DNA from: a virus
IMG/VR virus record: IMGVR_UViG_3300027714_000009
Coordinates: 26,379 to 90,378 of that record
Length of the DNA stretch: 64,000 nucleotides
Direction: 5' to 3' (one strand)
The translations under genes and the position numbers were made by a program. Shown here piece by piece: positions 1 to 64,000 of the stretch; position 1 is the first letter of the stretch, and every line of letters starts with the position of its first letter. The notes beneath the pieces were generated by a model, which was not told the DNA's origin, ran no database searches, and saw only the letters and a list, made by a program, of their open reading frames with translations.

Positions 1-663
1 GCCAACTGCCATGTGTATTACTACACCAACTTCACTGTCAGTAATCTTCTTACCAACTTCACTGTCTGCTTTTACTGAATACGTTGTTGTGTTAGGTGTG
101 AATACATATTTGTTGTCTGTTACTTGTGGCTTTGTTAACCAAAGTAAATCACCCATCACATATCCTCTAAAGTTATCTGGTACACAACTTTCTACTTTAT
201 CCCATATGTTAGTCATCGCTCCTATAAACTTTTTATAGTCATTTGCTTTTTTAGCATCTGGGTTTTTTGCACCTGGGCGGTTGCTTAACATTTGATTTAG
301 ACCTTTAGCACTAGTTGCTTTTCCGTCATAACCTTTTGCACTAAATCCACTTTTATCAGTAAGTACAAATTCACCTTTTTCATTTCTTCCAAACATAACA
401 GCTGGTGAGCCGTCCCATTTAATAGTAACTGTATTTGGTTGTTGTTCTACTTGATGTAATGTTGCAATTGCTTTTTTAGCACCTTGACTACCGTCCCATA
501 GAATAAGATCTTCTAAGTGCTGAATTCTAGCACCGCCGGCATCTTCTGCTAATTTAGTTAAATTTGGAGTATAAAGATCTTTCTGAACTAACCTGCGTTT
601 GCGGCTGTCTCTGTTTAGGCGTTTCTTTGTTCCTACTATATGTTCAATATCACTTATTTTCAT
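1..663 (-). CDS. Conserved T4-like phage protein with KWDG motif (DUF6267-like, possible ligase/nucleotidyltransferase fold); 3' end runs off the window
   Basis: Manual translation from ATG at 663 (ATGA overlap with the upstream stop): MKISDIEHIV...RIQHLEDLIL...VTIKWDGSPAVMFGRNEKGEFVLTDKSGF; open to position 1; not in the ORF track. Confidence 0.7.
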   Translation of the reverse strand, partial: MKISDIEHIVGTKKRLNRDSRKRRLVQKDLYTPNLTKLAEDAGGARIQHLEDLILWDGSQGAKKAIATLHQVEQQPNTVTIKWDGSPAVMFGRNEKGEFVLTDKSGFSAKGYDGKATSAKGLNQMLSNRPGAKNPDAKKANDYKKFIGAMTNIWDKVESCVPDNFRGYVMGDLLWLTKPQVTDNKYVFTPNTTTYSVKADSEVGKKITDSEVGVVIHMAVG

Positions 664-911
664 TTCGGTCCTCTAATTTTCCTAACCCCACGATTGAATC
701 GTTCTGGGTCTCTATTCTTTATACTTAACATGATACGCTTTGTCAAGTCTTGTGCTACGTCTGCATCGTAATGATTCTCAATTAAATCTAATACATTTAT
801 AACACTACTTATGGCGTTGGAACCTCTACTTTCTAAGATTGCATCTTTAGACTTTTTTGGAGCTAAAAGATTTATTTCTTCTAATAAGCTACGAGTTCGT
901 TTCTGTGTCAT
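660..911 (-). CDS. Hypothetical protein (83 aa)
   Basis: ORF with GGAG SD and upstream GATAAATA motif (~953-960). Confidence 0.7.
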   Translation of the reverse strand: MTQKRTRSLLEEINLLAPKKSKDAILESRGSNAISSVINVLDLIENHYDADVAQDLTKRIMLSIKNRDPERFNRGVRKIRGPK

Positions 912-959
912 GTTTCTTCTCCAGTAATAATTTACTTCTTACTTTATTGTAGTATTTAT

Positions 960-2378
960 CTAACTATTACTTCTTTTGAGCATAGAACGTAACTTGTCGT
1001 GGCCCTGTATTGTGTTCTCCACAACACTATTTTCAGCAATATTCTTTTCTTGATGTGATACTTTGTTTTGTGCTTTAATTTTCTCAAACATAGCACTAGG
1101 TTGATTCATTGTAGTTCCTTGATCATCTTCGTCTAGATCCTCAATACGCAATCCTGCAATATCAAATTTTAAGTCTACTTTTTGTCCAACACCACTACTA
1201 CTACGTGTCTTCATAAACTGTACTTGGTAACGCCCACGTTCACGCATTGCTTGGCTTGTAAATATACCAATAACGTTGTCTGCTGTTTGAATCTTACTTA
1301 TACCACCTGCAATGTGGGAGTGATCAAATTCTACTTCCTCTACTGCCGCTCTGTTTAACTGAGATGCTGTTGCAAACAAATAATCATATTCTACTGCAAA
1401 GTTACGTAATTCTTCTGATACAAATTTATCTTTAATAAACAAATCACTTGGATTTACTTTATTTTGTGCTGGCATCATTAGATCCAAGTAATCAATACAT
1501 ACTGCATCTATTTTGACATCACTTTTAATTTCAAATTCTCTAATATAACTTGTAATAGCATTAATTGTAATACCATTTGGCAATTGTACAATCTGTAGCT
1601 TACCTGCTTTCTTACCTTGCATACGTACTTTTAAATCTACGTCAGCGGCGTTCTTAAATACTGATCTTGTGTCCATGCCAGTAATCATACTGTCTAATCG
1701 CATACTAGATAATTCTTCACTAAGCTCTAGTGTAATATATACTACATTCAATCCTGCAATTGACCAATTCAGTGCTAAGTTCTGTAAGAACAAACTCTTA
1801 CCACCACCCGATGGAGCTGCAAATATATTTAATTCGCCTCTGTTAAATCCACCATATAGTTTGTTATCAATATCTTTCCAACCTGTGCTTGTGCCACCAC
1901 GTTGATTACGTACACGTTCAATACGTGCCGCTGGATCTTCCCAATAGTCTGTACCCATATGTTTAGCAAGTCCAATATTGACTGCATCTTTAATCATACG
2001 TTCTACTGGTCCGTAGTCACCTTTTTCTAACAAGTCTGCACTTGTTAAGATTGCACCTTCTAATGCTTTATGTCTACAAAATACTTCAAACTCATCTATA
2101 AACCATTTCTTGTGTCTGTCATCTACATCTTTTAGTGGCTGTAACTCTAGCCCTGTTGTAGCTACAATTTGCTCCAATGTAGGTAACGCACTATATCCCA
2201 TAGAATGTTCTTGTATAAACTCAACACCCTTGCGTAGTTCTCTATCAAAATACAAAGGATCAAGTATTCCATTTACTCTAGCGAATAAGTCTTGGTCCTG
2301 AGATAAAAACTCAACAAATAATCGTTGTAAGTCTATGCCATATTCTTTTGCTTGTACATTTTCATCTTTTTTCATCAT
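960..2378 (-). CDS. gp41: Replicative DnaB-like helicase (T4 gp41-like)
   Basis: Walker A APSGGGKS, IDYLDLM, TASQLNR, KTRSS motifs; start placed at the ATGA overlap with the primase stop. Confidence 0.92.
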   Translation of the reverse strand: MMKKDENVQAKEYGIDLQRLFVEFLSQDQDLFARVNGILDPLYFDRELRKGVEFIQEHSMGYSALPTLEQIVATTGLELQPLKDVDDRHKKWFIDEFEVFCRHKALEGAILTSADLLEKGDYGPVERMIKDAVNIGLAKHMGTDYWEDPAARIERVRNQRGGTSTGWKDIDNKLYGGFNRGELNIFAAPSGGGKSLFLQNLALNWSIAGLNVVYITLELSEELSSMRLDSMITGMDTRSVFKNAADVDLKVRMQGKKAGKLQIVQLPNGITINAITSYIREFEIKSDVKIDAVCIDYLDLMMPAQNKVNPSDLFIKDKFVSEELRNFAVEYDYLFATASQLNRAAVEEVEFDHSHIAGGISKIQTADNVIGIFTSQAMRERGRYQVQFMKTRSSSGVGQKVDLKFDIAGLRIEDLDEDDQGTTMNQPSAMFEKIKAQNKVSHQEKNIAENSVVENTIQGHDKLRSMLKRSNS

Positions 2379-3388
2379 TTGCAATACTTTCTCATAATTA
2401 ATTCAATTTTAGTTGCATTACTTTCTGCACTATTTAATATACTCTTTATTGTATACAATCTTCCGTATTTTGTCAAGGCATCTGCGGCATCTTTGCAATC
2501 TTTCCATTCTGGAAATGCTACACTCCACCCATGCTTTATTGCTGCCTTACACATTAACTTTCCTGCATCATCTGCGTCTGGTAATATTATAATATGTTTC
2601 TGTAAGCTGTGTAGTATATCTGCTTGTTCATCATTTATATTATTACTACCTATTGCACACCCATCAGTTACTATTGCATCAAGTTGTCCTTCAGTTACAA
2701 TAACAACATGCTTGTCTGGAGTCTGTCTATCTAACCCATACACAAAGTCTTTCTTAGGTTGCTGATTGTAGTACTTGGGCATACCATCTGGAATACTATC
2801 TCCTGCCCATCTTGCTGTGTATCCTACTACTTTATTTTTATATGTAAATGGTAATATGAAACGCTTGTTGACTCTACCATTTGTTTTACTATTACTATAC
2901 ATGAATCTAGGATCAGTTACATCAAACCCACGTCTAGTTAAATATTCTACTGCTTCCGACCAATCTGCTGTAGGCTCGTCATGTAGCATAAATGGTTTAG
3001 TATCTTCTGGCAGCTCTTTTAAGTCCCAATCAATAATTAAGTTTTTACGTTTCTCTGTTTTTATTAATAAAGTTGCTACATCTTGTTCACGTAACAATTC
3101 AAGTTGAATACGATTAATATCATTCTCATCTGCACCTAATGTAGTTAGTAATTGTTTTAATCTAGATGTTACTTTGCCCTGTGGTGCCCATCCAGTTTTA
3201 AATGTGCAATTAAAGCAATTATATTGAAACTTTTCTACGTCAAATAAGAATCCACCTCTGCCTTTAGTATCAGGTCGTGCTTGACCATTTCTAGTACACA
3301 TTGGGCAATTGCCAGATATCCATCCACTAGGGCTTGATCGCCAGTTAGCCGGTACCAGAGTTCTTACGTAGTCGTTCATCAAAGTCAT
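2375..3388 (-). CDS. gp61: DNA primase (gp61/DnaG-like)
   Basis: Zn ribbon CPMC...YNCFNC; TOPRIM VTEGQLDA, PDADDAG, KDAADA. Confidence 0.9.
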   Translation of the reverse strand: MTLMNDYVRTLVPANWRSSPSGWISGNCPMCTRNGQARPDTKGRGGFLFDVEKFQYNCFNCTFKTGWAPQGKVTSRLKQLLTTLGADENDINRIQLELLREQDVATLLIKTEKRKNLIIDWDLKELPEDTKPFMLHDEPTADWSEAVEYLTRRGFDVTDPRFMYSNSKTNGRVNKRFILPFTYKNKVVGYTARWAGDSIPDGMPKYYNQQPKKDFVYGLDRQTPDKHVVIVTEGQLDAIVTDGCAIGSNNINDEQADILHSLQKHIIILPDADDAGKLMCKAAIKHGWSVAFPEWKDCKDAADALTKYGRLYTIKSILNSAESNATKIELIMRKYCK

Positions 3389-3394
3389 ACATGT

Positions 3395-3423
3395 ATATTA
3401 CACTCTTATTACTACTTTGTCAA
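3395..3423 (-). promoter_or_regulatory. sigma70-type promoter for primase
   Basis: TTGACA (3418-3423), 17 nt, TAATAT (3395-3400). Confidence 0.55.
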
Positions 3424-4231
3424 GTGTTCCTGTTGGTGATGTGTGTTTTGTTCTGATTAATTTTACGTTTGTACGGAATGTCCATGGATCTATTCCAGTG
3501 TGATTAGTATATGGGTAAAATTCTTCGGTGTACGAGCCTAATATTATGTTAAACCAGTCGCTTTCGCCTGGATTGTCATTTAATGAGCCTTGCACCCAAA
3601 AATTACCTGTATAGCCTGTGCCATATACTGCTAGTGTAATTAATCCGTTTGGTTTGTTATAGTATCCTGTGGCTTTCATGGCACTACTGTAATAGTATGT
3701 GTCTACGCCTACAACTGAAGTTGTAAAGGATGAATTAATTTGTGTTGTTAATGGTAATGCATCACCATCTTCTGTTACTTCAACAGTGTAGTTAGGTCGC
3801 ATGTTTAAGTCTGCAAACATAGGAACAACTAAACCTTGATCAGTAGTGTAACTAAACACTAGATCATAAAATCCTTGTGAGAATAAAGAACTCTCTCCAC
3901 TTGTAATTATTACTTTAACACTACCTGCATCGTAGTCTGTTATAATAGCTTTTTTACTAACTACAGTAGATCTATCATTACGATCAATTAAGGATACTTG
4001 CATAGTAGTGCCGTGTAACATAATTGGCTTGCGATCTTGGTTCTTTATAAAGAAGAAAAACTCAGTATCAAATCCTCGAAATAGTTTTAAAAATCTATAG
4101 TTAACCGGACTGTTTACTGAGGTACCTTTTGCACTTGCGTACTTGCCAAGCCCTGGCGATGAACCGTGGTCTTGTAAGGTGTAAAGATCACCTACTTGAT
4201 TAATATTGTATGTTGTTCCGTAATTTGACAT
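3398..4231 (-). CDS. Hypothetical beta-rich protein, probably virion structural
   Basis: 277-aa ORF rich in T/S/G/Y; AGGAG SD; upstream GATAAATA late-type motif. Confidence 0.6.
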   Translation of the reverse strand: MSNYGTTYNINQVGDLYTLQDHGSSPGLGKYASAKGTSVNSPVNYRFLKLFRGFDTEFFFFIKNQDRKPIMLHGTTMQVSLIDRNDRSTVVSKKAIITDYDAGSVKVIITSGESSLFSQGFYDLVFSYTTDQGLVVPMFADLNMRPNYTVEVTEDGDALPLTTQINSSFTTSVVGVDTYYYSSAMKATGYYNKPNGLITLAVYGTGYTGNFWVQGSLNDNPGESDWFNIILGSYTEEFYPYTNHTGIDPWTFRTNVKLIRTKHTSPTGTLDKVVIRV

Positions 4232-4294
4232 GTGTTAGACTCCTGTATTGTATTTATCAAAATTGTTCGGATTTTGAAAGCATAAATAGAAGTA

Positions 4295-4666
4295 ATGCAA
4301 ACAAAACATCAGAAACTATTAGACGAATATCCATTCTTAACTGTCATAGCATATGCCGGAAACGAATACCTTGGGATTATCCAAAATATAGATAACCATG
4401 TTGCTAGCTTATATGTGTACGATCGCTTAACTGATACCCAAGAGAGAATTAAGTTCTTGGAATTAGGCGAAGAATGGTGGTGGGAAACGAATAGAAAATT
4501 ACCCATCAACATTGCATTACTTAATAGATGGAATTACCAATACGCAATTCAAAGTTTTAATGTAAAACAAATGGAAGTTATTGTAGGACCAGAAGTAAGA
4601 CTAAGCAACAGCATCACCAAGCGGATTAAAAGACGTAGTATTAACCTTGTAAAGAAAAACCACTAG
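4295..4666 (+). CDS. Conserved hypothetical phage protein
   Basis: 123-aa ORF (YPFL...WWWETNRKLPINI); upstream CATAAATA. Confidence 0.65.
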   Translation: MQTKHQKLLDEYPFLTVIAYAGNEYLGIIQNIDNHVASLYVYDRLTDTQERIKFLELGEEWWWETNRKLPINIALLNRWNYQYAIQSFNVKQMEVIVGPEVRLSNSITKRIKRRSINLVKKNH

Positions 4667-5225
4667 CTAACATATTTAATTGCAATACTATAGCAACTGC
4701 ATATGCGTGAGCATGTGCTTTTTTAAAAAAGTATTCATCTGTGCTAGGTTTAACCCATACATCAGCGTTAATAGCGTCCCAACCCTTATTAAGTAAGTGA
4801 CGCTTCGCCGGTCTGATTACTGCAAGCACTGCCGCTAGCTGTTCTACACTAGTAGGCTTCATTGTATTAATAATATCAAAGTGCTTATGTATGTGGAAAC
4901 ATTGTTCTACTACTTCTCGATGTTCTAGTAACTCCCACATAGGATCCATTGCAAGCAAATCATCTAGCTTCTTCTTAGTATCAATAGATTTATATAATCC
5001 AACGTTAATAACATCAATTTTAAAGTAACCCATAGACTCTGCTTCTTTATGATCTATTGTGCTAAGTCCATTAAAAGGATTACTTGGTATTTCATGGAAG
5101 TACACACCAGTGTTATGTTTTACTTGCTTATGTTCGCGAGCAATCATTGCAGGTGTGCCGTTAATAAGGTTTAATAGCTTATCTCTATTAGCTACATCAA
5201 TGTCAATATCTGTGTTAACTATCAT
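4641..5225 (-). CDS. Miniature DnaE (C-family DNA polymerase III alpha)-like protein, ~194 aa
   Basis: DIDID, HNTGVY, GYFKIDVI, LAVIRP, FKKAHAHAYA match DnaE PDIDxD, HAAGVV, GLLKFDFL, ALYRP, FNKSHAAAY; start reassigned to ATG 5225 with AAGGA SD. Confidence 0.8.
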   Translation of the reverse strand: MIVNTDIDIDVANRDKLLNLINGTPAMIAREHKQVKHNTGVYFHEIPSNPFNGLSTIDHKEAESMGYFKIDVINVGLYKSIDTKKKLDDLLAMDPMWELLEHREVVEQCFHIHKHFDIINTMKPTSVEQLAAVLAVIRPAKRHLLNKGWDAINADVWVKPSTDEYFFKKAHAHAYAVAIVLQLNMLASGFSLQG

Positions 5226-5303
5226 TTGGGTCTTCCTTATCCATTTTATATAACATATATACTGGTAATACAAAACATGCTAATATATAAATCAATGACC
5301 ATA

Positions 5304-5975
5304 TCATATTTTCATTTGCTCCATAATTTCTGTTACAAATCTACCATCCTGTGGATTGACATTCATTCTACGTTGCCAATAATCAACATCTAAATAATCT
5401 GTTATCATTTTTAGTTGTTCGCCACTCATGTTATCAATTAAATCTTGTGCCGCTGTACTTGTAAACAATACCCACGGACTAATTTTGCCACTGCATATAT
5501 GAAATACTGCAAGTGCTGGTGCTATTGTATGAAAGTATGTATTATATGTTGTGTTGTTTTCTTCTGCCCACTTCTGTAAAAACAATACAGTACGCTCAAC
5601 ACCTCTTTCACACGATTCGTTGTTTTGTCGTTCTTTCATCCAAGCCGCAAAATGCTTATCTCTACACCAATGGTCTAATCTTATTGAATTCTTTAATAGC
5701 CAAGTTGTGTAAGACGGTACATCATCAATACCAATGTCCCTACAATAATAACCATACTTACAGAACGCAATATAATATTGACTTTTTGCAAACTCCTGGT
5801 AGCTTTTTTCATTCTTTGCATTTGTTCCTATTTTATAGAATAACTGATAACCTCTAAAACCAAGTTGTACATGCTTTTCGTCTTTTTGCATGTGCCTACG
5901 CTTCTGTTCACATAAATGAACAACTAGTGTATTCTCTTTCTTGAATGTTTTAGAACAGTATTCACATTTAAACAT
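5304..5975 (-). CDS. Hypothetical protein with N-terminal zinc finger
   Basis: CEYCSKTF...LVVHLC at the N-terminus. Confidence 0.65.
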   Translation of the reverse strand: MFKCEYCSKTFKKENTLVVHLCEQKRRHMQKDEKHVQLGFRGYQLFYKIGTNAKNEKSYQEFAKSQYYIAFCKYGYYCRDIGIDDVPSYTTWLLKNSIRLDHWCRDKHFAAWMKERQNNESCERGVERTVLFLQKWAEENNTTYNTYFHTIAPALAVFHICSGKISPWVLFTSTAAQDLIDNMSGEQLKMITDYLDVDYWQRRMNVNPQDGRFVTEIMEQMKI

Positions 5976-6434
5976 TTATTTTAACAGCTCTTTAATTTGC
6001 TTCTTATCGTACCCATACTCTTCAAACAACTCCTTGAAGTCATCTTTAGTTTTAGTACTAATAAAAATTTCTACTTCATCGTCATTCAGATGATTATAGT
6101 TTTCTATAACCCACTTCTGTATCTTACTTTGTTTCATTGCTTTTCCAGGTGCAATCCAAGGATGGAATGTAGTCTTCCCTAGTCCAACTAACTGCATTAG
6201 CTGATGTTGCAACTGTGGGTGCTTACGTAGCTTGTTAAAGTGTACATTTACTACTTCGTTAGTCCACTCTAAGTAATGCTCAGTAAACATCTTATCACCA
6301 CAACTACTAGTATAACGCATTAGTAGCCATATGCCTAGCTTTTTCTTTTCTTCTTCAGTAAGACTGTCATACCAACCTCTATCCTTGGTATCAATACCTC
6401 GCATCTCTTCTTTAATGTTTAGTTTATTTGACAA
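5976..6434 (-). CDS. Possible clamp-loader small subunit (gp62-like)
   Basis: Size, helical pattern (LLMRYTSS...VNVHF...HPQLQ...FHPWI) and replication-block context. Confidence 0.45.
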   Translation of the reverse strand: MSNKLNIKEEMRGIDTKDRGWYDSLTEEEKKKLGIWLLMRYTSSCGDKMFTEHYLEWTNEVVNVHFNKLRKHPQLQHQLMQLVGLGKTTFHPWIAPGKAMKQSKIQKWVIENYNHLNDDEVEIFISTKTKDDFKELFEEYGYDKKQIKELLK

Positions 6435-6645
6435 TTACTACTTCTCCTTCAGTTTCTATCCAAACTTTAGCACCACATGATAGTGGTTTGTCTGGACTGT
6501 ATATAACTTTCGAATCACCTTTAATAGACACTTCATGTCCATATGTATTACTCTTAGAAGTCTTGCATGTTAATACAGGTTCTCTTTCACCTGTCTTAGC
6601 ATTACGTTTAACAACGTGCTGATTAACATGTATCCTAGTCTTCAT
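6424..6645 (-). CDS. Small conserved phage hypothetical protein
   Basis: IHVNQH...VIYSPDKPLSCGAKVWIET. Confidence 0.7.
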   Translation of the reverse strand: MKTRIHVNQHVVKRNAKTGEREPVLTCKTSKSNTYGHEVSIKGDSKVIYSPDKPLSCGAKVWIETEGEVVIVK

Positions 6646-6651
6646 AGTTTA

Positions 6652-7152
6652 CTACCAAAGCTCACTAATGTCAAGTACTTCAGGTAACTTGTTTGATTCC
6701 TTTACAAACAGTACACAGGGTGGATTTGCTCCGTCATGCAATGGAACATTTAATAAATGTCCAAACTTTAGCTTAGGTGCATACCATTTTACATCTGTGT
6801 AAATATTAGTTATTGATATGTCCAAGTACTTAGGTGTAAATCCTGTAATAGGATTAAATGCAAACACACTAAAGCCCCTGTCATTCAAACTCATTAAACT
6901 TACAACTTCTGGATCACCAACTGATGGATCACAAATAACTATGCTCCAATCTAATGGCATTGTAATTGAGTAATCACCAATTTTTAATACTGCGGCTGGT
7001 GCATAAAAACTTTCTAGGAACACTAATGGAATAAAATAGTAATCAATGTGTCCTGGGTTGCTATAGTCTAAAATGCTGTATCGTAAGTCTTCTACCTGAT
7101 CTGGAATCTCATCCAGTTCGTAAGTATTGTTTTCTACTGTTAAAATTTTCAT
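6652..7152 (-). CDS. Hypothetical protein, possibly a degenerate Hint-fold domain
   Basis: 166-aa all-beta pattern; AGGA SD; follows uvsW. Confidence 0.6.
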   Translation of the reverse strand: MKILTVENNTYELDEIPDQVEDLRYSILDYSNPGHIDYYFIPLVFLESFYAPAAVLKIGDYSITMPLDWSIVICDPSVGDPEVVSLMSLNDRGFSVFAFNPITGFTPKYLDISITNIYTDVKWYAPKLKFGHLLNVPLHDGANPPCVLFVKESNKLPEVLDISELW

Positions 7153-7171
7153 ATTTTATTTCCTGTGTGGC

Positions 7172-8623
7172 TTATTGCCATTCTACTTTTTCTATAGAGA
7201 ATGGATAATTGGCTTCTTTATAAAACTTCTTACGCTCGGTTAAGTGTTTTTTACTAAATTTTGCTGTACTTGTAATGTCCCATATTTGAACATTGTCTTT
7301 ATCTTCAGCTTTACGTATTCCACGTCCAATACTTTGTATTACTCTAACAAAACTCTTACCGGGCTCTATTAGTACTAAGTTAAAAATACGTGGAATGTTA
7401 ATACCAACTGCCGCAACTCCGTATGTTGCTACAACAATTTGGTTTGTTCCTTCATTAATCTCATCATAATGATCTTTACGTGTTGTAGTTTTCATCTCAC
7501 CACTTACAAAGTTTGCATGTGGAAGGTTTTCACAAATCATTTGTCCACCCTTGATACGATCTACTAATACTAGTGTGTTTCCGCTTTTACTAATCTTATC
7601 AATTAGTCCACTAATATGTTTTATACGTGCTTTGTCTGTAGTTAAATAACTTAACTCACTTTGATAATTATTGTAGACTGCAAACTCTTTCATTTGCACT
7701 ACGTTAACATGACATTGACTTAATACATCCATCTCCTGCAACGTGCTTGCACTTAGCTTGTTAGTTACTTCACCTAGACATGCTTGTAAGCAAACCTTTT
7801 CATGTTCTGCCTTTGGTATAGTTCCTGTTAGTCCCCACCTTAAAGGAATCTTTGCAAACTCCTTAGTCAATAGTTCTTTTAATACGTCTGCTTTAGCTTG
7901 ATGAACTTCGTCTACAATCACACATACTACGTCTTCTGCAAACTCTGCTAAACTTAATTCGCTTTGTCCTTCTCTAAATCTTTTCTTAATACTATTCAAA
8001 CTCTGCCACGTACAAATTGTATGTGTTTTGCCTAGTTCTTTTTTGTCACCGTAATACACGCCAACATCTAATCCTAAGTTCTCATAATCTGCCGCTGTTT
8101 GTTTTACCAAGTCTTTGTTTGGTACAATAACAATTGACCTTCCATACTTTTCTACACGTTCACTAAGTGCCGCTGTAATAAGAGTTTTACCTGCACCTGT
8201 TGCAATTTCTTGCAAGCAATGTGGAGTTTCTAAATACTTGTTTACAATCTCAATCTGATAATCACGTAGTGTAACTGGCTGTCCTACCATTTGGTGTTTT
8301 TCAGGCCACAGTTTATGTTGAAATGTTGATTCATCTACTACATTAAAATCAAGTTCATATTTTGTTCTTAAGTCTTCAATGTCAATGTCATAACCTTCAT
8401 TCATTATAATGGGAAGCACTTTGTCAAGTAAGTTAGTATATGTTACACCACCTACTGTAAAGTAACTTTGACATCCATCCCATCTACCCAACTTATATGC
8501 TGGCACGTGGAATGCGTATGGAAGAAAGAACTTTAATTCCTTCTCACATTTTCTTCGAGTGTTAACGTCAAGACCTTCGATCTTGCAGTTCACTTCATCT
8601 TTTAATACGATTTTACATTTCAT
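7172..8623 (-). CDS. uvsW: UvsW-like SF2 DNA helicase
   Basis: LRDYQ, ATGAGKT, VDEVH, GLTGT, QSIGRGIR; likely start MKCKIV at 8623. Confidence 0.92.
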   Translation of the reverse strand: MKCKIVLKDEVNCKIEGLDVNTRRKCEKELKFFLPYAFHVPAYKLGRWDGCQSYFTVGGVTYTNLLDKVLPIIMNEGYDIDIEDLRTKYELDFNVVDESTFQHKLWPEKHQMVGQPVTLRDYQIEIVNKYLETPHCLQEIATGAGKTLITAALSERVEKYGRSIVIVPNKDLVKQTAADYENLGLDVGVYYGDKKELGKTHTICTWQSLNSIKKRFREGQSELSLAEFAEDVVCVIVDEVHQAKADVLKELLTKEFAKIPLRWGLTGTIPKAEHEKVCLQACLGEVTNKLSASTLQEMDVLSQCHVNVVQMKEFAVYNNYQSELSYLTTDKARIKHISGLIDKISKSGNTLVLVDRIKGGQMICENLPHANFVSGEMKTTTRKDHYDEINEGTNQIVVATYGVAAVGINIPRIFNLVLIEPGKSFVRVIQSIGRGIRKAEDKDNVQIWDITSTAKFSKKHLTERKKFYKEANYPFSIEKVEWQ

Positions 8624-8629
8624 ACTATT

Positions 8630-8658
8630 ATAATACACTAATTGTTAAGGAAAGTCAA
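8630..8658 (-). promoter_or_regulatory. sigma70-type promoter for uvsW
   Basis: TTGACT (8653-8658), 17 nt, TATTAT (8630-8635). Confidence 0.5.
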
Positions 8659-8669
8659 GTGGTAGTCAC

Positions 8670-8692
8670 AAAAAAAGCCCCGAAGGGCTTTT
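8670..8692 (-). terminator. Rho-independent terminator
   Basis: AGCCC-TTCG-GGGCT followed by a T-tract. Confidence 0.85.
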
Positions 8693-8704
8693 CTAATTTA
8701 GAAG

Positions 8705-9583
8705 CTATACAACAGCAACCCTACGCATACATGTAACTTCTGCAGTACGTTTCCACTTCTCAGAACCGAAGCTCTTTTTCAAGTCTGCTAATTTAGTAAC
8801 CATACGCAATGATATTTCACGCATCTTTTCTTTGTTACTAATCATAAAGTCCATTATGTCTGTTTCTTCTTCTGCTGTAAAGTCATACTCATTAAGCATG
8901 CCATCTGCAACAATCTGCTTACAACGTAATACTTTTTCACGTGTAGTATCCATTGTAAGATCTAAGTAATGACAACGTGACATGATTGCCGCTAAGTGAT
9001 CTTTAATTTTACCACGTACATTATCAAACTTAAGGTTAGTAATAAAAATTACACTACCTTGGAATTCAAAAGTATCTGGAATACCTTCCCTACGTAGTAA
9101 TGCACTATCTGTATTCCAGCATAGCTTACGCTTCTTACATGAGTCAAGTGCTGCCTTTAGCAAGTTAAGCGATGTCTCATCATACAATACTGTATCACAA
9201 TCATCTAACACAAGAACACTGTTTTTGTCTGCATTATTGTAAAGTACTTTGTACAAACCAATTGCACTACTAGCACCTTTAATAACTTCAAAACGTAATT
9301 TATTGTTAGCAAGGACATCAAACAAACTATTCTTTTCTAGAACTTGTTCAACACCATATGACTTACCAACTCCTGGAGGACCCGTTACAACCATACCACG
9401 TACAACACCATCAATTGATGCTTGTGTCATATCGTCTAGTATTTGGAAACGTTCACGCATACGTTCAATAATCTGAGCGTCTGTTTCTTTGGGATTGTCT
9501 ACAACGTTATTTGGAAGTACTTCAATAATTGTCTCGCCTTTACGATCTTTACGAGCTTTCTTAAGTTGCATTGTTTTCGACAT
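8705..9583 (-). CDS. AAA+ family ATPase
   Basis: Walker A GPPGVGKS, Walker B VLVLDDCD, sensor IFITN, SRC Arg finger. Confidence 0.85.
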   Translation of the reverse strand: MSKTMQLKKARKDRKGETIIEVLPNNVVDNPKETDAQIIERMRERFQILDDMTQASIDGVVRGMVVTGPPGVGKSYGVEQVLEKNSLFDVLANNKLRFEVIKGASSAIGLYKVLYNNADKNSVLVLDDCDTVLYDETSLNLLKAALDSCKKRKLCWNTDSALLRREGIPDTFEFQGSVIFITNLKFDNVRGKIKDHLAAIMSRCHYLDLTMDTTREKVLRCKQIVADGMLNEYDFTAEEETDIMDFMISNKEKMREISLRMVTKLADLKKSFGSEKWKRTAEVTCMRRVAVV

Positions 9584-9635
9584 ATTTTGAACTCCTGTTC
9601 TTTTGTTTACTTCAATTAACTAACTTTATATACTA

Positions 9636-9664
9636 AGTATACAGTAAGAAGTCTTACTTGTCAA
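9636..9664 (-). promoter_or_regulatory. Early sigma70 promoter with palindromic spacer
   Basis: TTGACA-17-TATACT; spacer holds AGTAAGA-N2-TCTTACT. Confidence 0.85.
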
Positions 9665-9754
9665 CCGGTATATTGCAATTATTTTAATCTTTTTTTGATT
9701 AGTTTATTCATACGATTGGGCCAGTCCAAAAGGACGGCCCAATTGTTGTAAGTA

Positions 9755-10015
9755 TTATACTGCTACTCTTTTTTTAGATATAGTGTACTCGTTAGCAGAT
9801 CTGCCAACGTTACCTTCTGAAATAGCTGTAGCTCTAACATTAAAGCCCATGTCTCTTAATTCAGATAGTCTAGCACCCGGAGATGCGATGTCTAATTTAT
9901 CTCTTAGACTGTCCATAGTAAACGTTTTACCAGTACCCCAGAATCTTGCTAGGATTTGTTGGTTTTGTGTTCCTTCTTTAAAGAACTTAGTTCCTACTGC
10001 TTTTTTATTTTTCAT
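9755..10015 (-). CDS. Winged-HTH DNA-binding protein
   Basis: LRDKLDIASPGARLSELRDMGFNV...EYTI pattern. Confidence 0.7.
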   Translation of the reverse strand: MKNKKAVGTKFFKEGTQNQQILARFWGTGKTFTMDSLRDKLDIASPGARLSELRDMGFNVRATAISEGNVGRSANEYTISKKRVAV

Positions 10016-10068
10016 ATTATTACTTCCTTTTAGTTTGTAACAAACTGTTTGTCTGTTAAGTTAAGTAT

Positions 10069-10097
10069 ATAATACTATTAATCGGGGAATATGTCAA
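10069..10097 (-). promoter_or_regulatory. sigma70-type promoter
   Basis: TTGACA-17-TATTAT. Confidence 0.6.
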
Positions 10098-10111
10098 CCT
10101 TTAATAAACCC

Positions 10112-10819
10112 CTATAATGCTAGGATTTTTACCCGGTTTAACATAGTTTCTTTAGAATCTGAGTACTTTGACACTTCATGGTTCTTAACTGTGCCTCGTA
10201 TCTTAATAACTCTATCAGCAACAATGTCGCTAATATCTGGTTGATCTCTCCACCAAAACTTAATAATGTCTTTACCCATGTAACATGCAGATATCATGTA
10301 AATGTTACTAGATTGTATAAATTTAACATCTAGCACTTCTACAGCAAGATCGTAACGTTTAGACTTCTCACCAAAGTATTGGCTACTGTGCTTCAAAGAA
10401 ACCATTTTATCAGCTACTACTTCACGTTTTTTATCAACTGTAACACTATGTGGCAAGCTAGCAATAATACTAACAGAAAACTTACTTACATCAGCTTCTG
10501 ACAATGCTTTAACAACATTAGCTTCAAAGTTGTTAAGATTATTAGTCATCTTCTTAATCATAAGTTTGCCGTTAATGTGATCAACTAAGTCTGTACCCTT
10601 TGATGAGTACTCATTTACAATTGCTGTAGTTCTTGCCTTTGAAGATAGAATTTTTCCAATTTCAGACTTATTGTCCTCAATTCTTACTTCTGTTTCAGAA
10701 TCGGTAGTTGTGTCAATATACCCTTGACCACTGCGGATAAAACCTTGCTTTTCGTGTACTTTGATAGCTACACACATTACATCATGTACTGTAACTGAAG
10801 GGTAAGGAACTTTTTTCAT
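10112..10819 (-). CDS. Hypothetical protein with C-terminal OB-fold-like domain
   Basis: C-terminal IKIRGTVKNHE...KETMLNRVK pattern. Confidence 0.6.
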   Translation of the reverse strand: MKKVPYPSVTVHDVMCVAIKVHEKQGFIRSGQGYIDTTTDSETEVRIEDNKSEIGKILSSKARTTAIVNEYSSKGTDLVDHINGKLMIKKMTNNLNNFEANVVKALSEADVSKFSVSIIASLPHSVTVDKKREVVADKMVSLKHSSQYFGEKSKRYDLAVEVLDVKFIQSSNIYMISACYMGKDIIKFWWRDQPDISDIVADRVIKIRGTVKNHEVSKYSDSKETMLNRVKILAL

Positions 10820-10850
10820 ATCATATACTCCGTTTCTGACTTATATATAC

Positions 10851-10879
10851 ATTATACGGTAAGATATCTTACTTGTCAA
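10851..10879 (-). promoter_or_regulatory. Early sigma70 promoter with palindromic spacer
   Basis: TTGACA-17-TATAAT; perfect palindrome GTAAGATATCTTAC (10859-10872). Confidence 0.88.
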
Positions 10880-10892
10880 CCTTTAATTTAGA

Positions 10893-11351
10893 CTATAATG
10901 AAATGTCTTCTAATCCGGCTGCTCGTAATTTAACAATATTATTAATCTGAAAGCCTTTAGCTTCTAATGCTTTAATAATACCAATGTACTTGTTACGTAC
11001 TAAGCTAAAGTCGTTAATCAAATACTGCATGTCTACTACTTCTTGTTCACCATCTACATACTTCTCTGCATCACGTGAACTAAGTGCTTTATTGTAATTT
11101 TCTAAAAACTTGCGAAATGTGCGTGATCTAAGTTTACGCATTTCTGTGTGAAGGAATTCAAGTATCGCTTCAACTTCTTGTAGTTGATTAAAGCGATACT
11201 CAACGATACCGGGCATGTCTCTGCTTTGACGCTCAAGCACACCTTTCATACTACATTCAAACCTGCCTTCTTCGATTTGTTGTTCGAAGAAAGAGATAGC
11301 CGAAACTATCTCTCCCAGGTTCTGTGTAACTTTACGATACCAAGCACTCAT
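10893..11351 (-). CDS. uvsY: UvsY-like recombination mediator
   Basis: Helical protein ending ...AEKYVDGE...KGFQINNIVKLRAAG; downstream of uvsX. Confidence 0.75.
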   Translation of the reverse strand: MSAWYRKVTQNLGEIVSAISFFEQQIEEGRFECSMKGVLERQSRDMPGIVEYRFNQLQEVEAILEFLHTEMRKLRSRTFRKFLENYNKALSSRDAEKYVDGEQEVVDMQYLINDFSLVRNKYIGIIKALEAKGFQINNIVKLRAAGLEDISL

Positions 11352-11620
11352 TAGTAGTCTTCACTTTCATCGTCTTCATTATACTCGTCAAAGATAGGTT
11401 CATCCTCTTCTTCTGCTTCTAACCAAGAATCCATAGCATCGCCTAAAAACTCACAATGATCAGAGATCTCTTTAATTGCAGGCTTAATATCAAACCCATA
11501 ATCAGCTAGTTGTAGAATGACTTTAGATGCAAACTCGGGCTTATCCTTATCGTGAATAAAGTGCGTAGCTTCGTCGTACATGTTAAAAATAAACTCAAAA
11601 TCTCCATCAGATAGATTCAT
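11351..11620 (-). CDS. Acidic hypothetical protein
   Basis: 89-aa ORF coupled to its neighbours. Confidence 0.65.
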   Translation of the reverse strand: MNLSDGDFEFIFNMYDEATHFIHDKDKPEFASKVILQLADYGFDIKPAIKEISDHCEFLGDAMDSWLEAEEEDEPIFDEYNEDDESEDY

Positions 11621-12716
11621 TTACAACCTCCTCGGTTTCATTGTGTTCAATTAAATCGTCTTCTTCAATTGGGGCATCAACTCTTTCATCATCATACTCT
11701 GACATGACTAAGTCAAGTGCTCCATCTTTGTTAAGATTCCAAGGCTTACGGAACATTTTAATTACTTCGCCAGTTACCGGGCTAATGTACTCTAAACTGT
11801 TTCCACTTTTCTTTAGCAATTCTTTAGCTTCAAAAAAGTCAGTTAAGCCACTGTATGGTGACATACCTGTTTCGTATGGGATTTCAACTTGCACACTTTC
11901 AAACGGCTTAGAATAACGTGTTTTCATTACTTTACAAGCGGCACGAATACCATGTACTTGAGAAGTTTTATTTCCGTCTGCGTCTGTTTTAAGTTTTAGT
12001 TTACGCATAGCAATAACAATACTTGATGCATATATAAAGCCCTGTCCGCCTGAGATCTTGTCATCTGGGTCAAACATATCTTGTGATGCATAAGTGTGAT
12101 TAGTTGCTAATAGCCCTACGTTGTATTGTCCAAACATATTAACTGTGTTACGTACTAATGATGTAAGTGCTTTAGGTTTACGACCCATGTCACCTTTCAT
12201 ATCACCTTTTTGAAACTGATCAACATCAGTAGGTGTTAGTAGCATACCCAGTGAATCAACTACAAATAACACTTTAGGACGTTCTTCATCGGCCTTATCA
12301 GCGTATTCTGCTTTGTAGTCTTTCATAAAGTCACTAACTGTTTTAGCAACGTCATCAATCATTGACATGTTTAGTTTTAGTAGTTTATCAGGTGTAGTGT
12401 CTACATCAAGTGCATGTAGCCATTTCTCATCAAGTGCGTTTTCTGAGTCAATTAAGATAACAAAAATGCCTTGATCCTGCGCCGCCTTTACTACATTGCC
12501 TGCGGCAATATATGATTTACCTGCACCACTTTCGCCTGCAAGTACTGTTACTTTACCTAGTGGAATTCCTTTAGTAAACTCTCCACTGATAAGTTTGTTT
12601 AGTGTGTAATTTCCGGTACTAATCCATGTATCAGGGTCGTTGAATCCAACACTTAGTCCTGGTACGCTTTTTGTAATAGCTTTACGGAATTTACTTACGT
12701 CAAATGGTCTCGCCAT
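11607..12716 (-). CDS. uvsX: UvsX/RecA-like recombinase
   Basis: ISTG, AGESGAGKS, IDSENALD, VVDSLG, ISGG motifs. Confidence 0.93.
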   Translation of the reverse strand: MARPFDVSKFRKAITKSVPGLSVGFNDPDTWISTGNYTLNKLISGEFTKGIPLGKVTVLAGESGAGKSYIAAGNVVKAAQDQGIFVILIDSENALDEKWLHALDVDTTPDKLLKLNMSMIDDVAKTVSDFMKDYKAEYADKADEERPKVLFVVDSLGMLLTPTDVDQFQKGDMKGDMGRKPKALTSLVRNTVNMFGQYNVGLLATNHTYASQDMFDPDDKISGGQGFIYASSIVIAMRKLKLKTDADGNKTSQVHGIRAACKVMKTRYSKPFESVQVEIPYETGMSPYSGLTDFFEAKELLKKSGNSLEYISPVTGEVIKMFRKPWNLNKDGALDLVMSEYDDERVDAPIEEDDLIEHNETEEVVNESI

Positions 12717-12787
12717 AGTTTTCTCCTTTAATTAATAAATGTACAGCAACTATTATGCCACTGTACATTCATAATGTTTATTTTAGC

Positions 12788-13846
12788 TTATTGCTTTCGG
12801 TTACGAATTGCTGCCAAAATGTCCTGGGCACTCGGTGCATCAGTAGTAGTTACTTCGGGTGCCGCTGCTGCCATTGCCATTGCTGGTTCTGGAGTTGCTA
12901 CTGCCGCCGGAGGCGCTACTGGTGCCGCTACAGGTGCAACTGGTGCAGGTGCTGTAGGAACTGCTTCTACTATTGGTGCAGGAGCAATTGGTGCTGTTGG
13001 AGCAATTGGTGCTGCCGGAGCGGGTGCTGGTGCTGGTGCTGTACCTTGTGCAGGTGCATCAACTCCATATGGACGATAGAACGTTGCAAAACGTGCTGGA
13101 TCGTACAATTGCCCATCAACACTAGCTTCAAACATTTCGAAGATAGCATTTAGTGCTTCAGCATCTGGCTTCTTAGGAAGATAATCATTTAGATTATACA
13201 AGCCATGTGTTGCAATTGCATCACGTTCTGCTTGATCTAAACTACGCTCCCTACGAGCCCAATTCGATGTTGAGTAGTCAGCATATTGACCCTTGGTAGA
13301 TTTCTTAATTGTGAAATCAGTACCAGCTTCATAGTCTGTTGGAATTTCCTGAAACTCAGGATCCATCAGTGCTGAACTAATGATCTTATAGATCTGTGGT
13401 GAGATTACGAAACGCCTAATAGGATTCTCAGGTACTGAGTCTTCCTGCATTTCACTTTGTGGTACAAAGCCTTGGAAAATATACGAACGCTTTTTCCAAT
13501 ACTTACGACCCATGTCTTCCATAGATGGATCTTTAAACCAAGGACGAATTTCTGCGTGTACAGGACATTGATCGCCCCACATTTCCACACAAGGAACTTG
13601 TACTGTTACTGGTTTATTTTCGTCTCCACCTTTTACTCCTGGAAACTGTAGACGAATCATTTGACGTTCTTTCCAAAAGAAAGTGTTGTCTTCGTCTGCG
13701 TCTGGGAGGAATCGCAACGTGGCTGAAGTGCCTTCTGGAATGTTCCAGTGTGCGAATATTGCGTTGTCGCCGCCGCTATTACTAGAGCCTGAACTCTTTT
13801 TATCTTGTGCCTGTAATTTTGCACGGATGTCTGCTAAAGATGCCAT
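12788..13846 (-). CDS. gp32: Single-stranded DNA-binding protein (gp32-like)
   Basis: ATLRFLPD, CPV, YWKKRSY, YADYSTS; Pro/Ala linker. Confidence 0.88.
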   Translation of the reverse strand: MASLADIRAKLQAQDKKSSGSSNSGGDNAIFAHWNIPEGTSATLRFLPDADEDNTFFWKERQMIRLQFPGVKGGDENKPVTVQVPCVEMWGDQCPVHAEIRPWFKDPSMEDMGRKYWKKRSYIFQGFVPQSEMQEDSVPENPIRRFVISPQIYKIISSALMDPEFQEIPTDYEAGTDFTIKKSTKGQYADYSTSNWARRERSLDQAERDAIATHGLYNLNDYLPKKPDAEALNAIFEMFEASVDGQLYDPARFATFYRPYGVDAPAQGTAPAPAPAPAAPIAPTAPIAPAPIVEAVPTAPAPVAPVAAPVAPPAAVATPEPAMAMAAAAPEVTTTDAPSAQDILAAIRNRKQ

Positions 13847-13863
13847 TATTAGTTTCTCCTATT

Positions 13864-13984
13864 TTAGCCTTTATTTGTAGCGGAACAGTATCGTTCCACT
13901 TTGTTTAGCAACTAACCTCTCGTTAGTTACTTGTTTTGCCTTTGTTAGCCTTTACAGTATATAATATCTTACACCTACTGTCAA
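13864..13984 (-). promoter_or_regulatory. SSB promoter and structured 5' leader
   Basis: TTGACA (13979-13984)-17-TATACT (13956-13961); hairpins at 13907-13931 and 13879-13900; three AAAGGCWAA repeats. Confidence 0.65.
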
Positions 13985-14012
13985 GTGTTTTTACAAAAAA
14001 GATTGCAAATAA

Positions 14013-15290
14013 TTATGCAACCTTTCTACGTAATTCGTTTAGTACTGACTCATCTAGTGATTCAGCTGGTTGTGCTTGGGGTTCTGCATTGTAGTTTGAA
14101 TCCAAGTACTTACATATCTTAGCAAGCAAAATAACATGTTTTTGAGGCAAGTTATGTAGCTCTGAGCCAATATGTGATAATATGTTAAATGCTTCATCAT
14201 TCTTACTACACATAGCAAGGTATGATAACATACTGCTTAGTTTTGCCATTGCACCCATTCCACCTGAGTATTTTACTGGATCTTCATTATCAGGATGTTC
14301 TGGATCATTTGGATCAATTGTTAGCTTAAAATCTTCCTTACCTTTAATCATTTCCATTAAACGATCAAAATATTGCTTAGTTAGGTCTGTCATGCTATCT
14401 TTCTCCTTTATAATTCGTGCTACGGTTTCTAATACAGCGTCCATATCTGTATTCTTAAATGTATTATACATGAACTTATCTGAGATGTCAACCTCTGAAT
14501 CGCTATTTTCTACGATTTCTTGTGGTTTTACTGCATATCCATCATATCCTTTAACAGTTTGTAGACTGTTAACTGTATGCTTTAATTCTGTTAGTTTTGC
14601 TTTAACTGTTTCAACAATGTCTTGATTAGCTTCAGTAACTAGCTTGTTTGAACGTACATGACGTAAAAACTGGTTACATTGTGTTACTTCATTACATATG
14701 CTTAAAATTGATTCACCTAGCTCATCATATGGTGTTCCGCCCATACTTACGTGCTTGGCCATAGCTTTAGCACCACTTAAATATTTGTGTGGGAAACGGA
14801 ATCTCTCGCCTGCTGAATTCTCAATAAACATAGCTTGTATGTTACGTGAGCGTGAACCGCGTACTTCTTCATTAACACTCTTACTGTGTTTAATTACAAG
14901 TCTAGTTGACTCGGGTAACTGTATGTAGCTTGTTTTCATAGAACCTGTTGCACGTGCATATCCTTCTGATACTGTATCATGTGCGAAATCTTTTGGTACT
15001 ATTTTCTTATCAAACTTTCTTATTGTATATTCTGCCATAGCGTTATGTCCTGCTTTCTTGATACTACTTAATAAATCTTTATGCTTATTAAAGCTAAAAT
15101 CCGCTCCTGCTTGAACTAAAACCTCAACTTCGTCATTTTCTATACGTATAGTGACTAGAAAATCTTCATCATATGCATAGAGCCTTGCTGAGTTCTGTGC
15201 GTCTAAAGTTTTGTTTCCTCCAAAGTCAAACATTTTTAATTTAATGTTTGCACCTTTTAAGATGTTAAAGATTTCGGTTGATAATTCCAT
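14013..15290 (-). CDS. Conserved hypothetical protein, likely head-associated
   Basis: RSRNIQAMFIENSAGERFRFP motif; late motif upstream; several hydrophobic-X-E sites. Confidence 0.6.
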   Translation of the reverse strand: MELSTEIFNILKGANIKLKMFDFGGNKTLDAQNSARLYAYDEDFLVTIRIENDEVEVLVQAGADFSFNKHKDLLSSIKKAGHNAMAEYTIRKFDKKIVPKDFAHDTVSEGYARATGSMKTSYIQLPESTRLVIKHSKSVNEEVRGSRSRNIQAMFIENSAGERFRFPHKYLSGAKAMAKHVSMGGTPYDELGESILSICNEVTQCNQFLRHVRSNKLVTEANQDIVETVKAKLTELKHTVNSLQTVKGYDGYAVKPQEIVENSDSEVDISDKFMYNTFKNTDMDAVLETVARIIKEKDSMTDLTKQYFDRLMEMIKGKEDFKLTIDPNDPEHPDNEDPVKYSGGMGAMAKLSSMLSYLAMCSKNDEAFNILSHIGSELHNLPQKHVILLAKICKYLDSNYNAEPQAQPAESLDESVLNELRRKVA

Positions 15291-15332
15291 AGTAGTATTC
15301 CTTTAATGTATTTATCTAATTATGTTTTTTTA

Positions 15333-16889
15333 CTATAACAAGCTAAACGGCATGGGTTCCATTCCGTCTTCGTCGTCAAAGTCTTCATTTAAGTATTCAA
15401 ATGCACTTTCTTCGTACTTTGATACTTCCATGCTCATTCTTACTATTAATGCTAATGCCATTACTAAGTCATCAGTTTCGCCATCTTTGGCTGCATAGCT
15501 GTTTCCTCTGGCAATAAATGTTTTTAATTCACGTAGCAATGGTTTACTTGCTATCTCTATTTTTTCTGTTTCTATCCAATGTTTTAATTTTGAACATGCC
15601 GCAATTTTACTTTTGTGTGTAGTAGTAAAGCCTCGTCTGTATCTTTTAGCATTTCCATGTTGTCTTGTTTCACTTAGGAATGTACCAGGAAAGTTCTCTT
15701 CTCCTGTTTCTTCTACAACTACTAATGCCGCTTCGCCTAATGTATTGTTTTCCATACTGTAGTATATTTCACAGTCGCCGCCCGTTTCACTTTCTATATA
15801 TTGTGATATTTCTCGTAGAATTTTAATCTGACCTTGTACTGTAGTTCTATTGTGCATCCACTCAGCTACCTGTTTCATTCCTGGCATACTGTATACTTCA
15901 ATGGCTGCATTGTCGCCTCCTGTACCTAAACTAGGATCTAATCCTATTACATATAACTTGCCTTTAGCTACTGGTGCATACCAACGAACTTGTCCTGCTT
16001 TTGCATAAGCATCACGTGCTTCCATATTACTAAGTTTAATACTATCAATTAGTGTCTCATCAAACGCAATAAATTCACAGTTATGTTCACGTCTAAATCT
16101 TTCTTCACCAATTTTTCCACGCTCTATATTTGCCCAGTCTTCATCTCTATCTGGATGTACTTCCCATGATGCTAGGTAGTGTGCAAATCCGTTTATGCCT
16201 TGAGCTGTTGCATTTCCATACTCATCTGCATTCTTATTAGCATCTCTCCAAATTTGTGCAAATTGATCATCGTCCATGTTTGGTGTACTTGTAATAATAC
16301 ATTTACCACCTGTTGCCAATGTAGGCGAAAGTGATGTCCAAAACTCTTTAGCAATGTTAGGACGCACAAATGCAAACTCGTCTAAGTATGCTAATGATAT
16401 AGACAAACCACGTCCAGTATTTTCTGTTGTACTCTGTGCTACAATGCGTGATCCGTTATCAAATTCCAACGATCCTTTGTTATATGCAGTAACACCAGCT
16501 CTAATGAAATCAGGTAGTGTTTCGTACGCAAATCTAATACGTTGCATAATTTCACTAGCACCTGAATATTTGTGTGCCGCAATAAGAATTGTTTGGTCTG
16601 GATTAAACATAGCATACCAAAGTAAATATCCTGCCGCACAAGTTGATTTACCTGTTTGACGTGCAAGCATACTAATGCTGTATCTATTATTGTGGTATGT
16701 GTCTACTAGTTCTTCTTGGAAGTCGTATAGAGCAAATTTCATACGTCCTTTTGTAGGATGCTGAATATAACAGTGTTCCTTCATAAAATGTTTAGGAGAC
16801 TGCGAGCATAATGCAAGTTCATGTATTTGCTGTTCTGTATACTTTTCTTTTGTATAAGGGGTTTTAGTTAATTTTGTATCTACTGCCAT
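15333..16889 (-). CDS. gp17: Terminase large subunit (gp17-like)
   Basis: LYDFQ, ARQTGKST, LDEFAF, ITSTPN, GLDPSLG, DDLVMA. Confidence 0.95.
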   Translation of the reverse strand: MAVDTKLTKTPYTKEKYTEQQIHELALCSQSPKHFMKEHCYIQHPTKGRMKFALYDFQEELVDTYHNNRYSISMLARQTGKSTCAAGYLLWYAMFNPDQTILIAAHKYSGASEIMQRIRFAYETLPDFIRAGVTAYNKGSLEFDNGSRIVAQSTTENTGRGLSISLAYLDEFAFVRPNIAKEFWTSLSPTLATGGKCIITSTPNMDDDQFAQIWRDANKNADEYGNATAQGINGFAHYLASWEVHPDRDEDWANIERGKIGEERFRREHNCEFIAFDETLIDSIKLSNMEARDAYAKAGQVRWYAPVAKGKLYVIGLDPSLGTGGDNAAIEVYSMPGMKQVAEWMHNRTTVQGQIKILREISQYIESETGGDCEIYYSMENNTLGEAALVVVEETGEENFPGTFLSETRQHGNAKRYRRGFTTTHKSKIAACSKLKHWIETEKIEIASKPLLRELKTFIARGNSYAAKDGETDDLVMALALIVRMSMEVSKYEESAFEYLNEDFDDEDGMEPMPFSLL

Positions 16890-16927
16890 ACTACTATTTA
16901 CCTTAATAAACTATGCAGTTAATAAAG

Positions 16928-16960
16928 AAAAATAGCGTAACCTAAGTTACGCTATTATTT
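16928..16960 (-). terminator. Rho-independent terminator
   Basis: 11-bp inverted repeat AATAGCGTAAC/GTTACGCTATT with a T-tract. Confidence 0.8.
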
Positions 16961-16974
16961 CGGGAGGGATGTCT

Positions 16975-18327
16975 TTATTTATTTTTTGCTTTGTTATATG
17001 CTTCTTTGATACCATCAACTGTATGCTCTTTTAAGCCTACTTTCATGTCTTCTGCATCTAAGTAACGTTTAAGACTTAAATTTACACTCTGTGCATATTC
17101 ATATGGGTCACCATGTGATGTTTCTGCTTCTTCAGCAGCTCCATCTGGGGTATTTGCCCATTCGTCTAATTTTGTTTTAATTTTCTCTTCTGATAAACCT
17201 GAGTTCTTCATAAGTGTAATTAACTGTGTAGTGTCCATTGTTGGAGACTCTTCTAAATCTTCTTTATCTTTAGATTCATCTTCATCAGCATCATCTGCTT
17301 TTTTTCCACCTTTAGAAGCTAGCATTTTTGCAAACGCTGCTTTCTGTGCTGGACTTTGTGCTTCATCTAAATCTTCTTTATCCCATGGTGCCTTTGCTAC
17401 AGAAACTTTCTTCTTCTTCTCACCGCGTGGTGATTCGTAGTTTTTTGCTCTGTCCTGTGCTTTCTCTTTAGCTTCATCAGATATTGATTCTGCTACCCAA
17501 TGTGATCCAGCTGCATCATGTGAATCATGTGTACATTCGCAACCTGGTTTAGGATTGTCAATTTGACATCCGCATGCTTCACATACGCCAGATGCTTCTG
17601 TCATTTCTTCTGCTTCTGGTTGATCCATAAGTCCTAGTTCAACAAGTCTAGCTTGAATAGCTGGTCTACAATCTGTGTCAGGACCTAAGTCTACTGACAT
17701 TTGATGAAACTCATCAAATAATTCGTCGTCACCTAAAATGCCGTACATTACATCTGCAGCACCATCACCGTCTTCACCGCAAGGTAAAGGTTGTGACATT
17801 ATTTCTTTTAGCTTTTCAATTTGCTCAGGAGTTTCTGGAACTGCCCAAGTGCCTTCTACCATGTCTTCTTCTTTTGTGTATTCTTTACCAGCTACTTTAA
17901 ACTTTTCGCCTTTGTGCTTACCAACTTGTGCGCCTGAGAAAGCATTGCCTTCGTTTGGCTCTTCATTAAAATGCTTTTTTAATTCTTCTTCATCTTCATC
18001 ATCCATGTCAGTAAACTCGTCATCTTTAAACAAATCATCATTTTCATCTTCATCTTCAGGATCAACAGATTCCATTTCTGGGTTTTCTGGCATTTCGTTA
18101 TGACGTCTAAAGTCTGCTACAAAGTCTTGAAGTGTGTCGCCATCTAAATAACGAACTAATTCGTTAAATACTGGATGGTCGCTACAATCTAATTCGTCGC
18201 ATAATGCCCAAACGCCTTCTGCTGTATCGCCTACTGCTTCTGGTGTTATTTCTCTATCGCTTGACTGGCTTTGAGCTCTGCTTGTGCCATGGCCAGCAAG
18301 TTTTAAAATTCTATCTAAATCACTCAT
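16975..18327 (-). CDS. Highly acidic protein, probable internal head protein
   Basis: D/E-rich segments separated by LDEA, LEES, MTEA, MVEG; CxxC..CxC module. Confidence 0.6.
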   Translation of the reverse strand: MSDLDRILKLAGHGTSRAQSQSSDREITPEAVGDTAEGVWALCDELDCSDHPVFNELVRYLDGDTLQDFVADFRRHNEMPENPEMESVDPEDEDENDDLFKDDEFTDMDDEDEEELKKHFNEEPNEGNAFSGAQVGKHKGEKFKVAGKEYTKEEDMVEGTWAVPETPEQIEKLKEIMSQPLPCGEDGDGAADVMYGILGDDELFDEFHQMSVDLGPDTDCRPAIQARLVELGLMDQPEAEEMTEASGVCEACGCQIDNPKPGCECTHDSHDAAGSHWVAESISDEAKEKAQDRAKNYESPRGEKKKKVSVAKAPWDKEDLDEAQSPAQKAAFAKMLASKGGKKADDADEDESKDKEDLEESPTMDTTQLITLMKNSGLSEEKIKTKLDEWANTPDGAAEEAETSHGDPYEYAQSVNLSLKRYLDAEDMKVGLKEHTVDGIKEAYNKAKNK

Positions 18328-18811
18328 CGCCTTTTTCCTTTTGTTTTTTAAGTTTTAATAACTCTTTAATGAAACTGGTGTTGTACTCATCACCATAATG
18401 ATCCTTTGATTCTACTTTATTAGCTTCGTCATAATCAGGATCTTCCAATATACTTTTAACTTCTGTTCCGTCAGCCTCGATGTTATCATCGGGTTCGTTT
18501 TCGCCTTTAATTTTAAAAGTGCCATCTGCTAATCCTAACATATTGCGGATTCCATTTGCAAGTTCCCATCCACTAGCAATTAAGTTAGTGTCAAAGTCAT
18601 ATGTAAATACTTCATATCCTCTATGTTGTGGAAAATCACGTGGCGTACTTTGCAAAATTGTTTTCCGTGCAGCACCGAGTCCTTTAGAGTCGTATTTACC
18701 GAGGTGCTTCTCTATGCGATCACATTGTTCGTCAGTAAGTTCGTGTATTGTTTTCACTTTGAACTTCCAAGACTTTTTATTCTCTGTCAAATATTCAGTA
18801 TAAGATTTCAT
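18320..18811 (-). CDS. Hypothetical protein with T4-type capsid-targeting-like N-terminus
   Basis: Start reassigned to MKSYTEYLTE (GGAG SD upstream). Confidence 0.6.
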   Translation of the reverse strand: MKSYTEYLTENKKSWKFKVKTIHELTDEQCDRIEKHLGKYDSKGLGAARKTILQSTPRDFPQHRGYEVFTYDFDTNLIASGWELANGIRNMLGLADGTFKIKGENEPDDNIEADGTEVKSILEDPDYDEANKVESKDHYGDEYNTSFIKELLKLKKQKEKGDE

Positions 18812-18834
18812 TACAGTTATCTCTCCCATTAATA

Positions 18835-19377
18835 CTATTTATCTATTTCAGGCAACTTATCCATAATTTCTGCGAGCAACTGTGTTCTATTACCAACAAT
18901 CCTTGCTTCAGAGGCGCCTTGATCTTCATCTAAACCTAATTCGCTATTCTTCTGTGCTACATATGCATCTATCTTTTCGCTGTCTTTTTCAAGTCTAGCT
19001 TGACGCATTTGTAGTTCAACCATTTTCAATTTCTTGTCCATTTTAGCTTGTTTAGCTTGTAAAGCCGCACTAATCATCTTACTTGCACTATCAAATATCG
19101 GAGCCGCATGTCTATCTTCTACGTTTTTGCCTAGATCAACTAAATCATCAAATGTAGCCATTGCTTTGGCTGCATACTCGTCCATTTCTCTATCCAATTG
19201 TTCTAATCCTACTACAATAGGTAACGCTGCCGAAGCACGTTCCACCATACTCATTTCTCCTTGATACATTGCTATATCATGTTGAATATCATCTATTGTA
19301 GGCTCAACTGCTTCTTCTTCATCAAGCAAGTGATCTAAATCGGGTAAGTTTAATTCTTCTTCTAATTTTTTTGTCAT
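18835..19377 (-). CDS. Probable terminase small subunit (gp16-like)
   Basis: Helical, C-terminal IVGNRTQLL resembling the gp16 FVGSTxEL tail; near the terminase. Confidence 0.55.
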   Translation of the reverse strand: MTKKLEEELNLPDLDHLLDEEEAVEPTIDDIQHDIAMYQGEMSMVERASAALPIVVGLEQLDREMDEYAAKAMATFDDLVDLGKNVEDRHAAPIFDSASKMISAALQAKQAKMDKKLKMVELQMRQARLEKDSEKIDAYVAQKNSELGLDEDQGASEARIVGNRTQLLAEIMDKLPEIDK

Positions 19378-19380
19378 ATT

Positions 19381-19824
19381 CTATTTCTTCTTTTTTGAAC
19401 CTTTAGGTTTATTAAATATCTGATGTTCAGTTATTACTCTAAACCCTAGTCCTTTTGATTTTGCATATGCATGTGCCGAAGCCCATTTTGCATGATTAAC
19501 AACTGCTGCCGCTTTCTGCGATGGTGTTCTAGCTTCGCCTAATGTTTGACTAGCAGGCTTGACTTCAACTATCTCTGCATGATTCTTTCCTTGTTTGTCT
19601 TTATAAACAATTAATAAATCAGGTACATATGTACTAGCTTTTCCTGTAAGAGGGTTCTTATAAGGAATTCTGTGTGTTTCACTTCCCCAACCTAATATAG
19701 CTGGATGATTGTCGCACATTCTAAATACTGCAAGTTCCCATCCACTTCTAAAGTAAGGAACTCGTTTACCTAAGTATTTAGCAGGATTATTTGGAGTGAA
19801 ACTGCCTTGGTGAAATTTTGGCAC
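19381..19824 (-). CDS. gp4: Head completion nuclease (gp4, TnsA-like PD-(D/E)XK)
   Basis: PNNPAKYLG, RSGWE, WGSE, YVPD, EVKP, FRVITE; GTG start. Confidence 0.9.
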   Translation of the reverse strand: MPKFHQGSFTPNNPAKYLGKRVPYFRSGWELAVFRMCDNHPAILGWGSETHRIPYKNPLTGKASTYVPDLLIVYKDKQGKNHAEIVEVKPASQTLGEARTPSQKAAAVVNHAKWASAHAYAKSKGLGFRVITEHQIFNKPKGSKKKK

Positions 19825-20754
19825 TTACTGTACACCAGTTTTCTTTACTACAGGTGCTGGTACTTTGTAAGATACGCCATTAATATTTCTAACTTTTTCA
19901 CCTGTTTTAAGATTTCCATCCCATCTTTCTAATTCTGGTTGATTTGAAGTAACTGCACCTTTATTTCTTGTAAATTGAGCTTCATCTTCAGCTGTATTGT
20001 TTTCTGCATTTCCTGCTGACTTTCCAGTAGCATTACCAGTTTCATCTGGAACGACTGTATACATCCCAAATCTGGCCTGTTCTTCAGTTACTACGGTTGC
20101 TGATATGTTTGGACCAGTGCCAAATTCATTAGCTAGGTTTGGATTGTTAACATGATCTGGTGGCATTACAGTGTTTGAACTTAGTACCCTATAACCTTCA
20201 TATCCAAATGTTACTCTAATAATTGATGCACCACTATCTGAATAGTCTAGTGTATCAGTATCAATGTTTTGAATATATGCGTTAAAGATTTCAATTTCAC
20301 TCTCTAACTTTGCTTCCTTGTTATCTGGATCATGTCGTAATATTTTTATAGACTTAATGTATGTCTTTTCTTCGCGTAGTTCTAATCCTTTTGGACTAGT
20401 TAACCAAGTAGCATAATCTTCATCATTCATAGGACCAGCAAAGTAATATCTTGCGTAGTCCTTTAGGAATGTTTCAAATACAGCATCCTTTGTATCGTAT
20501 GCTGTTAGTGTTATAGGAGTATAATCTATTCCTGTTTGAATAATACTTTTATTATTGTACTTGTTTAACGTTTGTGTTCTAAGTGTAAATGTCGGCATCT
20601 GAATATTAGCGATACGTTCTAGCTTTAAGGCCTCCGTTACACCGGTACGAGTAAGAGTAACAGTAAAGTTAAACTTATTTCGAGGTATCGCGTCTATTAC
20701 GCCAGTTCTAAGAGCCTGGCTATAGATTTTATATCCTGCGTTCCCAATCGTCAT
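19825..20754 (-). CDS. Tail-tube-fold baseplate/tube initiator (gp54/gp48-like)
   Basis: Tube-like pattern (YTPITLTAYD, LDYSDS..VTFGYE) paralogous to the adjacent tube gene. Confidence 0.65.
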   Translation of the reverse strand: MTIGNAGYKIYSQALRTGVIDAIPRNKFNFTVTLTRTGVTEALKLERIANIQMPTFTLRTQTLNKYNNKSIIQTGIDYTPITLTAYDTKDAVFETFLKDYARYYFAGPMNDEDYATWLTSPKGLELREEKTYIKSIKILRHDPDNKEAKLESEIEIFNAYIQNIDTDTLDYSDSGASIIRVTFGYEGYRVLSSNTVMPPDHVNNPNLANEFGTGPNISATVVTEEQARFGMYTVVPDETGNATGKSAGNAENNTAEDEAQFTRNKGAVTSNQPELERWDGNLKTGEKVRNINGVSYKVPAPVVKKTGVQ

Positions 20755-20772
20755 GGTTAGTTCCTAACTATG

Positions 20773-21381
20773 TTACTTAGTCGCGCCAGTTTTTGTTCTA
20801 TCTGCATCTGTAGCTATTGCACTTAGTACATCACTTCCATCAATAAGGTGAATTGCATTATCAAAACGTATTGACAATGTAACTTGTACCATACTTGAAT
20901 CAGCATAGTTTAAGTCGCCATATTGTACGTTAGTAATGAAACAACCTTGTAGTGTCCAATTATCAAACACTGATGGTTTAGTTGCACCGTTAGCGCCGTC
21001 AAGTGTTTCAATTTGTACACCAAACTTATATGCGTTACCAGAGATAGAACTTGATTGATCAGCATGATCAACTTGTCTATTCAACTGAGCGCCAAGTTTC
21101 TTAATTACTCTTGATGACATATCATCACGGAATACAATTGTAATTGGATCCCATGTGTGCTTACCTGCTAGGTAAATCTTTGAGTTGTATGAATCAACAA
21201 CAACTTCTTCATGAGTTAATGCTGGTCTACCAGTACTAATCACGTTTTGTGTTACTTCGTCTGTTCCACCGGGTCCGCCTAGATCTTCAAATCGTACTCT
21301 AAAACGATATTGTAGCTTGGGCATAAGTGTAGTACCTGCCGAGCTATCTGTTGGAACTCCGAAATTTGTAATTACAGCCAT
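20773..21381 (-). CDS. gp19: Tail tube protein (gp19-like)
   Basis: PKLQYRFRV, YLAGKHTWDPITIVFRDD, YGDLNY, IRFDNA; near the sheath gene. Confidence 0.85.
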   Translation of the reverse strand: MAVITNFGVPTDSSAGTTLMPKLQYRFRVRFEDLGGPGGTDEVTQNVISTGRPALTHEEVVVDSYNSKIYLAGKHTWDPITIVFRDDMSSRVIKKLGAQLNRQVDHADQSSSISGNAYKFGVQIETLDGANGATKPSVFDNWTLQGCFITNVQYGDLNYADSSMVQVTLSIRFDNAIHLIDGSDVLSAIATDADRTKTGATK

Positions 21382-21502
21382 TTGTTTTTCTCCTATAATA
21401 CTTACTATGGTAGTATCTTCTTGTTATATTGTATTTATCACTTCTTCACTCAAAAAGATAGGTCACTCAAATAAAGCAACCCATCTTCACTATTACCATG
21501 TA

Positions 21503-21811
21503 TTATACAGTCCAACTAGTGATTGTAGCAAATTTATCGTCGGCCAATTCTAAATCTCTTAGACTTTGTCCAAATCCTGCTAGTGAGTCTGTTGTATTCA
21601 AATATGTTTTAAATTCTAACAACTTAGCGTCAGTATCAAAATTATAATTGATCCAGATCTTATTACCTTCTAATATGTATCCCATAGTTACATCAATATC
21701 ACCAGGAGTGAATCCTGTGATAGCGTTTGCGATTGCTGTATGTTCTGCCGAAGCTTTGAACTCGTCAACCGATGCCCAGTTACCTGGGGCTTGTCTAATT
21801 TTATTAGCCAT
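21503..21811 (-). CDS. Hypothetical protein inserted between sheath and tube
   Basis: 102-aa ORF, GAGG SD, own CATAAATA motif. Confidence 0.65.
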   Translation of the reverse strand: MANKIRQAPGNWASVDEFKASAEHTAIANAITGFTPGDIDVTMGYILEGNKIWINYNFDTDAKLLEFKTYLNTTDSLAGFGQSLRDLELADDKFATITSWTV

Positions 21812-21899
21812 ATGGTTTATCCTCTTAAATGTCTTTAAGTTCCTTCAAGGAACTATATGCATTGCAATGTGCAACTGTATTTATGCAAAGTATAGTCAT

Positions 21900-21939
21900 A
21901 AAAAAAGGCTACTATAATCATTTATACAGTAGCCTTTTT
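21900..21939 (-). terminator. Terminator after the sheath gene
   Basis: AAAAAAGGCTACT...AGTAGCCTTTTTT inverted repeat. Confidence 0.75.
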
Positions 21940-21954
21940 AATAATTTTAAGCTA

Positions 21955-24402
21955 TTAGCTTAATTCGCCTGTGTTTACAATTCTAATTGGAATGTAAATA
22001 AACTCTGCTGACTTAGTTGGCTCAATTGCCACGTCAATGTAGAATTCGTTTGCATCAATACGTGCGGCTGTGTTGTTTGTTGTATCACACACAACTGCAA
22101 AGTCGTAAATACCACGTTGTTGTAAAATGTTAGCTAAGAAGCCATCAAATACTTGTTTAGCATTTAAACGTGTTCCAGCATCATTTGGTTCAAATAAGAA
22201 CGGTCTTGAAATAACTGAGAAACGCTCTCTTAGATAAGCTGTAAGTCTTGCAACGTTAACTCTATCTAATGCTGAAGCACCTGTATGTAATGATTTTTGT
22301 CCAAACACTACAACACCCTCTGCCGGGAATCTTGCGATTGGATTCATTTTAGCTTCGTACATTGCATCACGTGAACCTTGTGTTAAAGCTAGTTTAACAA
22401 ATTCGTTCTCGCTGTTTAAGTAACCAACGTTAGATGCATTTTGTACAACACCACGTGTTAAGCCTGCTGGTGCAAACCATTGGTATGATGCATTATCACT
22501 GTAAGCAAATGTATATAGTGCAATGTGTGATGCCGGAGCAACAACACTATCACCAGTTACATGGTTAGTTGTTAATGCGTGTGGATAGTAAACTGCTGAG
22601 TAAGTGTTTTTAGAAGTTAATCCTTTTTCACCATTCTCTGTTGCCGCTGTACCTGCTATCCAAGTAATTGCTTCTGTTTGATTTAAACGGAATGGAGCAT
22701 CTGCGATAATAAAGGCTGTTTCATCTTTATCAGCGTTCAATGTAATCATTTCGTCATATAACTCTGGGTAACCAGGAGCTGCAATTAGTCTAAATTGAAC
22801 TGTATCTTCACGTAGTTCTGTTGCGCCTGCTGCCGCTTGCATTGCTACTGTTACAACTTTACGCTGTGCTAGTCTACCAAATGATCCTGAACCATCGGCT
22901 GCATTGCTTGCTTTGTTACGCCATTTCCATGCTGTAGTTAGTGCTGTGTTGTATACACGAACAGTACTTGCTGAACGACACATGTTAATACCTGTCATTC
23001 CAACTGGATATACTAATGGATTTGGAGCACCTGCTAATAGAGTTGCTTCAAACGTATCATTAGCTGTTGCGTTAGCAGTAATATCACCAAATACAACACC
23101 TGCCGCTGTACTTTGATCTGCTTTGTTTTTAACTACCCATGCTGTACCGTTATGTCTGTAAATTACAGGATAACCTGTTGCATCAGTGTCAATCCAATAA
23201 GCGCCGGCTGCTAAAGAACCACCTGCTTTATTTGTAGTAGGTGCTGATGTTACATACTGTATATCAGATACTTTTTTCCATTTTTGTGTTCCTGAATCAC
23301 TAGCAACTTCATAAATTGCAAGATCATTAACATCTGGATCAAACCATACTGTGTTATTAACTGGAGTGCCTGTTGGCTGTGTAGATAAAACAGTAGAAAT
23401 AAATCCACCAGTTCCACCACCGTCTAATTCGATATCGTCCCAATCAGTTCCGACACTGTCGTAACGTTTGATTGCAATTTTACCACTTGTACCATTTACT
23501 GCATCGTGGTCTAACCAAATGTCGCCATCTGAGAATGTACGTGCTGTTGCAGAAGTACCATCAGCAAATATGTCTGATGTTGTTCCTGCTGGTGTTCCGT
23601 TTTGTGAGTATACTGCACTCTTCTTCATAAATGCGCCGGCTACTGTTGTAAATAATTTAATATCTACGTTTATGCCGCCTCCTGGAGAAGTAGTTTTAAT
23701 CCAAACATCGCCTGCTGTAGGTGAAGCTGGAACAGTGTAGTGTGCTGACCAATCTACTTCGCTTGCGAAGCCATTGTCTAGTAGGTCCCAAGCACCTGAT
23801 ACACCTTTGTAATAATAAGCCGCTGTTTCAGTGTTACTGTTTACTACTTCAACTAAGTAATTTCCATTAACAACTGTTGCCGTTGCTGAGCCTGCAGAAG
23901 AAACAATTTCTACTGTTGGAAGTTTTTCAACCCAAGCTGATCCTACGTATTCGTATATACCCCAACTTGATGTTGTAGGGCTGGTCCAATATGTGTTGTT
24001 AGCAGGGTCGCCTGTTGGCTCTGCTGATAGTGGACGTAATGCTGTTAAGTCAACGTCTGCACGAACAATATATGCCGCTGAACTTTGACCGAGAAAGCTG
24101 TATGCCGCTAGTAGTCCATATTCGTTTGTTTCGTCACCTTGTGATACTGTACCACTTACTTTACGGAAATCTACATTTCCAAAGTATTGTGTTAGTTCAC
24201 GTTGTGATGTTACTAGAATAGGTTTCTTAGCATTTACTGATTTTGTGTATTTTGCTTTGCCGTCGGTTTCAGTTAGGGTTGGATCAACCTTGTCCTGTCC
24301 TGTAGCAATAAACAACATTGGAACAGTGCCCGCACCCGCTGGTCCGTATACTGATTCGTCTGTTACTGTTACCTGTACGCCAGGTGAAACAAGATTTGCC
24401 AT
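21955..24402 (-). CDS. gp18: Tail sheath protein (gp18-like)
   Basis: LVSPGVQV, WFAPAGLTRG, FGQKS, SALDRVNVARL, FEPND, PTKSAEFIYI. Confidence 0.95.
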   Translation of the reverse strand: MANLVSPGVQVTVTDESVYGPAGAGTVPMLFIATGQDKVDPTLTETDGKAKYTKSVNAKKPILVTSQRELTQYFGNVDFRKVSGTVSQGDETNEYGLLAAYSFLGQSSAAYIVRADVDLTALRPLSAEPTGDPANNTYWTSPTTSSWGIYEYVGSAWVEKLPTVEIVSSAGSATATVVNGNYLVEVVNSNTETAAYYYKGVSGAWDLLDNGFASEVDWSAHYTVPASPTAGDVWIKTTSPGGGINVDIKLFTTVAGAFMKKSAVYSQNGTPAGTTSDIFADGTSATARTFSDGDIWLDHDAVNGTSGKIAIKRYDSVGTDWDDIELDGGGTGGFISTVLSTQPTGTPVNNTVWFDPDVNDLAIYEVASDSGTQKWKKVSDIQYVTSAPTTNKAGGSLAAGAYWIDTDATGYPVIYRHNGTAWVVKNKADQSTAAGVVFGDITANATANDTFEATLLAGAPNPLVYPVGMTGINMCRSASTVRVYNTALTTAWKWRNKASNAADGSGSFGRLAQRKVVTVAMQAAAGATELREDTVQFRLIAAPGYPELYDEMITLNADKDETAFIIADAPFRLNQTEAITWIAGTAATENGEKGLTSKNTYSAVYYPHALTTNHVTGDSVVAPASHIALYTFAYSDNASYQWFAPAGLTRGVVQNASNVGYLNSENEFVKLALTQGSRDAMYEAKMNPIARFPAEGVVVFGQKSLHTGASALDRVNVARLTAYLRERFSVISRPFLFEPNDAGTRLNAKQVFDGFLANILQQRGIYDFAVVCDTTNNTAARIDANEFYIDVAIEPTKSAEFIYIPIRIVNTGELS

Positions 24403-24496
24403 GTTATAGCTCCTTTAGTGTGTTTAGAATATATCTAAATTTTGTTATACTAGTATTTACCGCAAAATGCTTAAAAGGGGGGTTTACAGAGTTAAC

Positions 24497-25252
24497 TTAG
24501 CTGTTAATGGTGGCTAATAGCTGATCAAAACTTGCACATATCATATGTTCAAATCCATCACCCCATTTACCATGAACAATCATGTGAATTCTGTTTTCTG
24601 TACCGTTGTTTATAACACTATGCCTTCTTCCTATATCAATTCCTCTAGCTTCACCAGGTTCCCATGGTACAAGTCCTGCTTCTTCTAATGCAAAGTCCAC
24701 TCCTGGTGGATTACTTAATGATACGTTAAATGCAGCCATGCTTCTTCTATCAAAGTCCTGATGTGGTTGAATATAACCACCCGGTTCTAATAACATGAAT
24801 CTACATCGTTGATACTCTTTAAACGGCCAGGCATTCTTTAGCCAGTCTACTGTTACTGGACAATGTTCTGCTATGTCTGTCCAACCATATGGGGCACTAT
24901 TTTCTTCTGTGTCTATTCCTTCTCTTATGTAATGATCAGCTGGTTGTGTTCTTTCTGCTGTTTGTCCATGTACACAAATGCTACTCCAGCCTGGATGCAT
25001 ATCACCTCGGTGCTCAACATATCTGTCTAAAACTTTTTCAGCTTCAGCTGCCATTGCTTCATGTGGTACTTCTATATTAGTAACTAAACTAGGACAATTT
25101 GATTCATTCATAATCCATTTACAGTACTGTATCATTGTACCTCGGTGTTCTCTCCAATTTAAAAACTGGTCACCTGGATTATTTAAATTTTCGTAGTGAG
25201 AATGCTTTTTACATTCATTGATAAAATTAGTTACGTTATCTATTTGTTCCAT
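24497..25252 (-). CDS. Asp/Asn beta-hydroxylase-like 2OG-Fe(II) oxygenase
   Basis: RCRFMLLEPGGYIQPHQD...HSVINNGTENRIHMIV. Confidence 0.85.
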   Translation of the reverse strand: MEQIDNVTNFINECKKHSHYENLNNPGDQFLNWREHRGTMIQYCKWIMNESNCPSLVTNIEVPHEAMAAEAEKVLDRYVEHRGDMHPGWSSICVHGQTAERTQPADHYIREGIDTEENSAPYGWTDIAEHCPVTVDWLKNAWPFKEYQRCRFMLLEPGGYIQPHQDFDRRSMAAFNVSLSNPPGVDFALEEAGLVPWEPGEARGIDIGRRHSVINNGTENRIHMIVHGKWGDGFEHMICASFDQLLATINS

Positions 25253-26670
25253 TTGAACATCTTTCCTAATGTATTACTTGGTAGATTTTCAAAATCTATT
25301 GATGTATGATTTTCTACAAATTTAATTGGTCCTGCGATCTGATCTTGTGTTAACAATGGACTTGTACACTTAGCAACAATATTATTGTTAGAGTAAAACT
25401 TCAGTTTAGCAAATAGCTCATTGTACATTATTACACGTTGTTCTAAGCTATAATAAACCGCTGTTGGGTAATAATGAAAGATGTTACTTAAATGAACATA
25501 CGTCAATCCTTTAGCTGAATAATTAGCAGACCATTTTGCAAATGATGTATACCTATTAGGATTCATTAAATTTGTTTGTTCATATTGAATGTTAAATGTG
25601 CTAAATGTATCTCTCCACCATTCTTGCCATTCAGGCATTGAATCAAGTAGTTTTTGTGTATCCTGTAGTTGTTGCTGTCCTCTAAATAATTCGTCTTTCC
25701 TAGAATAGTAACTGCATTTACTATCCATCATTTTATTCATGTATTCAGTGTAGTTTGTTCCATCCCATTCTGTTATTAATTGTTGCATACAGTCTAAAGC
25801 AAATGTACTAATATCGTATATAATAATTGTACTGCCTGGTGGTAATCTAAGATTCTTTGCATACAACATAGGACTTATACCAGCTGACGGTGCAACTACT
25901 TTAGTAAACTTTTGGTCCTTGTCACCAATATTATTTGTTTCAGTGTCGGGTATTTCAGTATTACCAACAAAGAATATTTGCGTATCCATCTGTTCATGTA
26001 GATAGAATATATTTCTCCAAGCATCATCACGAACCTCTGCATACAAATATTCCTTAGATTGACGTAATGAGAGATCCCAAGAATGAATAGTTTGGTTATC
26101 ATCTAAAAGTGCTTTTACTAAATTCCACCCGCCATTTTTATGTGTATATGTAGCTGGTTCGGATCCTGGTTTAACCCAATAAGGAGTATACTTGTCATGA
26201 TGATTCTGTGTACTGCGTATTGGCTTTGTTGTTTCCCAAGGCCCGCTATCATGTTCGTCTCCCCATTCTGGCATGCCTGCTTCTGCCCACCAATCTAAGT
26301 CAATTAAAAAGCATTGTGGATGAATCCAAAAGTACTCGTCTCCCTTATCTAGTATATGTCCTATAAATTTTGAGTCAAGATGTTTTTCATAAAATTCAGG
26401 GAATACTCTCTCAAAATATTTGTGTACTGTTCCTTGCTTAAATACAACTATCTTTGAATAGCCTGCATTATATGCTTGTGTTAATAATCCTGATATTTTT
26501 TCATCCACGAATTGCTGATCACAGAAAAGCCCAAATTCGACAGAGTCGTATTCAGCTATATTTTGGGATATTCCGTTGAGGAGGGAGTTGCTTATGCGGT
26601 CGTTATATAACCAACCTACACATAATTCTTTAGTTTCTACTTTGGCGTTCCACCAATCATCATTAAACAT
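25240..26670 (-). CDS. Hypothetical enzyme-like protein (two domains; C-terminal part possibly Rossmann/SAM-like)
   Basis: 476-aa Trp-rich ORF; IIIYDIS and HLSNIFHY motifs; coupled to the oxygenase. Confidence 0.5.
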   Translation of the reverse strand: MFNDDWWNAKVETKELCVGWLYNDRISNSLLNGISQNIAEYDSVEFGLFCDQQFVDEKISGLLTQAYNAGYSKIVVFKQGTVHKYFERVFPEFYEKHLDSKFIGHILDKGDEYFWIHPQCFLIDLDWWAEAGMPEWGDEHDSGPWETTKPIRSTQNHHDKYTPYWVKPGSEPATYTHKNGGWNLVKALLDDNQTIHSWDLSLRQSKEYLYAEVRDDAWRNIFYLHEQMDTQIFFVGNTEIPDTETNNIGDKDQKFTKVVAPSAGISPMLYAKNLRLPPGSTIIIYDISTFALDCMQQLITEWDGTNYTEYMNKMMDSKCSYYSRKDELFRGQQQLQDTQKLLDSMPEWQEWWRDTFSTFNIQYEQTNLMNPNRYTSFAKWSANYSAKGLTYVHLSNIFHYYPTAVYYSLEQRVIMYNELFAKLKFYSNNNIVAKCTSPLLTQDQIAGPIKFVENHTSIDFENLPSNTLGKMFKWNK

Positions 26671-26702
26671 ATGTTGTCCTTGTAATTTGTCTACAACATT
26701 AT

Positions 26703-27338
26703 TTATCTTACAAAATGGTTGAGTGTTTGTTCCTTTAGATCAACTAGTGAAGTAGTGTTGGCTATCTGTTTATCAAACTTCCAGCCTGCCCAGCTCCATT
26801 CACTTTTGTGTACTTCTGGAAATACTATAGACATACTGTTATCTGCTGGAATGGGTGTATTTGCTGTGTTAATACCTACTGCTGTTGCCCACCAATCTGG
26901 GTTCTCTGAGCGCCATACAACCGCTGTGTGCCCACCTAAGCGTTTTATAGCCTTTAGCTCATTAAAGAATCTACAGTCTGATATAACAACGTTTCTGTCA
27001 GTTTGTTCAATTTGTCGTTCACATGCCGCTACCCAAATGTCTGGGTGGAAGTGTGTTCTTAGTACATCAGTACCTACGTGTTGCAATGCCCAACGTGGAG
27101 TAAAGTTAGGAATGTCTAAGCGTTTAGCCCACCAGTCATCAACTGTCTCACGCCAAACTCTGCTTTCAGGTGTATTACCTTCTAGCAGTATTCTATCCCA
27201 ACCAAAAATATTAGCACATGCATCTTTTAATACTCCTGCAAAACTAACTCGTGCAAATCCTTCTTCAATTAGAAAGCCTGCCGCTGTATCTTTACCGTGT
27301 CCTATAAGACCACATATACCTACAATTTTCTTAGTCAT
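26703..27338 (-). CDS. gp1: Deoxynucleoside monophosphate kinase (gp1-like)
   Basis: GLIGHGKDT, SFAGVLKD, TPRWALQHVGTD, VISDCRFFNE. Confidence 0.92.
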   Translation of the reverse strand: MTKKIVGICGLIGHGKDTAAGFLIEEGFARVSFAGVLKDACANIFGWDRILLEGNTPESRVWRETVDDWWAKRLDIPNFTPRWALQHVGTDVLRTHFHPDIWVAACERQIEQTDRNVVISDCRFFNELKAIKRLGGHTAVVWRSENPDWWATAVGINTANTPIPADNSMSIVFPEVHKSEWSWAGWKFDKQIANTTSLVDLKEQTLNHFVR

Positions 27339-27361
27339 TCTATTGCTCCGTTGTAATTTAT

Positions 27362-27390
27362 ATTATAATTGATTTTTAATTAGTTGTCAA
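27362..27390 (-). promoter_or_regulatory. Consensus sigma70 promoter for the dNMP kinase
   Basis: TTGACA-17-TATAAT. Confidence 0.8.
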
Positions 27391-27398
27391 GTACAAAC

Positions 27399-27980
27399 TT
27401 AATTATTTGATTTTCCATTTATTCCTGTTACAGGACAGCTAACAATTGTTGTAGAAATAATACGCATATGTGTACTTGCTTCTACTATATTAAAAATAGC
27501 CAATGCAAGCATTGTTTTATCTATTAAATGTTTATCTTTATTATCGTTATATTTGCTACTATTAAATCTGCCAGGTTTAATATTAATTACTTGACAGTGT
27601 TTTTCCATAGTAGATAAGTTTAATGCAATTTCGTCTAATGCGTGTTTACCAGCATCATATCTTTTTTGTTGTGTGCTTTCGTTTTTTCTATTTCTAGTTT
27701 GTGGAGAAGATCCACTAATAACTACAATCTTTTTATGCTGATCTTTATATTCGTCCCATAGCTCACAAAGCATATCAATTTGTGCAAATCTGTTTTCATT
27801 ACTACTTGCTACAATGTATATGACAGCAATATCTTTAGCATTTTTTACAATTTTCTCTCTGCTGCTGAAATTAGAAATATCATATCCATTATCTAAACTA
27901 AAGCCTAGTGGATTCTTATGTAGTTTGAAAATTTCATTCCCAAGTCCACTACTATGGCCAATAATTAAACAATCATACAT
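27399..27980 (-). CDS. Short-chain dehydrogenase/reductase-like protein
   Basis: IIGHSSGLG, YDAGK (YxxxK), INIKPG. Confidence 0.75.
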   Translation of the reverse strand: MYDCLIIGHSSGLGNEIFKLHKNPLGFSLDNGYDISNFSSREKIVKNAKDIAVIYIVASSNENRFAQIDMLCELWDEYKDQHKKIVVISGSSPQTRNRKNESTQQKRYDAGKHALDEIALNLSTMEKHCQVINIKPGRFNSSKYNDNKDKHLIDKTMLALAIFNIVEASTHMRIISTTIVSCPVTGINGKSNN

Positions 27981-28596
27981 TTATAAACTTGCCTTCTTTG
28001 TAGCGTTTGATCATATCTTCGTATGTTTCATGAGTAATTTTAATTCTAAACATTACTCGTTCATATTTTATCTGTTCAACACTATGTAATGTTTTTCCAT
28101 TAAAAATACTTGGATGATTCATATCATATGTATACTCATATTCAATTCCTAGAGGGTTATCTCTGTCACTATCCTCACCTTTCCAAAAAGTAATTTTTTC
28201 AAAATCATTCTCTGGCAAAATAGGAAGCATTATATTATAGTGCATCTGCCTATCAGTATGAGGTTTAAAAACAAATTCTGGTTCGTAATACATAAATGTT
28301 ATATCGTCGTTACCAAGAGGTTCTAAAAAATTAAATTTACTTATTAGTTCTTTAACTTCTGGATATTCCTGCATATGTTTTCCTTCGTATGCAGGGCTAT
28401 ACACTCCCATTAATCTTCCAGAATAGCCATCTGTTCGACCTTGGTGTCTGTGTACTTGATTTTTTCTATTTTTAATAGCAGTCTTGTATTCGTTCCACTC
28501 TAACGCACAATGACTCATACGCTCATATAAATTTTTAAGAGCGGGTCGATTGTATACAAGTTCGTCTACTACAACATGATGTTTTGATTCTTGCAT
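27973..28596 (-). CDS. 2OG-Fe(II) oxygenase-like protein
   Basis: PHTD...LHSV...RVMFR facial-triad pattern. Confidence 0.7.
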   Translation of the reverse strand: MQESKHHVVVDELVYNRPALKNLYERMSHCALEWNEYKTAIKNRKNQVHRHQGRTDGYSGRLMGVYSPAYEGKHMQEYPEVKELISKFNFLEPLGNDDITFMYYEPEFVFKPHTDRQMHYNIMLPILPENDFEKITFWKGEDSDRDNPLGIEYEYTYDMNHPSIFNGKTLHSVEQIKYERVMFRIKITHETYEDMIKRYKEGKFINV

Positions 28597-28607
28597 TAAT
28601 AGTTACT

Positions 28608-29345
28608 TTATCCAATTAGGAATCCCAAACCGGTACTTCCATCATTGAATAATGTTAGTTCTATTTCCAGTTTGTCAATTTCTGCTTGAGCATCTGCTCG
28701 TAGTTGGTCTGCGTTCATTGTAGTTCCACCCTGTGGTCCTGCAATCTGTGTAAACTTACCACGTGCTTCTGATAAGATTAATTTAGCATGTGCGAACGCA
28801 TAGTCTTTTAACCAAGGTCCTGCATATGTATCTAACAACAAGTCATCTGCTGGCCTGTAGTTATAGCAATGCAGTACTGCGTTGTCATTTGCTTTAATCT
28901 TACGTTGTAAAATTAGCTTTTTATCTTGTGGGCGCCATGTGAACATTATCTCTGCTCCAAATAGTCTACCCATTGCTTCTCTATTTTGCTGAAGGAAATC
29001 AAAAGTTGCTAGTCCGCCATTACGACTACTGCCTAGCAAATAAGTGTTCATGTATGCCGCTTGGAATGGTTCGATGTCATTTCCTGTACCACTACTTACA
29101 CCTGTTGTCCTACGATAGATGTCACGTACTTCCATTACCTCAGTTGGTAATGTATATTCGCTCTGATCTTTCATCATTTCTAAAATAATGAAACTTTCTT
29201 CAACTGCGTTCTCAGCACGTTGGCGATATTTCTGAAGAGATTTTGATATCGCTAGCTCATAATGTTCTGGGTCTAGTTCGACATCGATCATTCCACCACC
29301 TAGGCGTAATTCAATCTCTTTCTGAAGTTTGTTTAATGCACTCAT
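28608..29345 (-). CDS. gp13: Neck protein (gp13-like)
   Basis: LRLGGGMIDVEL, WLKDY, RGKF..IAGPQGGTTMN. Confidence 0.85.
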   Translation of the reverse strand: MSALNKLQKEIELRLGGGMIDVELDPEHYELAISKSLQKYRQRAENAVEESFIILEMMKDQSEYTLPTEVMEVRDIYRRTTGVSSGTGNDIEPFQAAYMNTYLLGSSRNGGLATFDFLQQNREAMGRLFGAEIMFTWRPQDKKLILQRKIKANDNAVLHCYNYRPADDLLLDTYAGPWLKDYAFAHAKLILSEARGKFTQIAGPQGGTTMNADQLRADAQAEIDKLEIELTLFNDGSTGLGFLIG

Positions 29346-29381
29346 TTAAGTTTGTCTCCTGCTGTATGTATTTATCAGAGT

Positions 29382-30677
29382 TTACTTATTAAATGTCGCT
29401 ATAAGAATCGTCTCACCATTAATACGTCCATTCAGTTTTGTTTCTGTTGTTTTTAAGGAGTCAACTAACTTCTCTAACTTAGATCTAGTAGACTTCTTCA
29501 TTTGTGGAAGCACTTCTGCAGGCTTACGTATTGTACGTTGTATACTCTTGTTCTCATCGTACCCAATAATAGTAGTTCCTTTAACACTAAGTCCACTACC
29601 TTCACGTTGTAGTCCCATTGGATCTACATTGCTAGCATAGTAAATACCTAGCTTACGGTTGCGAGTGTTAAATACCACCAGCATTCGGGCGTAAACGATA
29701 TCAGCTGGCAATATGCTTGCTAAACCATAATCGGGGTCGCTTTGCTTAAATTTGAGCTTCTTAACTAGGTCTTCTGGACTCTTAGTACGTACTTTACGTA
29801 CTTTGCGATTCAATTTACCTTCTGCTTCACAAATATCACATGCACCTTCAATCTTTCTGTATATTGCAAGTGCCGCTTTTTGTTGAGCAGTTGACATGTG
29901 ACTGTAACCTTCTTCAAGTTGTAAACGGTTGTCATCTTTGTCATCTTTAGATACTTTAGCATTAAGCTCTGCAAATTCTGCAACTGCATCAGCATAGTAC
30001 TTACGAATAATTCTAGCATGTGCTGTTTTAACGCCTGCTTTTTTAAGCATAGCAGTTGGTTCAAAGTCTTTTGCCAGTGATGTATCATATCCACTGTTAA
30101 GCCATACGTCTAAGAAGTCTTCTACTTCACCTGTCATATCAATTGCGGCTCTGTGTAACAACTCTTGAATAGTAGGCTTGCGAGTATTTAATTCTAACCT
30201 AGCATCTAGTATTGCTTTCTCTTCTGCTTCTTTAACAAATGATGTTCCTTCGTCAATTGCATTAGCAATGCGTTTCTTAATGAAGTCACTAATTGGTTTA
30301 GGAGTTCCTGATGTACCAGCTAGCCCTTCCCAATATGCATTCCAAGCGAGATGCTCGTCTGGACAACCCATAGTAAGCATGCGACAGTAGTAACCTGTTA
30401 CTGCACTTATTGATTGACTCTTCGCTGCCTTAACACATTTAATGTCTTGCTTAGTATATTCGTTAGCAAGCATCCAAGTGAATGCAAAGTCATGCAGATC
30501 ACTTACTTTGTAATTTTGATAATAATAATCCGTTGCGGCTTGACGTTTCTGATGAAACTCTTTACCTGACCAACCATCTGCACCATCCCAATTAGGATCC
30601 TGTAAAAGGTTTTTACGAATCTTTAAAGAAGTTGCTCTTGGCTTCTTCTTTTTTGTTAATTTTATTCCTACTGCCAT
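29382..30677 (-). CDS. Conserved hypothetical phage protein
   Basis: 431 aa; VFNTRNRKL, SVKGTTI, TIRKP, LNGRIN. Confidence 0.7.
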   Translation of the reverse strand: MAVGIKLTKKKKPRATSLKIRKNLLQDPNWDGADGWSGKEFHQKRQAATDYYYQNYKVSDLHDFAFTWMLANEYTKQDIKCVKAAKSQSISAVTGYYCRMLTMGCPDEHLAWNAYWEGLAGTSGTPKPISDFIKKRIANAIDEGTSFVKEAEEKAILDARLELNTRKPTIQELLHRAAIDMTGEVEDFLDVWLNSGYDTSLAKDFEPTAMLKKAGVKTAHARIIRKYYADAVAEFAELNAKVSKDDKDDNRLQLEEGYSHMSTAQQKAALAIYRKIEGACDICEAEGKLNRKVRKVRTKSPEDLVKKLKFKQSDPDYGLASILPADIVYARMLVVFNTRNRKLGIYYASNVDPMGLQREGSGLSVKGTTIIGYDENKSIQRTIRKPAEVLPQMKKSTRSKLEKLVDSLKTTETKLNGRINGETILIATFNK

Positions 30678-30678
30678 T

Positions 30679-30843
30679 TTATTCTCCGTGATAACTTTGA
30701 AACATTAGACGATCAATTTCGTCTGCTTTATTTTGGTACTTATCAATTAGTGAAGAAATCTGCTTGTTATCAACAAATCCTTTAGGATCTGCTGTTGATT
30801 GTAAATTTTGTAGTGCTTCGATAAACTCTAAATGTTCTAACAA
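30679..30843 (-). CDS. Small hypothetical protein (54 aa)
   Basis: TTG start with AAGGAG SD; MLEHLEFIEALQNLQ...SYHGE; not in the ORF track. Confidence 0.55.
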   Translation of the reverse strand: MLEHLEFIEALQNLQSTADPKGFVDNKQISSLIDKYQNKADEIDRLMFQSYHGE

Positions 30844-30880
30844 AAGTATTACTCCTTGATTGCAATTTGTTTATAGTGTA

Positions 30881-31243
30881 CTACGCTTCTACAGCGATGT
30901 CAACCTTTTCAAATCCAAAGTCTGCAACAACGTGCATAATTCCATTAGAATCTTGCACAACATCAGCAACACTAACACTATGCATTTCGTTTAAACGTTC
31001 AATATTTTCTTCCGGGCCCATGTTACCTATGTGAAATACACCTTCAAGTGTATCAGCAGTAATATTAGCAACATGTGAATAATAACCATCTAATATGGCT
31101 TTACCTGCTTTAGAAGCAATGCTTTTTGAAAACTGCATATCTAGCTTTGCTTTATGATGAGGAACTGCATCGTGTCCTTCTGCGTTAATTAGGTCAACAT
31201 CTGCATCTGAGAGTTTAATTTGAAAAAGTTTAAAGTTTGCCAT
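30881..31243 (-). CDS. YodL-like domain protein
   Basis: MHSVSVADVVQ...HVVADFGF matches the YodL SLSVSDVV...VDxxGF pattern. Confidence 0.65.
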   Translation of the reverse strand: MANFKLFQIKLSDADVDLINAEGHDAVPHHKAKLDMQFSKSIASKAGKAILDGYYSHVANITADTLEGVFHIGNMGPEENIERLNEMHSVSVADVVQDSNGIMHVVADFGFEKVDIAVEA

Positions 31244-31271
31244 TTTGTAGTTCTCCTTTGTTTATAATACT

Positions 31272-31300
31272 ATTATAAGGTAAGACGTCTTGCTTGTCAA
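31272..31300 (-). promoter_or_regulatory. Early sigma70 promoter with palindromic spacer
   Basis: TTGACA-17-TATAAT; spacer GTAAGACGTCTTGC. Confidence 0.85.
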
Positions 31301-31303
31301 CCA

Positions 31304-31657
31304 TTAAATGAATAAATTACTTTTCATTCCTCTTTTTTCTCTCCAAGCATTAACAATACGGTCACTCCAGCCTGGGTTGTTATTATCTAACACGATAGTT
31401 GGTGCAACTTCATGTCCGTTACGTGCTTCAACATACTCTTCAACAGTAAAGTTGTTAACAAGTTCTTTCATAAACTTTGCTTTAGTAATTGGCGTTCCGG
31501 CATATTTAAAACGTGCAATAAACAAGTCAATTCCACGACCAACATTACTTGGATGTACATTTTTACCTGCTTCGTAAACTGGCTGACCTTCATATGCACC
31601 TCTGTACATTAAGTATCCACCGTGGTAACTAAAATCTGCTTTATTAAACTGTGTCAT
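31304..31657 (-). CDS. Hypothetical early protein
   Basis: Start reassigned to MTQFNK (GGAG SD), downstream of the promoter. Confidence 0.65.
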   Translation of the reverse strand: MTQFNKADFSYHGGYLMYRGAYEGQPVYEAGKNVHPSNVGRGIDLFIARFKYAGTPITKAKFMKELVNNFTVEEYVEARNGHEVAPTIVLDNNNPGWSDRIVNAWREKRGMKSNLFI

Positions 31658-31690
31658 ATTCAACTCCGTTTTTTTATTGTCTATACTTAT

Positions 31691-31719
31691 AGTATACAGT
31701 AAGAAGTCTTGGTTGTCAA
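31691..31719 (-). promoter_or_regulatory. Early sigma70 promoter with palindromic spacer
   Basis: TTGACA-17-TATACT; spacer GTAAGAAGTCTTGG. Confidence 0.85.
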
Positions 31720-31777
31720 CCAGAACCGCCATAAAAAAACCCTTGTATTTCAAAGGGTTGTAAATTAATTTAATTTT

Positions 31778-32983
31778 TTATTCTGGATAGTGTTTAAAAT
31801 CGTCAAAATATAGGCCTAATGATGCCCATATTGCGTCTGGGTACAAACTTGTATACTTGTTTGAATTCTTTTTATAGCTTTCCCATAAAGTTTTACTTGC
31901 ATCCAACTTACTGTAGTATTTCCAAAACTCTGTATCTGTGCGATTACTTAACATATAATGGTGTAATATGTAATCTGAGTTATCTTTTTGTACTTTCATT
32001 ATTGCCTTGTTGTATGCTTTTGGTGGTGAACCTTTTAATATACATCTTACTAGTAGTGTGATACTGTATTGTACTAAAAATAATCCATTTGCTTCTAATG
32101 GATCAACAAACCCTTGACCAAGTCCAATTGATACTACATTATCTACCCAAGGGTTCTTCAGTACACCTGGAGTCCATTTAAGTAAACGTGGCTCTATTCC
32201 TTTAAATGGTGTTCTGTGAGCAGTCCATTTTTTAAACTTTTCTAACGCTTCTTCTTCGCTTACAAAATCAGTACTAAAAACATAACCAGTTCCTGTTCTA
32301 TGTTGCAAGTCTACCATAAACTGCCAACCATCTGGTCTAGCGAATGTTTTTGTATATGGTATACTTTCGCCTTCTAGTTCTAACGGCCTAACCCAAGAAC
32401 GATTAACTTTATGATGTTCACTAAATGTTTCTTCTGTTTTATCTTTGACAAACTGTCTACGAAATCCTGTAGCGTCTACATATAAATCATATCCTGGTGG
32501 AAGTTCTTCTAATGTATCAATAACATGGTTAACACGTTTACAATGATCACGTACAACGTGTCCTGCAAGGTTAGCATCTAAATGATATGCTACTGCTCTC
32601 CATCCTTCTTTATCGTACAAGTCTGGATTTATATCATCTCTAACTTTTTTACCTTGCTTAAATTCTTTATACCAATCATTAAATAATGTTTTAGGTTCGT
32701 TTTGCCAAAAAGTCATTAAGTATGGATCTGCACCTAATGCATCCCATTCGTATTTTATATTTCCATATTTGTGAACTGCATTACATCCGTCCATCCATTC
32801 TTTTTCTGGAATACCTAGTTCTTCAAAAAATGCACCTATTTGTGGAAGTGTTCCTTCTCCTACTCCTACAGTAGGAATTTCATCACTTTCTATAAGTGTT
32901 ATTTCTGCATCAGGTAAAAACTTTTCCATGTAACCTGCACACCACCAGCCTGCTGTTCCACCGCCAATAATACATATTTTCAT
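31778..32983 (-). CDS. Flavin-dependent tryptophan-halogenase-family protein
   Basis: GGGTAGW, GVGEGT, HKYG, AYHLDA, DATGF, GWQFMV, GFVDPLEANG. Confidence 0.88.
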   Translation of the reverse strand: MKICIIGGGTAGWWCAGYMEKFLPDAEITLIESDEIPTVGVGEGTLPQIGAFFEELGIPEKEWMDGCNAVHKYGNIKYEWDALGADPYLMTFWQNEPKTLFNDWYKEFKQGKKVRDDINPDLYDKEGWRAVAYHLDANLAGHVVRDHCKRVNHVIDTLEELPPGYDLYVDATGFRRQFVKDKTEETFSEHHKVNRSWVRPLELEGESIPYTKTFARPDGWQFMVDLQHRTGTGYVFSTDFVSEEEALEKFKKWTAHRTPFKGIEPRLLKWTPGVLKNPWVDNVVSIGLGQGFVDPLEANGLFLVQYSITLLVRCILKGSPPKAYNKAIMKVQKDNSDYILHHYMLSNRTDTEFWKYYSKLDASKTLWESYKKNSNKYTSLYPDAIWASLGLYFDDFKHYPE

Positions 32984-33327
32984 CCGATATAATACCTTAT
33001 GATTATAAACGAGCTAATACCAATCCATAAACTATTGAATGCTACTAATGTAGGTAGTAGCTTTTGTTCGCTCACCCATATTAACAACGCTGAAGTCATT
33101 AATGTTATGAAATGTGCCCATATAACTTCTTTTCCAAAAATTATAGCAGGAAGTATCACAAGTAGTTTAGCAGTCCATGCTGCTGCTTCAACTACATTGT
33201 ATCTTTTTAGCCAATAACCTTTACTAAACCATAAACAATAAGATTTATGTATTTCCTTGAAACCAACTTTGTTATAGACAACAAAAACAATTGTTGCCCA
33301 TAATGTTAGTGTTAATATAGTTACCAT
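32980..33327 (-). CDS. Small membrane protein
   Basis: About four hydrophobic segments. Confidence 0.65.
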   Translation of the reverse strand: MVTILTLTLWATIVFVVYNKVGFKEIHKSYCLWFSKGYWLKRYNVVEAAAWTAKLLVILPAIIFGKEVIWAHFITLMTSALLIWVSEQKLLPTLVAFNSLWIGISSFIIIRYYIG

Positions 33328-33331
33328 ACTA

Positions 33332-34306
33332 TTATTTATCCGCTTTTATTAGTCTTTCAAACTCTCTAAGTCTTTTATAAACACTTGCTAATTCAATAAT
33401 TGTTGGCCATGCTTTTAACAAATATTGCATCGAACCTTCAACTCTTCCAAATGCTCTTATAATTTGTTGCATAACACCTAATGTTACAACACCTGCTACA
33501 ATAGCTGGAGCTAAGAAAACATAAGCTGATAACACATTGGCTTGTAAATATGAAAGTCTACCTATATTAAAATATAAATATCTTATATAAGATTTAAAGT
33601 GAATTCCTCTAACATCTTGGAATATTTCTTCAATTGTTTTAGGACGAATAGTATTATCATCTTCTGCAATGACAAGTATCTTTCTGTAAGCTGCTTCTTT
33701 CTTTTGTAAGTCATATTCGACTCCAACTAGACGCAACACCCATCCTAATGCTATTAAGAATATAGTTCCACCAACAGTCCATATTAATGCACCTGTTATT
33801 AATCCATATTGCCAATCACCAAAGAAGAATATTGGAATACCAGCTGATAATCCTAAAAGAATAGGAATAAACTGTATTAACACCATAACTGATTCAATAA
33901 AACTTGTACCAAGTGATTCCATGATACGACTAAACTTAATTGTATCTTCTTGTACACGTTGAGCCGCACCTTCTATTGTACGAGCTTTATCGTATACGCT
34001 GTGATACCATTCTACCATTGCTGCTCGCCAACGGAACAGATAGTGTGCTGTAAAGTAACTGATAAGAACATATATTAAAACATAAATTGCGGCCAAGTAA
34101 AAGAAACTTGCTAAACTTGCCCAGTATTCACCAATAGTTATTGCATTTGGCTCGCCTAATGCTTTTTGTATCATATCATAAAATTGTCCAAACCATTCGT
34201 TAATTTTAACGTCAATTTGAACTTGTATCCATAAAGAACTCAGGATAACAGCTGAACCCAGCCATGACCATAACTTCCAATGGGTTTCTGTAAAAAATCT
34301 AAACAT
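33332..34306 (-). CDS. SbmA/BacA-like peptide transporter
   Basis: FRWRAAM, IEGAAQRVQEDT, QKKEAAYRK, QIIRAFGRVEGS, IIELASVYKRLREFE. Confidence 0.88.
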   Translation of the reverse strand: MFRFFTETHWKLWSWLGSAVILSSLWIQVQIDVKINEWFGQFYDMIQKALGEPNAITIGEYWASLASFFYLAAIYVLIYVLISYFTAHYLFRWRAAMVEWYHSVYDKARTIEGAAQRVQEDTIKFSRIMESLGTSFIESVMVLIQFIPILLGLSAGIPIFFFGDWQYGLITGALIWTVGGTIFLIALGWVLRLVGVEYDLQKKEAAYRKILVIAEDDNTIRPKTIEEIFQDVRGIHFKSYIRYLYFNIGRLSYLQANVLSAYVFLAPAIVAGVVTLGVMQQIIRAFGRVEGSMQYLLKAWPTIIELASVYKRLREFERLIKADK

Positions 34307-34407
34307 AAGTTTTCCTCTTATAAAATGTAGTTTTAACTACACACATAACTATTTATATGTTTCTACGATACGAAATTGCATAAATACAATATAACAAGGA
34401 AACCTAC

Positions 34408-35475
34408 ATGCCAAGATTAAGTTTATACAAACCATTTAAAGGTAACGACTATAAGTTTATGGATCATGCAATCCGTGAGCAATTCGACATAGGTGGTACC
34501 GGAATACACGTACACAAGTACTTAGGCCCAAACGTTAGAAGAGATAGTAACGACCCTAGTGAGCCTAACTACGGTAGTGGTTTAGAAGTTGACAATATAA
34601 CTGGACAAGAAATAAATCCCGAAGGCAACATAGACGAAACAAAGATACAAGATCTATTGTTTATGGAAAACCGAGACAGGAAGTATGATCCAGATATTTT
34701 TGAATTACGTGGAGTATATAATGTAAGTGACAACGACTTTGACTTAACCCAATTTGGCCTATTCTTAACAAACGATACACTTTTTATTAGTTTTCACATT
34801 AACGACATGGTTGAACGTATGGGTCGTAGACTTATGCCAGGAGATGTAATTGAATTACCTCATTTAAGAGATGAATTATTGCTTACTGCGGAACGTGAAG
34901 CTATTAACAAATTTTATGTAGTACAAGATGCGGCAAGAGGCAGTGAAGGATATAGTCAAACATGGTATCCACACATTTGGCGTGTTAAAGTAGCACCACT
35001 TACAGATACACAAGAATACGCAGATATACTTGGTACTGCTAACGATCCAGACAGTTTAAAACAAGATTTAAGTAATTATAAAACAGAACTTAACATTAGT
35101 AATGCAATTGTAGCGGCTGCTGAAAACGCAGATCCATTAGGGCTTCCATTAGCAGAACATTTATTTGGACAAGAAGATAAAACTGATGAATATGTACATG
35201 GCGACACACTAGTACAAGGTGATCAGTTTCCAGCTTTTCCAAATGATGGAGAATACTTTGTTAGAACTGATTTCCAACCAAATAGACTGTTTGTAAGACG
35301 TGGAAGTAAATGGCATAGATTATATGACAATATTACTGGCCAAACTTGGAGTGATAGAACATACAATGCAAGTAGCTTTATTAACAATAATAAAACAACA
35401 GTAGTAGATGATAAAGAACAGCCAGAACGTCAGGCAATATCACAAGCTATTAAACCTAAGAGTGATTTTAAATAA
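34408..35475 (+). CDS. Neck/head-closure protein (gp14-like)
   Basis: ENRDRKYD, DLTQFGLFL, PGDVIELPH; CATAAATA upstream. Confidence 0.7.
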   Translation: MPRLSLYKPFKGNDYKFMDHAIREQFDIGGTGIHVHKYLGPNVRRDSNDPSEPNYGSGLEVDNITGQEINPEGNIDETKIQDLLFMENRDRKYDPDIFELRGVYNVSDNDFDLTQFGLFLTNDTLFISFHINDMVERMGRRLMPGDVIELPHLRDELLLTAEREAINKFYVVQDAARGSEGYSQTWYPHIWRVKVAPLTDTQEYADILGTANDPDSLKQDLSNYKTELNISNAIVAAAENADPLGLPLAEHLFGQEDKTDEYVHGDTLVQGDQFPAFPNDGEYFVRTDFQPNRLFVRRGSKWHRLYDNITGQTWSDRTYNASSFINNNKTTVVDDKEQPERQAISQAIKPKSDFK

Positions 35476-36833
35476 TGGCACAACAATATTTTTATGATAA
35501 ACAAATTCGTAGATACATTCAGCAATTTATAAGATTGTTTAGTGGCTTTAACGTTGAAATGGGAAAGAACGATCAGGACTTAGCTGTATTCCAACAAGTT
35601 CCTGTACGTTATGGTGACATTAACAGAATGGCTGCCCACATAACAAGAGAGAACAGTGAAAACATTATTAATACTGTTCCATTTTTAAGTTGTTATGTAA
35701 CTAGTTTAGACATGATGGCAGATCGTAGAACATATCAAGATCATGTTGATAAGGTTCAAGTGTTTGAAAAGAAATATGACGACACTACAGGAGCATATAC
35801 TAACGAAAAAGGTAACAGCTACACAGTTGAAAGACACGCACCCGTTCCTTACATGCTACAAATGAATACTGACATTTGGACATCTAACACAGATCAAAAA
35901 TTACAGTTAATGGAACAAATACTTGTATTGTTTAATCCTACATTAGATATTAGAACTAATAGCAGTGTAATAGATTGGACAGCACTAAGTCATGTAGAGT
36001 TAACTGGAACAACATGGAGTACTAGAAGTGTTGGTTCTAGTATAGATGATATTATTGATGTTGCAACGTTAAGTTTTAACATACCAGTATACATTAATCC
36101 ACCAGCTAAAGTAAAACAACAGAAATTAATTCACACTATTATCAGTGAACTTTATAACCTAGACGAAGACAACTTAGACTTGTTTAAGAACGAACAAGCA
36201 TTCGACAAAAAGACGTTACAATACACAGTTGTAACATATGAAGATAGAAAAGTAAAGTATGAAGATGGCAATCTGCAATTACTAAATCAAAACGGATCTA
36301 CATTAGACGACGATGGTATAACTTTAGATTGGTCTAAAGAATTACTAGCATTTGGAGTTTTAAGACCCGGTATAAGTCAATTGCGACTTAGAAAAAGTAC
36401 ACAAGTATCTGATGTAACAGAAGATATTATTGGCAGATTAGACATACATCCATCAAATGTAAATCTATTAACAGTCGACATAGATGCAACAACATTACCT
36501 ACTAATACATTAGGTACAGTTGATGCTATATTAGATCCAGCGATTAACTTCCCTGGCGATGGTACTATGCCATCAGCAGCTACAGGCCAAAGGTATATCT
36601 TATTATCTGATTTACCGTCAAGCACTAATTGGGGCAATGTAGTAGCTGGTAAGTATGATATCATAGAGTATAATGGGTCAGCATGGATTGTAAGTTTTGA
36701 TAGCTCTAACATTTCGGCAGTAAATTACGTAACTAACGTAGCAAGTAATGACCAATTAGAATGGAATGGCTCTGAATGGGTCAACAGCTATGAAGGAATT
36801 TATAATGCAGGCTACTGGCGACTATATCTGTAA
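35475..36833 (+). CDS. Tail terminator/sheath stabiliser (gp15-like) with C-terminal extension
   Basis: YFYDKQIRRYI.QF, VPVRYG, PVPY, QLMEQILVLFNP. Confidence 0.8.
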   Translation: MAQQYFYDKQIRRYIQQFIRLFSGFNVEMGKNDQDLAVFQQVPVRYGDINRMAAHITRENSENIINTVPFLSCYVTSLDMMADRRTYQDHVDKVQVFEKKYDDTTGAYTNEKGNSYTVERHAPVPYMLQMNTDIWTSNTDQKLQLMEQILVLFNPTLDIRTNSSVIDWTALSHVELTGTTWSTRSVGSSIDDIIDVATLSFNIPVYINPPAKVKQQKLIHTIISELYNLDEDNLDLFKNEQAFDKKTLQYTVVTYEDRKVKYEDGNLQLLNQNGSTLDDDGITLDWSKELLAFGVLRPGISQLRLRKSTQVSDVTEDIIGRLDIHPSNVNLLTVDIDATTLPTNTLGTVDAILDPAINFPGDGTMPSAATGQRYILLSDLPSSTNWGNVVAGKYDIIEYNGSAWIVSFDSSNISAVNYVTNVASNDQLEWNGSEWVNSYEGIYNAGYWRLYL

Positions 36834-36882
36834 CACAGATGATCCATGCGACGATTGCACACATTGGATAGGCACACTATAA
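36805..36882 (+). CDS. Putative 25-aa overlapping peptide MQATGDYICNTDDPCDDCTHWIGTL
   Basis: AAGGA SD upstream; fills the gap and ends 1 nt before the NUDIX start. Confidence 0.35.
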   Translation: MQATGDYICNTDDPCDDCTHWIGTL

Positions 36883-36883
36883 C

Positions 36884-37321
36884 ATGATAACAGCAAGCGG
36901 TTGCTTATTTTTAAGCACAGACACAGGCAGAGTTATGCTACAGCAAAGAAGTGGCGCTGTCAACCATCCTAGAACATGGGGCTTTTTTGGCGGCAAAGCT
37001 GAGGGTAAAGAAAGACCTGTTGAATGTTTAATGCGTGAGGTTGAAGAAGAATTAGGATTAGTTCCTGATGTTAAAAAAGTTATTCCAATTAACAAGTTTA
37101 CAAGTCCTAATAAGAAATTTATATACCATACATTTGTAGTTACAGTAGAAGAAGAATTTCTTCCTATATTAAATAATGAAAGTGATGGTTATTGTTGGGT
37201 TAAAGTAGGTAATTGGCCTAGGCCGTTGCACCCTGGTGCTAAGATACAATGTAGTTCAAAACAGTTCATTAAAAAAATAAAAACTGTATACGAACAGCAT
37301 ACTACGCCGTTGGAAAAATAA
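36884..37321 (+). CDS. NUDIX hydrolase
   Basis: GGKAEGKERPVECLMREVEEELG Nudix box. Confidence 0.92.
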   Translation: MITASGCLFLSTDTGRVMLQQRSGAVNHPRTWGFFGGKAEGKERPVECLMREVEEELGLVPDVKKVIPINKFTSPNKKFIYHTFVVTVEEEFLPILNNESDGYCWVKVGNWPRPLHPGAKIQCSSKQFIKKIKTVYEQHTTPLEK

Positions 37322-38018
37322 TACCCATTTCTTTTCTAGTAAACATTCTATCTAAAAATGCATTAAATACTTCTTCAGTATCATATTGATGAAGTTCGCT
37401 AAATTCAGGATCAACTTCAATAATTTCTTCTATAGTTCTTATATTATATGTAAAGCCTAATGCAATTGCAGTTTCTTTCCAACCCGAATATCTTTTTAAC
37501 TTAAAATGTTTTTTTATTTCAGCACATTCAATTTTAACTTGCTGTAGCATTTTTTCATCATTCTCGTACCAAGTGTACATCGGGTAATCAATGTCCCACC
37601 CGCCTACATGTTTCCACCATTTAACACATTCTTCTGGTGTATCGTGGAATGCCCATATTGTAGCTTTTGGAAATAATTCTTTTAATAATGGTATATGATA
37701 ACTAAACCAATGACTTTTAATAATTTTAATCCCATGGTCCCAATTAGCAAATGGTGCTTTAAACTCTTTTACTATTTCTTCTTTTGTTAAATGTTGAAGT
37801 AAATCAAACTTATGACCTACTGGATTATCCGGACCCCAATATGCGCCTCTGTGCCAGCCAACAACTTCTCCATTAACTTTTTTTCTATAAACAAAGTCAT
37901 TTTTATTATCACTTAAATTAATATCTCTACATAAAAGACTAAGCATACGAATTGCTCCACTCCATCTAGAACCTGGAGCTCCTGCAACTATTATTAAGTC
38001 TTCACCTTGGTATTCCAT
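37302..38018 (-). CDS. Sulfotransferase-like / P-loop protein
   Basis: IIVAGAPGSRWS and IIKSH resemble the PAPS-binding sulfotransferase pattern. Confidence 0.55.
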   Translation of the reverse strand: MEYQGEDLIIVAGAPGSRWSGAIRMLSLLCRDINLSDNKNDFVYRKKVNGEVVGWHRGAYWGPDNPVGHKFDLLQHLTKEEIVKEFKAPFANWDHGIKIIKSHWFSYHIPLLKELFPKATIWAFHDTPEECVKWWKHVGGWDIDYPMYTWYENDEKMLQQVKIECAEIKKHFKLKRYSGWKETAIALGFTYNIRTIEEIIEVDPEFSELHQYDTEEVFNAFLDRMFTRKEMGIIFPTA

Positions 38019-38833
38019 TATATGCCTTTGTTAAGTTCTGTTAATATTTTATCTGCTAGATAATTATGAGTGTTAGGTCCTGGATGTATTTGATCCCTAC
38101 CTAAATCTAGCATTTCTTCTTTTCTATAAAGAATTGACTTGATATGTATTGGTTGATAATTATAAAACCAATATTTTCTTCTTTCATCGGGTTCTAATAT
38201 ATAATACTTTGCATTTGGAAATGCTTGCATTAATGCTAAATCAAATAGTTGAAATATTTTACTGTTACTTTGTTTAAAGGTTTCTCTAATAAGATTTTTA
38301 ACTTTTTCATCTTTTTCTTGTCTTAACCAAAATCTCATTAACCAGGCAGTACTATTAATTGCCCAACAATCACTTAGTATAACATACTTTGGAGTTAAAT
38401 GCTTAAAGTCAAGTAAACTATCTGTTAAATCTAATAGTGTATCAAAATCACTTATATTAATATGTTTAAAATTAAGTCTTTCTGAGACGAGGTGTGGATA
38501 AGTTTTTTCATAAGGAACACCTGTTCCCATTGTTAAACTACTACCAGCAAAAATAATATCTACATCTCCATTATCATCTGGTCCTCTATAACCATTTTTA
38601 TTCCACGTATAATTAAATTGATTCTCTGGTAAAGTCCAGTCTATAGTTTGTACTGCTCCACCGGTCCAAGCATCTGATCCTGTTTTTCCTACAATAGATC
38701 TACTGCCGTTGTCATGCCCATACTCTTCTACTGTAGTATTTGGTTGTCTTTTTTGTTTTACTAGTTTTTCTCGAAAGGTCCATTCTAACTTTTCTTGTTC
38801 TGTCATCTGCGTAAATGGTCGTTCAATTGTCAT
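38018..38833 (-). CDS. SGNH/GDSL-like protein
   Basis: NKNGYRG, FAGSSLTMGTG, RDQIHPG. Confidence 0.7.
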   Translation of the reverse strand: MTIERPFTQMTEQEKLEWTFREKLVKQKRQPNTTVEEYGHDNGSRSIVGKTGSDAWTGGAVQTIDWTLPENQFNYTWNKNGYRGPDDNGDVDIIFAGSSLTMGTGVPYEKTYPHLVSERLNFKHINISDFDTLLDLTDSLLDFKHLTPKYVILSDCWAINSTAWLMRFWLRQEKDEKVKNLIRETFKQSNSKIFQLFDLALMQAFPNAKYYILEPDERRKYWFYNYQPIHIKSILYRKEEMLDLGRDQIHPGPNTHNYLADKILTELNKGI

Positions 38834-39783
38834 ACTTCAATGATTCTATTTTTATCTGGATTGTCGATCATGTGTTGTATCTTGTCATTAATGAATCCAG
38901 TAAACTGAAACGTAACTCTAGGTGTATATCCAAAGTTAGCTGTTCCGTGTGGCATATTACACCAATCGTATGTTATACACTCACCTGCTTTGTATCCTTG
39001 ATAATAAGTGTTACCAAATTGCCATACGTGACCGTAATCCCAATCTTGAAGCATGACTAAAAATCTTCTTAACTTTAAAGGTTTTTTATCTGCACCTGCG
39101 TCAGTCCATATTTTACGCCAACCTGGCCTAGCATATCTCATTTGCTGATCAATGTGAATAGGAGTAACTTGTCCTAGTCTTTGAATGTGTAATCTAGATT
39201 GGTGAACATCTACACCTAATGCATCTATCATTCTAAGTAGTATTTCATACTCTGGAGATTCATTACGTCTTGCAAAGTAATTCTCTCCATCTTTATCAAA
39301 TGTTGCTCCAACAATTTTGTCATAATACATACTACTTACGTCTTCTTTACCAGAAGCAAGTATAACATCTTGTATTTCGCCATCATGTAAATCTTTATCT
39401 TGTTTACTTAAATTACGCTGTCTATAATTTCCTATAGTCATTTCTTTTGCAGTTTTTAATGCATGCTGTACTGCCTCACTAAAATCTCCTACAAATCTAC
39501 AAGGTATTACAAATGTTTCTTCATGTGGATCAGCAAAAGGATCAAAGTGCCAATCTGCATGTAATTTATTATGCTCCCATCGACTTGGAACTCCATTTAC
39601 TTTAAAGATGTTATCCATTTTGTTATGGTTTTCCATCTGTTTGTCGCTATACAGTTCATCTTTGTATGATGTGTCAGCTTGTGTATTACCCGCTTGATGT
39701 TTATAGTCAGAGTTTTTAACTGCATCTACAAGATCAGCAATCTTCTCGCCACTGTTATAATTTTTATCTGTTTTTTGTTTCAT
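38830..39783 (-). CDS. 2OG-Fe(II) oxygenase-like protein
   Basis: PIHID...PHGTAN...PRVTFQFTG. Confidence 0.78.
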   Translation of the reverse strand: MKQKTDKNYNSGEKIADLVDAVKNSDYKHQAGNTQADTSYKDELYSDKQMENHNKMDNIFKVNGVPSRWEHNKLHADWHFDPFADPHEETFVIPCRFVGDFSEAVQHALKTAKEMTIGNYRQRNLSKQDKDLHDGEIQDVILASGKEDVSSMYYDKIVGATFDKDGENYFARRNESPEYEILLRMIDALGVDVHQSRLHIQRLGQVTPIHIDQQMRYARPGWRKIWTDAGADKKPLKLRRFLVMLQDWDYGHVWQFGNTYYQGYKAGECITYDWCNMPHGTANFGYTPRVTFQFTGFINDKIQHMIDNPDKNRIIEV

Positions 39784-39784
39784 A

Positions 39785-40363
39785 TTAATTCTCCTTACAG
39801 TTTGGTAACATACTAATAATTGTCTTTAAATTACTTTCAGTTAAGAATACACTCATCAATATATGATATATGCCATCAGCCATTGCAAAACTTCCATGTT
39901 GTTTTCTTGTATTTAATATATACGGTACACCTGGCTTGAACTCTACACGCTTATCTTCGTATATAAAGTTCCATTCGTTTACGGCTGTTTTGTTTAATGG
40001 AATAAAAATTCTAATTTGTGGGTTCATTCTAAATGCATCTCTATGCATACTAAAGAAACTACCTGCAGACATTTTTGCAGCCCTGCATCTAGCTAAATTT
40101 TCCCACTCTACAAAGAATTCCATAAGACTTGGACATTGACCAAGATTTTGGTTATAGCCCTGGTTCTCGTTGTGCTTGTCTTTAGAATCTAAAGATAAGT
40201 CGCCTAATGGTCCTGTAAGATTTAAACCAAACTTTCCATTAGGTCCGGCTTCCCATTCTAACTGTTCTAATTCGTTGATAACTTTTTCAGAATCAAATTT
40301 GTAATCTAATTCAAATATATCTCCGTAACTATTCAGTAGTGGTAGTAGATTTATATCGCTCAT
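39785..40363 (-). CDS. Asp/Asn beta-hydroxylase-like 2OG-Fe(II) oxygenase
   Basis: FSMHRD, RIFIPL, LNTRKQHGS. Confidence 0.78.
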   Translation of the reverse strand: MSDINLLPLLNSYGDIFELDYKFDSEKVINELEQLEWEAGPNGKFGLNLTGPLGDLSLDSKDKHNENQGYNQNLGQCPSLMEFFVEWENLARCRAAKMSAGSFFSMHRDAFRMNPQIRIFIPLNKTAVNEWNFIYEDKRVEFKPGVPYILNTRKQHGSFAMADGIYHILMSVFLTESNLKTIISMLPNCKEN

Positions 40364-40613
40364 TTTTTGGTTTCTTCCTTAATTCGTCCATATCTTTGAT
40401 ATGTTGGATACGCATAATTTGATGATACATTTTAATTACACCCTTGGGTGCATCTGCTTTCCACATAAATGGGAGCAGTCCATGTACTACGCTTTTAAAA
40501 GCAATTATGATAAGAGACCAACTATTTTTTATACTGTGCCATAAGTGATAAAAGTATCCCCATCCAGTTTCAACGTTAAGATGATGCTTGGATTCTTTAA
40601 ACCACCTTATCAT
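40329..40613 (-). CDS. Small protein, DUF6356-like
   Basis: HL...YFYH...VVHGLLPF pattern. Confidence 0.55.
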   Translation of the reverse strand: MIRWFKESKHHLNVETGWGYFYHLWHSIKNSWSLIIIAFKSVVHGLLPFMWKADAPKGVIKMYHQIMRIQHIKDMDELRKKPKNERYKSTTTTE

Positions 40614-40615
40614 GT

Positions 40616-41704
40616 TTATTCCTTAACTTTCTTCTTCATACTAGCTACAAATTGTTCACGTAACCATTCGTAGTCATTAATTTTGTTAAGATTTTCTACG
40701 CTGTCTTTATGTTCAAGACCATATGCTTTTCCTTCTAATGCACCTTTAAGACAATAACGTCCAAAACGAGCACCATTGTCAACAGTACACCATGTTTCTA
40801 ATCTTGCGTCTGTTTCTATTTGTCGTTGATTAGGATTAACACTACTTGCAAGTTTAACACATTCACGGAATGCACTACGCCATGTTCTATATGGGTCTTT
40901 ATTAAATCTTGTTATGTTTGATACATCACTAATTGGTTGATAAAAACTAGCTCCTGTTGTAAAGTCAGGTAACACATGTCCTAGTGTTCTAAGTTGACTT
41001 CTTGGAAATAGTTTAACACCGCCATATCCATATTGTAAGTCATTTACTGGATTTCTAGCAGACCAAACATATGTTGTATTCTTACGTTTACTCATTGGTG
41101 GAATAAAATCAAAGCTAAAGTGATTCATCATATCAGCATCAGCATCTACTACATAAACCATTTCTGATTTTGCTAAGTCGCCTACTGCTTTATGTGCATT
41201 ACCTATGCCTTCAACATTTTTAACGTGTTGTGCATCTTTAAATCTATTTCTTAATTTTTGAAAGTTCTCATCTGCTTCTGCTTCATGATAACTAATCATA
41301 AAGATATCAAACTCTGCTATATGGTAACTTGATACAAGTTTATTTTCTACTATACCATGTGCTACTCCATTAGTGGGAACTAAATGAATGTCGCCCCAAC
41401 TAACCGCTCTGTTTGTTCTTTTAACTACTCTTGGAAATGTATGTATTACAGTTTTACCAATATCTGTTGGTCTGTAATGCCAAGGAAAAGTTGGATTAGC
41501 TTCCATCTCATCAAATACAATCCAAGCCATATCTGCTGTACCTTTGTGTTTTGAGGCAAACGCTAATAGCTCTTCTTGGGTTGTAATTTTAACAGATGTT
41601 CTAATTATTGGGTATGCTTCAAACATAAACCTTTTAAGTCTGTCCCAAGGTGTTACAACGTTCTGTCCTTGGAATTCTCTTCTATTGTTAATCAAATTAA
41701 TCAT
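40616..41704 (-). CDS. Glycosyltransferase-like protein (GT-A) with a duplicated N-terminal domain
   Basis: FMISYHE, YVVDAD (DxD), YGYGGVKLF, WRSAFRECVKL. Confidence 0.72.
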   Translation of the reverse strand: MINLINNRREFQGQNVVTPWDRLKRFMFEAYPIIRTSVKITTQEELLAFASKHKGTADMAWIVFDEMEANPTFPWHYRPTDIGKTVIHTFPRVVKRTNRAVSWGDIHLVPTNGVAHGIVENKLVSSYHIAEFDIFMISYHEAEADENFQKLRNRFKDAQHVKNVEGIGNAHKAVGDLAKSEMVYVVDADADMMNHFSFDFIPPMSKRKNTTYVWSARNPVNDLQYGYGGVKLFPRSQLRTLGHVLPDFTTGASFYQPISDVSNITRFNKDPYRTWRSAFRECVKLASSVNPNQRQIETDARLETWCTVDNGARFGRYCLKGALEGKAYGLEHKDSVENLNKINDYEWLREQFVASMKKKVKE

Positions 41705-42347
41705 TGCAATCGCCTTTAACTGTAAATGCACGTGTTCCTATATGTGCAATTCTATCACTTAGTTCGTGACTAATATTTACTTCATAACCGTGTTCATTAG
41801 CTAGGCTACAAAAGTATATATCTTCTCCTACTAAGCTAGTATAAGTTTCGTTATACTGAATCATATAATGAGGTAGAGGAATATTTTCGTATACTTCTCT
41901 TTTTACTAACATCATTCCACTGCCAACTGCCCAAACAGGCTCAATGCCTGTACCTCCAAACACTCTGCTATCTAAATTGCTTTTGCTTTTAAATGCAACG
42001 GGTCTGTGTGGTGGAACTCTTGTACAGTAGTTACCAGCTATGATGTCTTTGTTTGCCGCTAGTAATATATTTAGGGTATCAACTGGAAATTGCATATCAG
42101 CATCAATCCACATAATATGTGTGCAGTCAGTTTCCAATGCTTCGTGAACCAATTGTTGGCGTTGCATTGCAACTTCACTACCCATGTTGAAGTGTAAGCT
42201 AGTTGGTAAATCAGTCTCGCCGCACTTTTTCTGAAGTTTAGCGAGGCTATAAGCAAATACCGCTGTAACATTATCTCGCACAGGTACACATATTGCTACT
42301 TTCGCGGCTTTATCTATTTTGTGGTAAAACGTCGGTATGCTAACCAT
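41697..42347 (-). CDS. GT2-like glycosyltransferase
   Basis: VAICVP, THIMWIDADM, GSGMMLV, GEDIYFC, HIG. Confidence 0.85.
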   Translation of the reverse strand: MVSIPTFYHKIDKAAKVAICVPVRDNVTAVFAYSLAKLQKKCGETDLPTSLHFNMGSEVAMQRQQLVHEALETDCTHIMWIDADMQFPVDTLNILLAANKDIIAGNYCTRVPPHRPVAFKSKSNLDSRVFGGTGIEPVWAVGSGMMLVKREVYENIPLPHYMIQYNETYTSLVGEDIYFCSLANEHGYEVNISHELSDRIAHIGTRAFTVKGDCND

Positions 42348-42350
42348 TAA

Positions 42351-42773
42351 TTACTTTTCTTGAGCTAAGTCAGATTGTAGTTCTGCTTCAACTTGCTGAA
42401 CTTCGTAATTAAGTTGTTTAGCGATAGCAGTTGTAGATTTAACACAAGCTGAAAAAGCTTCGTCTTCTAGTGCTACCATATAATTCATATGTTCTGGTTG
42501 TACTTTTCCTATTGTTAGAATATCTACTGCCGCTAGCTTTGCTAAACGTGCAATCCAATATTCTTCTTCAGTTTCTTCAATATTTGCAATTAATGCATCA
42601 ACATCATGTTCAGCACTAAAGTCTGCCATGATTGCTTCTAATACTGGAAGATCTGGATGTTGTTGTTCACGGGCTTGCATAAGCTCCGTTGTAAGTATTT
42701 GTGCTTTTCTCGCCGGTGTTGGGTGGGCGCCAAGTACAAAGGTTTCTATCTCGAATCGAGTTCTAATGCTCAT
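42351..42773 (-). CDS. Hypothetical helical protein
   Basis: 140-aa ORF with AGGAG SD. Confidence 0.65.
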   Translation of the reverse strand: MSIRTRFEIETFVLGAHPTPARKAQILTTELMQAREQQHPDLPVLEAIMADFSAEHDVDALIANIEETEEEYWIARLAKLAAVDILTIGKVQPEHMNYMVALEDEAFSACVKSTTAIAKQLNYEVQQVEAELQSDLAQEK

Positions 42774-42889
42774 TGTTTTCTCCTGTGTTGAGTTTACTTA
42801 ATAGATCAATGAATGATCAACTTATATTATATATGATAACAGTGATGCTGTCAATCAACATCACTGCTATTTATTAAACTATTTTTGAC

Positions 42890-43072
42890 TTAGGATGCGC
42901 CTGTACTGTTAGGATTCTGCCATCCGCCAAATGTAGCCGACAATTGTATGTTTGTCGATACTGATGGTGAAATGAAAGCACCTAATGTTGAGAGTGATAC
43001 TGTACCACTTAGCCCAAAATAGTTTCTTACTGTTCCCATGCTGATTGACGAACCAGTTGCTGGTAATGCCAT
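42890..43072 (-). CDS. 60-aa Ser/Thr/Gly-rich protein, fibre-tip/adhesin N-terminus-like
   Basis: AAGGAG SD; MALPATGSSISMGTVRNYFG... Confidence 0.65.
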   Translation of the reverse strand: MALPATGSSISMGTVRNYFGLSGTVSLSTLGAFISPSVSTNIQLSATFGGWQNPNSTGAS

Positions 43073-43171
43073 ATTATAGCTCCTTGCGTATATTTAACGT
43101 TAAATACAAGCATATTGCTTGCATAACTATTTATCTATATGTCATCGTGACATATACTAGTATATTTCTTT

Positions 43172-43879
43172 TTAAGGTGTTATTACTAATGTTGACGGTA
43201 CTAGTTGTATCCAACTTGTTCCGTTGTATCCTTCAAAAATCTTTGTGTCCGTATTAAAGTAAAATTGTCCTTCAACTGGACTTGTTGGTCTATTTGCTTC
43301 TGTACCTTTAGGCGCTACCCACGTTGGTGGTGTACGAGCATACGATTGTAACGTGCCTGTAATTGTAGTTATTTGCCCATTAGTATAAGAATTTGCTGAT
43401 GCTATTGCTTGTGTTTTTGCTGTTACATCAAGTGCCATTGTGGCTGTAGTTGTAGCATATGCTGACAAACTTACACTACTACCATTTGTTATAGCTAACG
43501 TAGAACCTGTTAACGTTAATACCTGTGCTTCGCCTGCTGTAGTAATGTAACCTGCATCATTTGTTAACTCACTTACTAGTGTTGGAATTGACGATGATAC
43601 AATATTATCTGCTGTAAGAGTAGCTAGTGTTAAATTTCCTTTTGTTATATCGTTTGCACTTATTACATTATTATCTTCGCTTTGCGTATACTGATCTATT
43701 ATATAAAATGTAGAAGTATCAGCATCACGTATAAGGCCAGAATAGGTATTAACTCCTATCTTGCCTAAGAATCCAACATCTGTATTCCCAACATTATTTT
43801 TACCTAAGATAATAATAGAGTCGGTGAAAGAAATGTTACTAGTTTCCTGATTGGATGTTTGAATTTTTCTAAACGACAT
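43172..43879 (-). CDS. Short tail-fibre-like protein
   Basis: VSELTNDAGY; PKGTEANRP...GQFYFNTDTKIFEGYNGTSW. Confidence 0.7.
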   Translation of the reverse strand: MSFRKIQTSNQETSNISFTDSIIILGKNNVGNTDVGFLGKIGVNTYSGLIRDADTSTFYIIDQYTQSEDNNVISANDITKGNLTLATLTADNIVSSSIPTLVSELTNDAGYITTAGEAQVLTLTGSTLAITNGSSVSLSAYATTTATMALDVTAKTQAIASANSYTNGQITTITGTLQSYARTPPTWVAPKGTEANRPTSPVEGQFYFNTDTKIFEGYNGTSWIQLVPSTLVITP

Positions 43880-43938
43880 ATAGCTAGCTTCCCTTTTGTA
43901 TACTTATATTTATGACTATCTATATTAACTGTAGTCAT

Positions 43939-43968
43939 AAAAAAGGGTAGCAATTACGCTACCCTTTT
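43939..43968 (-). terminator. Rho-independent terminator
   Basis: AAAAGGGTAGC/GCTACCCTTTT inverted repeat. Confidence 0.8.
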
Positions 43969-43987
43969 AGTTTTAAAGTAATAAAAA

Positions 43988-46240
43988 TTACTTAGATTTT
44001 TTAAGTTCTGCTACTTGTGCTGATAATTCCTTAACTGCTTCAATTAGTAGACCTGTAATGTTACCATAAGCTACAGAGTGAACACCGTTAGCATCTGTGT
44101 GTACTGCTTCTGGAAGAACTGCTTTAAGTTCTTGGGCAATAACACCTGTTGATACTGAACCGTCTTCAATTCTCTCAAACGTAACACCACGTATTGCTTC
44201 AACTCTACCTAATGCACCATCAATTACTTGAACGTTAGTTTTTAAAGTATCGTCCGAGTAAGCTGTGATATCACCAGTTGCTGTAAAGTTACCAGTATAT
44301 GCGCCACTCATTAAGAACTGAGTACCACTTAACGTCATACCGTTGCCAGCTGTGTAAGTAGTATTCGCATCACCATTGTCAGCATATACTTTCGCTGCCG
44401 CAAGTGCCGCATCTGCTTTAGTAGTTGCATCACCTGATGCTGTACTAATTGCGTCTGCTTCTGCTGTGTCTGAGTAGCTATATGAAATTGCAACAGCTTC
44501 AGATTTTTTAGTATCAGCATATGCATTTGACTGCGTTGCACGTACTACATCTTTAGCTTCTGCTGAAGCAATTGCTGCCGCTTGTGCCGCATTAGCTTTA
44601 GTAGTTGCATCTGCTGCCGCTGTAGAAGCTGCTGAAGATGTAACGTTAGTAATTGCAGTTCCAAGTTCGGTATCAGTTGCCATTGCGTCTTGAATCTCTT
44701 TCAAGGTATCAAACGCCGCGCCTGCTCCGCCAGTTACTGCCGCTATTGCTGCTGCTTGTGCCGCATCTGCTTTAGTAGTTGCATCACTTGAAGCAGTACT
44801 AATTGCGTCTGCTTCTGCTGTATCTGCATACGCTTTAGCTGAAACAAGAGCTGCATCTGCTTTAGTAGTTGCATCACTTGATGCTGTACTAATTGCGTCT
44901 GCTTCTGCTGTGTCTGCATATGCTTTTGCTGAAACAAGAGCTGCATCTGCTTTAGTAGTTGCATCAGTTGCCGCCGCTGTTGTTACGTTAGCGTCACCTG
45001 TTGTTATTGCACTTGAAAGTGTACCAGATAGTGCAGTATTTGCACTTACTGCCGCCGCTTCTGCTGCCGCTTGTGCCGCATTAGCTTTAGTACTTGCATC
45101 AATTGCCGCTGAACTAATTGCCGCTGCTTCCGAAGCATCTGCATAAGCATCCGAAGTTACCATACGTGCTACGTCTTTCGACTCTGCTGATGCAATTGCA
45201 TCTGCTTCTGCTGTATCTGCATAACTTTGTAATGATGTAGTTGCTGTTGCAACTTCTGCATCTGTGTAGTTGTTTGCTGATGTTACTGCACCTGATGAAG
45301 TTCCACTATCAGAATATGCTTGATATGCTGTAGTAATAGCTACTTCTCTAGTATCAGTGTAAGCTGCCGCTACAGATTCTGCACCAGTTTTAGCTGTAGC
45401 AATGTCAGCTGTAACTTGACTTGCTGCTGCTTTTGTATTTACTGCTGTTGTTAGAACTGCTTCAGCTGCCGCTGCACGTGCTGTTTCATCATTTATTGCT
45501 ACGTTAAGTAATGCTTCGTTTGAACGAGCCAATACTTTTTCAGTAACAATTTGGTCATTGTTAACAATAATTGCAGCTGCGTTTGTTGCAACTCCACTAA
45601 CGTTTACTGCAATTGCAGAAGTATTAGCTGTAAGTGATGCTGTATGAGTTGCAAGAGTGTTTGTAACCTCTGAAGCAAAACTTGCATTGTCGCCTAAAGC
45701 GTTCGCTAGTTCATTTAATGTATCTAATGCTGCCGGTGCACCATTAATTATGTCTGCAACCTTTTGGTCAACATACGCTTTGTTTGATACGTCTGTTGCG
45801 CCAACGGGTGTGCCAACACTAATAATAGTATTTCCGTTCATGTTTATCTTGTCACCAAATTGAACAGCTATGCCGTTTGCATCAGTAATATTTTTTCCGT
45901 CTGCCATTTGCAGCGTTGCCGCCATTGCAAGTGGAGTGCTTGACGCTAGTGTAAGAACACCGGTGCCTTCCGCTTTAACAGTAATTCCCTGGTCGATGTC
46001 TGCACGAACAACAATAGTACCCGAATCGTCTTCTAGTACTTTTTGGTTGTTAATGTACAATGAACCTTGAGATAGATATAAGTCTTTCCACTTTGCAGTA
46101 GGAGAACCTAGATCGAAACCAGTTGTGCCATCTGAATCTACAGTAGGAAGAATGTGCCCGCCCATTGATAGATTTGCTAATAATTCAGATGCGTCATCAG
46201 TTTTGAAACCACCATCAATTATAAATTTTCTTTGTGCCAT
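43988..46240 (-). CDS. Tail fibre with C-terminal intramolecular chaperone (peptidase S74-like)
   Basis: DLGSPTAKWKDLY; Ala-rich stalk; AYSDDTLKTNV...GVIAQEL...LLIEAVKEL. Confidence 0.88.
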   Translation of the reverse strand: MAQRKFIIDGGFKTDDASELLANLSMGGHILPTVDSDGTTGFDLGSPTAKWKDLYLSQGSLYINNQKVLEDDSGTIVVRADIDQGITVKAEGTGVLTLASSTPLAMAATLQMADGKNITDANGIAVQFGDKINMNGNTIISVGTPVGATDVSNKAYVDQKVADIINGAPAALDTLNELANALGDNASFASEVTNTLATHTASLTANTSAIAVNVSGVATNAAAIIVNNDQIVTEKVLARSNEALLNVAINDETARAAAAEAVLTTAVNTKAAASQVTADIATAKTGAESVAAAYTDTREVAITTAYQAYSDSGTSSGAVTSANNYTDAEVATATTSLQSYADTAEADAIASAESKDVARMVTSDAYADASEAAAISSAAIDASTKANAAQAAAEAAAVSANTALSGTLSSAITTGDANVTTAAATDATTKADAALVSAKAYADTAEADAISTASSDATTKADAALVSAKAYADTAEADAISTASSDATTKADAAQAAAIAAVTGGAGAAFDTLKEIQDAMATDTELGTAITNVTSSAASTAAADATTKANAAQAAAIASAEAKDVVRATQSNAYADTKKSEAVAISYSYSDTAEADAISTASGDATTKADAALAAAKVYADNGDANTTYTAGNGMTLSGTQFLMSGAYTGNFTATGDITAYSDDTLKTNVQVIDGALGRVEAIRGVTFERIEDGSVSTGVIAQELKAVLPEAVHTDANGVHSVAYGNITGLLIEAVKELSAQVAELKKSK
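44763..44966. repeat. ~2.3 tandem copies of a 90-bp (30-aa) unit
   Basis: GCATCTGCTTTAGTAGTTGCATCA recurs at 44763, 44853 and 44943; unit DATTKADAALVSAKAYADTAEADAISTASS. Confidence 0.9.
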
Positions 46241-46342
46241 TTTATGACTCCTTTTTGATCAAAAAAGTTATTGCTACATTGAGTAGCAATGTATTTATTG
46301 CTTTTTTATAGCTATTAACTGCTTTTATAACAATCATTAGCT

Positions 46343-46378
46343 AAAAAAGGGGCGTCACCTTTAACAGCGGCGCCCCTT
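46343..46378 (-). terminator. Rho-independent terminator
   Basis: AAGGGGCG...CGCCCCTT with a T-tract on the minus strand. Confidence 0.75.
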
Positions 46379-46411
46379 AAATGTTAACTATTTAAGAGAC
46401 GTAAACGTTTC

Positions 46412-49400
46412 TTAAACATCGATGTATGTTCCAATAACTTTAACAGTTGCTGAACCTGATGTCGGTGTGTATGTTAACAACACATTATTACCACTCATTG
46501 TTACACTTGCATCACCAATTAAATCTGTACCAGTATAAACTAGTGCAAACTCTGTGATATATGCAGTTGTACCGTCGTGTACTACTAATGCTTCACGTGT
46601 TTCGAAGTTACCAGCGCCATCACCTACTTGGATCACATACTTAGCTGAACGATACAATGTACCATTAAACGAATCTACTGTAGTAGAACCAGTTGCTGAA
46701 ACTTCAGCTTTCTGGACGTATGCTTTGATATCAGCTGCTAATTTATCAGTTGTAACTTGACCAGCTGTTAATACTGGAGTTAGTCCTGACATGTGAGCAA
46801 CAACTACTGCCTGCGTACCTGTTGGTAACGCACTTGAGAAAGTAATCGTTTGTGCTGAACCATTAATAGTATAGTGAGTACCTGGATCCTGAATAACACC
46901 GCCAACAAATACCATGCTGTTAGCTTGGTCTGTTACGAAGTTAATCGAGTAAGTAGTCGCTACACCATCACCTGGGATAGTTTGACGTTGGTTAGATGTA
47001 AACAGTTCCAATGGATCTTTAAGAGCCATTCCTGTTTCACCTGCGTTAACTGCTAGAACGTAATTAGCTTTATCTGTGTATGCCGTATCGGATACATCAG
47101 TTAAGTCTAGTACTGATTCATTAGTGTCAATTGAGATTACACCAGTGCTGTTATCGTATGTTACGAGTCCTGCGCCTGCTGTGTCTACAACACTAATTGA
47201 TGTTCTTGCACGTGCAGTTGTGAAGTACAAGTTGCTGCCTTCAGCTAAGTCATCTGTAGTGTATACAGTGATGTCTTGGCTTGAAATTGCTGCGTCTAGT
47301 ACTGCTTTAGAAACTGCATCACCCGGTAGGGATGCTGTGCTTAAACCAGTTAGCATGTTTGTACCCATATCAATATCACCACTCATTACGCCACCAGCTT
47401 TAGCTAGTTTAGTTGCGATTGTAGTGTCTTGAGCTGAGTCAGCTGCTGCAAATTCAGTGCGTATTGCACCTCTATCTGTAGTTGCTGTTGCGTGGTCTGT
47501 ATCGTTAGCTGATACTTCTGCCGCTAGTGCTACGCTTAATGCTGCTTCCGCTGCTCTGGCTGTTGTAGCCTCGTCAGTGATTGCAGTACCATTTGCCGCT
47601 ACTGCACCAGTCAATGTACCATCTGCATCTTGGAATGCTGTAACGATTTCACTTAATGAATCAAGTGCCGCTGCATCTGTGTTGCTGATGATGTTTGCTA
47701 CTGTTGCTGTAAGGTTAGTAACTGATAATGCGTTTGCCGCTTCCGCTGCCGTTGCACGTGTTACTTCAGAAGTTAAGTTACCAGATACTGTTACAATAGA
47801 AGCTGCGTTAACACCCTCTGCCGCTGTTGCTCTAGTTACTTCGTTACTGACTGCTGTTGCGTTTGCACTCTCTGCTGCTCTAGCTGTAGACGCTTCTGAT
47901 GCTAAGTTGTTTGTTAGCACTGTTTCCGCTGCTCTAGCTGTAGTTGCTTCAGAGTTAATTGCAGTATCAAGTTTGTCGTCTGCATCTTTTAATGAACTTG
48001 CTGTATCAATAAAGTTTGCAGAACCGTTAGCAACATATGAACCAGTTGCTGTTAAACCAGCGCCTGCTTGTGTTGTTGTAATTTCGGTTAAGTTTGATCC
48101 TACGTTTGTTGTAAGAGTTGCTTCTGCTGCTCTTGCAGTAACAGCTTCCGCTGCGATTGCATTTGAGTTAGCTAATTCAGCTGCTCTTGCTGTAGTTGCT
48201 TCTGCTGATATTGCATTTGCATTAACTGCTTCCGCCGCCGCTGCACGTGTCGCTTCAGCTACAATGCTAGCATTGTTTGCAGAAATGTCTGATACGTTAG
48301 TTGCGATGTTAGTTGCGTTAGTTGCAATTGCAGTTACATTAGTTGCAATGCCTGCTGTGTTTGTTGCGATATTACTTGTGTGTGTAGCGTCTGCTGATGT
48401 TCTAGCAGTCTGCTCAGCTAATATAGCCGCATCCAATAATGTGTCCGCACCTTTTAAAGATGCCGCTGTATCTATTGCATGTGTACCTGAAAGAGCTGTG
48501 TATCCACCGTCTGCCGCAAGTCCTGCACCTACTTGTGTTGCATCTACTTCAGCTTGCAAAGTTGCTAAACCACCTGAGCTCGCACTGTTAAGTTCATTAA
48601 TCGCACCTGTTACAGTTTGTGCTGTAGTAGTAATTGTTGCTGAACCCATAGTTGTTTCGAGTGCGTCTACGTTAGCTTCTTCAGTAGTTAGGCGGTTGCC
48701 TAATGCTGTGTCTGCTGCCGCAAATTCACTACGTACAAGTGTACGATCTGCTGATGAAGCTGATGCTAATGAAGTAATTGCACCATTGATAGTTCCGTCA
48801 GCTGTTTGGAATGCAGTAACAATTTCTGTTAATGAATCTAAGGCTGCTGGATCTGTGTTAGTTAGAATTGAATCAATTCTACTTGTCTCAGTATCAATGT
48901 TGGCTTGTAATGTTGCTTCTGCTGCTCTAGCCGCAACAATTTCGTTGTTTAGACCAGTTAAGTTAGTAGCAATACCTGAGATGTTAGTTGCGATAAGTGC
49001 CGCATGGTTAACATCAATTGTTGTAGAACGTGATGTTTCGTCACTAATCGCTGTTGCGTTAGCAAGTTCTGCCGCTCTAGATGTTACTGCTTCTGCCGCG
49101 ATTGCATTAGTATTTACAAGTTCTGCCGCTGCCGCTCTAGTTGCTTCAGCTGTGATTGCAGTGTTTAACACTACATCTGCTGCTGCTCTGTCGCTTGCTT
49201 CAGTTGAAATTGCACTTGCGTTCGTTGCGATGCCAGTTGCGTTAGTTGCAATGTCGCCATCGTTTGCAGTGATGTTAATAGCATTAGCTTCTTCTGCTGC
49301 TTCGGCACGAGTTTTTTCAACTAGTACTTTGGCGCTTGCATCTGTTGCCGCTGTTGCTTCTGCTGCTGCTTGTGCCGCGTCTGCTTTAGTAGTTGCATCT

Positions 49401-51178
49401 GCTGCCGCTGTAGCGATCGCATCTGCTTCTGCTGTATCAGCATAAGCGTCTGAAGTTACCATACGTGCTACGTCTTTTGCTTCTGCTGACGCAATTGCGT
49501 CTGCTTCTGCTGTATCTGCGTATGCGTCACTTGCCGCTTTAACTGCTACGTCTGCTGCTGCTCTGTTAGTTACTTCGTTAGCAATGGCAGTTGCGTTTAC
49601 TAATTCTGCTGCTCTTGCTGTAACTGCTTCTGCATCAACGTTTGCTTGTAATGTTGCATCGCCGCTTGCTCTGTCACTAATCTCACTATTGAGACTTGTT
49701 GTAACAGTATTAAACGCCGCTGTTAATGTGCTATCGCCTGCTTGGAATGCAGTAACAATTTCTGTTAATGAATCCAATGCCGCTGCATCTGTGTTACTTA
49801 CAATGTTAGCAATGTTAGTTGCGTTAGTTGCAATGTCAGTTGCGTTAGTAGCAATGTCAGTTACGTTAGTAGCTATGCCTGCTGTTGCAGTTGTTACTTC
49901 AGTGTGTAGTTCGTTAATCGCTCCACCTAATGAAGTAGCTGTAGTGTCTAATGGTGTGTTACTAATATCACCAATAGTTGTTTCGAGTGCTGTTACATCT
50001 GCTTCTGATGCTGTTACACGAACGTCTAATGCTGCGTCTGCCGCATCGCTTATTACTTTTTGTGCTACGTCTTTTGCTTCTGCTGAACTAATTGCTGCCG
50101 CTTGTGCCGCATTAGCTTTAGTAGTTGCATCGCCTGATGCAGTACTAATTGCATCTGCTTCTGCTGTATCTGCATAAGTTTCCATAGCTGTTGTAACTGC
50201 TACGTCTCCTGCTGCAAATTCACTACGTACTGCTGTATCAGCAGTTGCTCTTGCTACGGATTCAGAATTAATATCTGTTGCGTTTGCAAGTTCAGATGCT
50301 CTAGCTGTAGCCGCTTCTGATGCAAGATCAGCTGTTAGTGTTGAAACTTCGCCATTTGTAGTTGCAATTTCTGCCGCTAGTCCATTTGCGTTAGTAATGA
50401 TGTCAGCTTCTGCAGAAGTAGTACGAGCATCTAGTGCTTGTTCTGCTGCTCTTGCTGTAGCCGCTTCATTAACTATTGCTGTTGCGTTAGTTCCTTCGTT
50501 TGCTCTAGCAGTAACAGCTTCCGCTGCAATTGCTGTAGTATTTAAGCCTTCTGCTGTAGTTGCACGTGATACTTCGTTTGTAATTAATGTTGAGTTTGCA
50601 ACAATAGCCGCTGTTAAAGCACTATCTTGCGTTTGGAACTCAGCAACAATTTCACTTAACGAGTCAAGTGCAGCCGGGTCAACATTACTAATAATGTTGC
50701 TTATTTGTGTTTGTAAACCAGCGTCCGCCGATTTGTAAGCTATGTCTAGTGCAGACTCTGCTGCTCTTGCTGTAGCTACTTCGGTGGCTAGATCTGCAGT
50801 TAGTGTACCTTCAGCTGAACGTGCTGCCGTAGCTTCTGCAACAACCGCGTTAGCGTTTGCTACTTCTGCTGCTCTAGCTATAACCGCTTCCGCATCAACC
50901 GCAGTTGAAATGGCGCTGGCTGTTGCTGAAACTGCACGTGCATCTGTGAAGTATTTTGCTGACGCATTCTCAGCTAAGTCAGCTGTATCAAAAGAGGCAA
51001 TTAAGTCTCCTGCTGAAACGGCTGCCAATGCTGATGTTGCATTAACGTGTACTAACAGAGTATCTAGGTTCTGTAAAGATGAAGCACTAGTTTGGCCTGA
51101 AACTGCACTTACATCTAACTTAGTGTTAAGGATCGACTGATCCGCTAACGCTGGACTCTTAATTTGTCTAAAAGCCAT
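46412..51178 (-). CDS. Very long Ala/Thr-rich coiled-coil fibre protein (~1588 aa)
   Basis: Start MAFRQ with GGAG SD; ExxxARAAE and IATN repeats; TDDLAEGSNLYFT; C-terminal VDSF...YRSAKYVIQ domain. Confidence 0.85.
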   Translation of the reverse strand: MAFRQIKSPALADQSILNTKLDVSAVSGQTSASSLQNLDTLLVHVNATSALAAVSAGDLIASFDTADLAENASAKYFTDARAVSATASAISTAVDAEAVIARAAEVANANAVVAEATAARSAEGTLTADLATEVATARAAESALDIAYKSADAGLQTQISNIISNVDPAALDSLSEIVAEFQTQDSALTAAIVANSTLITNEVSRATTAEGLNTTAIAAEAVTARANEGTNATAIVNEAATARAAEQALDARTTSAEADIITNANGLAAEIATTNGEVSTLTADLASEAATARASELANATDINSESVARATADTAVRSEFAAGDVAVTTAMETYADTAEADAISTASGDATTKANAAQAAAISSAEAKDVAQKVISDAADAALDVRVTASEADVTALETTIGDISNTPLDTTATSLGGAINELHTEVTTATAGIATNVTDIATNATDIATNATNIANIVSNTDAAALDSLTEIVTAFQAGDSTLTAAFNTVTTSLNSEISDRASGDATLQANVDAEAVTARAAELVNATAIANEVTNRAAADVAVKAASDAYADTAEADAIASAEAKDVARMVTSDAYADTAEADAIATAAADATTKADAAQAAAEATAATDASAKVLVEKTRAEAAEEANAINITANDGDIATNATGIATNASAISTEASDRAAADVVLNTAITAEATRAAAAELVNTNAIAAEAVTSRAAELANATAISDETSRSTTIDVNHAALIATNISGIATNLTGLNNEIVAARAAEATLQANIDTETSRIDSILTNTDPAALDSLTEIVTAFQTADGTINGAITSLASASSADRTLVRSEFAAADTALGNRLTTEEANVDALETTMGSATITTTAQTVTGAINELNSASSGGLATLQAEVDATQVGAGLAADGGYTALSGTHAIDTAASLKGADTLLDAAILAEQTARTSADATHTSNIATNTAGIATNVTAIATNATNIATNVSDISANNASIVAEATRAAAAEAVNANAISAEATTARAAELANSNAIAAEAVTARAAEATLTTNVGSNLTEITTTQAGAGLTATGSYVANGSANFIDTASSLKDADDKLDTAINSEATTARAAETVLTNNLASEASTARAAESANATAVSNEVTRATAAEGVNAASIVTVSGNLTSEVTRATAAEAANALSVTNLTATVANIISNTDAAALDSLSEIVTAFQDADGTLTGAVAANGTAITDEATTARAAEAALSVALAAEVSANDTDHATATTDRGAIRTEFAAADSAQDTTIATKLAKAGGVMSGDIDMGTNMLTGLSTASLPGDAVSKAVLDAAISSQDITVYTTDDLAEGSNLYFTTARARTSISVVDTAGAGLVTYDNSTGVISIDTNESVLDLTDVSDTAYTDKANYVLAVNAGETGMALKDPLELFTSNQRQTIPGDGVATTYSINFVTDQANSMVFVGGVIQDPGTHYTINGSAQTITFSSALPTGTQAVVVAHMSGLTPVLTAGQVTTDKLAADIKAYVQKAEVSATGSTTVDSFNGTLYRSAKYVIQVGDGAGNFETREALVVHDGTTAYITEFALVYTGTDLIGDASVTMSGNNVLLTYTPTSGSATVKVIGTYIDV

Positions 51179-51360
51179 AGAGATTTCTCCAATCAAATAT
51201 ATTTGATATGCGTATAATCTTTACACGCATAAGTATACCAATTGCTTAAAAAGGCATACTACGTTGATTTTATAAAAAGAATAAAACCTACGCAATGTAT
51301 TTATATGAAATTGCTCTCTATTAACCTATATGATTATGTTTATTTTGGAACCAATTTAGA

Positions 51361-52566
51361 TTAAATTGGCATGTACCTAAAGTCAACGACTGAACTCGTT
51401 GCTGGTGCTATAGTAATAGTTAGTGTGGTACCAACTATACTGTATTCTGTTGGAGCTAATACTGCTCCATTAACAATAACAAGTACACTATGAACAGAAT
51501 GTCCTGCTTGGATTGTGTAATCCTTTGTAGTGTTGTCACCTGTGTACTGACTACTAGTATATATCAATTTTAAGTGATTGTTTTCTATGCAGTTATCTGG
51601 AAAAGCAGTAGTTTGTGAGAATGAATATCTATACTTTACATAAACATCTGTTCCTGCTATAGGCATGTCTGTAAATACTAGCTGATCACCAGTAATAGTA
51701 AATATGTCTGGTCTTTGTAATACATCATCAACATATACATCAACTGCTTCTGTTGTAGCTGGAGTTTCTGATAATGTAAATGTACTGCTTGAACCTGTTG
51801 CAATAAATGTTTCTGCTGGTGCTATTGATGATACTGGTAATGCTAAGTCGTTTCTTAGTAGTGCTTCTAAACTAGTTAAGTCAGTTGATGTAGCAAATGC
51901 ACTATCCGCACTTTGAAATGCTGAAACAATTTCTGTAAGTGAGTCAAGTACTGCTGGATCAGTATTAGTTAAGATGCTACTTACTTGTGTTTGTAAAGAT
52001 GCAATACTATTATTAATATTTGCTGTTTCAGCAGGATCTGTTACACCTAGTTGGCCGCCGTAAACTGCACCACTTATGTAAACACTTTTATCTGTAAACG
52101 TTTTTCCATTTGGAAGACTATCACCAATAAAGTTAAGTACACCACTTTGGTAATCAAAGAACCATTCGTCACTATTACCGCTACCGGTAACAAATACTTT
52201 GTTAGCTAAACTTTCTGCATTGTCGGGATCATTCTCATCATGTATATAAACACTTACTAAGTATGTGCTACCAAACTCAGGAGTAATCCAATCTATAGTA
52301 TTTGTTTTCCAGGTTCTATTTCCTGTTGCTGTAATATCTTCAGTACACTCAATTGCAGTTTTAATAGTAACAGTGGGTGTTGTAGCATTTGGTTTAACAC
52401 CAGGTATGCTTCCAGACTCTGCCCATACTCTATCACCACGTAGTAAAAGTGGACTAGCTATACTTTCGTTAGCCGCTAACTTATTTGCATTTGTGTCTGT
52501 TTTTGTACTACCATAACCTAATTTCTTAAATAGATAGTCAATTTTTTGATTATTAGAAATAGCCAT
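51361..52566 (-). CDS. Virion structural protein (fibre/baseplate-associated)
   Basis: WFFDYQSGVLNF; DPAVLDSLTEIV; two small beta repeats (VYVDDVLQ, VIVNGAVL). Confidence 0.7.
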   Translation of the reverse strand: MAISNNQKIDYLFKKLGYGSTKTDTNANKLAANESIASPLLLRGDRVWAESGSIPGVKPNATTPTVTIKTAIECTEDITATGNRTWKTNTIDWITPEFGSTYLVSVYIHDENDPDNAESLANKVFVTGSGNSDEWFFDYQSGVLNFIGDSLPNGKTFTDKSVYISGAVYGGQLGVTDPAETANINNSIASLQTQVSSILTNTDPAVLDSLTEIVSAFQSADSAFATSTDLTSLEALLRNDLALPVSSIAPAETFIATGSSSTFTLSETPATTEAVDVYVDDVLQRPDIFTITGDQLVFTDMPIAGTDVYVKYRYSFSQTTAFPDNCIENNHLKLIYTSSQYTGDNTTKDYTIQAGHSVHSVLVIVNGAVLAPTEYSIVGTTLTITIAPATSSVVDFRYMPI

Positions 52567-55500
52567 TAGCTAGCTTCCCCTACTTGTAACTGTGTTATAC
52601 TTTTGCCAGTTGCTAATCCAATTCTAACTAAAACAACATTGTTTGTTGCATTAGACATGTTTTCACTACCTAGTGTCATTGTATAACTTGCATTGATATT
52701 CGTATCAGTTGGTATAACGTCTGCACCCGATAACGCACAACCGTTGCCGCCGTTACCGCCATTTGCTGTGTTACTTCCTGGTACGCCAACACCTTGGTAT
52801 TGTGACGTACATTCTATCCAACCGTTTAATCCACTTGACGAATCAATTGTTGTTCCTGGTGCTGCTATCCACATTCCAGTAATTCCGCTTGAAGTGATAT
52901 CAATATCAAAGTTAGCAACAACTTTTCTACGGAATGCAAATGTAAAGTATTGAGTTCCTGTGTCTGAACTTCTGTCTGGTCCTACTGGTAAAAATCCTGT
53001 AGAATAATCTGTTGTATTGTGTTCTACTACGCCCCATCTTACTGTGGCGTCTTGTGTACCACTTACACTAACTGCACCAGTGAATGGTGAAGCCGCATAA
53101 TCAGTAGCACTATTAATAGTTGGGGTATCTGTTCCATAAGCAATGAAATCAACAATACGAATACCATTGTCTGTAATTACTCCATTTCCTAAAGATGCAC
53201 TAACATCAATGCTGTCCTCTATAATGCCTGTAGGATTAGCTGTATGCACCTGTACAGCGGTGTTTGCCAACTCTACGTAGTTTGAGCTACCATTGACGTT
53301 ATTAGCCTTGAATTTAAGCGTCTCAACGGTCTTAACATTACTTGTTGTTATGTTAATAAGTTGGTCTGCAAAGCTGTAAGTCAATGTATTTGCTTGTGGA
53401 ATTCCACTAGTTAAATAAGTTGCGTCTTCTAAATCAGCATATCCTTTAAACTGTGTACTAACTGTTGCACCTGTAGTGTTTTCAGAATTAGTACCATTAG
53501 TAATCTCAAGAACTAAGTTTGTATCTGTATACGCTTGTCCTATCCAATTACTAATTTCAATGCCGCTTATTGACAATGTCGGGCTACCTGTGTTATAGTA
53601 AGGTATGCCCGATATGTATCTATAAGTTCCTGCATTGTTTTCAGAAAGAATCGAACCAGTAATATCAAGTGTAGGTACGGCAGTTAAGTCATCACACACA
53701 ACGGTTACGTAGTTTGTATTACCTGTATTACTGTGTTCTATTCTTTCATCATTCACACCTGTTGGGTACTCTGCAAAAGGTTTATTAATTTTTGCATCAA
53801 ATGTTTGGTAAAAACCTGTAGGATATGTTGAAGCACTTATTGTATTATTAGCATCGTCTTGTCCGCTAACCACTAAGCTATCATGTATCCCATTTTCGTT
53901 TAGTGTGTTACTAAACGTAGTAGTTCCATCTGCTGATCCATTTATCATTGCTGATAATGTTCCTGCTAATCCGTTATATGCATTTTGTGCAATTGTTGTA
54001 TCAATGGTTCCACTTGTATATCTTCTTGCTACAGTAGTATTCAACGAATCACTAGCAACTAGTGGACTTGAACTACTGTTATCAGTAAACCCGCTAGCTA
54101 GTTTTGGATTAATACCTACTGCTGGATTATCTAATGTTATTGTTTTTGTACTTAAACCAGCAGGTGCAGATGGAACTGCATTAACCTGGAAAGGTAAGCT
54201 AGCTGTATCTGTTTGTGCTGTTATGTCTGGTGTTCCTGTTGCTGTAAAATCTAATGCATAGTTACCAGGTGCAATGCCTGTAAAATCATGTTGGACACTT
54301 GCTAGTCCAGCTTCTATATCATTAGCACTAGCATCATTCCAATCATATATATGACTGTCACCATTTTCACTTAAATTATTTACTGTTACTAATGCTCTGT
54401 TTATGCTGTTATAATCAACGCCGTCATATACATCATATTGATTATCACCCGTACGGTCTGAAATTGTATCAACGCTACCTGTAATGTTTGCTCTAACATC
54501 TGGTTCAACATGTATTGTAAAATCTGAACTTATGAATGGACTACTTGTATGATCACTAATAACTTTTAGTCTTCCAGTAAAATCTTCTGCTGTACTATTA
54601 GATGCTAATGTATACTTGTGCGAAATAGAAGTACCAGTGTCGCCAGCTTGTCCACTTCCTGCATTAACTGTTGTAGTTGCACCATCACCAAATTCCCACA
54701 GATACGTTATTCCGTATGTGCTGTAATCTCCTATAGTGCTTTCTGTATTGTTTGTAAACTGAATAGTTAAGCCATTGTTTGACTCTTCGTTTATACCTGT
54801 TGTTAAGTTTGATACAGTGTCTGGAGTATGTGTATCATATATCTTATAAGATGAATTATCATCTATTGGTAACAGAGCTGGTGTTGCAGTATTATGATTA
54901 TCAAGTGTTAGTGCAACGGTCCTTGTAACATCAGTTTCTGATGCAAGGGCAAATGTGTGGGCTATACGTCCGCCGCCGACTCCACCTGCTACACTATCTG
55001 AAGTAATTACGTCATCACCTGATGAGTCTCCCCATGCCCAAGTATATTGAATTATTGCACCGGTGGTGCTTGATGTTGTATTCTCAAAATATACAGTATC
55101 TCCATCATTCCAATATGCAATTGCATTTCCTCCTATAAGGGAGTCGTATGCAGTAAATGAAACAATTGGATCTCCTGTGAAAATTGCAATATAATCTTCT
55201 CTTAATTTTTGTGCTGAACTACCTGCACCAGTTCCAGTGTCATTAAACGCTGTTACGTTTACATCAAATGGACTGCCTGCATTTGTAGCATAGGTATGTG
55301 TAGGTGTTGAATCTGATGTAGCTGTAGTAGAATTGCCATCACCCCAAGCAATTGTATATTTGTTTGGATTACCTACTGAAGTAATAGTTAGAGTAGCTGT
55401 TAATCCTGCACCACCTGATATAATATCAGAGACAAAATCAACAGACTTAACATAAGAGTCTGTTCTAATGTTTTCAATAATTTCTAAAACGGAATCAGTA

Positions 55501-55700
55501 TCAGCATCACCTGAAGCATCAACGTTTAAAATTGCAGTTTCTAAATATACTTTTGTAACAAGATCTTGAGGATCAACTGGGTCGGAAGCATTTTTAACTA
55601 TTTTAGCAGATACGTCAATGTTGTTAGATGCGCCAGCATCTAATATTAAATCACTATCTGATTTAAGTTTTCCTGCACTATGGTTAATGTTAATTGCCAA
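52566..55700 (-). CDS. Large virion protein with PKD-like domains
   Basis: IAWGDG, WAWGD, WEFGDG PKD signatures; QYFTFAFRR; TTG start with GAGG SD. Confidence 0.75.
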   Translation of the reverse strand: MAININHSAGKLKSDSDLILDAGASNNIDVSAKIVKNASDPVDPQDLVTKVYLETAILNVDASGDADTDSVLEIIENIRTDSYVKSVDFVSDIISGGAGLTATLTITSVGNPNKYTIAWGDGNSTTATSDSTPTHTYATNAGSPFDVNVTAFNDTGTGAGSSAQKLREDYIAIFTGDPIVSFTAYDSLIGGNAIAYWNDGDTVYFENTTSSTTGAIIQYTWAWGDSSGDDVITSDSVAGGVGGGRIAHTFALASETDVTRTVALTLDNHNTATPALLPIDDNSSYKIYDTHTPDTVSNLTTGINEESNNGLTIQFTNNTESTIGDYSTYGITYLWEFGDGATTTVNAGSGQAGDTGTSISHKYTLASNSTAEDFTGRLKVISDHTSSPFISSDFTIHVEPDVRANITGSVDTISDRTGDNQYDVYDGVDYNSINRALVTVNNLSENGDSHIYDWNDASANDIEAGLASVQHDFTGIAPGNYALDFTATGTPDITAQTDTASLPFQVNAVPSAPAGLSTKTITLDNPAVGINPKLASGFTDNSSSSPLVASDSLNTTVARRYTSGTIDTTIAQNAYNGLAGTLSAMINGSADGTTTFSNTLNENGIHDSLVVSGQDDANNTISASTYPTGFYQTFDAKINKPFAEYPTGVNDERIEHSNTGNTNYVTVVCDDLTAVPTLDITGSILSENNAGTYRYISGIPYYNTGSPTLSISGIEISNWIGQAYTDTNLVLEITNGTNSENTTGATVSTQFKGYADLEDATYLTSGIPQANTLTYSFADQLINITTSNVKTVETLKFKANNVNGSSNYVELANTAVQVHTANPTGIIEDSIDVSASLGNGVITDNGIRIVDFIAYGTDTPTINSATDYAASPFTGAVSVSGTQDATVRWGVVEHNTTDYSTGFLPVGPDRSSDTGTQYFTFAFRRKVVANFDIDITSSGITGMWIAAPGTTIDSSSGLNGWIECTSQYQGVGVPGSNTANGGNGGNGCALSGADVIPTDTNINASYTMTLGSENMSNATNNVVLVRIGLATGKSITQLQVGEAS

Positions 55701-55767
55701 CTTATATACCTCACAAATTCTTCGCTCTTGCGTCTATTGTATTTACTCTTTTTTAGACCAGCGTTTT

Positions 55768-55935
55768 TTAAACTACGCTAGCAAGGCTCTTTGTAGATTT
55801 ATATATTATATCAGCATTTTTATTGGTCGTTAAGAACAGAAGCACGTTGGCCTCGCTCATTATTAATGATTTGGCCTTTACAGGACTTTTCGTAACCAGT
55901 TTTCCAGACTCTGGAGTAATGTGTGATGACATCAT
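55768..55935 (-). CDS. Small hypothetical protein (55 aa)
   Basis: MMSSHITPESGKLV...; AGGA SD; GATAAATA upstream. Confidence 0.4.
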   Translation of the reverse strand: MMSSHITPESGKLVTKSPVKAKSLIMSEANVLLFLTTNKNADIIYKSTKSLASVV

Positions 55936-56098
55936 ATTATATTCCTACTACTTCCTATTATTGTACATGTATTTATCATTTCTGCTAGAAGTAAAACAGA
56001 AAGTCAAAATACCTGTCAAAATGTCGCTTTTAAATAAATACTACTATGTTCAGCTATACATTATGTATTAAAGCACGAAAGAATTTGTACCACAAATA

Positions 56099-56281
56099 AT
56101 GTGGTCAAGCCCGGCTGAACTGTATCCAATACATATAGCACCCGACTTAGCACCAGAGGGCCAAAGGCCACTAGTTGAACCATCTACTCATAAGGTAAAT
56201 GTGGAATATCTAGTAGTACAGCCGTCAAGGGAGCCGTATGGTATACCACAAGAATACACAAGGAGACTATGGATATGTTAG
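56099..56281 (+). CDS. Small hypothetical protein
   Basis: 60-aa ORF overlapping the next start; ATAAATA upstream. Confidence 0.4.
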   Translation: MWSSPAELYPIHIAPDLAPEGQRPLVEPSTHKVNVEYLVVQPSREPYGIPQEYTRRLWIC

Positions 56282-56706
56282 CAGAATTAATGATAGCCAA
56301 TGCGGCGTTTAAGGTCATCAAGACTACTATTGCCAATGGCAGGGAGATTGCTGATGCAGGCACAGCAATAACAAAGTACTTCGGTGCTGAAAAAGCAATT
56401 AACAAACAAGTTAAGGCTGGCACTGGAAATGTTATGGAAGCATTTCAAGCTCAGGAACAACTAAAGAAGAACGAAAGAGACTTAGAGTTTATGCTCAACA
56501 AGCAAAGACTGCATGGCTACGTAGACTTTTGTAAATTTAGAAAGCAATACAATGCAGGTTTAAAAATACAAGCTACCAATCGAAAGAAAGCTAACGCTAA
56601 AGCTACCCAGTCTACAATGACTATTGCATTGAGTGCTGGTATCTTCTTAATATTAGCTATAGCTGGTGTATTTTTTGGGGTTGCGAAAGTAAAAGGTTTG
56701 ATATGA
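56269..56706 (+). CDS. Hypothetical protein with C-terminal transmembrane helix
   Basis: AAGGAG SD; IALSAGIFLILAIAGVFFGV. Confidence 0.7.
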   Translation: MDMLAELMIANAAFKVIKTTIANGREIADAGTAITKYFGAEKAINKQVKAGTGNVMEAFQAQEQLKKNERDLEFMLNKQRLHGYVDFCKFRKQYNAGLKIQATNRKKANAKATQSTMTIALSAGIFLILAIAGVFFGVAKVKGLI

Positions 56707-56867
56707 TACAAGCTGGTAAGCTAAACATTATTCATGCAGATGAAATTTATGAATGTATAGCTTGCAACAAAATGTATACTGAAGAAGCTATGTATGCACA
56801 CGAAGAAGTATGCCCTAAGATACCAGCGTACCTCGAGTGGCTTAAAACACAAGAAACAGAAAGTTAG
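56703..56867 (+). CDS. 54-aa C2HC zinc-finger protein
   Basis: ATGA-coupled; MIQAGKLNIIHADEIYECIACNKMYTEEAMYAHEEVCPKIP...; not in the ORF track. Confidence 0.6.
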   Translation: MIQAGKLNIIHADEIYECIACNKMYTEEAMYAHEEVCPKIPAYLEWLKTQETES

Positions 56868-56869
56868 CC

Positions 56870-56897
56870 AAAAAAAAAGACACCTAAGTGTCTTTTT
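56870..56897. terminator. Bidirectional terminator between convergent genes
   Basis: A-tract, GACAC-CTAA-GTGTC, T-tract. Confidence 0.8.
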
Positions 56898-56917
56898 AAA
56901 TATAAGCATTGCTTATT

Positions 56918-58396
56918 TTATTTGTCTTTTACTGTGGCTTCACCACCTTCTCCGCCCGATGCATTATTTTGCCAATTTTCTTGTGGGCTAAATTTGTGCA
57001 ACCATGACTTTGCAATATCCGGCTTAGTGACTTCTTTAATAAAGAAGTTAATAGGGATTCCGCAATCGCCTGCTGCGGCTTTAACAACGTAATCATCAAA
57101 TGCTGTCATTAACGAGTTAACATCAATAATCTTATTATTATCATTATCAACTGTTGACAAGTTAGAAACAACTCCAGTAATATAACTATTGTTTAACGAT
57201 ATAGCTTGAGCGCCTGCTTTGGCTGCGTTTGCATCGCTAGATATACTATTTACTGTTGAACTAGTAGAACCTTGAATTGCTCCAAGTTGTTCCATTACTT
57301 CACTTGCTGATGGTTTTAACTGACTGATACTAGTCTTGACTTGATTACTTTTTAACGAAGGGATAAGTCCCATTGTTACAAGCGAACAGTGTGATGATAA
57401 TTCTGAATTACTTAACATACTCTTAACACTATTGCTAAATTCTGCATCGGATCCAAATTCACCTTTTCCGTGTGCATAAAATGCTCCAAATTCCAGTACT
57501 GCTTTAGCTTGTGCTGATACTGCTGCTGAACTCTGTGCTGATTTTGTTTCTTCAACTTGTAGTACGTGTACCATTCCAACAAACGAACTACCTACTGTTT
57601 GTCCTGAAAGAAGAGACAGTACTTCACCAGCTTTAGCTGGTACGCTTGCTGCGGCTGTAATTTCTTCTGGTGAATTCATTTTATCAGGCATCAACGCATT
57701 CCATGCTGTTACTGCTTTTATTGGGTCCATTACAAACGGAGCAAATACTTCTGATATCTTATGAGTACACGTAGCTGTAATTACTAGTGTTCCTGCAATC
57801 TTATGCTTTGAAGTTTGAGCAAGTGTTGAACTTTTTACTGATCTAGCTACACTAGCACTAATCTTTGGGCCAAATATATATTTGACACTTCCAGATGCTG
57901 CTGTAGCTGTTGCTTCGGCGTGTGCGCCTGAATAATCATCTTCGTTTTCGTTACGAATAAATTGAGCATCAGTAATCATTGTATCTGAGCTGAGTGCTAA
58001 TTTTTTAATTTGGGATTTTTCCCAGTCTATTGGACTCTCTGGGTGAGATTGAATTGTTCCACCTGCTTTGTGTGCATCTGATTTAGCTTTCTGAATTAAA
58101 GGCTGTTGCTTTAATACTGCAGCACCATACTCAGTTGCGGCTTGGGTTAAACCTTCTTCTGTTTTAGTAATTGATTCAGCAAACTTTCCCAAAGCTCCTT
58201 TGGGTACATTTGAATTTATCATTTCTTGCATAGTCATATCTAACTTATGCTTTGAAGTAATTAATGCATTTAATTTTTCTTCAGCTTCATTTACTGGTTC
58301 TTGTTGTTGTGCGATTGTATTCAATAGTTTAATTTGATTTGGGTCAACTATGTTGCCTAATACTAAACCTGAATCGAAAGGGATTGTTGACGGCAT
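56918..58396 (-). CDS. 492-aa protein, possible MACPF/CDC-like fold
   Basis: AGGAG SD; N-terminal coiled coil; layout resembles the CDC core, ending GIPINFFIK. Confidence 0.55.
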   Translation of the reverse strand: MPSTIPFDSGLVLGNIVDPNQIKLLNTIAQQQEPVNEAEEKLNALITSKHKLDMTMQEMINSNVPKGALGKFAESITKTEEGLTQAATEYGAAVLKQQPLIQKAKSDAHKAGGTIQSHPESPIDWEKSQIKKLALSSDTMITDAQFIRNENEDDYSGAHAEATATAASGSVKYIFGPKISASVARSVKSSTLAQTSKHKIAGTLVITATCTHKISEVFAPFVMDPIKAVTAWNALMPDKMNSPEEITAAASVPAKAGEVLSLLSGQTVGSSFVGMVHVLQVEETKSAQSSAAVSAQAKAVLEFGAFYAHGKGEFGSDAEFSNSVKSMLSNSELSSHCSLVTMGLIPSLKSNQVKTSISQLKPSASEVMEQLGAIQGSTSSTVNSISSDANAAKAGAQAISLNNSYITGVVSNLSTVDNDNNKIIDVNSLMTAFDDYVVKAAAGDCGIPINFFIKEVTKPDIAKSWLHKFSPQENWQNNASGGEGGEATVKDK

Positions 58397-58473
58397 ATGA
58401 TTTTCTCCTATTCATTGCGACATATAAAGTTTATTATATACTGTGTTATTAATTATAACAATTGTATTTATGA

Positions 58474-58548
58474 TGGCAAAGGTGAACGGATTCGAACCGC
58501 TAATTTTGGATTTGGAATCCAACGTGTTACCATTAACACTACACCCCT
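58474..58548 (-). tRNA. trnW: tRNA-Trp (CCA), 75 nt, encoded CCA end
   Basis: AGGGGTG acceptor; D stem GTGT/ACAC; anticodon stem TTGGA/TCCAA with loop TT-CCA-AA; T arm AGCGG-TTCGAAT-CCGTT; G73-CCA. Confidence 0.95.
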
Positions 58549-58550
58549 AT

Positions 58551-58584
58551 AAAAAAAGCCCCCAACACGTTAATGCTAGGGGCT
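58551..58584 (-). terminator. Attenuator terminator (3:4 hairpin) directly upstream of tRNA-Trp
   Basis: AGCCCCTAGCAT-TAAC-GTGTTGGGGGCT then a T-tract ending 2 nt before the tRNA 5' end. Confidence 0.9.
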
Positions 58585-58610
58585 TGTAAAAAATAACCTT
58601 TTGATTAAAG

Positions 58611-58679
58611 TTACATCAAGACACACCTAGACATTGCTGTCCAGCACCAATAAAATGATTGTTGTGTATTCTTGTGCAT
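58611..58679 (-). CDS. Trp leader peptide MHKNTQQSFYWCWTAMSRCVLM (trpL-like)
   Basis: AGGA SD (58688-58691); TGG-TGC-TGG at codons 11-13; overlaps the alternative hairpins. Confidence 0.85.
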   Translation of the reverse strand: MHKNTQQSFYWCWTAMSRCVLM

Positions 58680-58717
58680 TGGGTAATTCCTGTTGTTGTT
58701 ATTTCTAGTATGTATTA

Positions 58718-58746
58718 ACTATAACATTATTATTTATCTGTGTCAA
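58718..58746 (-). promoter_or_regulatory. sigma70 promoter of the leader/tRNA unit
   Basis: TTGACA (58741-58746), 17 nt, TGn-TATAGT (58718-58723); a GATAAATA late-type motif lies in the spacer. Confidence 0.85.
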
Positions 58747-58846
58747 CCGTTTTCAAATAAAATCTGCGGAATAACACTTTTCTTTTTTGATCTAATTTTC
58801 GTTCTGCGATTAGTTGTAAGTATCTCATTAACGTGAACTTATCCAT
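58730..58846 (-). CDS. 38-aa basic peptide MDKFTLMRYLQLIAERKLDQKRKVLFRRFYLKTVDTDK
   Basis: AGGAG SD; start reassigned to ATG 58846, downstream of the riboswitch-like element. Confidence 0.7.
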   Translation of the reverse strand: MDKFTLMRYLQLIAERKLDQKRKVLFRRFYLKTVDTDK

Positions 58847-58871
58847 AAACACTCTCCTAATTAAAGTTAAG

Positions 58872-58918
58872 TGCGTTCCTTCGCTATTGCTACTTCCGTC
58901 CTGCGTCTGGATGAACGA
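58872..58918 (-). ncRNA. glnA-type (glutamine-I) riboswitch-like element
   Basis: CGTTC-A-TCC(N7)GGA-CGGAAGTA-GC(AATA)GC-GAAG-GAACG: P1 CGTTC/GAACG, P2, and P3 with AGUA/GAA E-loop. Confidence 0.75.
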
Positions 58919-58946
58919 CACATGTATTTATGACACCGCAGTCAAT

Positions 58947-58971
58947 AAAACAGGCCCCGAAGGACCTGTTT
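58947..58971 (-). terminator. Terminator of the major capsid gene
   Basis: AAACAGGTCC-TTCG-GGGCCTGTTTT. Confidence 0.88.
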
Positions 58972-58996
58972 CAATTTTAATTCTTCTAGTAATTTC

Positions 58997-60160
58997 TTAC
59001 TGGAAAGAAAGGTTACCTGCGTTAACACCAATTTTCGATAGGTAGTCAGCTGCGTTACCAAGTGATGAAGCCTGGTTGTTTAGCTCAACATAACCATAAC
59101 GTGTCATGAATGACACTGTTGGTTCGAAAGTTGATGGGTCAAGTACTGTGCCTGAAGACATAAGTGGGATGTATGGGCAATAGAATGCTGCCGCATCAAT
59201 TTCACCGTCGCCTTTATAGCCAACTAGTACTGGTGCATTATCTGCAGCATACTGGTCAACAAAGACACGCATAGTGTTGTTTAGTGTTCCAACAAACTTA
59301 GTGTTAGTAGGTGCTTCAAAAGGACCTTCAGTTGTTCTTGCGAACGCTGATGTAGTCGCTGATTGAAGTACTGTTAACATAGTTGGTGAAATAACAACGT
59401 AGTTACCTGCGCCACGTCTTGTACGTGTAGCAATGATGTTAGCTGAACGGTTAATTAGAACCGCTAATGCCGCGTGTTGGTCACCTACGAAAGTTGCAGT
59501 ACCTGATACTGCGCCTTGGTCATATGTGTCAACAGCTGCGCCAGCTAATGTACGTAGTGAAGTAAGAACTTCTTGGTCGATTTCAGCAGTAATTTCTTGT
59601 GCAAGTGCTTGCATAATTTCTGCTTCAACGTCCAAACCGTGCATTGAATTAGCATCTTGTGCTGCTTCAAAAGTCCAACGTGCTGATAGTTTACGTGTTT
59701 TCGCTTCTACTGTTTGCTTCAATACTTGGATTGATAGCTTACGTCCAGCTTGTGCTTCAAGACTTGAAGTTGAGCTTGGTCCGCCAGTTGATGCGTCACC
59801 TGAGTAACCTTTTGCAATAGCAAATGGTGATAGTGCTTCGTCGCCGGCTGCAACGCCTGCGCCTGCTTCACCATAACGTACTCTTAGTGTATGGATCTGT
59901 CCTACTGGACCAGTCATTGGCTGTACGCCAACTAGTTCGTTTGCAATAACAGTAGGCATAACACGGCGGATTACTGGTAAAATCACTTTGTTAAGTGAAG
60001 CTACGTTGCCTGCCATTGTTGTTCCTGCTGCGGCTGATTCTGAAAGATAGTTCTTAGTGTTTTCTAGAACTGATTCCATTACAACCTTTTTGTTACCGTC
60101 TAAACCGTCTGTTAGGGCGTCTTTTGTTACTGCCCAGTTTTCAAATAGATTCTGTGTCAT
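58997..60160 (-). CDS. gp23: Major capsid protein (gp23-like)
   Basis: GVQPMTGPVGQI, VEAKTRKLSARWT.EAAQD, EITAEIDQE, FYCPYIPL, MTRYG. Confidence 0.97.
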   Translation of the reverse strand: MTQNLFENWAVTKDALTDGLDGNKKVVMESVLENTKNYLSESAAAGTTMAGNVASLNKVILPVIRRVMPTVIANELVGVQPMTGPVGQIHTLRVRYGEAGAGVAAGDEALSPFAIAKGYSGDASTGGPSSTSSLEAQAGRKLSIQVLKQTVEAKTRKLSARWTFEAAQDANSMHGLDVEAEIMQALAQEITAEIDQEVLTSLRTLAGAAVDTYDQGAVSGTATFVGDQHAALAVLINRSANIIATRTRRGAGNYVVISPTMLTVLQSATTSAFARTTEGPFEAPTNTKFVGTLNNTMRVFVDQYAADNAPVLVGYKGDGEIDAAAFYCPYIPLMSSGTVLDPSTFEPTVSFMTRYGYVELNNQASSLGNAADYLSKIGVNAGNLSFQ

Positions 60161-60173
60161 TGGGGAATTCTCC

Positions 60174-61271
60174 TTAGTTGATTCCTGCTAACTTTTTAAG
60201 GTTAATAATTTCGGCTTCACTTTCAGTTGCCTGAATAGTTGCGGCCTTGTTACCTGTAATCTCAGTCTTCTGAGATTCATTTAGTTTCTGTGATTTAACA
60301 GATGTAGTAGATTCACTAAGTACCGTTGGTAGGTATTTGTTGAATTGTACTTTTAATTTACTAGTGCTTACGCTCTCAAGTAAATTTACCATTAATTCGC
60401 GTTTGTCTTTTGATAGTGGTGACATAAGGTCTGACATTACTGTCTCACGCTCACGACTCTCATTAATCTTTGTTACCTTTGATTCAGCAAGAACGATTTT
60501 TGATTCTCTATCTTTAATTTCTTTATGTGATTCATCTAATTGACTCTTCACATTAGAAAGTTCTTTAGAAAGTTTTGAAATGTGTGTTCCCTCTGCTAGG
60601 TGAGAACCCATAAATTCTGCTGCGAAAGTTTCGAACAACTTACGTCCAAACATATTTTCTTTAGCAGTTTTAATATCTTCTTTAATCTCAGTAAGTTCAG
60701 TTGAGATAGTGTTCTCAACAATACTTGCTAATTTTGTAGAAGCTTTGTTTATGAATTCAGCTTTAGCTGATTTAATCATTTCTTTGCCTTCTGCAACAAG
60801 TTTTACCTTTTGTTCAATAAGGTCTTTCTTGTCATTATGGAATTCATTAAGTTCTGAAGTAAGTTGTTCCATCACAAAATCTTCCAGCTGCTCGAAGTTT
60901 CCTTCTTGTAGCTTTCTGTCTTTGCGTAGTTCTGTAATTTCCTTGTTAAGTGTTTCCATAACAAACTTATCAAGCAGATTCGCATGCTCAGCAATTTTAC
61001 GCTTATACTCAACTTGAGATGATACTGCCGCTTTTTTGTCCGCTGCAAATTCTACTAACTCTGATTTGATCGTATCTGATACCATCGCGTCAAGTGCTTC
61101 CACCATCGACGTTTTATCAGTTTCGTATCTGTTAGCGAATTCTTCACGTAATTCGGCAGTGATCTCTTCACGAGCTTCACTTAATTTTACTTCCCATGCC
61201 TCTGAAAGTGTCGAACGCACTTCTTCTGATAGGACTTCTGAACTTAGGAGTTGTTCTATTGCATTAGCCAT
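60174..61271 (-). CDS. gp22: Prohead scaffolding protein (gp22-like)
   Basis: Long acidic coiled coil between the protease and capsid genes. Confidence 0.8.
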   Translation of the reverse strand: MANAIEQLLSSEVLSEEVRSTLSEAWEVKLSEAREEITAELREEFANRYETDKTSMVEALDAMVSDTIKSELVEFAADKKAAVSSQVEYKRKIAEHANLLDKFVMETLNKEITELRKDRKLQEGNFEQLEDFVMEQLTSELNEFHNDKKDLIEQKVKLVAEGKEMIKSAKAEFINKASTKLASIVENTISTELTEIKEDIKTAKENMFGRKLFETFAAEFMGSHLAEGTHISKLSKELSNVKSQLDESHKEIKDRESKIVLAESKVTKINESRERETVMSDLMSPLSKDKRELMVNLLESVSTSKLKVQFNKYLPTVLSESTTSVKSQKLNESQKTEITGNKAATIQATESEAEIINLKKLAGIN

Positions 61272-61904
61272 TTAGTTTCTCCTAATATCTAGTTTTTCAA
61301 TGAACTGTAGTACTTCCTTCTGGAGGTACACCTCAGCTATTTTGTCGTCATTTACTGCGGTTGCAACATCGAGTAAAATGTTCCCACGTTTACCGTTATT
61401 CATTATTTGTTCATATAATGTATTCGGGTAAGCATCTGGAGCACTTGGATTAGCAACTATATCTACTGTTTGTATTTCAAAGTCACTAACATTACCGCCC
61501 TCTGTTACGTTTCCACTACCTCTTGACGAAACGCCAAGTTTTACACCATTCTCTAATAGGGTTTTACAAATATTTCCCATCGGTGTAGGTAACAGTTTTA
61601 AACGACCATAACCGTCTTGACCGTCCATCCACATTTTCTCTATCATATGGGACACACGATCTAAATTTACTTGCAAATCATCTGGATGATCTGCTTCACC
61701 TAATACTGATAAACCCGAATCTAATCTTTCTTGGATGTTCTTGACAGCCTTTGAAATTTCATTTATCGGATATACCCGCTGATTCTGATTACGCTTATCT
61801 CCTTGTACAAAGATACCTTGCATAAACAGGTCTTTACCATCCTGAGAACTCTCAGTAATGATCTTCGCTTGTCCATAAGTTAGGTTCTCTTTAAGAGTCA
61901 ACAT
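61272..61904 (-). CDS. gp21: Prohead protease (gp21-like)
   Basis: NQNQRVYP, GEADHP, VSH, GVSSRGSG, DIVANPSAPDAY. Confidence 0.95.
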   Translation of the reverse strand: MLTLKENLTYGQAKIITESSQDGKDLFMQGIFVQGDKRNQNQRVYPINEISKAVKNIQERLDSGLSVLGEADHPDDLQVNLDRVSHMIEKMWMDGQDGYGRLKLLPTPMGNICKTLLENGVKLGVSSRGSGNVTEGGNVSDFEIQTVDIVANPSAPDAYPNTLYEQIMNNGKRGNILLDVATAVNDDKIAEVYLQKEVLQFIEKLDIRRN

Positions 61905-61906
61905 AA

Positions 61907-62776
61907 TTATTCAGCCTTGCCTTTTTTCTCAGCGCCGTGTCCAGCTGGGTTTGCTTTTAATGCCGCACCATCACCTGGGTGAGTTACGTTCATTGCTTTA
62001 GCATCGCCTGTTAGACCTTTGTTAGAGCCGCCTTCAGATTTTTTAGACATATCAACTGCTTTTCCGCCCATGTCGTTTTTGCCTGCTGTTGGTGATGATT
62101 TACCATCATCGCCTGCTGGCATATCAACTGGATGTATTTTGCCGTCTTTGCCGACTTTAGTTAAATCTGCTGCTTCTTCAAGCTCTTCTGAATCATCTGC
62201 GTCTGCATCTTTATCTTCATAAAATGCTTCTTCCATCTCTGGTTCCATGTCATCCATTTCTGGTTCCATGTCCATAGCTGGCATCTCTTCTGCTGGTGCT
62301 TCATCGTCGCCCATTATTTTGGCAAATTCTGCTTTAAGATCTTCTAGTGCGTCTTCGACGTTAACTAGCTTATCTTCAATTTCTGAATGTTCTTCTTCGT
62401 GCTCTGACTCTTCGCCATCACCGTCGAAATCCATTTCGCCATCTTCATCTGATAATTCCATTTCAGCTTCTGGTTCTGCCATGTCTTCAGCTGGAGCTTC
62501 GTCGCTCTCTGCTTCGCCATACATTTCTTCAGCTTCAATTTCGTCATCATCTTCTTCGATGTCGTCGATAAAGTCGTCAGCTTTTTCTGAGCCGATCGCT
62601 TCATCTAGTTCTTCTTCCGCTACTTCATCTTCTACAACTTCGTCTGCTTCAACTAGGTCGTTCCAAATTTCACGTGCTTTTTCTACAAAAGCTTCATGTA
62701 ATAAATCCGAAGCTTTTGCTTCTTCGCCATTAACAAGGCTTTCAATCACTTTAATATAACGTTCGCGAGTACTCAT
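61907..62776 (-). CDS. Acidic prohead core protein (gp67-like position)
   Basis: Extremely D/E-rich; lies between portal and protease. Confidence 0.65.
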   Translation of the reverse strand: MSTRERYIKVIESLVNGEEAKASDLLHEAFVEKAREIWNDLVEADEVVEDEVAEEELDEAIGSEKADDFIDDIEEDDDEIEAEEMYGEAESDEAPAEDMAEPEAEMELSDEDGEMDFDGDGEESEHEEEHSEIEDKLVNVEDALEDLKAEFAKIMGDDEAPAEEMPAMDMEPEMDDMEPEMEEAFYEDKDADADDSEELEEAADLTKVGKDGKIHPVDMPAGDDGKSSPTAGKNDMGGKAVDMSKKSEGGSNKGLTGDAKAMNVTHPGDGAALKANPAGHGAEKKGKAE

Positions 62777-62929
62777 TTGACATTTCTCCTTTATCGAGGT
62801 TATAACACATGTATTTAAGAGTTCTTACCCTTAACCAATACTTAATACAGAAAAAACCGCGGTTTTGGTTCGCCACGGTAGTTATTGAGCAATATTCGCT
62901 GTATTATAACTTATTATAATGTTATTTAT

Positions 62930-63127
62930 CTATTCTGCGTCTTGACTTGCACCATACTGTAATTGTACGTCTTCTACTTTAGAAGTGTGCTCTGCTCTAG
63001 CTAGTTCACGTCTGTTTCTCATTTTATTGAGATGCTTCAACGTTAACCGTGGTCTGCGGGTGTCGTCAATGTCCCATTTGTTAAAGTTATCTTCTTCGGC
63101 ACTTTGTGCCAGTTCATTAAACCTCAT
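62930..63127 (-). CDS. Small conserved head-module protein
   Basis: MRFNEL...DDTRRPRLTLKHLNKMR; GGAG SD. Confidence 0.6.
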   Translation of the reverse strand: MRFNELAQSAEEDNFNKWDIDDTRRPRLTLKHLNKMRNRRELARAEHTSKVEDVQLQYGASQDAE

Positions 63128-64000
63128 CGCTAGTTGCTCCCATATCATCATTTAACTCAGGTCCTGCTTCTCCACCGCCCAAGTCGTCTGGTGCATTTTC
63201 TGCATCAACGTCAGTTGGTTGGAAACTCTCTACATCGGATCCTCTTATACCCAATGAGCCTAAGTCGCCTGTTGCTGTACTGTTCGGCATATTGCCTACT
63301 TCGTTTTCTTCTTTCCACAGTCTATCGTTCTCAACCATTTCTTCTTCATTAAGACCTAAGTACCTATCAAGTATGAATCTTCTAGATAGATATGGAACAC
63401 CTTCAAGCTGACCAAATAGTGTAGCTCTCTGTGCGTCAATCTCAATCGTTCTGTATTGTGAGAAACTTTGTGGTTCTGTAAATTGTAAATCAAATAAGCT
63501 GGCACTTACTTCAATGCCTCTGTGCTTACAAAACATTTTAAATTCTTTGTCTAGTGTAGGCTGTACTGTAAGTTGTAATCGTTCACAGTACTTTGCAAAT
63601 CTAAATTCTTGTATCATTGCTGTACCTATACGTCCATCGTTAAATGCCGCAATACCGTCTTCACTTCCTGTAGGAAGGTACGATGTTGGTACACGTAGTC
63701 CACGCATAAGTTTGTTGTTAAAGTACTTTAAATCATCAATCTCACCTAGGTTTTCACCACCCGGTAATACTTCAACTTTGGATCCACGTCCTTCAGCTGT
63801 TTGAGCAAAGAAGTAATCTTCCATTATTGATAACGGGTTATAAGCCGCATCAACAACTTTAGTACCACCACCACTCATATTTGGAATACGTGTTTGGTGT
63901 ACTTCGTTTTTAACTCTTTCAACAAAGCCCATTGCTTTGTGTGCTGGCATGTTACCTACGTCAATATAGAACACACGTCTTTCTGGTGCTCTTTGTACAC
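63117..64000 (-). CDS. gp20: Portal protein (gp20-like), 5' part outside the window
   Basis: RAPERRVFYIDVGNMP, EDYFF, RGSKVEVLPGGENLGEIDDLKYF. Confidence 0.96.
   Translation of the reverse strand, partial: VQRAPERRVFYIDVGNMPAHKAMGFVERVKNEVHQTRIPNMSGGGTKVVDAAYNPLSIMEDYFFAQTAEGRGSKVEVLPGGENLGEIDDLKYFNNKLMRGLRVPTSYLPTGSEDGIAAFNDGRIGTAMIQEFRFAKYCERLQLTVQPTLDKEFKMFCKHRGIEVSASLFDLQFTEPQSFSQYRTIEIDAQRATLFGQLEGVPYLSRRFILDRYLGLNEEEMVENDRLWKEENEVGNMPNSTATGDLGSLGIRGSDVESFQPTDVDAENAPDDLGGGEAGPELNDDMGATSDEV

Follow-up and report, generated by a model that had tools for sequence, protein, structure and literature searches.

A probable leader-peptide transcription attenuator, with a Trp codon as putative sensor, upstream of the tRNA-Trp gene in a marine T4-like phage

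The window, i.e., the whole stretch of 64,000 nucleotides (64 kb) that was analysed, belongs to an IMG/VR virus record of 90 kb, the completeness of which is estimated at 25%. Its source is a marine T4-like phage, and genes for a major capsid protein of T4 type (Pfam Gp23, E = 4e-100) and for a prohead protease lie upstream of the locus described here, a short leader followed by a tRNA-Trp gene on the minus strand. The interval from the capsid gene to the leader contains two further elements, namely a glutamine riboswitch (RF01739, 47.8 bits), a type of element already described in Melnitz-like marine phages in the accessible text of PMC9004378, and a 38-codon ORF having its end overlapping the leader promoter. 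The features of the locus, from 5' to 3', are as follows.

58718..58746, minus strand: sigma-70-type promoter TTGACA-17-TGnTATAGT (consensus scan, 11/12 matches, TG before the -10)
58746-58741, minus strand: -35 element TTGACA (consensus scan)
58738-58731, minus strand: T4-late-like GATAAATA in the promoter spacer (sequence)
58723-58718, minus strand: -10 element, 17-nt spacer from the -35 (consensus scan)
58687..58691, minus strand: Shine-Dalgarno (SD) sequence AGGAA, 7 nt 5' of the ATG (sequence)
58611..58679, minus strand: leader ORF of 22 codons plus TAA, MHKNTQQSFYWCWTAMSRCVLM (ATG at 58679, TAA at 58613-58611)
58641..58649, minus strand: putative sensor codons UGG-UGC-UGG (UGG at 58649-58647 and 58643-58641; the family keeps the first UGG)
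58627..58644, minus strand: 1:2 hairpin CUGGACA-GCAA-UGUCUAG, putative anti-antiterminator covering the second UGG (7 pairs, -7.5 kcal/mol)
58617..58634, minus strand: region 2, predicted 5' strand of the antiterminator, ending in the invariant family block GUCUUG (folding, alignment)
58593..58614, minus strand: small hairpin GUAACUUU-AAUCAA-AAGGUUAU, predicted apical part of the antiterminator, overlapping the stop codon (folding)
58573..58586, minus strand: region 3, CAAGCCCCUAGCAU, 5' arm of the terminator and predicted 3' strand of the antiterminator (folding)
58551..58585, minus strand: intrinsic terminator, 13-pair stem (58585-58556) plus U7 (58557-58551) (-20.6 kcal/mol; family covariation)
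58474..58548, minus strand: tRNA-Trp(CCA), putative regulated product (ARAGORN; Rfam tRNA, 59.8 bits)

All the features listed in a preliminary description of the locus were retrieved where it had placed them, by sequence, ARAGORN, promoter scan and folding, including the terminator with its U tract and the tRNA-Trp(CCA), the 5' end of which lies 2 nt past that tract. The U7 run contributes its first U's to the last pairs of the terminator stem. The leader promoter is the top-scoring site of a 4-kb consensus scan, and the same type of scan flagged no promoter-like site in the interval between leader and tRNA. A terminated RNA of about 165 nt is predicted, in which the ATG and the terminator are about 130 nt apart. 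Five further tRNA genes are present on the record (Thr, Leu, Ala, Ser and Glu); when their upstream regions were checked, neither a leader ORF nor a terminator was found, and they are preceded by protein genes or by a bare promoter. On this record the element is restricted to tRNA-Trp.

The whole leader folds better than all of its shuffled versions (200/200, z = -4.8). Three mutually exclusive structures had been proposed in the preliminary description, and three alternative structures indeed emerged as minimum-energy folds when the leader was folded with and without masking by a ribosome. With the ribosome masked on the first UGG, the minimum-energy fold of the window is the antiterminator 2:3 (-16.2 kcal/mol), and the same holds with the ribosome on the second UGG (-14.6 kcal/mol); in both cases the fold is exactly the 2:3 pairing that had been drawn. 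In this helix region 2 (58634-58617) pairs with 58586-58573 and is capped by the hairpin 58614-58593, with four bulges and an energy weaker than the family mean. When the ribosome is masked on the stop codon, the window value is -1.4 kcal/mol and region 3 is unheld. In the fold with the ribosome absent, the 1:2 hairpin forms, nested within a pairing between the ORF start and region 2, and region 3 is free.

Relatives of the leader were collected in successive searches. An exact 30-mer of the tRNA retrieved 5 contigs, and in two of these (L087 and L089) homologues of the ORF, hairpin and terminator are present; the other three (L088, L090 and L091) have the same tRNA-Trp without any leader. Among 80 loci around gp23 relatives, two contain a tRNA gene, namely L001 (a different tRNA-Trp, with its own promoter) and L040 (tRNA-Gly), and none a leader homologue; in a BLAST of window positions 58400-59000 against 86 loci, the leader ORF and terminator were matched by the window's own copy only. 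A 17-nt motif across the stop codon, outside the tRNA, yielded 75 loci, from which 32 members with 17 distinct cores were retained, and two further motif scans returned at least 120 and at least 118 rows. Altogether the family comprises at least 138 loci, at least 94 distinct leaders and at least 77 distinct peptides, the 138 loci listed being 35 viral, 102 metagenome or genome and the window itself. The full pattern was listed for 155 loci, of which 7 are chance matches, 7 are cut at contig ends and 141 are complete. The scan motifs excluded the tRNA; the later ones fixed the G-run, the GUCUUGA block and part of the terminator, so that the conservation of those letters is partly ascertainment, and part of region 2 was also set by the scan patterns. 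In the first scan, in which the G-run was unfixed, it is nonetheless found in 17/17 non-window cores, the window being the exception. A 17-nt stretch unique to regions 1 and 2 of the window had an unrelated GC-rich contig as its sole match, and no close relative of this variant was retrieved. Scanning of genome contigs gave 4 matches, three by chance and one (L376) a true member, located in a metagenome-assembled genome (MAG) labelled Neomarinimicrobiota; the same assembly holds a gp23 at 77% identity and therefore probably contains binned phage DNA. Since another 93 distinct leaders homologous to that of the window were retrieved outside it, the element is beyond chance. The family is abundant in marine viral contigs and, with at least 94 distinct versions, is unlikely to represent an oddity of a single genome.

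The 94 leaders listed share a common layout, consisting of an SD sequence, an ATG, an ORF of 17-24 codons that ends within a G-rich block common to the family, and then a small hairpin followed by a strong terminator. In one family alignment an AGGAA-like SD lines up throughout. The Trp codon lies at codon 11-13 (codon 11 or 12 in 91/94 leaders listed), and the stop, which is UGA in 93 of the 94, falls inside region 2. The expectation that leader ORFs with the cognate codon would be conserved upstream of tRNA-Trp in relatives was borne out, an ATG-started frame being intact through UGG in 140 of the 141 complete loci listed; the one left (L348) has a TAG immediately 5' of UGG and is the sole complete locus rejected on account of its Trp codon. 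The stop is a UGA within GUCUUGA in 135 of these 141 loci and is displaced in 5. At least one UGG is present in all 94 leaders listed, as demanded by the collecting filter, and a single one in 73 of them. When aligned as nucleotides, the leaders have the Trp codon at one of two adjacent codon positions, as UGG-UGC or UGU-UGG, which indicates that the kept feature is the Trp codon and not a fixed column. The distance from UGG to the stop ranges from 18 to 36 nt and is 24, 27 or 30 nt in 90/94 leaders listed; in the 3/94 where it is 18-21 nt, a stalled ribosome would abut the G-run.

The window copy departs from this layout. Compared with L093 (72% identity over 148 aligned columns), its differences fall exactly in regions 1 and 2: both strands of the 1:2 hairpin are replaced by different sequence, with the 7-bp hairpin kept. 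The window copy is also 1 nt longer between UGGUGC and GUCUUG, thus leading to a shifted frame, a TAA stop and a newly created second UGG. The two Trp codons of the preliminary description are therefore both present in the window, but the second UGG, like the C-terminal half of the peptide, is a feature of this copy alone, which is an atypical frame-shifted member of the family with a weaker antiterminator.

These features of the ORF bear on two other ways in which such a leader might work. In the tna leader, TnaC senses free tryptophan by nascent-chain arrest and blocks Rho. An arrest of this type, in which a peptide of the form W...P...G-(M/L)-S-UGA would sense free tryptophan or another ligand in the exit tunnel, stall the ribosome at the UGA and alter termination, is brought to mind by the leader peptide, which is short and followed by a UGA stop, with an invariant Trp, a frequent W-(C)-P-P and a near-invariant G-M/L-S ending. 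We regard it nevertheless as quite unlikely, because the variable Trp-to-stop spacing given above (18-36 nt, mostly 24, 27 and 30) is a misfit to a fixed exit-tunnel spacing, and conservation is at the nucleotide level rather than that of a protein, the GGU and UCU codons, unfixed in the first scan, showing no synonymous change among its 17 non-window cores. Moreover, the frame differs in the window and four other loci, and the terminator is intrinsic and not Rho-dependent. Under arrest at the stop, a ribosome held there would favour the terminator and high tryptophan would lower tRNA-Trp, a less coherent outcome.

T-box riboswitches, by comparison, are ORF-less and bind uncharged tRNA directly, controlling genes for synthetases, biosynthesis and transport. 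As in these, the state of a specific tRNA would decide here between terminator and antiterminator, and the cognate codon does lie upstream of a terminator/antiterminator pair, so that UGG might be read as a specifier for the CCA anticodon, with translation unneeded. That direct sensing of this kind operates here is hardly credible, given that SD, ATG, frame and stop are all conserved across length variants, that the leader spans just about 130 nt from ATG to terminator, and that the ten rows listed by Rfam for the window at E <=10 include no T-box.

The alternative structures were then assessed across the family. The terminator has a mean energy of -19.1 kcal/mol in the leaders listed and is 94.3% paired, with 53 double-change cells vs 14.6 in shuffles, a value reached by 0/500 of them. 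When UGG occupies the A site and the RNA is left free from +9 onwards, the terminator 5' arm and region 2 pair over at least 6 nt in 93/94 leaders listed, and the mean energy of the fold is -20.8 kcal/mol (94 leaders listed). When region 2 was shuffled the mean was -12.3 kcal/mol, and the real value was reached by 0/20 shuffles for 73/94 leaders listed; a pairing of at least 6 nt is still found in 69% of the shuffles, since the segment is G-rich. The mean falls to -1.1 kcal/mol (94 leaders listed) once the ribosome is placed at the stop. The antiterminator together with the small hairpin is 92.5% paired vs at most 60% in slid controls, and contains 5 double-change cells only, a value reached by 28/500 shuffles. 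Likewise, duplexes of region 2 with region 3 have nearly the same energy when cognate (-13.83 kcal/mol) or swapped (-13.63 kcal/mol; 697/10,000 permutations, p ~0.07, not significant). Being highly paired with few double changes, the antiterminator thus represents conserved complementarity and not proven covariation, and the stem covariation foreseen for the relatives was significant for the terminator but not for the antiterminator.

The pairing of the ORF start (CAAGAC) with GUCUUG is 84.8% paired vs at most 44% in slid controls, with no informative double changes. At the 1:2 position the relatives have a hairpin of a C-run with the G-run, with a dG of -3 or lower in 90/94 leaders listed; the 1:2 segment has a mean of -6.5 kcal/mol and a mean z of -1.4 (94 leaders listed). 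The full-length minimum-energy fold retains the terminator in 90/94 leaders listed, even with the ribosome on UGG, and therefore the switch must be kinetic, i.e., depend on folding order, like that of classical attenuators. When the ribosome is left out, the antiterminator is part of the minimum-energy fold in 82/94 leaders listed, so that termination without translation is well predicted for the window only.

The first gene downstream of the leader is a tRNA-Trp(CCA) on the same strand in 91/94 leaders listed, and in the remaining 3 the contigs end 66-132 nt past the terminator. The trpL-like architecture linked to tRNA-Trp, as claimed at the outset for the window, holds therefore in the family as well. 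The gap between terminator and tRNA is 0-26 nt in 66 of these 91 leaders; in 24/91 it contains a structured insert of 72-131 nt, for which no Rfam family was matched, and in one it measures 251 nt. On the other hand, the tRNA genes upstream and farther downstream vary between loci.

Codons near the UGG (W-2 to W+3) were counted in the 73 leaders listed with at least 700 nt of downstream sequence, and compared with the tRNA genes that follow tRNA-Trp: Pro in 38 arrays, Cys in 28, Tyr in 12, Met in 9 and Ile(UAU) in 9, with 20 of the 73 arrays having Trp only. A Tyr codon is found near the UGG in 12/12 of the arrays listed with tRNA-Tyr (p = 3e-7), an AUA codon in 9/9 of those with tRNA-Ile(UAU) and a Cys codon in 27/28 of those with tRNA-Cys (p = 4e-4), shared ancestry being only partly corrected in these association tests. 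Within one clade of 44, Cys codon and tRNA-Cys are split 18/12/1/13 (p = 0.001). A Pro codon is near the UGG in 37/38 arrays listed with tRNA-Pro; since almost all leaders have Pro codons, this association is not significant. For Met, Gln and Arg no codon/tRNA association was found in the same 73 leaders and codon range.

A promoter with at least 10/12 matches to the sigma-70 consensus was detected in 80/92 leaders listed with at least 110 nt upstream. Its typical form is GGTTGACA-17-TATAGT, and the -10 ends 22-38 nt before the ATG among the spacings listed. In the first 40 leaders listed, 6 have no such promoter, and in 5 of these 6 a tRNA gene lies upstream at a distance of at most about 190 nt.

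The presence of a promoter and a terminator of its own raises the question of whether the small ORF and terminator represent an independent peptide or small-RNA gene, the tRNA being made constitutively by read-through of a leaky terminator. Indeed, the terminated RNA of about 165 nt would be stable, structured and driven by a strong promoter, and trans functions of attenuator RNAs and leader peptides, such as rnTrpL/peTrpL in Sinorhizobium, are described in the accessible text of PMC6614838 and PMC7298713; an antiterminator without covariation proof is also compatible with this explanation. We consider such an independent unit improbable, as it leaves unexplained the constant tRNA-Trp downstream (91/94 leaders listed) and gives no account of a Trp codon kept while its column shifts, of neighbouring codons that track the downstream tRNA set, or of a stop located inside the segment complementary to the terminator 5' arm. 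In addition, a conserved peptide product is disfavoured by the frame-shifted C-termini of the window, L271, L320 and L355.

Taken as a whole, the element is likely to be a ribosome-mediated leader-peptide transcription attenuator having as output the same tRNA that it would sense. Transcription would start from the near-consensus promoter and a ribosome would translate the short ORF. If UGG is decoded quickly, the ribosome would reach the stop within region 2 and cover this region, allowing the 3:4 terminator to form, and transcription would stop 2 nt short of the tRNA. Under a shortage of charged tRNA-Trp, the ribosome would stall on UGG, covering region 1 and leaving region 2 free; this would pair with the terminator 5' arm into the 2:3 structure, capped by the small hairpin, and the polymerase would read into tRNA-Trp. 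If no ribosome is present, the 1:2 hairpin, aided by the pairing of the ORF start with GUCUUG, would hold region 2 and termination would follow. Newly made tRNA-Trp would speed the decoding of UGG and close the switch, with a resulting negative feedback on tRNA supply. The parts, their conservation, the constant association with tRNA-Trp and the alternative folds in silico are observed, and the stalling at UGG and its control of read-through are what we infer; on this reading the phage would probably make tRNA-Trp only when ribosomes read UGG slowly.

Leader-peptide attenuation is textbook knowledge, and its classic examples control genes for making or charging amino acids, the known class including the enterobacterial trpL and the his, phe, leu, thr and ilv leader-peptide attenuators. 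Like the trpL class, the phage element has a short SD-led ORF with product-cognate codons and a stop next to or inside region 2, predicted mutually exclusive 1:2, 2:3 and 3:4 structures and an intrinsic terminator before the putatively regulated gene. Unlike that class, it is phage-encoded, its product would be a tRNA gene instead of enzymes, and most members have a single Trp codon. The thr and ilvGMEDA leaders are multivalent, containing codons for more than one amino acid in keeping with the supply provided by the operon. Similarly, in the relatives the UGG is flanked by Tyr, Cys, Pro and Ile-AUA codons where the corresponding tRNA genes are present downstream; as a difference, the matching is with tRNA genes, down to an AUA codon for a UAU anticodon, and the window element would control tRNA-Trp alone.

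For the Rfam Trp_leader family (RF00513), no row was obtained for the window at E <=10, and the relative L121 scored 18.9 bits vs a cut-off of 41; by these scores the phage element is not homologous to Trp_leader. A likeness of the leader peptide to the rhizobial TrpL had also been suggested: the rhizobial peptide given there is correct, as the accessible part of PMC7298713 confirms, but the likeness does not amount to homology, RF00513 being unmatched and the rhizobial leader peptides not being conserved among themselves according to the same source.

In full-text searches of mostly open-access literature, none of the titles and abstracts listed describes an attenuator ahead of a tRNA gene, in agreement with the earlier statement that no attenuator-controlled tRNA gene is known in a phage. 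The nearest published case found is the cryptic trn operon of Anabaena PCC 7120, where accessory tRNA genes are induced by translational stress via promoter direct repeats (PMC8421152, accessible text) and of which TrcR is the repressor (PMC10272220, accessible text). In both systems an accessory tRNA set would be activated when translation is impaired; unlike the Anabaena operon, which is bacterial and under promoter control, the phage would use a leader attenuator, and the accessible text of PMC8421152 mentions no attenuation, leader or terminator.

A broader role can be envisaged for the proposed attenuator, and we put it forward as a tentative possibility that appears doubtful at present. 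The leader might serve as a sensor of decoding speed, making the phage tRNA supply self-limiting and acting also as an alarm when the host tRNA-Trp pool collapses. Host shut-off, tRNA degradation or an anticodon-nuclease defence would cause ribosomes to stall on the leader UGG, and a replacement phage tRNA would be produced; in the relatives, the codon-matched neighbouring tRNAs would be switched on too, and the system would go off once decoding recovers. As the leader codons can be rewritten, the device would be modular, with any tRNA gene controllable by its own demand. Already the likely reading given above, an attenuator with the sensed tRNA as its product, would represent a direct, virus-borne feedback loop on decoding capacity, would explain how phages avoid making accessory tRNAs when unneeded and would connect phage tRNAs in a concrete way with the depletion of host tRNAs, in addition to offering synthetic biology a compact element of about 200 nt for control by codon demand.

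Out of 24 RNA-library runs listed, four contig sets were compared with the window, and positions 58558-58689 are covered in none of the four. As a minor observation, in RNA-library contigs from one study (depth about 4, contigs only) the similarity to the window ends at 58557 and 58690, with unlike sequence beyond, which hints at a close strain having the leader replaced.

Further features were noted in the window between the T4-type major capsid gene (Pfam Gp23, gp23) and the leader ORF, and around the 3' end of tRNA-Trp and beyond it:

58870-58919, minus strand: glutamine riboswitch RF01739 (Rfam score 47.8 bits, cut-off 35)
58846-58730, minus strand: 38-codon ORF MDKFTLMRYLQLIAERKLDQKRKVLFRRFYLKTVDTDK, preceded by the Shine-Dalgarno sequence GGAG, downstream of the riboswitch
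58731-58738, minus strand: T4-late-promoter-like sequence, TATAAATA or GATAAATA, in the spacer of the sigma-70-type leader promoter
58433-58479, minus strand: a pair of overlapping promoter-like sites, one TTGCCA-16-TATAAT with TG, the other TTGTTA-17-TATAAT
56918-58396: 492-aa ORF following these sites

The riboswitch lies directly past the capsid gene, and the final codons of the small ORF run into the -35 box of the leader promoter. The same order of capsid gene, riboswitch and start of a small ORF was found in several relatives. Glutamine riboswitches of Melnitz-like phages have already been published (PMC9004378); in the Melnitz phage records, the matching stretch is annotated as SsrA. 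Inspection by eye of the family loci (e.g., L267, L124, L175 and L235) revealed the T4-late-like sequence at the same position in many of them, and its presence in the spacer suggests that the leader may carry overlapping early and late promoters.

Downstream, both promoter-like sites begin within the 3' end of tRNA-Trp, upstream of the 492-aa ORF, for which neither a Pfam family nor a tblastn match in the phage collection was found.

In some relatives, a structured RNA of 72-131 nt is interposed between the terminator and tRNA-Trp, as observed in locus L121 (3154-3241, minus strand) and in at least 23 other distinct loci (e.g., L275 and L145); the window has no such insert. The inserts belong to three unrelated types (17, 5 and 2 loci among the matches listed), all of them closed by a stem that is between 9 and about 20 bp long, and no Rfam match was obtained. 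The type A insert resembles a cloverleaf whose loops CUGCAA and UUGCAG are complementary; its fold z is -5.3. A permuted alpha-type tmRNA is also present in L121.

In two samples from a single study, RNA-library contigs matched the flanks of the leader at 99% and 95-99% identity, the matches breaking off at 58557 and 58690 and giving way to unlike sequences, each the reverse complement of the other. These data, consisting of contigs only at a depth of about 4, would fit a close strain in which a plain hairpin replaces the leader.

One family member, L376, with a leader identical to that of the viral contig L250, comes from a MAG labelled Candidatus Neomarinimicrobiota, where it is located on a contig of 335 kb. 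Two contigs of the same assembly (entries L380 and L381) carry gp23 at 77% identity, and the MAG probably includes a large phage genome that was binned together with the bacterial one.

The 15-nt motif scan also caught a separate conserved non-coding element, unrelated to the leader family, in which a CAGTCC...GGACTG stem enclosing GGGGGTATGTCTTGATGG is followed by a terminator and then by AAAGGAAAGGGGGGAAAGGGGGG (among the matches listed, loci L165, L167, L187, L199, L203, L224, L228, L230, L231, L240, L253 and L256).
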